IMG/VR virus record: IMGVR_UViG_3300047672_000038
Span: 1 to 31,184 of that record
Source: a virus
Taxonomy: Duplodnaviria > Caudoviricetes
Length of the DNA stretch: 31,184 nt
Reading direction: 5' to 3' (one strand)
The translations under genes were made by a program, and so were the position numbers. This document shows, one piece after another, positions 1-31,184 of this stretch (its first letter is position 1; the number at the start of each line of letters is the position of its first letter). The notes under the pieces were generated by a model that was not told where the DNA came from, ran no database searches, and was given only the letters and a program-made list of their open reading frames with translations.

Positions 1-474
1 ATCGCCCTTGTCACCCGTCACCAGCATCAATTCAGAAACGCCGATGCCGTGGATCAGCGCATCACGGCAGCATTCCACTTCCAAATCTTCGGCAAAGGAC
101 GCGTCATTGATGGTGCGGATGACTTGCGTCGCGACCTCTGCGCCCTGCTCGCCCCGTGGCGTGTTCGGATAGGCTTTGGGATCGGTGCGCAGCCGGCGAA
201 TGGTGCCCGACAGGCTGTCGATCTTGCGCCCGGTGCGGTCGAAGGTGATCGGCGGCTGGTGGCGCTTCTTGAGCACCTTCAATTGTTCGGCCGTCCATTG
301 GTCTACATGATAGTAGCGCCATGCCTGCCGCTGTTCATCGATCTCCCGGCCCTTGGCTGTCGCGTAATCTTCGAACTCGCGGCGGCGGATGGTCAGCTTC
401 GGCGCGTTGACATCATCCGGTCCCATAACCTCTTGCGCATTGTAGTTTTGCTGCGCCGTTTCAAGGTTCATCAT
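1..474 (-). CDS. Portal protein, P22-like (5' part; runs off the left edge)
   Basis: Not in the ORF track. Manual translation from the ATG overlapping the terL stop gives MMNLETAQQ...WRYYHVDQWTAEQLKVLKKRHQPPITFDRTGRKIDSLSG..., open to position 1. This resembles P22-type portal N-termini, and it lies directly downstream of terL. Confidence 0.8.
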   Translation of the reverse strand, partial: MMNLETAQQNYNAQEVMGPDDVNAPKLTIRRREFEDYATAKGREIDEQRQAWRYYHVDQWTAEQLKVLKKRHQPPITFDRTGRKIDSLSGTIRRLRTDPKAYPNTPRGEQGAEVATQVIRTINDASFAEDLEVECCRDALIHGIGVSELMLVTGDKGD

Positions 475-1919
475 AGGGTCATCGGGTCCACGGTTTTACC
501 TTTGTCACGATGGAATTTGTAGCCGTCGTCGGGAAGCTTCATCGAAGGCGCAGCCGCCACACGGCCCTTCACCATCTTGTCCAGCAATTGCCCGACCAGC
601 CCGAGCGCATCGCCCTGATCGTCGTACTTGGCCGACCACAGTTTCAGGATTTCAGCGAAGAACGCCGCCACCCACGGCGCATTCTTCGGATAGTAAATCC
701 CGTCGAGCGCAAGGCGGCCCTGGATTGACCGTGCCCGAACCGCCTTGTCTCCCCGCGTCGGAAACTGCTCACGCGTGACATACACGCGCCGATCACTCAT
801 GCGCTTCTCAAGGAACGGGCCAACCGATGCCTTGATCTGTCCGGTTTCCTCTGCCCATCCCATCGGGCGATATTTTTCCACCAGATCGCAGAAGGCATCG
901 ATCCAGACATCCGATGTCTTTTGACCGCGCCACACGTCCAGCAGATAAAGATTGTTCATGTGATCGACGCCGATCACGATATGCACCGTGAAATCGCCGC
1001 CCTCATTCGTCACGGCGTAGTCGGACGCGCCATAGCAGCGCATCAGCGTGTGTGACGGCGCAATGTCCAGCGGCTTGAACCATTCTTCCTTGAAGAAGTC
1101 GCCGCTGTCCGGCGTCGGCTCTTGCTGATACAGCGCCGACCACACGCGCGGCGGTGTCGTCGCTTTCAACTCGCGTAATTGTTCGCCGTAGCCGTAGGTA
1201 TCGTCATCCCAAAGAAATTCTCCGGGGTGGCGGCCGAGTTGATCGTCCGCCTTGGCTTCGGCCGGCAGCGAGATCACCGTCCAATCCTGATGATTGAGAC
1301 AGCGGCCCGCCAGATCATCTTCATGCCAACGGGTCTGGATCAGTAGTTGGCGCGCACCAGGTATCAGGCGCGGCCGAAAGTCGAACAGATACCATTCCCA
1401 AAGACGATCTCGCACGTTCTGGCTCTCTGCATCCTCACGGGATCGCAGGGGATCATCGATGACGCCGAACAGTGCCCGAAAGCCTGCGATACCGATCCTT
1501 GCGCCGGCTGCGAGATATTCGCCGCCTTCCAGTGTTGACCAGCGGCCGGCTGCCTGATTGTCGGTATCTGGCCGGATGCCCAAAATTGAGGATTGGTCTG
1601 CAATGATGTTCCGAACACGCCTTCCCCACCTTTCCGCCAACTCCGTAGTGTGGCTTGCGGCAAGAAATTGCGCCTTCGGATGCTGCGCCATTGCATAGGG
1701 CGGAAACAAAACGCTGGCGTAAGTGCTCTTGGCCGAACCGGGCGGCATGAACACGGCGAGCCGGACAATCTCGCCCCGGCACAAGGCTTCAAGCTTTTCG
1801 ATCAGCAGCAGATGGTGGCGGGCGGGAATGTAGCCTTGGCTCTTGCACCATTCCGACATATCGGAACGGACCAGCTTCCGGCGAAGGATTTCGCCGGCAG
1901 CATCTTCCGCCGAGATCAT
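471..1919 (-). CDS. terL: Terminase large subunit
   Basis: 482 aa with Walker A-like MPPGSAKST, Walker B-like GVIDDP, coupling motif IQTRWHEDDL, nuclease-domain ASDYA and C-terminal YDDQGDAL. Confidence 0.95.
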   Translation of the reverse strand: MISAEDAAGEILRRKLVRSDMSEWCKSQGYIPARHHLLLIEKLEALCRGEIVRLAVFMPPGSAKSTYASVLFPPYAMAQHPKAQFLAASHTTELAERWGRRVRNIIADQSSILGIRPDTDNQAAGRWSTLEGGEYLAAGARIGIAGFRALFGVIDDPLRSREDAESQNVRDRLWEWYLFDFRPRLIPGARQLLIQTRWHEDDLAGRCLNHQDWTVISLPAEAKADDQLGRHPGEFLWDDDTYGYGEQLRELKATTPPRVWSALYQQEPTPDSGDFFKEEWFKPLDIAPSHTLMRCYGASDYAVTNEGGDFTVHIVIGVDHMNNLYLLDVWRGQKTSDVWIDAFCDLVEKYRPMGWAEETGQIKASVGPFLEKRMSDRRVYVTREQFPTRGDKAVRARSIQGRLALDGIYYPKNAPWVAAFFAEILKLWSAKYDDQGDALGLVGQLLDKMVKGRVAAAPSMKLPDDGYKFHRDKGKTVDPMTL

Positions 1920-2320
1920 TTGGCTGCTTGCTGCGCCCCTGTTTGTTGCATGACGGCGAAGCGTTCGCTTTCCAGCGACAGATCGATCACGCGCAGGCCG
2001 GCATAGGCGGCTTGCGTTTTCATGTTGCGGGTGCCGCGTCCGCCTTCGAAGGCAATCACCAGATCGGGAAAGCCTTCATCGATCATCTGCTTGTTGCGGA
2101 TCGGCCCTGCGGCCTTGGCCCCGTACTTGGCCCATTCGGCCGGATACTTCTTCACTTCGATGTGCCGGCGATAGGCCCATATTTCGGCCAAGCTATCCGC
2201 GCCCCGCGCGCCGCCGTGGATCACCAGATCGAAGCGATGGATCGCATGCAGCATGTCCAGATAATTTTCCAGCATGCCTTCGTCGGAAAAACTGCGACCG
2301 CCGCAGATAATCACCCTCAT
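1916..2320 (-). CDS. SLOG/YspA-like (DUF2493) protein
   Basis: MRVIICGGRSF...IHGGARGADSLA...AGPIRNKQM...AFEGGRGTRNM are SLOG-family motifs. Start moved to the ATG at 2320, which overlaps the upstream stop. Confidence 0.85.
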   Translation of the reverse strand: MRVIICGGRSFSDEGMLENYLDMLHAIHRFDLVIHGGARGADSLAEIWAYRRHIEVKKYPAEWAKYGAKAAGPIRNKQMIDEGFPDLVIAFEGGRGTRNMKTQAAYAGLRVIDLSLESERFAVMQQTGAQQAAK

Positions 2321-2742
2321 GTGTGCCCCCGGCGCGGATACCAAACCTCATGACGGTGCTTGCCCTTGCCGATCACGCGCCGCCGATAATCGTGCCGAAC
2401 ACACCAACTGATCAGCGCTTCGTTTGGCTCAACAATGACCGGCACCAGATCGTGCCGCCAGATCGCGGCAATCAACCGGGAAAATGCGCCGTGCCCCGGC
2501 TTCATCGCATCGAGCAGCACCAGCCGGATTTTTTTGCCGTCCTGGCTGGCGACGATCTCGCGCCAATCTTCGGGGTTGATGATCACCGACCGCAGGACAA
2601 GGGTAAAACCCTGTTCCACTTCCATCTCGCGCAGATTGGCAGCGGCGGCCATCATGTTTTCGGTTTTCAATACGGGCGCGGACGGGGCCGGGCTGTTCGC
2701 CAGCAGGCCAGCGAGAATGCCGTGCCGGGAAACCTTTCTCAT
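2317..2742 (-). CDS. Hypothetical protein (weak GNAT-like PGHGAF segment)
   Basis: Translationally coupled with both neighbours by 4-nt overlaps. Confidence 0.6.
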   Translation of the reverse strand: MRKVSRHGILAGLLANSPAPSAPVLKTENMMAAAANLREMEVEQGFTLVLRSVIINPEDWREIVASQDGKKIRLVLLDAMKPGHGAFSRLIAAIWRHDLVPVIVEPNEALISWCVRHDYRRRVIGKGKHRHEVWYPRRGHT

Positions 2743-2951
2743 GATTTACCCCCGTCAAGGCGCTTGAGGCTTTCCAGCGACGGCAGTGTGATTGGCCTTT
2801 TTCTCCCGTTGAGTGTGACGGGGAATTTGTTGCGCGGGCCTTTCAATTCAGGCTGTTGGAAATACTGTTCCCTCGCCTTGTCCACCGCCTTGATCGTGGT
2901 TTTATCACGGGGCATCACGGGCCGATTGGACTTGCGTGAAAACAGTGTCAT
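2739..2951 (-). CDS. Hypothetical protein
   Basis: 70 aa with ATGA overlaps at both ends. Confidence 0.6.
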   Translation of the reverse strand: MTLFSRKSNRPVMPRDKTTIKAVDKAREQYFQQPELKGPRNKFPVTLNGRKRPITLPSLESLKRLDGGKS

Positions 2952-3187
2952 TGCGTCCTCTCCACTGTGAGAACACCCCGGCGCTTAAGCGATGCGGCGG
3001 ATTTATTACGCAATGAGCGCTCAAGCCCCTCACGATCGCCACGCGCAAGTTTTACGAATAACAGATCAATAAAACTCTGCTCTCTGGAAGATCTGAATTT
3101 CTGCAAATTGTCGGTCAGGCGAATGTCGCCGCCGTGCGTCGCCATGTCACCGATCTTGGTCATTGGCCCGTCAGTGCCTGTGATCAT
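2948..3187 (-). CDS. Hypothetical protein
   Basis: Start at the ATG overlapping the upstream stop (MITGTDG...). Confidence 0.55.
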   Translation of the reverse strand: MITGTDGPMTKIGDMATHGGDIRLTDNLQKFRSSREQSFIDLLFVKLARGDREGLERSLRNKSAASLKRRGVLTVERTQ

Positions 3188-3432
3188 GGCCCCGGCCTTG
3201 CGATGAATTGAATGCTGTGGCGGCGGACCGGCGCGGCCCCGCCGTTCAATAGCTTGAGCATCGATGCGCGATCCGTCGTGATCCACATCGTTGACACCCG
3301 GACTTCGACCTTGAGTGCATCAGCCGCGTCACGCGCCGCGATCTTGGCTTCCGGCATGGTGTTAAACCAGAAGCCGCCCTGTGGTTTTTTGGGATTTTCT
3401 GCGGCGCTCACATCGATAAAATACAGCCTCAT
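3184..3432 (-). CDS. Hypothetical protein
   Basis: MRLYFIDV...; coupled overlaps at both ends. Confidence 0.6.
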   Translation of the reverse strand: MRLYFIDVSAAENPKKPQGGFWFNTMPEAKIAARDAADALKVEVRVSTMWITTDRASMLKLLNGGAAPVRRHSIQFIARPGP

Positions 3433-3605
3433 GAGGCCGCCTTGTCGGCTGGCACCGATCCCAAGCCACCGCAGACCTTGCAGGCGGTGAACGGATAGAT
3501 ACGGCACAACTCGCCGCGTTCGAACTTGTGCGCCTTGCCCGTGCCCTCACAGGCCTTGCAGGGCCGGCGCGGTTGATCGACCTTGACCGAAAAGGTGCGC
3601 CTCAT
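3429..3605 (-). CDS. Small zinc-finger protein (DnaJ-type CxxCxGxG repeats)
   Basis: MRRTFSVK...CKACEGTG...CKVCGGLG; coupled overlaps. Confidence 0.6.
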   Translation of the reverse strand: MRRTFSVKVDQPRRPCKACEGTGKAHKFERGELCRIYPFTACKVCGGLGSVPADKAAS

Positions 3606-3820
3606 GGCAGCACCTTCAATTTTTGCTTCGGCCACCAATCGATATAGCGGCGATCTTCCCACTGCACGCCGGCATGGACGCCGTTGCTGTGCAGCTTCTT
3701 GACGGTGCCCTGTCGGTTGACCCAATCGACGGCCTTTGCCGTCATGGTCATCTGCGACTTGCGCGCCTGCATCAGCGCAACGCCTTCCGACAGCGTGACG
3801 CGATCCCCGAGACAGATCAT
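3602..3820 (-). CDS. Hypothetical protein (possible SH3/KOW-like)
   Basis: MICLGDRVTL...RQGTVKK...GVQWED; coupled overlaps. Confidence 0.55.
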   Translation of the reverse strand: MICLGDRVTLSEGVALMQARKSQMTMTAKAVDWVNRQGTVKKLHSNGVHAGVQWEDRRYIDWWPKQKLKVLP

Positions 3821-4128
3821 CCGAGCGCCCTCCGCGCATCGATGATCGAACAGCCCCGCGCCAGCAGCGGAAACACCACCTGATGCCCGGCCCGCTTGAC
3901 CAGATCGCGCCAATCCACCGGCAGGCGCTCCGCAATGAAGCGCGCCGCACCTTCCGACAGATATTCGGGGCTTCCGGACTTGCGCAGAAAGAGGCGGATC
4001 GCCTCCATCGTATCGATGGCGTCCGTTACCTGGGACGGATCAAGCCGGAAGATCAAATCTTCCATTGCCGCGAGGCGAACCATCGCGCGGTCGAGATCAA
4101 GCCGAAGTTTCTGGATGCTATCGGCCAT
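3817..4128 (-). CDS. Hypothetical protein
   Basis: MADSIQKL..., preceded by an AAAGGTGG SD-like sequence. Confidence 0.55.
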   Translation of the reverse strand: MADSIQKLRLDLDRAMVRLAAMEDLIFRLDPSQVTDAIDTMEAIRLFLRKSGSPEYLSEGAARFIAERLPVDWRDLVKRAGHQVVFPLLARGCSIIDARRALG

Positions 4129-4327
4129 TGATCCACCTTTGCAGATCAGCGACCAGCTTGGTCTTTCTCCGGACGCCGCCGACAAACGGCATTTTTACGA
4201 TCTTGTGCTTCCAGATGATCGTGTAGCCGGATGGCGTTGCAAATGCCTCTAGCGGCGTGCCGAGCTTTTCTTCATCGGCAAAGCGTCGCCAATAAACTTC
4301 GCCACCAGACGGCTTGTGCGGCATCAT
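4118..4327 (-). CDS. Hypothetical protein
   Basis: 69 aa. First gene of the leftward run that ends in terL and portal; upstream GGGAG SD. Confidence 0.5.
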   Translation of the reverse strand: MMPHKPSGGEVYWRRFADEEKLGTPLEAFATPSGYTIIWKHKIVKMPFVGGVRRKTKLVADLQRWINGR

Positions 4328-4406
4328 ATCGGACAGGCTCCCCTTGTACCGAAAGACTGCACCAAAACGCCCCGGCTGTGAAGCGTAAATTTTACTCCCT
4401 TTTAGG

Positions 4407-4715
4407 TCAGGCCGGCTTGCCCTTCCTGCGATACCACGTCCGCCGCGACATGCCGGCCGCCTTCCACGGTTCTGTCGAGCGCTCGCTGCCCTGACTGATG
4501 CCCCGCCTTACTGGCGGCGAAACTGGAAGCGGCGCAGCGACGGGACTTTCACACCTTTGGTCTTGCGCAGCAGGACCGGCGCGCGGCGTTTCAGGTACTC
4601 TACTTTTAACACTTTGGGCTTTTTCATGCCTTATCTCCGGAATGGGCGGGCCGAACTCCGGACACCACCCAAGGCGGTGCCGTTCGCCGCATATTTTACA
4701 GAACGGCAGTTCCAT
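4407..4715 (-). CDS. Hypothetical protein, N-terminal CxxC/H motif and C-terminal HTH-like PWKAAGMSRRTWYRR
   Basis: GAGG SD upstream. The C-terminal motif is typical of small phage DNA-binding tails. Confidence 0.5.
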   Translation of the reverse strand: MELPFCKICGERHRLGWCPEFGPPIPEIRHEKAQSVKSRVPETPRAGPAAQDQRCESPVAAPLPVSPPVRRGISQGSERSTEPWKAAGMSRRTWYRRKGKPA

Positions 4716-4784
4716 AGATCGGACCTCGTAATTTTTCCTCCTTGGGAGGCGGAATTAGTACGCAAGTTTAGTTTTGGCTTGCCG

Positions 4785-4813
4785 TTGACAGGGTTCCCGA
4801 GCGGGATCAGACT
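4785..4813 (+). promoter_or_regulatory. Sigma70-like promoter of the rightward accessory operon
   Basis: TTGACA-N17-CAGACT, with palindrome TCCCG-AG-CGGGA (4795-4806) in the spacer. AAGGAGG SD and ATG 4841 follow. Confidence 0.65.
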
Positions 4814-4840
4814 TTGCCTGTAAATCCCAAGGAGGAACCA

Positions 4841-5305
4841 ATGGCTGTAAAGCACCGACATATGATCGCCGGCAAACCCGTCTATGATTTAAGAAAGAAG
4901 ATCGAAATCATCATCACGCCCAACGATGTCGAGAAGGGCGCACGCCGCAGCCCGTCAGACTGTGCCGCCGCCCGCAGCATCAAGCGCTGCGTTCCCGGCG
5001 CGATTGGTGCCCGCGTCCACATCGGCCGCACCTACATCGAATTCCCCGATCATTGGGAAATGGGCAATACGCCGGCCAGCCTCAAGCAAGAAATTATCGC
5101 GCATGACCGTGACGGCAAATTCCAGCCGGCCGACGATTATTACATCCGGCCAATCGGCCCTGCGGAACGTGCCCGGCGCGGCAAGCGCGCAGGCAGCAAC
5201 AAGCCCGGCGCTCGCGACAAGGGATCGAAGGATCGCACACCGAAAAGGCCGCGCATGAAGCCCCATCATGTGCAGGGCATCCGGGCGCGGGGCGCCAACG
5301 TCTAA
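4841..5305 (+). CDS. Hypothetical basic protein
   Basis: Strong SD AAGGAGG before ATG 4841. Confidence 0.75.
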   Translation: MAVKHRHMIAGKPVYDLRKKIEIIITPNDVEKGARRSPSDCAAARSIKRCVPGAIGARVHIGRTYIEFPDHWEMGNTPASLKQEIIAHDRDGKFQPADDYYIRPIGPAERARRGKRAGSNKPGARDKGSKDRTPKRPRMKPHHVQGIRARGANV

Positions 5306-5306
5306 G

Positions 5307-5531
5307 ATGCAGATTTCCTATTTCAATGGCGACTGTCCGGACTGCGGCGGCTTCCTGTGGCGGCCCGGTCCGGCTGGCGGCATGTCGCAGAACATCGAAT
5401 GCGTCGGCTGCGGTGCGCGCCTCAACGTCGCGTTCTGGCATGGACACTTCGTCATGGGCCAGCGTATCCCGAGCGAACGGGATGGCGGCGGCGCGTGGCT
5501 TGAGAATATGTTTCCGAAGGTGTGCCAATGA
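5307..5531 (+). CDS. Small zinc-ribbon protein
   Basis: MQISYFNGDCPDCGG...IECVGCG. Confidence 0.6.
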   Translation: MQISYFNGDCPDCGGFLWRPGPAGGMSQNIECVGCGARLNVAFWHGHFVMGQRIPSERDGGGAWLENMFPKVCQ

Positions 5532-6028
5532 GCGAACAGGAATTGCGCGAGCTACTGCACCACGCATCCGGCTTTGCCGAAAAGATGATCGCCAGAAAAG
5601 GCGAACTCTCCCCGATGTGGCATGCGATCCGCGCCAACGGCGAGCAGTTCATTGAGCCGCACCCGATGATGGAAAAGGATATGGCGAACGCACTGATCCG
5701 CGCGCAGTTCGATCTACTTGATGTGGTCCGCTACATCTATATGGGCGAGGCGTGGACACTGGTGCGGCAAGCCGGGCTACCGAGCAGCGCTGCCGAGCTT
5801 GCGAGCATCAAGTCAGATGGCATCTCCAAACATCCTGACCGCGTGGAAGTCGTGATGATCCAGGGCGAGGACAAAGACGCCGGGCAGTTCATGGCGCTGC
5901 GCGAGATCATTCGCACCGGCAACAAGGTAAAGCTTGGCCCGCTGGAAATCACGCACTGGCCGGGCGACGGCGGATCATCGGAAGGCCGCATGGTGGGGAT
6001 GCTGCCGCAGCGAGGGACCAAGCAATGA
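5528..6028 (+). CDS. Hypothetical protein
   Basis: MSEQELRE..., 166 aa, ATGA overlap. Confidence 0.75.
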   Translation: MSEQELRELLHHASGFAEKMIARKGELSPMWHAIRANGEQFIEPHPMMEKDMANALIRAQFDLLDVVRYIYMGEAWTLVRQAGLPSSAAELASIKSDGISKHPDRVEVVMIQGEDKDAGQFMALREIIRTGNKVKLGPLEITHWPGDGGSSEGRMVGMLPQRGTKQ

Positions 6029-6180
6029 TCATGAGCGGCAACCGCGCCATCTGCTTGGGATGGAGTGTTGCGATGTTCTTCGCCATCATCGCGGATGCGC
6101 GCGGCGTCGATCCGCTTTACAGCGTGCCGATCCTGTTCCTGCTTGGCGCGGCCATCGCGCTTCTGGCGGTGTCGAAGTGA
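6025..6180 (+). CDS. Small membrane protein (2 predicted TM segments)
   Basis: Below the ORF-track cutoff. MIMSGNRAICLGWSVAMFFAIIADARGVDPLYSVPILFLLGAAIALLAVSK fills the gap with 4-nt overlaps at both ends. Confidence 0.6.
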   Translation: MIMSGNRAICLGWSVAMFFAIIADARGVDPLYSVPILFLLGAAIALLAVSK

Positions 6181-6437
6181 CCAAGAAGCCGAAAATCACG
6201 GGCCGCACGATCCCGACCACCAACGAAATCGTCATGTTCTGGCACTGCATGAATTGCTTTCACCACAGGCCGGAAGGCACCGCCCCGGCCGATTGGGTGC
6301 GGCTTGAGGGTGGCTGGACCGAATTGGGCTTCCAGCTTCGTTGCCAGCGCTGCGATCTCAACATTATCCACGTCGATTTCGAAGGCATGCAGCACCCCGC
6401 CAACCTTGGCGGCGGGAAAAAGACGACGACGCAATGA
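6177..6437 (+). CDS. Hypothetical Cys/His-rich protein
   Basis: GTG start overlapping the upstream stop; HCMNC...RCQRCDLNIIHVDF. Confidence 0.65.
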   Translation: MTKKPKITGRTIPTTNEIVMFWHCMNCFHHRPEGTAPADWVRLEGGWTELGFQLRCQRCDLNIIHVDFEGMQHPANLGGGKKTTTQ

Positions 6438-6679
6438 GCAACCACAAGCAAGTCTTGATGTGCGCGCGGGTCGATGGGCCGCTGTTGCTGCCTGACAATC
6501 TGACCGGGCCGTGCTCCGAATGCTGGTCGCTGGTGCAGTATCGTCCGCACGCGCCCGATGGCATCAGGTTGATCTGCATGGAATGCGCGCTGCCCAACCT
6601 GACGCCGAATGACCGGCTGGTTACGACGCAACGCATGATCGATGACGCTCTGCGGTATTTCAACCGGAAAAAACAATGA
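6434..6679 (+). CDS. Small zinc-binding protein
   Basis: MSNHKQ...CSEC...CMEC; coupled overlaps. Confidence 0.65.
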   Translation: MSNHKQVLMCARVDGPLLLPDNLTGPCSECWSLVQYRPHAPDGIRLICMECALPNLTPNDRLVTTQRMIDDALRYFNRKKQ

Positions 6680-6948
6680 GCAACCCGGTCGATCTGGTTT
6701 TTCACATCTACCAGCTTCGCAAGGCGGCGAGCGCTGCCGGCATGCTGGATATGTGGACGATCACCGACAGCCCGAAGGACTATCCCGACCTCTATGTGGC
6801 GCGGCGCTTCGTTCTGGACCGGCCGACCGATTATATGTTCGTTGCTGAAACGCTGGACGACATCCGCAAGCCGCTGGTGCAGGCCGGCTTCACCTGTATG
6901 TCGCGCAGCGACGGCGACGATCCCGTGATTGTGGAAACGTGGCTATGA
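6676..6948 (+). CDS. Hypothetical phage protein
   Basis: WTITDSPKDYPDLYVARRF...DDPVIVETWL; coupled overlaps. Confidence 0.75.
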   Translation: MSNPVDLVFHIYQLRKAASAAGMLDMWTITDSPKDYPDLYVARRFVLDRPTDYMFVAETLDDIRKPLVQAGFTCMSRSDGDDPVIVETWL

Positions 6949-7370
6949 CCGAGTGGCCGCAATACTACATCCTTGTCGGCCGCATCCCGGTTGCGGTCGA
7001 TCTGATGACGTGGGCGCGCTGGTTCGAAAACACCGGGGGCCGGCGCGTTGCCGAAACCATTGTTGATGACACGCCGACCGAAGTTGATTTCAGCATCCCC
7101 GGCCGTGAGCAAAAAATCACGCGGCCCAAGGTCCGGGTGTCCACCGTGTTCCTGGGTCTGGATCACAACTACCGTTCGCTGATCGGAGAAGAAGGGGCCG
7201 AGCCGCTGATTTTCGAAACCATGATCTTCGGCGGCCCGCTGGATCAGGAAACGTGGCGCTATTCGACCTATGATCAGGCCGAGCGCGGCCACGACGAAGC
7301 CGTGACGCAGGCGCGCAAGGCGGGTGCGCAGATCAAGGCGATTGCGGACGCATCAAGGAGCGACAAATGA
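6945..7370 (+). CDS. Hypothetical phage protein
   Basis: VSTVFLGLDHN...LIFETMIFGG...RYSTYDQAERGH; coupled overlaps. Confidence 0.75.
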   Translation: MTEWPQYYILVGRIPVAVDLMTWARWFENTGGRRVAETIVDDTPTEVDFSIPGREQKITRPKVRVSTVFLGLDHNYRSLIGEEGAEPLIFETMIFGGPLDQETWRYSTYDQAERGHDEAVTQARKAGAQIKAIADASRSDK

Positions 7371-7639
7371 AAAACTGGCTTCGCCGCCTCGCCGGCTGGA
7401 AGGACGTTGAATTGGTTTGCATGCGGCTGGTTGACATGCACCGGGTACATCCCGAGCAGATCACCGCGCGCTGTTCGCAATGCGGCCATGAGATCGGCGT
7501 CTATCCATCGGGGCAGGAAGTGATGCGCCTGCATCCCGATGCGAAACTGTTCTGTCAGGTGTGCAAGGCACCGGGCAACGACACCAAGCTTGCGCCCGGT
7601 GCCGAAGTTGAGCCGTTTCAGTCCGTGAAGAAAAAATGA
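7367..7639 (+). CDS. Small zinc-binding protein
   Basis: CSQC...CQVC; AAGGAG SD. Confidence 0.7.
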   Translation: MKNWLRRLAGWKDVELVCMRLVDMHRVHPEQITARCSQCGHEIGVYPSGQEVMRLHPDAKLFCQVCKAPGNDTKLAPGAEVEPFQSVKKK

Positions 7640-7836
7640 AAAAAAAGAACGAAACCGATGATCTTGACGCCTATAGCATCAAGGAATTTTGCAGACGGCA
7701 CAGCATTTCAGAACAGATGTTCTACAAAGACAGGGCCAACATGCCGGACGAATTCCACGTTGGCGTGCGCGTGCTGATTTCACGGGAAGCCGCCGCGCAA
7801 TGGCGCGCAAGAAAGACAAGGGAAAACAAAAAATAA
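7636..7836 (+). CDS. AlpA/excisionase-like HTH protein
   Basis: AYSIKEFCRRHSISEQMFYK...VGVRVLISREAAAQW. Confidence 0.7.
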   Translation: MKKKNETDDLDAYSIKEFCRRHSISEQMFYKDRANMPDEFHVGVRVLISREAAAQWRARKTRENKK

Positions 7837-7866
7837 AGCGCCGCCTCAATTCGGGAAGCGGCGCTT
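7836..7866. terminator. Possible hairpin terminator between convergent operons
   Basis: AAGCGCCGC...GCGGCGCTT inverted repeat directly after the 7836 stop. Confidence 0.4.
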
Positions 7867-7869
7867 CCG

Positions 7870-8100
7870 CTAGCGGCGGGTCTTTTCCGCTTCCGGTTCA
7901 GGCGGGATCGGAATTTGCAGATCGTCGCGACACTGCCAAGCCGCCTTGATGACGCCGGGCCGCGCCTTATCGATCAGCACCCCTTCGGTCGTCCTGATCT
8001 GCGCTTCGATGTAGGGGGCAAGCTCGCGCAGCGCTTGGGCCACATGAACATTCTCACGCGCCCCTTCGGGGATCGGTACGATCACAACTAATCCATGCAT
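7870..8100 (-). CDS. Hypothetical protein
   Basis: 76 aa; AGGAG SD upstream. Confidence 0.5.
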   Translation of the reverse strand: MHGLVVIVPIPEGARENVHVAQALRELAPYIEAQIRTTEGVLIDKARPGVIKAAWQCRDDLQIPIPPEPEAEKTRR

Positions 8101-8106
8101 GGGACT

Positions 8107-8292
8107 TCACTCCTGGTTGTCGATGACAGATGCCTTCCAGCCGTAGCGGGCGATGGTCTCCCGCGCGTAAGTCTCGCTCTTGCCGATCAGCTTTTTCAGG
8201 ATCGGCGCGGCCCGCACCACCTTGGTCCCGTCGCTTTCGAAGCCGGCAACGAAGTGCGGCGCGACCACGCGGACCAGCTTCACGGCGGCCAT
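8107..8292 (-). CDS. Hypothetical phage protein
   Basis: MAAVKLVRVVAPHFVAGFESDG...RAAPIL; GGAG SD. Confidence 0.6.
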   Translation of the reverse strand: MAAVKLVRVVAPHFVAGFESDGTKVVRAAPILKKLIGKSETYARETIARYGWKASVIDNQE

Positions 8293-8522
8293 CCGGTGTC
8301 TCCGACCGAGCAGGAACGCAGATCGCTCAACAGGCCCCCGAGCATAGAGCGCGCGGTCCAGTTGGCCTCCGGGACGTGAAGGCGCAACACCTGTTCCAGC
8401 ACGTTGGCAAACGCCAGCGCGTTGTCGCCCCGAATGAACACGCCCGGCCAATCGTCGCCAAACCGGATCGGGCCGGTTTCGACGCGGACCGGGGTAGCGG
8501 GGAATTTCCTGATCTCACTCAC
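8280..8522 (-). CDS. Hypothetical phage protein
   Basis: RVETGPIRFGDDWPGVFIRGDNA. Confidence 0.65.
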   Translation of the reverse strand: MSEIRKFPATPVRVETGPIRFGDDWPGVFIRGDNALAFANVLEQVLRLHVPEANWTARSMLGGLLSDLRSCSVGDTGWPP

Positions 8523-8820
8523 GGCGCAACAGCTTCCCGAAGGTCTCCTGACCTTCCGGCGATTTGGACCAGTCGTCGCTTTCCTCTGTCGAAGCGTCGA
8601 AATCGCCCTGCATCACCCGCGAGCGCAGCGCCGTGATCTGGCCGCGCAACACCGGGCCTTCTTCCTTACTGGCGGCGACCGCGAGATCACCGACCAGCGT
8701 CACACAGGGCGCGTCGAGCGGCGAGAGATAGTCGTGATACCAGCCTTCGGCTGCCTTTGCAGCCATTCCCGACAGGCCGACCTTCTCCAGAGCGTTGGCG
8801 AGCTTGTCCTTGGTGTGCAT
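8515..8820 (-). CDS. Hypothetical phage protein
   Basis: MHTKDKLANAL...GWYHDYLSPL; AGGAGG SD at 8829-8834. Confidence 0.7.
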   Translation of the reverse strand: MHTKDKLANALEKVGLSGMAAKAAEGWYHDYLSPLDAPCVTLVGDLAVAASKEEGPVLRGQITALRSRVMQGDFDASTEESDDWSKSPEGQETFGKLLRRE

Positions 8821-9018
8821 CACGACTTCCTCCTGGTTGGGAGGACCGACTATAGCAAAATTTTGGGCGAAATTTTTACGAATGGACGAAGCGGCGATGG
8901 GGAAATTGGGGGGTGATGTGAGGGGTGGTGGATCAATAAGCATGCTTAGGCCGATGAATTTTCCCACCCCGGCACCGCTGACCAACGTCCAAGCCCCCAT
9001 GCCACAGCCTATCGGACG

Positions 9019-9504
9019 TTAGTCCGTTTCAACTCTGACCGCTTCACCGTCGATCACGTTGCCCTGTCCTGCCTTGCGTGCTGCGATATCGTACAACTGT
9101 GCATCGGTTAGCCTGTGCAGCGCGTGTGTGTGATCGTGCTTCACCTCGCGGACTTCCTTCCAATCTTCTGGCGCGACGTTCTTAAGACCAAAGATCGCTG
9201 CCGCTGCCTGCGCGCCTTTCTCTGCGGTTAGCAAGCGACTTTCGAAGGCGCGTTGTCGTCCCATGCTCGCGCGGTTTACCGCGTCTGAAAAGGCGCTGTG
9301 TTCCCTCACCCATCGATATATCGTATCCCTGCCAACTCCGATCTTCCCGGCAAACGCGGCGAGGCTGTAACCCTGTGCCATGTCCTCAATGACCATTGCG
9401 CAGAACTCCGGACGGTAGCCCGAAGGCCTGCCTGTGGTGTAGTTCGGATCACGGTAATGGGCTGGCACTGTCGTTCGTACAAATGGTGCCATGTGTGGTG
9501 TCAT
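9019..9504 (-). CDS. terS: Terminase small subunit
   Basis: GRPSGYRPEFC...GYSLAAFAGKIGVGRDTIYRWVREHSAFSDAV...AAIFGLKN...WKEVREV matches the HTH-type TerS pattern. Confidence 0.8.
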   Translation of the reverse strand: MTPHMAPFVRTTVPAHYRDPNYTTGRPSGYRPEFCAMVIEDMAQGYSLAAFAGKIGVGRDTIYRWVREHSAFSDAVNRASMGRQRAFESRLLTAEKGAQAAAAIFGLKNVAPEDWKEVREVKHDHTHALHRLTDAQLYDIAARKAGQGNVIDGEAVRVETD

Positions 9505-9779
9505 CCCTGTCTATCTGCCGGCATAGCCTGTGGCGCGTCCGGCTGGCCTGCCAATGGGTGCGCGCGGTTAAGCCTGTGATCCCCTTCGAAATTTTCTTTC
9601 GGGGAAACCTGGCTCCCCTGTGACCGGAATTTCGTTGCGCATAGCTGGCCTTGTGCCGCTGTCAGCATCGCTTCATAGGCTTCCCGCTTGCGCCTAGCGC
9701 GGCGCGATGTGTCATGCGCCAGCCGGCCAAAGAACGCAGTCCGGCCGGGCCTGTCCCGCCGCGTCATGGTCCGCGACAT
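9501..9779 (-). CDS. Hypothetical protein upstream of terS
   Basis: ATGA overlap with terS. Low-complexity and Arg-rich, so uncertain. Confidence 0.35.
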   Translation of the reverse strand: MSRTMTRRDRPGRTAFFGRLAHDTSRRARRKREAYEAMLTAAQGQLCATKFRSQGSQVSPKENFEGDHRLNRAHPLAGQPDAPQAMPADRQG

Positions 9780-9806
9780 TTCTTTAACCTTCCTGCATTT
9801 GATGGG

Positions 9807-9837
9807 TTGACTTGCTTGGGCTTAAAGCCCATAGGAT
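9807..9837 (+). promoter_or_regulatory. Promoter with palindromic operator, copy 1
   Basis: TTGACT...TGGGC-TTAAA-GCCCA (9817-9831)-TAGGAT. Confidence 0.7.
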
Positions 9838-9872
9838 TATCATCGGCAAACAGCCGAACAAGGGGAACCACA

Positions 9873-10199
9873 ATGACTGATACTTTTAAGACCAAGCTTG
9901 GCACCACAAGAGCAGGCGAGCGCACGCGCATTTGGATTGAAGGCGCACGTCTGACCGCACACGCTTTCAGCGTTGGCAAGCGCTTCTCTCGCAAGTGGAC
10001 GCCAGCCACGTTGACGCTGGAACTGATCTCCGAAGCGGAATTCGAAAAGCTTTCCGTTGCAGATCGCGGCACGGTTTCCGGCAAGGATGAAAAGCCCATT
10101 ATCGATGTCACCGGCCAAAAGGTTGGTGCGACGTTCGGCGCTGGCACTCACGTTGCGGTCAGCTATGCGCGCGGCGTCATCACCATTCGCCGCGACTAA
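9873..10199 (+). CDS. Hypothetical protein resembling the N-terminal accessory domain of plasmid/ICE C5 methyltransferases
   Basis: AAGGGGAAC SD. TKLGTTRAGERTRIWIEGARL...TVSGKDEKPIIDVTG...VSYARGVITI; the resemblance is recalled, not searched. Confidence 0.75.
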   Translation: MTDTFKTKLGTTRAGERTRIWIEGARLTAHAFSVGKRFSRKWTPATLTLELISEAEFEKLSVADRGTVSGKDEKPIIDVTGQKVGATFGAGTHVAVSYARGVITIRRD

Positions 10200-10207
10200 C
10201 CATCGCG

Positions 10208-10292
10208 ACATCGCTTTAGGCCCGGCAGCGCAAGCTTACCGGGTTTAAGGCAATAGAAGCGCCAGCACATCGCGGCGCAGACCAAGGGGAAC
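10208..10292 (+). repeat. Structured intergenic repeat, copy A
   Basis: ACATCGC...CCCGG-C-AGC-GCAA-GCT-TA-CCGGG-TTT...GAAGCGCCAGCA...AAGGGGAAC. Confidence 0.85.
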
Positions 10293-10296
10293 ACCA

Positions 10297-10629
10297 ATGC
10301 CTAACAAATCTTCACCGCATGGCGGTTTCATTTCCGAAGGCACCGTGTCGCACGGCACGCTTCGCACTCCGGACTTGCTGCGCAGGCTTGCCGATGAATA
10401 TGACCGCGTGCTGCCGTTCAATTCGTTTTCAACCGTCTACGATGCGCGCAACAGTGCAAACGAAATTGATGCCGATCCCGGCCATCCCGGCAACGAACAA
10501 TGTGGTTCCGAGATCGTGCAGGAATTGATTGACGCACTCAACACTGTGGCCGGCCGCGAGGGGCTGTATTTCGGCGCACATCCCGGTGACGGTTCGGACT
10601 TCGGATACTGGAAGGCTGACGACGAATAA
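10297..10629 (+). CDS. Small acidic hypothetical protein
   Basis: AAGGGGAAC SD; GTVSHGTLR...YFGAHPGDGSDFGYW. Confidence 0.8.
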   Translation: MPNKSSPHGGFISEGTVSHGTLRTPDLLRRLADEYDRVLPFNSFSTVYDARNSANEIDADPGHPGNEQCGSEIVQELIDALNTVAGREGLYFGAHPGDGSDFGYWKADDE

Positions 10630-10641
10630 TAATTGCGCACC

Positions 10642-10725
10642 ACATCGCGTTACACCCGGCAGCGAAAGCTTACCGGGTTTGACGCATTAGGAAGCGCCAG
10701 CATGTGCAGCGCTCGCAAGGGGAAC
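10642..10725 (+). repeat. Structured intergenic repeat, copy B
   Basis: ACATCGC...CCCGG-C-AGC-GAAA-GCT-TA-CCGGG-TTT...GAAGCGCCAGCA...AAGGGGAAC. Confidence 0.85.
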
Positions 10726-10730
10726 AGCAA

Positions 10731-11003
10731 ATGCCAATCAATTCCATCTCTGACTTTCGCAAGGCGATGCGCAACGGCCCATATGCTTGGCCGGGTGGCT
10801 ATCCGCTTTATTTCGTCATGGCGGACGGTGAAGCACTCTCATTCCGTGCTGCCAAGGATAACCGCCGCGAGATCATAAGCGCACTGGCCTATCCCGGCAC
10901 GGCTAAGGATTGGCAGCCGATAGCGTTTGAAATAAATTGGGAAGATGCAGACCTATGGTGCGCGCACCGTGCCGAAAAGATTGAAAGCGCTTATTCCGAT
11001 TAA
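10731..11003 (+). CDS. Small hypothetical phage protein
   Basis: AAGGGGAAC SD before ATG 10731; PYAWPGGYPLYF...INWEDADLWC...IESAY. Confidence 0.8.
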   Translation: MPINSISDFRKAMRNGPYAWPGGYPLYFVMADGEALSFRAAKDNRREIISALAYPGTAKDWQPIAFEINWEDADLWCAHRAEKIESAYSD

Positions 11004-11012
11004 TTGCGCTGC

Positions 11013-11082
11013 ACATCGCGTCCTTTACCCGGCTGCGGAAACGCACACCGGGTTTAAGGCGTCAGTAGCAACCAAGGGGAAC
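11013..11082 (+). repeat. Structured intergenic repeat, copy C
   Basis: ACATCGC...CCCGG-C-TGCG-GAAA-CGCA-CA-CCGGG-TTT...AAGGGGAAC. Confidence 0.8.
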
Positions 11083-11086
11083 AGCA

Positions 11087-11380
11087 ATGGCCAAACCGAA
11101 TAAATTGCAGGCAGGCGATACCGTCGCATATGCGGCGAAGTTTCTGCGCAACACTTGCCAGCACACCGGCAGCGCGCCGCAGCGTCGCGGCACGTTCATC
11201 AGCTATTGGCAATCAAATCCGGACTTTGCCCGCGTCAAATGGTCAGATTTCGATTTCGATTATCAGGCCCGGCAGCATGGCGAAGATTACGCGCAAGACG
11301 CGCAAGAGCATGGGCAACTGGTTTTGGCTGTCAACATTGCTAAAGTCGGCTCGCCGCGCTTCGCCTTGAATGATATGTGA
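11087..11380 (+). CDS. Small hypothetical protein (possible SH3/KOW-like)
   Basis: AAGGGGAAC SD; LQAGDTVAY...RRGT...ARVKWSD. Confidence 0.8.
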   Translation: MAKPNKLQAGDTVAYAAKFLRNTCQHTGSAPQRRGTFISYWQSNPDFARVKWSDFDFDYQARQHGEDYAQDAQEHGQLVLAVNIAKVGSPRFALNDM

Positions 11381-11386
11381 GCGATC

Positions 11387-11737
11387 ATGAAAACTTACAA
11401 AACCGAATTCCCGGACTTCCCGGACGTTGATTGGCCGGCCATGCCGGCCGGCTTCGAAGATAGCTCTTGGCACAATGACGCCATGCCAAGCATTGCCAGC
11501 CCGCATTATCAAATCTGGATCGATTACGCTGACGTTGCCTTGCGGGAGTATGGCGACAAATACCCGCGTTTCAATGTGCAGCCTATGCGCAACGGGATCG
11601 AGATCACCGGCAACGGCGGATTGATTACGGACGATTGGAATGCCGTGCTGGCCTTCCTCGCCTGCGACTGTCCCGCCTGCCATCGGCATCGCGACAACGG
11701 ACGCGGCATCTGTTGCGATTGCGGCACGCCAATCTAA
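11387..11737 (+). CDS. Hypothetical protein with C-terminal Cys cluster
   Basis: GFEDSSWHNDAMPS...CDCPACH...CCDCG. Confidence 0.75.
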   Translation: MKTYKTEFPDFPDVDWPAMPAGFEDSSWHNDAMPSIASPHYQIWIDYADVALREYGDKYPRFNVQPMRNGIEITGNGGLITDDWNAVLAFLACDCPACHRHRDNGRGICCDCGTPI

Positions 11738-11795
11738 AACACAGGCTGTGGCCTGTTTTTGAAATCTAAAAAGCAGGCTGTGGCCTGCTTTTTTT
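11731..11795. terminator. Tandemly duplicated, probably bidirectional, intrinsic terminator
   Basis: Two copies of AATCTAAAA-N1-2-CAGGC-TGTG-GCCTG-T-run between convergent genes. Confidence 0.75.
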
Positions 11796-12450
11796 ATGCC
11801 GCGATCCTGCCGCGTGCCGCATTGCCCCATTGGGCTGCAAACGCCAGCGCGAGGCCCGGATACGTCTTAGACCGGAAGGCGTGCCGCTGTGGTCCCGGTG
11901 AAGCGAAATGCACCATTGGCTTGGGCTTGGCATCCTTGGGCAAGCCTAGCGCCTTGCGACAGTCCGGCCACGTTGCATGCGTTGGGATCAACAGCGGCAG
12001 ACCTCGCAACCACAGGCAAGTCGCTTTCGTTTCCGGATCGCCAAACATCCAAGGCTGCACAACCTGGGCCTGGCTTGCCCCAATGATCTCCTTTGCACAG
12101 CCAAGCATGATCGGATTTTCAACCGCCACACGCGGGATATTCGCCAGCCATAGCTTGCGGAAAAATTCCGCGCCTAGTCGCATGTTGCGCCAGCGCTCCG
12201 GATCAGGGCCGTTTTCCTTTTTCGTCCCTAAGTAAAGATGCTTGGCACCGCTGTTGCAGAGGTATTTGCAATCGGGGTGGAAAATCGCCAAATCCCAACC
12301 GCGATCTAGCACCGTCAACACATCGCATTGCAGATGGTGCGGCGAGCCATCGACGGCCGGCACCACATCGCAGGACCAAGCATCATGACCGGCCGCGCGG
12401 AAAGCCTGCCGCACCCGGCCGAAACGCTCGCAACCCACAAGCACCCGCAT
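11794..12450 (-). CDS. Phage DNA cytosine methyltransferase-like protein
   Basis: MRVLVGCE...GHDAWSCD...WDLAIFHPDC (motif IV-like), VENP (motif VI), QPWMFG..ETKATCLW, RSKTYPGLA...QWG. Confidence 0.8.
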   Translation of the reverse strand: MRVLVGCERFGRVRQAFRAAGHDAWSCDVVPAVDGSPHHLQCDVLTVLDRGWDLAIFHPDCKYLCNSGAKHLYLGTKKENGPDPERWRNMRLGAEFFRKLWLANIPRVAVENPIMLGCAKEIIGASQAQVVQPWMFGDPETKATCLWLRGLPLLIPTHATWPDCRKALGLPKDAKPKPMVHFASPGPQRHAFRSKTYPGLALAFAAQWGNAARGRIAA

Positions 12451-12523
12451 TCCCTGCCCTCCTGGGCCTGGGTGACGCTAGGCGTTTTTTATTGGATTTG
12501 GGAGTAATTCTTACGTTTTCCAC

Positions 12524-12554
12524 TTGACCCTATTGGGCTTTAAGCCCATAACAG
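12524..12554 (+). promoter_or_regulatory. Promoter with palindromic operator, copy 2
   Basis: TTGACC...TGGGC-TTTAA-GCCCA (12534-12548)-TAACAG. Confidence 0.7.
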
Positions 12555-12587
12555 GCAGGCGCAATCGAGCGCAATCAAGGGGAACCG

Positions 12588-12851
12588 ATGTTTGATCATA
12601 ACCAGATGCGAGAGTTAGCCGCCCTTAAGGCGGATCGCTACCAGCACAACGGCGGTGGCGGTGGCTTTGCCGTGCGCAACACGGCCAAGGCCTATTACGA
12701 AGCGCGCGGCTTTCAAAACCGTTTCGCTGAAATGCTGCACTTTGCCCGGCAATCGTTTGCCGATGTGGCAAGGGGCGAGCAGAGCAATTTTCATCTTGCG
12801 TGCTTGTGCGCTCGCGAGGGGATCGCGGCCGATGAAGCAATCCCGTTCTAG
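12588..12851 (+). CDS. Hypothetical protein
   Basis: AAGGGGAAC SD at 12577. Confidence 0.7.
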   Translation: MFDHNQMRELAALKADRYQHNGGGGGFAVRNTAKAYYEARGFQNRFAEMLHFARQSFADVARGEQSNFHLACLCAREGIAADEAIPF

Positions 12852-12999
12852 CCAAACCGAAATGCCCGGCACTTCGCCGCGCATTGCCGAAACCCTGCAA
12901 CGTCGCGCAAGCGCGCCGTTACTTTCCACCAAACCGCAACAGCCAATTGAGCACGGGCTTTTTGGCGATCAACACAACCAAGGGGAACTATTCAAATGA
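12832..12999 (+). CDS. Small hypothetical protein (start uncertain: 12832 or 12862)
   Basis: Fills the gap, with an ATGA overlap into the next gene; LQRRASAPL...GLFGDQ...GELF. Confidence 0.4.
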   Translation: MKQSRSSQTEMPGTSPRIAETLQRRASAPLLSTKPQQPIEHGLFGDQHNQGELFK

Positions 13000-13619
13000 A
13001 ACTTCTGACCAACCACACCACACCGGAAACCGCTTTCGTTGTCGCAGATTATCCTTATGGCTTCCGGCTGCGCTGCCAAATTCGCTACTGGCTGGAATTC
13101 AACCCGAAGCACGGTTTCCGTTTCATGTCGCAGACCACCAACCCGAAGCGCCCCGGCCAAGTCTGGAACAAGCCCAAGGCGTCAACCTACTGCAAGTTTG
13201 GTATGGCGATGTACCTTGACGAAAACGAGCACGTTCAATGGGCGGGCTTGTCGGAATACAGCGACGCGGCGCAGGCGCAGAAATTTCAGGAAACCTACGG
13301 CGCAGCCGTGCCAGAAGCCGGCCGGGACATTCTCAACAAGTGGGTAGCCGCCAAGGTCGCTTACGAAGCCAACCGGGAGGAAGGCGACGCGCTGCACGTT
13401 GGCCTGCCGGAAGCACGCGCCGCAATCCTTGACGTTGCCAAGGCCGTCACGCGGGCCGAAAAGCTCGCGGCGATCTGGAAGGACACTCACGCGGATTTCA
13501 AGGGCCATCTGGAAGGCCAGCGGTCGATCATGGTCTATCGGAACGGCACTTGCCTTGTCTTGCTCAATGATCTGACAGATGCGGAGATCGCAGACAAGCT
13601 GCCAGCCCGCTACAAGTGA
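12996..13619 (+). CDS. Hypothetical phage protein
   Basis: AAGGGGAAC SD; DYPYGFRLRCQIRYWLE...QTTNPK...WNKPKASTY. Confidence 0.8.
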   Translation: MKLLTNHTTPETAFVVADYPYGFRLRCQIRYWLEFNPKHGFRFMSQTTNPKRPGQVWNKPKASTYCKFGMAMYLDENEHVQWAGLSEYSDAAQAQKFQETYGAAVPEAGRDILNKWVAAKVAYEANREEGDALHVGLPEARAAILDVAKAVTRAEKLAAIWKDTHADFKGHLEGQRSIMVYRNGTCLVLLNDLTDAEIADKLPARYK

Positions 13620-13637
13620 CCGCCTGACCCAACCAAC

Positions 13638-13669
13638 AAAGGCCCGCCCCGCGCGGGCCTTTTTCTTTT
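13638..13669 (+). terminator. Intrinsic terminator
   Basis: AAAGGCCCGC-loop-GCGGGCCTTT followed by a T-rich tract. Confidence 0.8.
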
Positions 13670-13672
13670 CCG

Positions 13673-13702
13673 TTGACGCTATGGGCTTTATGCCCATATG
13701 AT
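13673..13702 (+). promoter_or_regulatory. Promoter with palindromic operator, copy 3
   Basis: TTGACG...ATGGGC-TTTAT-GCCCAT (13681-13697), with -10 TATGAT. Confidence 0.75.
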
Positions 13703-13723
13703 CTACCATCCAAAGGGGAACCC

Positions 13724-14392
13724 ATGAAACCGATCATTTCCTATCGGCGCATATCGAAGGAAGGCAAGAAGGGCCTTGCCGGCCTTGGGCTGGAAGCACA
13801 GGACAATGCCAACCGATTTTTTGCACCGGCACACGGTTTCGAAATCGCAGGCGAATACCTGGAAATAGAAACCGGCAAAGGTTTCGATGCACTGGACAAG
13901 CGTCCGCAACTGGCCGCAGCGCTCGCACATGCGCAGCAACTCAATTGCCCCGTGCTTGTCGCCAAGCTGGACCGGCTGTCGCGCAACGTCGCATTCATTG
14001 CCGGCCTGATGGAAAAGCGCGTGCCGTTCATCGTCGCCGCGCTTGGCATGGACGTTCCGCCGTTCATGCTGCACATCTACGCCGCGTTCGCTGAAAAGGA
14101 ACGGCAGGACATTTCGGACCGCACCAAAGCCGCGCTAGCCGTCGCCAAGGCGCGCGGCATTCGGCTAGGCAACCCGCAAGAGGTACAGGCCGCAGAGATC
14201 GCCGCGCGGGCCTTTGCCGAAACCCTGCGCCCTGTCGTGACACCCGTCCTTAACCTGTCGTCGCGGCGCATTGCGTCCTATCTCAATGCGCAAGGCGTAA
14301 AAACTGCGGAAGGCAAGGCTTGGCAGTCCACGCAAGTCATCCGCCTGATTAACCGTCTAACCAAAGGGGCACGCGATGCCGTCGAAGCGTAA
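13724..14392 (+). CDS. Serine recombinase (resolvase/invertase family)
   Basis: N-terminal YRRIS catalytic motif, [25 protein letters not shown] and a C-terminal DNA-binding segment; AAGGGGAAC SD. Confidence 0.9.
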
Positions 14393-14606
14393 GGCCGAAG
14401 CACATACCTGGATGACCGGCGATGCGTTCGCCGCGTGTCTCGCCAAGCTGGAAATCCACCCGGTTGATTTTGCCGAAGTGATTGCGTTCAACGAGCGCAC
14501 GGTGCGCAAGTGGATTGACGGCACGCTGGACGTTCCGCGATGGGCTGCGCAGCTAGTTAACCTGATGATCAAGACCAACACCAAACCGGAGAACTTGAAG
14601 CCATGA
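14376..14606 (+). CDS. Small HTH transcriptional regulator (Aca-like architecture)
   Basis: [37 protein letters not shown]...VPRWAAQLV, an XRE-like HTH. Confidence 0.7.
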
Positions 14607-14824
14607 GCCGAAAGAAAGAAACGCCAAAGCCGATGTTCGCCTTGCGCGCTGATTTTGCCGCTTCGCTGGAAAATGTATGCAACGAATGCGTGATGATGTT
14701 GCAGATGGTTGATAGCCTGATCCAGCTAGGCAACCTGACGCCAAACCTTAAGGCGATGTTGATCGAACGGCGCGGCAAGATGCGCGCGGCGCTGATGTCG
14801 GAGAATGATGATGATGAAGGCTAG
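14603..14824 (+). CDS. Hypothetical protein
   Basis: ATGA overlap with the HTH gene. Confidence 0.55.
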   Translation: MSRKKETPKPMFALRADFAASLENVCNECVMMLQMVDSLIQLGNLTPNLKAMLIERRGKMRAALMSENDDDEG

Positions 14825-15047
14825 CAACCTGAAATCATCCGGCCTAAGCGTGCTGACATCCGAAGCGGTTGACGCGGATGGGCTGCACTGTTCCGAATGC
14901 GGCGACACCGGCCCCGGCGACAAGCTTTTGATCTTCTGCACGCGGATCGGCACGCGCGTCCGGATGCACGGCGGACGGTTTTGCAGCAAGGTCTGCCATG
15001 ACCGCTACCACGGCCTAGCGCCGCAGACACCAAGGGGAACGCTATGA
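14805..15047 (+). CDS. Small zinc-finger protein
   Basis: CSEC...FCSKVCH; start uncertain among tandem ATGs. Confidence 0.55.
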   Translation: MMMMKASNLKSSGLSVLTSEAVDADGLHCSECGDTGPGDKLLIFCTRIGTRVRMHGGRFCSKVCHDRYHGLAPQTPRGTL

Positions 15048-15256
15048 ACAAACATCACAACGATCTGTTGCTGGCACTTGCGGCTTACATGGTTGCCGTT
15101 GCCGAACATGGCCGGACCGATGCCGCCGACAAGGCAGCGGATCAACGCTTCATCCTCGCAACGCAAGCGCTCGCGGACGATCAACGGGAGTTTTGCCGGC
15201 GAATGGAGATCGGCAAAAGCCTGCGCGTCGTCAAGGATACCCACATCGCGATCTAA
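15044..15256 (+). CDS. Hypothetical protein
   Basis: AAGGGGAAC SD at 15032. Confidence 0.65.
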   Translation: MNKHHNDLLLALAAYMVAVAEHGRTDAADKAADQRFILATQALADDQREFCRRMEIGKSLRVVKDTHIAI

Positions 15257-15280
15257 GGCCCGCACGCTGCCTGAAATGTC

Positions 15281-15308
15281 AAAGGCCCGGATTGCTCCGG
15301 GCCTTTTT
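15281..15308 (+). terminator. Intrinsic terminator
   Basis: AAAGGCCCGGA-TTGC-TCCGGGCCTTTTT. Confidence 0.85.
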
Positions 15309-15411
15309 CAATCGTCCTGATGTGCGCCGCCGATGTTTTAAGGGGAACCAAAAAACTTTGGTTTCGCAGATCGAGATGATACCTGGAATATGGTGCCAAT
15401 CGCCCCTAGCG

Positions 15412-15927
15412 TCAACCGGCTTTCAATCGATCAAAGAAACCGCCGAGCCTGTGCCCGGCATCTGACAGAATTTCGCCGGCTCGCTGTCGCGCCCGGTATG
15501 GCGAGCGAAACCCGAGCGTTTCGCCTGTCTCTTGCAGCGCCCGGCCAAAGCACGCGATCTGCGTTGCGACATAGGACGGGCGATGCCCTATCGCATCCTG
15601 CGCCGCGTAATAGGTCCGCTTGTGGTCTAATTGCGCCTCCGTCCGGGCCAGCCCCGACATCTGCGACGGATCGAACGAATAAATCCGGTTCAGGTCTACC
15701 GATCCCAAAGGCCCCTGCAAGCCGCCAGCGACCCAATGCAGCGCGTAGCGCCGCAAGGCCGAGTATTCACCGGGAGTAATTATCCGGCGCACCAGCGACC
15801 GCCCTAGCGCGTCGTCAAGCATGGTGACGCGGCGCGCGGATCGGCCGCGCCCCGCCACGTTGAAAAACTCGCCGGCTTTGGAAAGTCGTTCCGCTGTTGG
15901 TCCCGCTTCATCGATGGGGACTTGCAT
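15412..15927 (-). CDS. Putative late-gene regulator (DUF6456-like; occupies the antiterminator position)
   Basis: GGAGG SD before ATG 15927. Last gene of the early leftward operon, with a C-terminal HTH-like segment. Confidence 0.55.
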   Translation of the reverse strand: MQVPIDEAGPTAERLSKAGEFFNVAGRGRSARRVTMLDDALGRSLVRRIITPGEYSALRRYALHWVAGGLQGPLGSVDLNRIYSFDPSQMSGLARTEAQLDHKRTYYAAQDAIGHRPSYVATQIACFGRALQETGETLGFRSPYRARQRAGEILSDAGHRLGGFFDRLKAG

Positions 15928-16185
15928 CAGCGACCTCCGACTGTGGGAAGTGGCGACGCTACAGCCGGGTTTTCCACATTGGCAAGCCCCTTGCACTTCG
16001 CAGCTACAAAGAAGGTAGTAGTTATTATCTGTTTAGATTGGGACCAATTGCTGCTTTTTTGCTTGGCGTTTGCTGTAGCACTTGCTGCACCCAGGTTGTG
16101 CGATTTCAATCAGTTGGCTGTATTGACAGGTTTCGATCAGTGACACATGGTTGGTTCACTTTGGAGACCATGCCCAATTTTTGCC

Positions 16186-16527
16186 TCACTGAATTCTTGC
16201 CCGCTTTTTCATGGCTGTGGATAATCCGCCGAGTTGGCCGGCAACCTTGCGCGTGATCGACAGCCGGTCCTGTTTCGACAGATCGCGCTCAACCCGATCC
16301 TGCCGCCAATCGTCATTGAAAAATTTTTTGATCTTCGACTTGTTGCGCCGCCACTCCCGGCGATCCATCCGCGCGATCCGCGCCAGCGCTTCGTCATCAA
16401 TCGGAAGCTTGCCGTGCGCCGTGTAGTGCATCAGCAAATGCAGATAGCCGCCGCTTGCGGTGGCATCCAAATTCATGGTGTCCCGCAGATAATCGCCAAT
16501 GTTGAGATTGAGGAAATAGCGCGGCAT
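16186..16527 (-). CDS. DUF1376/YdaU-family putative replication protein (short)
   Basis: YFLNLNIGDYLRDTMNLDA...GGYLHLLMHY...GKLPIDDEALARIARM...WRQDRVERDL. Confidence 0.8.
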   Translation of the reverse strand: MPRYFLNLNIGDYLRDTMNLDATASGGYLHLLMHYTAHGKLPIDDEALARIARMDRREWRRNKSKIKKFFNDDWRQDRVERDLSKQDRLSITRKVAGQLGGLSTAMKKRARIQ

Positions 16528-16531
16528 GGCA

Positions 16532-17026
16532 TCAGCCGACCAAGATCAACGGCGCAATATCATGCAGAGCACAGTGAGGGACAAACCAAGCTGGCGGCCG
16601 GCCGCCGTGATTTTTCAACCAAGCATCATTACGCGCGTCGAATGCCATCAGATAACCACGGACGCGGAAATCCGGCGCGCGGCCAGTAACCAGGACAAAG
16701 CAATGATCCGGATTATCGCCGGGCCGCACATACAATTCGTAACTGTGCCGCGAGCGTGTGCGGACCTGTATCGTCTTGCCGATGTCGGGGGCCTTGAAGA
16801 TGTTCACGGTAGGCGACCAAAAGCGCCCCATCACTTTTGCTGCCGCTATCTCACCACATGCGCCTTCGATGTGGATATTCCAAGCGTCGTCCCGTTCTTC
16901 GTCAAAACCATTCGCCGGATGCAAGCCGTCCGCCATTGAAGCGATATTGCGCATGATCCCGCAATCCGCGCCCATCGACATCTCGCGCTTGGTCAGCGTC
17001 ACTGGCACGCCGAAGTTATCGACCAT
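16532..17026 (-). CDS. Hypothetical protein, possible PD-(D/E)XK-like nuclease fold
   Basis: GACGEIAAAK...APDIGKTIQVRT. Confidence 0.6.
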   Translation of the reverse strand: MVDNFGVPVTLTKREMSMGADCGIMRNIASMADGLHPANGFDEERDDAWNIHIEGACGEIAAAKVMGRFWSPTVNIFKAPDIGKTIQVRTRSRHSYELYVRPGDNPDHCFVLVTGRAPDFRVRGYLMAFDARNDAWLKNHGGRPPAWFVPHCALHDIAPLILVG

Positions 17027-17222
17027 TCTCAACAGCCCGCACGTTGGTATATTTCGGAAGGCGGCTCTTGCGCTTCCCGGCTTCGAAAATGCTTTTCTTG
17101 ACCGTCAGCGTCATGCCGCGCAGCTTGGCGATCACTGGCGCAGTGTCGCCGTCCATTTCGATCAGTTCGGTATCGTGATCCGATCCATGTTCACGCACCC
17201 AAATTGACCAGCGTTTTTTCAT
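17016..17222 (-). CDS. Hypothetical protein
   Basis: MKKRWSIWVRE...; ATGA overlap. Confidence 0.6.
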   Translation of the reverse strand: MKKRWSIWVREHGSDHDTELIEMDGDTAPVIAKLRGMTLTVKKSIFEAGKRKSRLPKYTNVRAVENGR

Positions 17223-17527
17223 GATGCGTCCGGCATCTGATAGGACATCGACAGCAAGAACGGATTGATGCCGTAGCTTGCCCAAAACTCCGCTTCGTTC
17301 ATGGTGTGCTGCTCGCGGTGGTGCCGGCCGCACAGCGGCAGCGCCCAACGGTCTGACGATTTTTCACCGAAGCCTGTTGACCGCTTGCCGTCGTTGATCG
17401 ACCCAACGCGCAAGTGCGCCGCTTCGGTTGATGTGTCGTCGCCGCAGATGCAGCACGGCAGCGACCGGATATAAACCAGGTAGGCGTCATCATAGACGCG
17501 CGGCTGTTTGAAAAACGGTTCAACCAT
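17219..17527 (-). CDS. DUF968-like zinc-binding HNH-type protein
   Basis: YLVYIRSLPCCICG...EAAH...KSSDRWALPLCGRHHREQH. Confidence 0.8.
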   Translation of the reverse strand: MVEPFFKQPRVYDDAYLVYIRSLPCCICGDDTSTEAAHLRVGSINDGKRSTGFGEKSSDRWALPLCGRHHREQHTMNEAEFWASYGINPFLLSMSYQMPDAS

Positions 17528-17705
17528 GCTCGCGCGCCTTTCGTTTACCTTCCTTGAAACCGCGCTTGAATGCTGCGCGGTAGCGCCGCACTGTTGCAAC
17601 CGGCAAGTGATGCTTACGCGCAAGATAGCGATCCGATAGCTTGGTGAAGCCAAGATCGTAGACAAGCTGCCCTGTCGGGGTTTTCCCGTAGAGAGTTTCA
17701 GGCAT
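17520..17705 (-). CDS. Hypothetical protein
   Basis: MPETLYGK...; GAGGG SD. Confidence 0.5.
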   Translation of the reverse strand: MPETLYGKTPTGQLVYDLGFTKLSDRYLARKHHLPVATVRRYRAAFKRGFKEGKRKAREHG

Positions 17706-18174
17706 GTTCCCTCGCCTTCCATGCCTGATATTTACTATCGAGATCAAACCACAGGATGCGGGCATCGGTGGACTTGTCGAGATCGCCGCGCGTCAGCACA
17801 TGGCAGATTTCCCGCACAGCCCATGCCGCACTTTCTTCGTCGCGCGTGTCCCGACACTGATACACACTCTCCCGCAGGAACGCCCAAAAGGTTGGTTCCT
17901 TGCAGCGGATGCCGGCCTGCTTGACCGGGCCGAGCGCTCGCCACTTGTCGCGATCCTGCGCCTTGTGATCGACCGGCGTTTCATCGTCGTTGATCTCAAC
18001 CAGGACACACTGAAAGCGCGTGCCCATCGGCGCGGTGGCGATGCGCTGATCCATATCGACCGCCTGCACGGTGAAGCGCAATTGCCAATCGCCGGACTGA
18101 CGTTGCGTCAACCCGTCTTTCTTGCATTCGAATGAGATCGCGTTAGCTCTCGCCTGTTCCGCTGGCTGTTGCAT
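17698..18174 (-). CDS. Hypothetical phage protein
   Basis: MQQPAEQ...QAGIRCKEPTFWAFL...VREICHV. Confidence 0.7.
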   Translation of the reverse strand: MQQPAEQARANAISFECKKDGLTQRQSGDWQLRFTVQAVDMDQRIATAPMGTRFQCVLVEINDDETPVDHKAQDRDKWRALGPVKQAGIRCKEPTFWAFLRESVYQCRDTRDEESAAWAVREICHVLTRGDLDKSTDARILWFDLDSKYQAWKAREHA

Positions 18175-18355
18175 CGAACATATCCCCTTGTATGGCGACA
18201 GGGCCGCGCTTGTGCGCTTTGATTTCGGATCGGATTTCGGATGCGTGCCAGCCGGCAATTTCATATTCGATGCCGTCGATCACCAGCCAGCCGGTGATCT
18301 GCGGATGCTCTTTCGAAAACAGCAGAGCGCCGTGCAGTTCGGTTTTGGACATCAC
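18143..18355 (-). CDS. Hypothetical protein (SSB-like fragment)
   Basis: HPQITGWLVIDGIEYEIAGW, reminiscent of DUF736-type OB proteins. Confidence 0.5.
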   Translation of the reverse strand: MMSKTELHGALLFSKEHPQITGWLVIDGIEYEIAGWHASEIRSEIKAHKRGPVAIQGDMFDATASGTGES

Positions 18356-18600
18356 CGCTTCCCGTTCAAGATTTCCGACACGCGCCCGCCATTCGGAAGG
18401 CCGACAAGATTGGCGATCTGATGGTGTGACTTGCCAAGGCGTGCAAGCCGCCTGACCTCGCGGCGCAGCGCTTCGGTGTAGAGGGTGCGTGTGGACTTAG
18501 CCCGCTTCACGGGCGGCTCGCGCACCATCAACCGCTTTGCATCCCTTAGACTTTGCATCGCGGTATCGAGTAGATCGCGCGCCTGTCTGATGTCACTCAT
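18352..18600 (-). CDS. Small HTH protein
   Basis: KSHHQIANLVGLPNGGRVSEILNG. Confidence 0.65.
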   Translation of the reverse strand: MSDIRQARDLLDTAMQSLRDAKRLMVREPPVKRAKSTRTLYTEALRREVRRLARLGKSHHQIANLVGLPNGGRVSEILNGKR

Positions 18601-19279
18601 GCTCCGGTTCCTTCGGCGGAATTTTGGCAACCATCAGCGCTTTCAGAATTTCACGATCACCTTGGCTCAAGCCGTATTTGTTGCGCCCTTCCACCTGTCG
18701 AGGCGAGCGCCACCACGCGGCAAGCTTTTCAGCATCGCCGCCGATTTCTTCGATGGTGCCCTTGCAGCCATCCATGAACACTTCACGCTTGGCCTGCGCC
18801 ACCCGCGCCGCTTCGATAGCGGCTTCGTCGTCCGGCGCTTCATCGCTGACGTTGGCCTGTTCCTTGTCATAGAGCGCCAGCCCAAACGGATTGCCGAAGG
18901 TCATGAGTGCCCGCTTGCGCGCGTCCGTTTCCGCTTCCTTGATTGCGCTTTCATGCGCCTGCCCAAGATCGACATCGATGCCGTGGCCGGCCCCGGTACC
19001 GTCACGCGTAATCTCGCCGGCAATGACGCGGACACGGGCGGTGTAGGTGACGCCCCACCCAGGGCGCTTGGCTTCGCCAATCTCGCGTTCCTTTTCGGCA
19101 ACGCAGATAATTTCTATTGTCGATGACGACCAGCCGTCAAAACCAAAAATCCGGTTGGCTTCGGCAATGACGTGCCAGCCTTCGACATAGGACACATTGC
19201 GACCGCCCTGCTTGCGTCCCTTGACGTGCGCGCGGGACAGTGGGGCTTCCAGAAGCGCTTTCTGATCGCCGCTAAACAT
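18593..19279 (-). CDS. Rad52/22-family single-strand annealing recombinase (Sak-like)
   Basis: VSYVEGWHVIAEANRIFGFDGWSS...AIKEAETDARKRALMTFGNPFGLALY. Confidence 0.9.
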   Translation of the reverse strand: MFSGDQKALLEAPLSRAHVKGRKQGGRNVSYVEGWHVIAEANRIFGFDGWSSSTIEIICVAEKEREIGEAKRPGWGVTYTARVRVIAGEITRDGTGAGHGIDVDLGQAHESAIKEAETDARKRALMTFGNPFGLALYDKEQANVSDEAPDDEAAIEAARVAQAKREVFMDGCKGTIEEIGGDAEKLAAWWRSPRQVEGRNKYGLSQGDREILKALMVAKIPPKEPEHE

Positions 19280-19646
19280 CAGCGCGCTCCTGAAAGTCGC
19301 CGCACCAATCATACGCGGAGGTTCTGGGCCAGTCGGAATACGCGCCCTCTACACTTTCGAAGCCGTAATCAAAATCCTTGCAGTGTTCGACGTTGGCTAG
19401 TTCTTCGATTGACCACGCAATCAGCCCAAGAGCTTCGGCGCTGTGGTGATGTACGATGCGCGGTGCATGGCGATGACATGCGCCCTCATTGTCCTCGCCC
19501 ATATCGCGCTTGTCGCGGAGATGCCGATCTATCTCCCAAAACCAACAACACTCGCAGCGTGTCGCATAGCCGTTCGGCCGGCGTGCGCGTTCGGCGTCGA
19601 TCTCCTGACGGATTTTTCCCATCCGGTCGTCTACGGCTTCGCTCAT
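19272..19646 (-). CDS. Hypothetical Cys-rich protein
   Basis: CECCWFW...GACHRHAP...WPRT...DWCGDF. Confidence 0.7.
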   Translation of the reverse strand: MSEAVDDRMGKIRQEIDAERARRPNGYATRCECCWFWEIDRHLRDKRDMGEDNEGACHRHAPRIVHHHSAEALGLIAWSIEELANVEHCKDFDYGFESVEGAYSDWPRTSAYDWCGDFQERADV

Positions 19647-20143
19647 TTCACCGTCACCACGACAGAGGGCGGGGAATTCGACAGCACCAGCCCTTCAATG
19701 ACGGTGCCGGCCTTCATGGCTTCCTTGATGGCGGCCTTGTCCGGCTCGCGCTTGATGCGGCACAATTCATCGGGAAGCTTTGCCGGGTCCGGCTCGCCAA
19801 TGATCTGCTGCGGGTTGTTGCGCAGATAGATCGTGGCTTCCGCCAGTTCGATCTTGCGCAGATCGGCAGCGGCAAGGATCGACATCATCAGGGCGCGCGT
19901 AAATTCCAGCCGGCGATCAAAGCGCTCTGCCCTCGCCTTCAAATTGGTCTGCTGCTGCTTGGTGGCGTCGCGCAGCGCGCGGGCATCCTCGCCCATGCGA
20001 ATGAGATCGGTCAGGACATCGGTGATCGACGTTTCACCGTCCAGCATGTCAGCGCGCAACACTTCATCTTCCGCGATCTCCGGATAGGTGCGGATCAGGT
20101 TTTCGATTTCCTGCCGCAGCGCGTCGGCGTCCTGTTCCCTCAT
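19643..20143 (-). CDS. Siphovirus Gp157-family protein
   Basis: Coiled coil followed by LPDEL...EPDKAAIKEAMKAGTVIEG; adjacent to the annealing recombinase. Confidence 0.8.
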   Translation of the reverse strand: MREQDADALRQEIENLIRTYPEIAEDEVLRADMLDGETSITDVLTDLIRMGEDARALRDATKQQQTNLKARAERFDRRLEFTRALMMSILAAADLRKIELAEATIYLRNNPQQIIGEPDPAKLPDELCRIKREPDKAAIKEAMKAGTVIEGLVLSNSPPSVVVTVK

Positions 20144-20343
20144 TCTTCGATCTCCATCCGGCCCAGGTCGCCGCGATCCAGCACCGCCGACAGATCGTCG
20201 CGGGCTTTCTCAAGGATCAGATGCGCCGAGCGCACTTGGCCCTTCGTCATTTCGTTCCGGAGTATCAGCGCGTCCTGCCGCATGCGCAGAATGCGCTGTT
20301 CCATTTCCGGCGTCGGCTGGCTGTGAACGAGTTCAACGGTCAA
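20140..20343 (-). CDS. Hypothetical protein (start uncertain)
   Basis: Fills the gap and overlaps the Gp157 start (ATGA). Confidence 0.4.
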   Translation of the reverse strand: MTVELVHSQPTPEMEQRILRMRQDALILRNEMTKGQVRSAHLILEKARDDLSAVLDRGDLGRMEIEE

Positions 20344-20560
20344 CGGGCTTACTCCGGATGGTTTCGGCAGCGTGCCGTATCCTGCCAAGCGCCTGCGCCA
20401 GTACATTTTCACACCTGACCAGTTCATCTTCGCCAATGCTTCCAAAGTCGGGCCGCGCCAGCATTGCGTTGGCGTGCGCCACAATGTACCGGGCGGACGT
20501 GGATATCTCGCGCAGATGGTGCCCAACGCCCGCGTCGAATTCTTCTAAGGTCATTGGCAT
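20333..20560 (-). CDS. Hypothetical protein
   Basis: GGAG SD; operon context. Confidence 0.6.
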   Translation of the reverse strand: MPMTLEEFDAGVGHHLREISTSARYIVAHANAMLARPDFGSIGEDELVRCENVLAQALGRIRHAAETIRSKPVDR

Positions 20561-20934
20561 GGCGCGCTCCGTTCTAGGATCGCGTGCGCCACGCGCCGCC
20601 TGATGATGTCGATATCGTCGCGCAACAATTCTTCGACTTCGATGCGGCCGGTGATCTTGAGCACGCCAAACATCACACTGGACTTGGCGCGGTAGCCTAA
20701 GTGTTGGGAGATCGCGCGTTCGCTCATGCGCCCGTGCCGGCGCAGCATGAACGCAATGATGTTCTTGACCAGCGTCGCGCTGCGATCCCCGTGCGCCCGA
20801 TAGTAATCGGGCGGCGTGCCGTAGTGATCGCAGACGGCCTTCTCTACTTCTTCGAACGTCGGCGGGCTGGCGGCAAAGACACGCAAGGGCGAAACATCGT
20901 CCGGCAACAGTGTTTTGATTTCGCCCGCAGACAT
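20551..20934 (-). CDS. DnaA C-terminal (domain IV)-like HTH protein
   Basis: EEVEKAVCDHYG...IIAFMLRRHGRMSERAISQHLG...SSVMFGVLKI. Confidence 0.7.
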   Translation of the reverse strand: MSAGEIKTLLPDDVSPLRVFAASPPTFEEVEKAVCDHYGTPPDYYRAHGDRSATLVKNIIAFMLRRHGRMSERAISQHLGYRAKSSVMFGVLKITGRIEVEELLRDDIDIIRRRVAHAILERSAPCQ

Positions 20935-20954
20935 TGGGGCCGCCTTTCAGGCGA

Positions 20955-21167
20955 TCAGAAGCCTACCTGGTTCCAGAGGCGCGGCGGTGCAATGGCGCGG
21001 CGTCGCCGCAGCGCCCGCTGCATCACGCAATAGGTCTTGGCCGGAAACGACTGCGCCCGGCCGGGCCAATTCTGCGCCTGTTTGATGTTTGCCTGCGTCA
21101 GTTCGCAGACACGGGGAAGGCCGCCAAGGTGTTCGACAACCGCCCGCGCCGATTTAAGCCGCTTCAT
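20955..21167 (-). CDS. Cro-like regulator
   Basis: 70 aa, VVEHLGGLPRVCELTQANIKQAQNW...FPAKTY; divergent from cI. Confidence 0.75.
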   Translation of the reverse strand: MKRLKSARAVVEHLGGLPRVCELTQANIKQAQNWPGRAQSFPAKTYCVMQRALRRRRAIAPPRLWNQVGF

Positions 21168-21185
21168 GGTCGCATCCAAAATTGG

Positions 21186-21230
21186 GAGTAAATAGTACGC
21201 CCAACCTAGCGCGATAATTACGGCCGGCAA
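21186..21230 (-). promoter_or_regulatory. Lytic promoter with operator-like palindromes
   Basis: Minus-strand TTGCCG-N16-TAGGTT, with operators GAGTAA-ATA-GTACGC (21186-21200) and GCGCGA-TAA-TTACGG (21209-21223). Confidence 0.55.
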
Positions 21231-21243
21231 GAGGCATCCTGTC

Positions 21244-21272
21244 TTGATGGGGCAAAATTTGTTTGGTACAAT
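21244..21272 (+). promoter_or_regulatory. Promoter for cI
   Basis: TTGATG-N17-TACAAT with an extended -10 TG. Confidence 0.6.
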
Positions 21273-21371
21273 GCAACTATTAGGAGATAAGACGTTTATA
21301 ATATCGCGTCAGTTTTACAATTATGAGTTAGTGGGGATATTTCTTCACACCAAAATGCAAGGGGAACGCTA

Positions 21372-21770
21372 GTGGTTAAAAAGGTCGAAGGACTAGAAGC
21401 TTACGGCTTCGACATCAAAAAATACCAGCAACGCTTGAAGCTGATGCGCCAGATTGTCAGCGGAGAAAACCAGCAGGACTTTGCTGCGCGCATCGGCGTC
21501 GATCAAAAGCGGTGGAATAATTATGAACAGGGATATCCGATCCCGCGCCACGTCGCGATGATGCTGATAAGCAAGCTGGACGGCATGTCTGTCGAGTGGC
21601 TTTGGTTTGGCAAGGAAGGCAACCTGTCCGCCGACTATCGCGACCGCATCCGAACCGCCGAGACGCTGCAAAACAGGCTGGAAGCAAAGATAAACGGCGC
21701 AGCAAAAGCGCTGCCGCGCGGCAAATCGAAAGCGAAGAAGATAGTTAAAAAACGCAAGAAGCGATCCTAG
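21372..21770 (+). CDS. CI-like XRE-family repressor (no S24 peptidase domain)
   Basis: QQDFAARIGVDQKRWNNYEQG...SVEWLWFG; divergent from the cro-like gene. Confidence 0.8.
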   Translation: MVKKVEGLEAYGFDIKKYQQRLKLMRQIVSGENQQDFAARIGVDQKRWNNYEQGYPIPRHVAMMLISKLDGMSVEWLWFGKEGNLSADYRDRIRTAETLQNRLEAKINGAAKALPRGKSKAKKIVKKRKKRS

Positions 21771-21976
21771 CGCTTCTTTGCTGCCTTGCGCCTTCTTGCC
21801 TTCCGCCTTCTGGCGGGAGGATCGTTCCTAGCTTCGGGAACACGCAGGCCCGGTGCCATTGCATAGGCAAGCTTGAGCGTTGCCTGTGTCTCCTTGAGAT
21901 CGTCCGCACATATACAAACGATATATGCAGCTAACTCGATCCGATTATAATTGGGATCGAACATCAGCCTACCCAT
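21767..21976 (-). CDS. Small hypothetical protein convergent with cI
   Basis: GGGAG SD before ATG 21976; its stop overlaps the cI stop. Confidence 0.4.
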   Translation of the reverse strand: MGRLMFDPNYNRIELAAYIVCICADDLKETQATLKLAYAMAPGLRVPEARNDPPARRRKARRRKAAKKR

Positions 21977-22204
21977 GTCGCGCACTCCCGTACCTCTAGT
22001 TTTTTTAGGGCCGCACCCCCGCACTTTTCTAGTGTCCGAACCAAATAGAAAATCATTACGCCGGCCAACTCGCAACAATTTTATTGGTTCAGTTCCATTG
22101 ACATAAATCAAGGGAAGCAGGGCTGGCGTAATTTTGGCTTTGAAATCTAAAAAATTACGCATAGGCTGATCCCCATTCCACATCCAGGTAAAGGGGAAAC
22201 TGCA

Positions 22205-22546
22205 ATGAACCAGCAAGCCCGCCAAGCCCTGCCCGAAAATCAGATGAACCACACTCCGATCCCGCGCCCCACGCCTGTCGTGCAACGGCCGGCTGCGCCA
22301 TTGCCGGGCGAGCCGCACCGCGACGGGGTTAATGCCATCATCGACCAGATGACCGTTGAAACGTGCGAGAAGATCGCGGCGCTGCATATCCGGCTGGACG
22401 AATTGCGGGAGAAGGTGATTGCAGGGGCCGCCGATGCCAAGGCGATGCTCACAGAACAGGTTTCCGTCCGCACCAAGATCAACGACGAATTGACCCACAT
22501 GGCCCGCGTCATTGACGACATCGCGGCGCGCGGCCGGGACGAATAA
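22205..22546 (+). CDS. Hypothetical coiled-coil protein
   Basis: AAAGGGGAAAC SD; candidate promoter TTGAAA-N16-TAGGCT at 22140-22167. Confidence 0.7.
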   Translation: MNQQARQALPENQMNHTPIPRPTPVVQRPAAPLPGEPHRDGVNAIIDQMTVETCEKIAALHIRLDELREKVIAGAADAKAMLTEQVSVRTKINDELTHMARVIDDIAARGRDE

Positions 22547-22574
22547 GCCCCGGCGCTAGGCGCATAGTCTTTGC

Positions 22575-22603
22575 TTGCGTAATTATTACGCGTGAGGTAC
22601 AAC
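22575..22603 (+). promoter_or_regulatory. xis-int promoter overlapped by a perfect palindromic operator
   Basis: TTGCGT-N17-TACAAC; GCGTAA-TTA-TTACGC at 22577-22591. Confidence 0.6.
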
Positions 22604-22607
22604 CGTC

Positions 22608-22985
22608 ATGTCCGAGCTTCTGACCGCCAAGGAAACGGCTAGCGAGTTGCGGGTTTCGATGCGCCAGTTGCGCGCCTATGTGCGCAGTGGCACGCTCCGT
22701 TACATCCCGAAGGGGCAAGGGGTGCAAAAGGTGCGGCGGCTGTTTGACCGCGACGACATCGAAAGTTTCAATGCCCGGCGCAAGAGGACGGAACAGTGGC
22801 AAGAGAGAAAACGCGCGGCTGGTTTTTCACCGACAAAAGGACGCCGTACATCCAGTATGCCGTCAAATTCGGCAATCGAAGAATTGAAGTCTCGACAGGC
22901 AAAGAACAGATTGCGAAGAAAGACGAAGCCAAGGAAAAACGCCTTGGCTTCGAAGCGGCCAAGGCCAAATACGACGCCAGCGTGA
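22608..22985 (+). CDS. xis: Excisionase-like HTH_17 protein
   Basis: LLTAKETASELRVSMRQLRAYVRSGTL...RRLFDRDDIESF; immediately upstream of and overlapping int. Confidence 0.75.
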   Translation: MSELLTAKETASELRVSMRQLRAYVRSGTLRYIPKGQGVQKVRRLFDRDDIESFNARRKRTEQWQERKRAAGFSPTKGRRTSSMPSNSAIEELKSRQAKNRLRRKTKPRKNALASKRPRPNTTPA

Positions 22986-24019
22986 AGGCGGCAGAGCACG
23001 CCGATCTGGCCGTCCGCACCTTGGGCGAACTGTGCAAGGTCTATTGGGATCGCAAGGGCCAGCCGGTGCGCGAGCGCGACGCGCAGCGCGGCAAGGCCTT
23101 CTCCGCAGCCGATAATCTGGAATGGTCGCAGGCTTGGCTGATTGCCGAGCTAGGCGCGGATTTCGACCTCTTGCAGATCAGCGACAATATCGTGGCCCGC
23201 GTCGTCACCAAACGGCGCGGCGAGCGCAAGAAGGACGGCAAGCTGGTGGCGAACGCGACCGTCAACCGATCCGTGCGCGATCCCCTGCGCAAGATGGTCC
23301 GCTACGCCAAGAAGGTCTTGAAGGTGCCCACCCAGGAGATCGATTGGGGCGAGTTCAAATTGAAGGAACCAACGGAGCGCGTCCGCGATCTGGCTGTGGC
23401 CGAAGAAAATGCGCTGTTCGATGGCATGCGCGATGATTACACCGATGCCGTCGATTTCGCCATCAAGACCGGGCTTCGCAAGGACGAACTGATCCGGCTG
23501 GAATGGTCGCACATCGATTGGGACAATCGCGGCATGTCGATCATGGACAGCAAGGGGCAGGATGCTTGGATGCCGATCCCGGATGCGGCCTTTGCCATTT
23601 TGCTGGCGTTACGTGACATGGCGGACCGTCACCCGTTACGCGTTTTTACCTTCGTTGCGAAGCGCACCCTGCCGGCGCGGGGCTACGTCGCAGGCCGGCG
23701 CTATCCGCTGACCTACAACGGCCTGCGCAGCGCTTGGGACATCATGAGGAAGGCCGCAGGGCTGACCAACTACCGCTGGCACGACAACCGCCACGCGGCG
23801 GCCACGCGCGCCCTGCGCTTCGGCGGCAACCTGCGAGGCGTCCAGAAGATGATGCGCCACGCCGATGTCGCGACCACGGCCAAGTATGCCCATGCGCTTG
23901 ATCAGGACGTGCGCGACGTGATGAATGCCGGTGCCAATTCCGGTCCGGTGCGGTCCGCAGCGGCGAAGGCGGGCGACCAACGGTCCGGACTACGGTCCGG
24001 ACTTAAGGCAGTGAGTTGA
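22796..24019 (+). CDS. int: Tyrosine integrase
   Basis: Catalytic residues present: TGLRKDEL (R), SKG (K), HDNRH (HxxR), MRHADVATTAKY (H, Y). Confidence 0.95.
   Translation: MAREKTRGWFFTDKRTPYIQYAVKFGNRRIEVSTGKEQIAKKDEAKEKRLGFEAAKAKYDASVKAAEHADLAVRTLGELCKVYWDRKGQPVRERDAQRGKAFSAADNLEWSQAWLIAELGADFDLLQISDNIVARVVTKRRGERKKDGKLVANATVNRSVRDPLRKMVRYAKKVLKVPTQEIDWGEFKLKEPTERVRDLAVAEENALFDGMRDDYTDAVDFAIKTGLRKDELIRLEWSHIDWDNRGMSIMDSKGQDAWMPIPDAAFAILLALRDMADRHPLRVFTFVAKRTLPARGYVAGRRYPLTYNGLRSAWDIMRKAAGLTNYRWHDNRHAAATRALRFGGNLRGVQKMMRHADVATTAKYAHALDQDVRDVMNAGANSGPVRSAAAKAGDQRSGLRSGLKAVS
23980..24003 (+). repeat. Integrase arm-type site pair (left arm)
   Basis: ACGGTCCGGACT x2, with degenerate copies at 23941 and 23951; inside the int 3' end. 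Confidence 0.7.
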
Positions 24020-24064
24020 GTTTCTTGTGTGATTTCAAGGCGGTATGCGTGTCAGGGTCAGGCC

Positions 24065-24104
24065 CTCCCAGACTAGTGCGCTAACCGGGCTGCGCCACGC
24101 TCCG
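24065..24104 (-). other. attP identity block: 5' half of tRNA-Pro(GGG), ending after the anticodon loop
   Basis: Minus strand reads CGGAGCG TG GCGC AGCCCGGTTA GCGC A CTAGT CTGGGAG: acceptor 5' strand, D arm, anticodon 5' stem and 7-nt loop. The complementary ACTAG and the T arm are absent. Confidence 0.85.
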
Positions 24105-24125
24105 ACAGGCTTACCGCCTTTGAAT

Positions 24126-24156
24126 TGCTTACGTTTTCCGCGTTGTTCAAGTCAAG
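24126..24156 (-). promoter_or_regulatory. Candidate promoter upstream of the tRNA 5' half
   Basis: Minus strand cTTGACT-N18-TAAGCA, about 20 nt upstream of tRNA position 1. Confidence 0.5.
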
Positions 24157-24212
24157 CCCCAAAGAACGAAAACGAACCGAAAAGGAACGAATAAGCACTG
24201 AAAAGCGCCTGC

Positions 24213-24236
24213 TACGGTCCGGACTACGGTCCGGAC
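24213..24236 (+). repeat. Integrase arm-type site pair (right arm)
   Basis: TACGGTCCGGAC x2, the same unit and orientation as 23980-24003. Confidence 0.75.
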
Positions 24237-24329
24237 GAAACACCCTGTTCCACCCCTGTTCCAGCGGCCCGACACCGCGCAGCAACGCGACGCCGGGCCT
24301 ACCACCAAAACCTTGAGAGGAAGGTTCCA

Positions 24330-25172
24330 ATGGCTACCGATCAATCTACCTCAACCGTGGTGCGCCTGCACCGCCCCATGACCAATGCCGAGCGCCAGCG
24401 GGCTTACCGCCAGCGCCAGAAGGCGACGGCCGACGTGGCCGGTTCCCTTCGGGGTACAACCGAGCCGGCCGGGCCGGTCTCTGCCCCGCCCCTAATCGTT
24501 ACGCCCAAAGTGGCCGTAACGCCGTCACGGATCGCCCCGGCGTTACTGACCGTGGCGGCGTTCGGGCTGGCCGGCGTCGGGCTGACGATGAATACCTGGT
24601 TCGCCACGTCGTTAGGATCAACCGAGATCGCCGGGTGGCTGTTTGCCGGCATTGGCGTGGCCGCTGATCTGGTGGCGCTCGCCATCCCCTCATGTGCCGC
24701 CCGGTCGTGGCACGCGCGCCAGCGGGGCACCGCTGCGGCCGGCTGGCTGATCTGGCTGGCGGCCTTCGCCTTCGCCCTGATCGCAAGCGTCGGCTTCGCA
24801 TCGGTCAACATTGCGGACACCTCGCAGGCCCGCGCGTCGCGCACGACGCCGGCAACCGAAGCGGCCAAGCTGGCCCTATCGGATGCGATGACGACGCGGG
24901 ATCGGGAGTGCGCCACTGGCACCGGCAAGAACTGCCGGGCGAGAGAGGAAGCCGTGATCGAACGTCGCCGGCTGTTCGATCAGGCAATGGCACAGATCGT
25001 ACAGTCCGCCGATCCGCAGATTGTCGCCGCAAGTCAAGTGGTGGTGTGGTTGTCCTTTGGTACAATGCGGCCGGACGGCAACGACTTCGCCATGCTGCGG
25101 CTGATCCTGCTGGCACTTTTGCCACAGATCGGCGGTATCCTTCTGATGATCGCGCGCCAGCCCTCACGATAA
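24330..25172 (+). CDS. Multi-pass membrane protein
   Basis: 280 aa; N-terminal MTNAERQRAYRQR, three hydrophobic segments, a coiled region and a C-terminal TM segment. Confidence 0.75.
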   Translation: MATDQSTSTVVRLHRPMTNAERQRAYRQRQKATADVAGSLRGTTEPAGPVSAPPLIVTPKVAVTPSRIAPALLTVAAFGLAGVGLTMNTWFATSLGSTEIAGWLFAGIGVAADLVALAIPSCAARSWHARQRGTAAAGWLIWLAAFAFALIASVGFASVNIADTSQARASRTTPATEAAKLALSDAMTTRDRECATGTGKNCRAREEAVIERRRLFDQAMAQIVQSADPQIVAASQVVVWLSFGTMRPDGNDFAMLRLILLALLPQIGGILLMIARQPSR

Positions 25173-25197
25173 ATTCACGGTAGGCGGAAACTAAATA

Positions 25198-25229
25198 GTG
25201 CCACCGGATTTACGTCTGGTGGCATTTTT
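25198..25229 (+). terminator. Intrinsic terminator
   Basis: GTGCCACCGGA-loop-TCTGGTGGCAT-TTTT. Confidence 0.75.
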
Positions 25230-25355
25230 ACGCGACCCAGGTGTTGATAAACAACGCAGCGCAGTAATTACGCCCCAACTCCGGTTGCATGTGCCCCAAT
25301 TGAGGCGCAATCTATAGGCGACTATGGCGCAACTGCTTCACAGGGGAACACCAGC

Positions 25356-25853
25356 ATGGGAATTAAAAAGCTTCGCTTCTCGTTCGATATCCCGATAGCC
25401 GATGTCCTTGGCTTGGTTGCGATGCGAAACGACAGCCTGCAAATTGACGTGATTGGCGACGGCAAGGACGACAAAATACCGAAACAATTACGCAACGGTG
25501 TGGCCGGCCTTCTGACCGGCCCGAAGAAGAAAGAACGCAACGGCACGGCGGCGCATGGCGTGCATAAAGTGCGCGGCGTGGACAAGGACGGCAAGCCCAT
25601 CACGGGCTATCTGACGATTGCCAAGGCCATGCTGGCGGCAGACAACCACACCGTAACCACCGCTGGACTGAAAGAGCCACTGACGGCGGCCGGTCTGAAC
25701 TGGAAATCCGCCAGCCCGCAATTGAGCATCATGGTCAAGGACGGCGACGCCAAGCGCGTCGGCTTCGGTGCGGTGAAGATGACGCCGCAGGGCGCGCGGA
25801 CCTTCACCAAACTGCTTAAAGAGCGCGACGACAAGCATGCGGTGACGCCATGA
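25356..25853 (+). CDS. Hypothetical protein, possible C-terminal winged helix
   Basis: CAGGGGAAC SD; ASPQLSIMVKDGDAKRVGFGAVKMT. Confidence 0.7.
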   Translation: MGIKKLRFSFDIPIADVLGLVAMRNDSLQIDVIGDGKDDKIPKQLRNGVAGLLTGPKKKERNGTAAHGVHKVRGVDKDGKPITGYLTIAKAMLAADNHTVTTAGLKEPLTAAGLNWKSASPQLSIMVKDGDAKRVGFGAVKMTPQGARTFTKLLKERDDKHAVTP

Positions 25854-26185
25854 AAAAGCGGCGCAATGGCAGTCGGGGTTTCACCTATCGCTCTTATTCG
25901 TTCAAGACCAAAGACCCTGTGATTGATCGCGTCAGAACTATTCTGCAAGACGAAGGGCTTTCCAACAACGACGCGCATATCATCAGTGGCGTATCGACTA
26001 CGACACTTCACAACTGGTTCGAAGGCGAAACGCGGCGACCGCAATATGCAACGGTCGCCGCAATCATATCGTCCGTGGGTTACGAGGCAAAATTCGTCAA
26101 GGAAAAAAAGATCAACTATGAACGCGAGCTTGAGAAGGCGCGGAAAGAAATCCAAGCCGCAGCGGCGGCTTCAAAGCGGCGGTAG
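25850..26185 (+). CDS. XRE-family HTH protein
   Basis: SGVSTTTLHNWFEGETRRPQYATVAAI. Confidence 0.8.
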   Translation: MKKRRNGSRGFTYRSYSFKTKDPVIDRVRTILQDEGLSNNDAHIISGVSTTTLHNWFEGETRRPQYATVAAIISSVGYEAKFVKEKKINYERELEKARKEIQAAAAASKRR

Positions 26186-26192
26186 AAACATC

Positions 26193-26579
26193 ATGGCAAA
26201 GGGAATTCGCAAGGCCCCGCCCAAGCGCGGGCGGCCGGGGCCTGACGGTGTTGATGTGGAATTCGGCAGGCGCATCCGCGCTTACCGGCTCAACAACAAC
26301 GTCAGTCAGATGGCTCTTGCCGAAATGCTTGGCGTATCGTTCCAGCAAGTGCAGAAGTATGAAAAGGGCACCAACAAGGTATCGGCCGCCCGGCTGGCGG
26401 ATATCGCCGTCCGCCTGCACACCACGCCGCATGACCTCATGGGCTGGCAGAGCACCACCCCCATGATCGCACTGACCGACGAAGATATGAAGCTTTTGAA
26501 AGTTTTCGTAAAGCTGCCGGAAAAACTCAAGCCCGCGCACCGGGCACTGATCGAAGCGGAAATCAGGCACCTTGCATGA
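26193..26579 (+). CDS. XRE-family HTH regulator
   Basis: FGRRIRAYRL...SQMALAEMLGVSFQQVQKYEKGTNKVSAARL, typical of alphaproteobacterial XRE proteins. Confidence 0.85.
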   Translation: MAKGIRKAPPKRGRPGPDGVDVEFGRRIRAYRLNNNVSQMALAEMLGVSFQQVQKYEKGTNKVSAARLADIAVRLHTTPHDLMGWQSTTPMIALTDEDMKLLKVFVKLPEKLKPAHRALIEAEIRHLA

Positions 26580-26794
26580 TTGATCCCTGCCCCGTTGAGC
26601 GCGACGATCTGCTGATGATGTCGATGCACGCGCGGCGCATCATCGGTCAGATGCGTTTCGCCATGACGACGGAAGGCTCACCACGGGGCACCCGCGTCTT
26701 TCGGGACGTGACACAGGAAGCAAACGCCATCTTGGCGCTGCTCACGGCGCACTTGCCGGACAGCGCAATACCGCCACTCGCACCAGAAGAATAA
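26576..26794 (+). CDS. Hypothetical protein
   Basis: ATGA overlap. Confidence 0.55.
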   Translation: MIDPCPVERDDLLMMSMHARRIIGQMRFAMTTEGSPRGTRVFRDVTQEANAILALLTAHLPDSAIPPLAPEE

Positions 26795-26848
26795 GCGCGG
26801 GAGCCAACCCGCGAGAACTGTCTGTAACGTCATGATGGAGCATCGATC

Positions 26849-27490
26849 ATGACCGAGTTGAATGTTTCGATCCGCGATATCCCCCTGCCCGTCCGCATGG
26901 CACGCCGGCCGATCTCTGATCGCGGTTTTCCCGTGCCCTGGTTTGTCACCAACAAGATTGATGGCGTGTGGGATTTCGTCAACATCCATCCGGGCCGGAT
27001 CGCGGAAGCCTACATGCGCAAGAAGTGCTGGCTGTGCGGCGAGCCGCTAGGCCGCTACGCCGCTTTCGTCATCGGCCCGATGTGCGCAGTCAACCGTGTT
27101 TCGGCCGAGCCGCCATCGCACCGGGAATGCGCCGAGTATGCCGTGAAGGCGTGCCCGTTCCTCGCCAAGCCCAACATGCGCCGCAACGACAAGGCGGCCA
27201 TTGGCAAGGCCGAAGATGTGCCGGGTATCATGATCGAACATAACCCCGGCGCGCAACTGATGTGGATCACCAAGTCTTATATCCCGCGCGGCGGCCTGTT
27301 CCATCTTGGCGAGCCGGTTGCGGTCGCGTGGTTTGCCGAAGGCCGCAACGCGACGCGCGCCGAAGTGGACGCCGCGATAAACAAGGGCTTGCCGATCCTG
27401 CGCAGTACGGCGGCCCAAGAAGGCCCGGACGCGGTTGCTGATATGGAAAAGGCGCTCAAGCGCGCAATGCCACTCTTACCTGTGGAATGA
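26849..27490 (+). CDS. Hypothetical Cys/His-containing phage protein
   Basis: RGFPVPWFV...CWLCGEPL...EPPSHRECAEYAVKACPFL; GGAG SD. Confidence 0.8.
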   Translation: MTELNVSIRDIPLPVRMARRPISDRGFPVPWFVTNKIDGVWDFVNIHPGRIAEAYMRKKCWLCGEPLGRYAAFVIGPMCAVNRVSAEPPSHRECAEYAVKACPFLAKPNMRRNDKAAIGKAEDVPGIMIEHNPGAQLMWITKSYIPRGGLFHLGEPVAVAWFAEGRNATRAEVDAAINKGLPILRSTAAQEGPDAVADMEKALKRAMPLLPVE

Positions 27491-27684
27491 CCATGCTGCT
27501 CAACATCATGCTTGTGATCTTCGCCGGGGCGATGCTTGTCAACGCTTACATCATGTGGCGCAACTATGTGACTATGCGGATGCTGATTTTCCAGCTTAAT
27601 AGCTTCGTTGAGCATCAGAACATGATCAACGACTTCCTGGATCAACAAGGCGTGCCGGGCATCGTGCCCAACAAAGGGGAATAA
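27487..27684 (+). CDS. Small single-TM protein
   Basis: Hydrophobic N-terminus; ATGA overlap. Confidence 0.6.
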   Translation: MTMLLNIMLVIFAGAMLVNAYIMWRNYVTMRMLIFQLNSFVEHQNMINDFLDQQGVPGIVPNKGE

Positions 27685-27685
27685 A

Positions 27686-27784
27686 ATGGACTGGTGTTTT
27701 TTCTTTCTGCTTGCCGGCGTCGTCATCGGCATGCCCATCGGCGGATTTCTGGTGTGGCTCAATACATCATGGCACGGAAGCTAG
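27686..27784 (+). CDS. 32-aa membrane peptide
   Basis: AAGGGGAAT SD; MDWCFFFLLAGVVIGMPIGGFLVWLNTSWHGS fills the gap exactly. Confidence 0.5.
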   Translation: MDWCFFFLLAGVVIGMPIGGFLVWLNTSWHGS

Positions 27785-27787
27785 AAC

Positions 27788-28027
27788 GTGATTGACATCC
27801 TCGCTATCGACAAGGCGCTGCACGATTGTTTCGACACCCTTGGCACCAAGGGCGCGCGGTATGTCGTCGTCGTGCAGTACGAAAACGCAGCTTCCATCGG
27901 CACCAACTGCGAACCGGAGGGGTGTGCCGAAACATTGCTGGTGCAGGCGCTGTGCGTGATGGCATCGCGCAAGCCGGACATCGAAACGGTCGTTGACGGC
28001 ATCGGGCCGGCGAAGGGCCACGCATGA
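27788..28027 (+). CDS. Hypothetical protein
   Basis: Operon context. Confidence 0.55.
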   Translation: MIDILAIDKALHDCFDTLGTKGARYVVVVQYENAASIGTNCEPEGCAETLLVQALCVMASRKPDIETVVDGIGPAKGHA

Positions 28028-28524
28028 AACGAGAGTGCGGCGGCTGCACGCTATGCTGCAAGCTTTTGCCAATCCCGGCGCTTGAGAAGGCCGCTGGCGA
28101 CAGATGCAAATATCAGCGCCACGGCAAGGGCTGCACTGTTCACGGCACAGGCGCGCAGCCTGATGGCTGCAAGGTGTGGTTCTGTCGCTGGCTGATCAAT
28201 GATGATGCCGGCGATCTTCCGCGCCCGGATCGCGCCGGCTATGTCATCGACATGCTGCCGGACGAAATCACGATCCAGCCGGACGATAACAGCAAGCCGC
28301 CGACAAGATATCTTGCCATCCAGATTTGGGTGGACGGCGACGCATGGCGCAATGACGACGCGCTGCGCGATTGGGTCTATCGAAAGGCCGAGCAAGGCAA
28401 TCCGACACTGATCCGCTACAGCCCGCGCGACGCCATCGGCGTGATCGCACCACCGCTGACGGATAACGGGCAGTGGGTTTTCTCCGCAGGCACCATCAAC
28501 GAAAATATGGGGCTTTGGAAATAG
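28024..28524 (+). CDS. YkgJ-like CxxCxxCC metal-cluster protein
   Basis: RECGGCTLCCK...CKY...GCTVH...CKVWFCRW. Confidence 0.75.
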   Translation: MKRECGGCTLCCKLLPIPALEKAAGDRCKYQRHGKGCTVHGTGAQPDGCKVWFCRWLINDDAGDLPRPDRAGYVIDMLPDEITIQPDDNSKPPTRYLAIQIWVDGDAWRNDDALRDWVYRKAEQGNPTLIRYSPRDAIGVIAPPLTDNGQWVFSAGTINENMGLWK

Positions 28525-28602
28525 AATTGTCCCGGTGCCATCGTGGACATCGCCGGGGCATGAGGCCGGGGGCCGCTTCGCCAGCCCCGAGTGGTCCCCG
28601 GC

Positions 28603-28644
28603 CAAAGAAAAAAGCCCCGCGCCGGGATCACCGGACGCGGGGCT
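28603..28644 (-). terminator. Intrinsic terminator of the late/lysis operon
   Basis: AGCCCCGCG...CGCGGGGCT stem with an A-run on the + strand (T-run on the - strand). Confidence 0.65.
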
Positions 28645-28695
28645 AATAGTTTGGGAACGCGTGTGAGACGACAAGAAAAGGTCGTGGCCCTCCTT

Positions 28696-28869
28696 TCAGC
28701 GAATAGGCGATCCGAAGTCGTGTAGCCCAAGGATGCCAATCAAAACGAACAGGATGAACCACCCGCCCCAAGTGCTCCATGATGGCGCGGGGTTCCACGG
28801 ATTAGCACCCCACGCACCGAAGATGCCAACGAGCACGTAGATCAGCCAAAACCAGATGTTAGCGCCCAT
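28696..28869 (-). CDS. Small 2-TM protein (candidate holin or lysis accessory)
   Basis: Not in the ORF track. MGANIWFWLIYVLVGIFGAWGANPWNPAPSWSTWGGWFILFVLIGILGLHDFGSPIR, with AAGGAGG SD, directly after the endolysin. Confidence 0.65.
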   Translation of the reverse strand: MGANIWFWLIYVLVGIFGAWGANPWNPAPSWSTWGGWFILFVLIGILGLHDFGSPIR

Positions 28870-28870
28870 A

Positions 28871-29845
28871 TCATTCCTCCTTCCAAGGAAAGATCACTTC
28901 CACTTCGTCATCAGTGGTCAGGCCGAGATCGGCCAACAAACCAGGAGACAGATCGGCAACGCGGCCGGTCGCATCGTTTGGTCCCCAATCGGCACAGAAT
29001 GCCGTCAACGCCAGATCGGTGTTTGGCACACGCACCAGCGCAACGCCGTCGCGCAGCATTTCCTTCGGCGTCTTGCTGTAGTCCCAACGGCACGCAACAT
29101 AATGAATGTAGGGATTGAGCCGGCGCGCTAGGCCCGTGGTGTCTGCCGGCTGGTACGGCAGGAACAGATGCGGGGCTTCCATCACATCATAGATGAAGGC
29201 CAGCCCCTCGCTTGGCGACACGCCTTCGTCATTCGGGCCGCCGAAGTGCGAGCACTTGCCGGTTGCCTGAAACAGCACTTCATCATCGGGGCGCTGCGGA
29301 CGGTCAGGCCGTTCAACCCCCTCCTGATCGATGCCGCTGATCGCCGTGGCAATGGCATCGCAGATCGCATCGAAATTTTCCTCGTACAGTGCGGCGTCCG
29401 CCTCGCTGTCAACGAAGCATGTTTCGATCAGGATGCTTTTTTCGGCAGTATTGTTGAGGAAGAATAAATCGTCCCTCCGCTTGCCGCCCCGGTCGATCAG
29501 TTGGCCGACTTCGGCAATCAAGGCCGACACGTCAGCGGCAAGCGCCGACTGTGTGACATACAGCACTTCGCAACCCATCGGCTTGGTCGTTTCAACGTAA
29601 GCGTTGAAATGAACCGATACATCCAGGTCATGCGGGCCTTGCGCATTGTGAAAATCAACAATGCGGTTCAGGTTCTCGTTCTGGCTTTGGCTGACATCAT
29701 CGTGAAAGGTGATCACTTCGACATCGCGGTTGCGCAATTCCTTGGCGACCCTATCGACCACCAAGCGCGCTTCGTCCACTTCATCAAGGATGCCGCTTGC
29801 GCCGCGTACATATTTGCCGTGGCCGGACGAAATGACGATCTTCAT
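28871..29845 (-). CDS. Endolysin: N-acetylmuramoyl-L-alanine amidase (Amidase_3) plus C-terminal RlpA/DPBB-like domain
   Basis: ISSGHG...E...VSVHFNA...ILIETCFVD; C-terminal GKCSHFGG...DWGP...GRVADLSPG. Confidence 0.85.
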   Translation of the reverse strand: MKIVISSGHGKYVRGASGILDEVDEARLVVDRVAKELRNRDVEVITFHDDVSQSQNENLNRIVDFHNAQGPHDLDVSVHFNAYVETTKPMGCEVLYVTQSALAADVSALIAEVGQLIDRGGKRRDDLFFLNNTAEKSILIETCFVDSEADAALYEENFDAICDAIATAISGIDQEGVERPDRPQRPDDEVLFQATGKCSHFGGPNDEGVSPSEGLAFIYDVMEAPHLFLPYQPADTTGLARRLNPYIHYVACRWDYSKTPKEMLRDGVALVRVPNTDLALTAFCADWGPNDATGRVADLSPGLLADLGLTTDDEVEVIFPWKEE

Positions 29846-30027
29846 TGCCGATCTCCCTTTGGCGCGGGGTTGATGGCGCAATCACGCGTCAACTCCGCAA
29901 TAATTGCATCGCGCCGCTTGCCGCTTTCGCCAACCTCCCGGATCACCATCCACAGGAACAGCACGTTCACAAGAACGATACCCAGGATCAGCGGGTGCTG
30001 GCGCAGATCGGAAAGCAGATTTCGCAT
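29842..30027 (-). CDS. Small single-TM protein (candidate holin)
   Basis: MRNLLSDLRQHPLILGIVLVNVLFLWMVIRE..., between the tail gene and the endolysin. Confidence 0.55.
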   Translation of the reverse strand: MRNLLSDLRQHPLILGIVLVNVLFLWMVIREVGESGKRRDAIIAELTRDCAINPAPKGDRQ

Positions 30028-31184
30028 CACGTCACGATGCCAGCCGTGCCGGCGATTGCAGCGCCGATTGCCGGCGTGCCAGCAACCGAACCGGGGACCG
30101 CAGCGGCGTTGGTGCGCAAGTATGATAGTTCGAACACGTCCCATTTTTTGCCGGTTGGGACCACTCCGCTGAACGTGATGCCGTTGCCAATGAGTTGGCG
30201 ACTGTGGCCGCGCGCCGTGAAACCGCTGACGACGGTCTGCGCGCCAATCATGGCGATATTGCCCATTACTGGCAGATCGGATGCAATGGTTGAGAACGTG
30301 CCGCCCGCGTCAGTCAGCGCCCAATAGTTAGTGTTGCCTTCAAACGCGTGCCCGCCATAGAGTTCGATCATGCCTGCGAACGTCGGGCAGATGTGACAGA
30401 AACCGTTGTTCTTCCAATAGCAGTTGGTGAATTGCAGCCTGCCCGAGAAGCGGGCGCTTGCCCCCAACGCCCAATTCTGAATTCTTAAATCCCTGACAAG
30501 AAAGCTGCCGCCGAGCGCACCGTATTCCGCACCGATACCGACATTAACGACCCCCAAGCCAGTGCCGTCGATGTTGACCAGCGTGTTATTGCCTGCATTA
30601 CCCTGCAAGATGATCGGGCCGCCGCCGAGCCACGGCTTGATCTTGACATCCTTGTTATAGGTGCCGTCTCCAACTTGGATGGTAATCGTAAAGGCGGCGG
30701 TATCGAGCGTTGAGGCAATAACTTCCATCGCACGCTGTATCGTAAGAAATGCGCCGCCCGCATTGTTAACCAACCCGGTGTTGGCATCATTGCCATCGGT
30801 CCGGACAAAGTAGGTGCGATTTGCCGTCAGTATCTCGCGGCCCGGATGAACGTGATCCTCCCGTGCGTATTTGGTCGAGACGCCGACAACGCCAACCGGC
30901 AAGCTTGGCAAGGGGATGGCGGTCGCGGGTGTGCCGCTGGCTGTTGAGGCAACCGTCAGCGTGTTGGCGGGATCATTGTAAGTAAGCGTGATGTTCGTTC
31001 CGGCGACAAGCAACGCAGCCACGCGATCATCAACCGCCTCACTCAATCCCGACACATCGACCTTGGCCGGGTCTGACGGGTGAACGTGATCCTCCCGCGC
31101 ATATTTGGTGGCGACACCGACAACGCCCGGCGTCGCGTCAACCAGCGGCAGCGCGGTAGCAGGCACCGGCACCGCCGATGCCAG
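30027..31184 (-). CDS. Tail fibre/spike protein (3' part; enters from the right edge)
   Basis: Repeated KYAREDHVHP motif, RTYFVRTDGNDANTGL...AFLTIQRA...IQVGDGTY, then a Gly-rich beta-helix-like region. Confidence 0.75.
   Translation of the reverse strand: MASAVPVPATALPLVDATPGVVGVATKYAREDHVHPSDPAKVDVSGLSEAVDDRVAALLVAGTNITLTYNDPANTLTVASTASGTPATAIPLPSLPVGVVGVSTKYAREDHVHPGREILTANRTYFVRTDGNDANTGLVNNAGGAFLTIQRAMEVIASTLDTAAFTITIQVGDGTYNKDVKIKPWLGGGPIILQGNAGNNTLVNIDGTGLGVVNVGIGAEYGALGGSFLVRDLRIQNWALGASARFSGRLQFTNCYWKNNGFCHICPTFAGMIELYGGHAFEGNTNYWALTDAGGTFSTIASDLPVMGNIAMIGAQTVVSGFTARGHSRQLIGNGITFSGVVPTGKKWDVFELSYLRTNAAAVPGSVAGTPAIGAAIAGTAGIVT

Follow-up and report, generated by a model that had tools for sequence, protein, structure and literature searches.

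We propose, with a probability of about 0.75, that the variable region of a soil phage flanked by the small terminase gene and a conserved ORF is controlled by one small helix-turn-helix (HTH) protein, which would repress three promoters (P1, P2 and P3) sharing a palindrome and allow an early burst of cargo genes likely to serve in counter-defence or in adjusting the host. The window, i.e. the whole 31,184-nt stretch of DNA that was analysed, is a fragment of a predicted temperate phage encoding an integrase and a cI-like gene (21372-21770), and its host is probably alphaproteobacterial.

Three promoters with a shared inverted repeat

We found three exact copies of TGGGC-N5-GCCCA in the window (positions 9817, 12534 and 13682), against a mean of 0.06 and a maximum of 1 in 100 dinucleotide shuffles. 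Each copy lies behind a TTGAC box (9807, 12524 and 13673), which bears out the original prediction of three such promoters; across the window 3 of the 39 TTGAC boxes on the plus strand and 0 of the 27 on the minus strand carry the palindrome. The original remark that none was noticed elsewhere holds for exact copies, and a search for TGGGCTTNANGCCCA with ≤2 mismatches gave a sole extra site at 13786, within the recombinase gene. The symmetric operator is better given as 17 bp, (T/A)TGGGCTTNANGCCCAT, with GG at positions -6/-5 in all three copies. All three promoters are of the sigma-70 type. P1 (9807-9837, plus strand) combines a -35 box TTGACT (9807-9812) and the operator at 9816-9832 with a likely -10 box TAGGAT (9832-9837; alternatively CATAGG at 17 bp). 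P2 (12524-12554, plus strand) has TTGACC, the operator at 12533-12549 and within the same interval either CATAAC (17 bp) or TAACAG (19 bp) as -10 box, and P3 (13673-13702, plus strand) has TTGACG, the operator at 13681-13697 and TATGAT (18 bp). P3, the promoter of the HTH gene's own operon, is the only one of the three scored by the promoter/terminator scan, and the inverted repeat overlaps its -35/-10 region.

Counted to the TA of the -10 box, the spacers are 19, 19 and 18 bp, the same values that had earlier suggested a MerR-like geometry or a mis-assigned -10. A MerR geometry, which has a conserved spacer of 19-20 bp, is unnecessary, since the spacers of 27 homologous promoters measure 17 bp (8 promoters), 18 bp (17) or 19 bp (2). 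A MerR-type regulator was likewise rejected, as the HTH fold is XRE-like; PF00376 (MerR) gave a weak match in 1 of 51 members of the HTH family. The homologous operator of related loci reads TAGG-N9-CCTA, and in all three window copies the outer TA of the family is replaced by (A/T)T on the left and AT on the right. This swap shifts the TA of the -10 box by one base, which accounts for the spacers of 19, 19 and 18 bp. Symmetry extends beyond the search pattern: of the 27 promoters, 21 have T at -8 and 23 have A at -7.

Gene content of the three operons

The region is flanked on the left by the terminase small subunit gene (9019-9504, minus strand; phrog_309, E 1.2e-20) and on the right by a conserved 171-aa ORF without family match (15412-15927, minus strand), which served as synteny anchor. 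The cargo of operon 1 starts with a 108-aa ORF (9873-10199, plus strand, as are all ORFs of the three operons), whose product is predicted to fold as a tandem SymE/AbrB-like barrel and resembles the N-terminal domain of plasmid Dcm methylases (predicted-model TM 0.76-0.85; weak tblastn match, E 2e-3); longer homologues were not found at E ≤ 0.001. It is followed by ORFs of 110 aa (10297-10629; phrog_29605, 7 phage records), 90 aa (10731-11003), 97 aa (11087-11380; no family name) and 116 aa (11387-11737). Caulobacter jumbo phages carry homologues of the 90-aa ORF in their terminal repeats, and Rhodobacter phages carry homologues of the 116-aa ORF close to their genome ends; PHROGs labels the former 'DNA ligase', which seems implausible for 90 aa. 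A terminator-like double hairpin (11742-11787, plus strand) closes the operon. Between operons 1 and 2 lies a DNA methyltransferase-family gene on the minus strand (11794-12450; phrog_757, E 2.9e-45), for which the window motif scan gave no operator copy of its own.

Operon 2 comprises an 87-aa ORF (12588-12851), a recurrent cargo of related cassettes with tblastn matches in 5 recombinase loci and also in L299 and L313, a 45-55-aa ORF with C-terminal QGELFK (12832-12999; similar ORF in L215) and a 207-aa ORF (12996-13619) from a large unnamed family of 1550 homologues, whose model is confident yet has no Foldseek match in PDB or BFVD. An intrinsic terminator-like site (13638-13662, plus strand) ends operon 2 and stands immediately upstream of P3. 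Operon 3 encodes a 222-aa serine recombinase (13724-14392), the 76-aa HTH protein (14376-14606) and three small ORFs of 73, 79 and 70 aa (14603-15256), with homologues of the first in L121 and of the second in L212 and L217. Operon 3 ends at a hairpin with a T-run (15284-15308, plus strand), which was seen in the sequence and is unlisted by the terminator scan. Small ORFs without trustworthy family name thus number 5 + 3 + 3 = 11, which together with the recombinase fits the gene count first proposed.

The recombinase consists of a Resolvase N-terminal domain (PF00239, E 2.5e-17) and a short Recombinase domain, and has a Gin-type match in PDB (E 1e-6). Its catalytic domain contains the serine nucleophile motif and R-x-x-R, and all 9 relatives aligned share the catalytic-motif residues R9, S11, R84 and R87. 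No cognate res, att or gix site was noticed.

A relative of ~90% identity is present in run X4. Comparison of the region with cultured phages by blastn yielded 2 trivial matches only, and tblastn with the HTH and the 12996 protein none. The strict window motif was found in 0 viral contigs. A loose scan of viral contigs for promoter plus palindrome gave 118 loci and was discarded, nearly all being chance matches in coding DNA and none having a multi-copy cassette.

Cargo of related loci

In relatives a pair of recombinase and small HTH genes is likewise found beside the small terminase gene. The same site carries ArdC in five relatives (L123, L226, L215, L301 and L313) and LPD29 in another (L218). 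Since related phages carry anti-restriction genes here, the unnamed genes of the window are counter-defence candidates. The cargo genes themselves had no known Acr, anti-defence or defence match in Pfam, PHROGs, NCBIfam or PADLOC. Of the earlier idea of an anti-defence locus, the early, counter-defence part has indirect support in ArdC and LPD29 in relatives and in the phage-terminal homologues, and the anti-CRISPR part found no cargo match.

It is also conceivable, though unlikely, that the same circuit controls a lysogen 'moron' or superinfection-defence set, expressed at a low constitutive level with no early burst. The integrase and the cI-like gene would suit such a lifestyle, and the interval of three relatives holds defence-type genes, namely AbiTii (L128), KAP NTPase/PDC-S20 (L130) and IrrE-like plus DUF4411 (L125). 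In these three loci, however, the operator was found only at the recombinase-HTH promoter, whereas operator-controlled cargo of other relatives includes ArdC and LPD29. The terminal location of the 10731 and 11387 homologues and the result of PADLOC, which matched 0 of 13 window proteins, also speak against it.

The 76-aa HTH protein

The 76-aa size given in the original prediction was correct; the protein is not stand-alone, as its gene start (14376) overlaps the recombinase gene end (14392) and the pair is conserved. The predicted model has four helices (pLDDT 83) and points to a fold of the Aca/HigA type, with best matches to Aca2 (Z 9.5, rmsd 2.8, 63 aligned residues), HigA2 (9.2) and MqsA (8.6), followed by Aca10 (8.2) and Aca1 (8.1), where Z values of 8-9 in a small helical domain may mirror a common arrangement. 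Foldseek gave nothing at E ≤ 0.001, and Pfam gave 0 matches for the protein. R41 and R44, which are ≥90% conserved in 51 family members, form an R-x-x-R recognition helix and align with R44 and R47 of Aca1, and the GG half-sites have the Aca1 spacing. Like the Aca class in general, this small regulator is encoded inside a putatively regulated operon.

Membership of Aca1 was rejected, since the family profile matched Aca1 in PDB below significance (E 0.013), with unrelated XRE proteins scoring as well or better, and structural identity is 13-16%. Aca2 (PF08965) was set aside as well: it is ~120 aa long with a C-terminal dimerisation domain, and PF08965 matched weakly in 1 of 51 HTH relatives (E 8.5e-4). 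Judged by sequence, the protein is not a member of any named Aca family. Scans for HTH loci gave 2 loci with the single protein and 2 with the profile, and no part of the broad HTH alignment was fit for a locus scan. The family occurs in 17 of 251 Bradyrhizobium genomes searched.

The operator accompanies the HTH gene

Relatives were screened for NAGG-N9-CCTA at ≤1.5 kb upstream. The operator was present in 15 of 20 loci with recombinase and HTH. As a quick tree groups these loci in a single clade (SH-aLRT 94) and they also supplied the search pattern, this count is neither independent nor free of circularity. It was found in 6 of 109 recombinase-only loci, and in 8 of 18 HTH loci without recombinase (3.2-kb locus) against 1.44 expected from shuffles. 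Four of these eight have it directly behind TTGAC (L324, L325, L326 and L332), and two of the eight carry identical HTHs; the other 10 of the 18 lack an operator within 1.5 kb. L333, a loose match with -35 box TTGCTG and 4/6 pairs, was left out of the counts. The recombinase tree contains two nested HTH losses (L215/L223 and L220/L225), and the loci with upstream DNA covered, L215 and L220, are without a GG-N9-CC operator; the recombinases of L212 and L216, whose loci carry the operator, share 73-74% identity with that of L215. By this comparison the operator tracks the HTH and not the recombinase, which supports the palindrome as an operator and the 14376 HTH as its most likely binder. A dimer of the protein would bind the operators and repress P1-P3; such autorepression is likely for all three operons. 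R41 and R44 would contact the GG at -5/-6, as in Aca1, whose IR2 sequence TAGGCA-N5-TGCCTA also occurs in L127. Covariation between residues and bases is mixed: in L239 R41 is replaced by A and the right half-site is altered, and in L222 and L291 R41 is replaced by T, yet GG is kept.

Binding by a regulator from elsewhere, such as the cI-like protein, the HTHs at 25850 and 26118, the AbrB-fold 9873 protein or a host factor, appears improbable. The phage does encode several other HTH proteins, the predicted fold of the 9873 protein is common among DNA-binding proteins, and a sister lineage (L215, L301 and L313) has like cassettes in which the palindrome is a different one, TCCAA-N5-TTGGA, and an HTH next to it is lacking. 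At least there a regulator acting from elsewhere exists; an A2-type HTH was found in none of 5 HTH-less contigs, which are fragments. In the window, however, there is no operator near the cI-like gene, whose product was set aside as binder, or elsewhere bar the one two-mismatch site, a search of recombinase loci gave 0 homologues of the 9873 gene, and the operator precedes HTH genes in other contexts too (66 nt upstream in L324).

Binding by the serine recombinase, at autoregulatory resolvase sites or at recombination sites excising promoter-bounded cassettes, is very improbable: its gene is the first after P3 and paired with the HTH gene in 8/8 loci reached via the right-flank ORF, its catalytic-motif residues are invariant and in L215, L301 and L313 it is the only recognised DNA-binding protein beside a repeated palindrome, but the operator occurs ahead of recombinase-less HTH genes and rarely with the recombinase alone, the last helix varies (QSRN, QSAQ, RASN) across loci sharing one operator, near-equal recombinases go with different palindromes, and the operator is centred on one base, unlike serine recombinase crossover sites with their central dinucleotide.

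A repeated hairpin between cargo genes

Three copies of a ~45-nt hairpin lie on the plus strand between cargo genes of operon 1, each just past a stop codon: 10204-10270 (GCAA loop, z -3.75), 10638-10705 (GAAA loop, z -3.13) and 11009-11079 (GAAA loop, z -2.11). Sequence comparison shows covariation in this RNA element, whose loops are of the GNRA type. Rfam cmscan of 9500-15500 at E ≤ 1 gave 6 weak sub-gathering matches, none on the three hairpins, and a model of the hairpin gave nothing significant in three cultured-phage regions or 80 genome-derived recombinase loci. The hairpins had been suggested as a second layer bound by the HTH. This is disfavoured, and HTH binding is probably not their role, since of the 24 hairpin loci retrieved with a pattern, 14 are without HTH in the DNA examined, including two of the same locus layout. 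The hairpins would act at the RNA level, independently of the HTH. Just short of even odds, by analogy, is that they process or stabilise the polycistronic mRNA as RNase III-type sites protecting the 5' end of each gene; they may also be points of cargo swapping by homologous recombination. The early region of T7 contains RNase III processing hairpins, and T4-like phages have repeated early cassettes. These early regions resemble the locus in having repeated structured elements among small early genes of a polycistronic unit; cleavage here is hypothetical.

Relation to known systems and implications

The acrIF1-aca1 operon of Pseudomonas phage JBD30 offers a close comparison in its small HTH gene at the operon end, a promoter with an odd-centred inverted repeat of 17 bp whose outer half-sites are TAGGC, and the R-x-x-R helix. 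IR2 of Aca1 is TAGGCA-N5-TGCCTA, and R47 and R44 read the two G (PMC8633003). In contrast, we found no acr gene in the window, the HTH gene has a serine recombinase partner, the outer operator bases are (A/T)TGGGC and the host is probably alphaproteobacterial. Multi-operon Aca regulons (Aca1, Aca2, Aca11 and Aca14) similarly have one regulator and the same promoter repeat at several neighbouring operons, mostly small unnamed genes, LPD29-type cargo and intergenic RNA motifs (PMC13551039; PMC12658196). Their RNA motifs, however, are ~20 nt long, lie right after the TSS and are bound by Aca1 or Aca2 (same sources), unlike the hairpin described here. Recombinase, ArdC, Alphaproteobacteria and Bradyrhizob- are not mentioned in the main text of PMC13551039. 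On plasmid p576, the autoregulated repressor Reg576 shuts several promoters after DNA entry, including that of ardC (PMC6294495). The logic is alike; Reg576 is a ribbon-helix-helix protein that comes from a conjugative plasmid of Bacillus and has a direct heptamer as operator, whereas the present system has an XRE-type HTH in a phage. The surprise is thus limited, as this type of circuit is already published. In our literature searches we found no apparent description of the locus, the HTH family, its recombinase partner or the hairpin.

Under HTH repression of P1-P3, phage DNA entering a repressor-free cell would give a short early burst of cargo. It is a long shot that the recombinase-HTH pair forms the core of an integron-like gene-capture platform of soil alphaproteobacterial phages. 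The recombinase would then insert and remove hairpin- or promoter-bounded cassettes, the HTH would limit expression to entry, and the same slot would receive anti-defence genes in one set of phages and defence genes in another. The hairpin is a covarying phage RNA element without Rfam match that is open to direct testing, and the natural operator variants (TAGG, ATGG and TCCAA) would offer a clean test of specificity change in small phage repressors. Operator and hairpin are two sequence markers for small unnamed genes accompanying ArdC and LPD29, and genes picked by them make a short list for counter-defence, including the 1550-member family. More broadly, Aca-type control would extend to a phage lineage whose regulator family is also found in Bradyrhizobium genomes.

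A probable shared operator at three promoters of the small-ORF block

The window spans the entire record and looks like part of a temperate tailed phage, with genes for the terminase large and small subunits, a Rad52-type recombinase, a cI-like repressor, an excisionase, a tyrosine integrase and an endolysin, and 99% of the words of the region are present in one soil metagenome run, from which it may derive. The block of interest (9800–15310, plus strand) is flanked on both sides by minus-strand genes, the terminase small subunit (9019–9504) and a conserved 171-aa ORF without family match (15412–15927). As originally noted, it carries 11 small ORFs, a serine recombinase (13724–14392) and a 76-aa HTH protein (14376–14606). 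On the opposite strand a stand-alone 218-aa methyltransferase-family gene (11794–12450, minus strand, phrog_757, no Pfam match) lies between operons 1 and 2, possibly for self-protection against restriction. A YAcAr/SLOG-family gene (1916–2344, minus strand; PF10686, E 1e-18) is located directly before the terminase large subunit.

The exact palindrome TGGGC-N5-GCCCA occurs three times in the window (9817, 12534, 13682) compared to 0.06 times in shuffled sequences, each time preceded by TTGAC, at the promoters P1 (9807), P2 (12524) and P3 (13673) heading operons 1 to 3. This feature is real. The fuller consensus with two mismatches allowed gave a single extra site, within the recombinase gene; no copy is located ahead of the cI-like gene. 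Each promoter is followed by a AAGGGGAA ribosome-binding site, and a terminator-like hairpin ends each operon. Short hairpins were also seen in the predicted 5' UTR right behind P1 (9843–9857) and P2 (12559–12572), the position of the RNA motifs of Aca1 and Aca2; only the P1 hairpin folds better than shuffled sequence (z -2.72).

Searching with the right-flank ORF retrieved 8 viral loci (7 distinct in the interval), all with recombinase and HTH between this ORF and the small terminase gene and with variable content upstream. Their recombinase-HTH promoter carries the palindrome TAGG-N9-CCTA. We collected 27 distinct operator promoters from 20 of 30 HTH-bearing loci with a pattern that forced GG and CCTA. 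The mirror-image bases at -8 and -7 were left free, and nevertheless T stands at -8 in 21/27 promoters and A at -7 in 23/27. The window operators retain GG/CC, and the outer TA is symmetrically swapped for (A/T)T and AT, which displaces the TA of the -10 by one base and results in spacers of 19, 19 and 18 bp. This shift explains the long spacers noted before; the MerR-like geometry once suggested for them is unneeded and disfavoured by spacers of 17 (8 cases), 18 (17) and 19 bp (2) among the 27 family promoters. In PMC8407463, the commonest spacer is 17 bp and T at -7 is absent from most alphaproteobacterial promoters. A 17-bp spacer with C at -12 is a possible alternative reading for P1 and P2.

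The relative locus L123 has 6 promoter-like operator copies, and several of its promoters (7620–7590, 6480–6450 and others, minus strand) show an additional TAGGGC half-site immediately upstream of the -35, where P1 has ATGGG (9800–9806). This could be a second binding position.

The HTH protein and its link to the operator

The AlphaFold2 model of the HTH (pLDDT 83) matches the folds of Aca2, HigA2, MqsA, Aca10 and Aca1 (Z 9.5–8.1), and Foldseek with this model returned nothing at E ≤ 0.001. R41 and R44 of the family profile align (E 0.013) to Aca1 R44 and R47, which according to PMC8633003 contact the two G of TAGGCA-N5-TGCCTA, and the operator of relative L127 has the same frame as this Aca1 site. 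Covariation for R41 is mixed: one HTH with R41 replaced by A (L239) is accompanied by an altered right half-site, and two with T (L222, L291) by an unaltered one. Fold matches and alignment suggest that the HTH would act in the manner of Aca1. Its modelled fold is of the Aca type, and it is a member of neither the Aca1 nor the Aca2 family. The HTH of the window and its two closest homologues carry HPV at residues 29–31, in place of the S/N-Q-x with which helix 2 begins in the family (Aca1 S31-Q32); this may be linked to the changed outer operator bases.

We compared the best 80 genome-derived and the best 80 viral recombinase loci among the matches listed. A promoter-linked GG-N9-CC within 600 nt upstream was found, among the matches listed, in 15/22 loci where an HTH gene lies next to the recombinase, counting the window, vs 3/124 where none does; with one pattern, after dereplication and with the window excluded, the numbers are 15/20 for recombinase plus HTH and 6/109 for recombinase only, again among the matches listed. 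These counts are not independent because the HTH-linked recombinases, the source of the pattern, form one clade (23 within a clade of 29 in a quick tree of 85/150 recombinases, SH-aLRT 94). Two HTH losses nested in this clade (L215 and L220) are informative, as locus and close recombinase are retained and the operator is absent from both.

HTH genes without a recombinase provide the converse control, which does not depend on the recombinase. The HTH profile matches 17/251 genomes of Bradyrhizobium, the genus of relative L132. NAGG-N9-CCTA is present within 1.5 kb upstream in 8/18 recombinase-free HTH loci vs 1.44 expected, in 4 of these 8 directly behind TTGAC, one of these 4 being 66 nt before the HTH; 10/18 have no operator in this range, and two of the positives have identical HTH proteins. 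We put the core of the original prediction, control of the three operons by the HTH, at a probability of roughly 0.75.

A regulator encoded elsewhere and acting in trans on the palindromes is improbable, yet kept alive by a sister lineage. L215 (4648–7810), L313 (1900–5800) and L301 (about 2170) hold cassettes at the same locus, oriented with the intergenic hairpin described below, that share the palindrome TCCAA-N5-TTGGA at up to four promoters. They contain ArdC and the hairpin and no HTH after the recombinase; L301 and L313 have a small hydrophobic ORF in its place. The regulator of this lineage was not found in the HTH-less contigs searched, which are fragments. The recombinase is intact and constantly present at a hypervariable site. 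It probably does not use the operator as its own site, and an integron-like role for it has a low probability.

Cargo of the operons

No window gene matched an anti-CRISPR or defence model in Pfam, PHROGs, NCBIfam or PADLOC, and an anti-CRISPR label is unproven. By association with the cargo of relatives, the small ORFs are candidate counter-defence genes: ArdC occurs in the cassettes of L123, L226, L215, L301 and L313, and LPD29, a domain that according to PMC13551039 likewise occurs in aca4 operons, in that of L218. Genes 12588 and 12996 of the window (named by start) recur among related cassettes. Homologues of gene 10731 were found in 53 phage records, including the terminal repeats of Caulobacter jumbo phages, and those of gene 11387 in 26 records, mainly close to Rhodobacter phage genome ends. 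For the product of gene 9873, the predicted structure is a double barrel of the SymE/AbrB type. The 207-aa protein of 12996–13619 has 1550 homologues, most of about 148 aa and covering the N-terminal part only; a Foldseek search of PDB and BFVD with its AlphaFold model (pLDDT 95.5) gave no match. A small ORF (12832–12999) ends in QGELFK, its counterpart in L215 (5343–5513) in QGEMF, an ending that resembles a beta-clamp-binding motif.

A pure anti-defence reading is weighed against by defence-type genes in the interval between terminase small subunit and recombinase, namely IrrE-like plus DUF4411 (L125/L126), AbiTii (L128) and KAP NTPase/PDC-S20 (L130). The slot thus accepts both defence and anti-defence cargo. 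In these relatives the operator was found solely at the recombinase-HTH promoter. The viral loci L280–L286 have ArdC and repeated ACCAACCAAGGACC leaders upstream of a related recombinase, with a more distant HTH situated before it.

An intergenic hairpin in operon 1

Operon 1 contains three copies of a hairpin (z -3.75, -3.13 and -2.11), placed immediately past a stop codon and ahead of the next ribosome-binding site. A model built from 8 copies gave 25 matches when run on 89 sources, most of them viral, and none in 80 genome-derived loci; cmscan of 9500–15500 gave no Rfam match. When the matches are reduced to 24 distinct rows, pairing is seen in 93.5% of cells (slid controls ≤54.6%) and 14/16 pairs show changes on both sides, figures that lean high because the rows were aligned by fitting them to the model. 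GNRA or UNCG loops, present in 39/50 distinct copies by a rough script, and G-U pairs point to a coding-strand RNA. A pattern scan yielded 24 hairpin loci, several of them found before: 10 with recombinase and HTH, 2 with recombinase only and 12 with neither in the DNA examined, some of these loci being truncated. The hairpin is therefore independent of the HTH, and its proposed role as a second layer bound by the HTH is disfavoured. Our best guess, suggested by a likeness to T7 early RNase III sites, is that it may process or stabilise mRNA.

One contig (85% likeness) from a second soil run joins 10236–10630 to 11384–12118 with about 317 nt between the segments vs about 750 in the window, and the joints fall at hairpin and ribosome-binding site. 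This would fit gene turnover at the hairpin repeats, for which the Rad52-type recombinase of the phage is a candidate.

Relation to known circuits

Multi-operon Aca control with the same circuit logic is described in PMC13551039 and PMC12658196, and the Reg576 regulon (PMC6294495) already shows the same logic. Neither the HTH family nor its recombinase partner nor the hairpin was found in the literature searched, and the supplementary motif and protein-cluster lists of PMC13551039 could include them.
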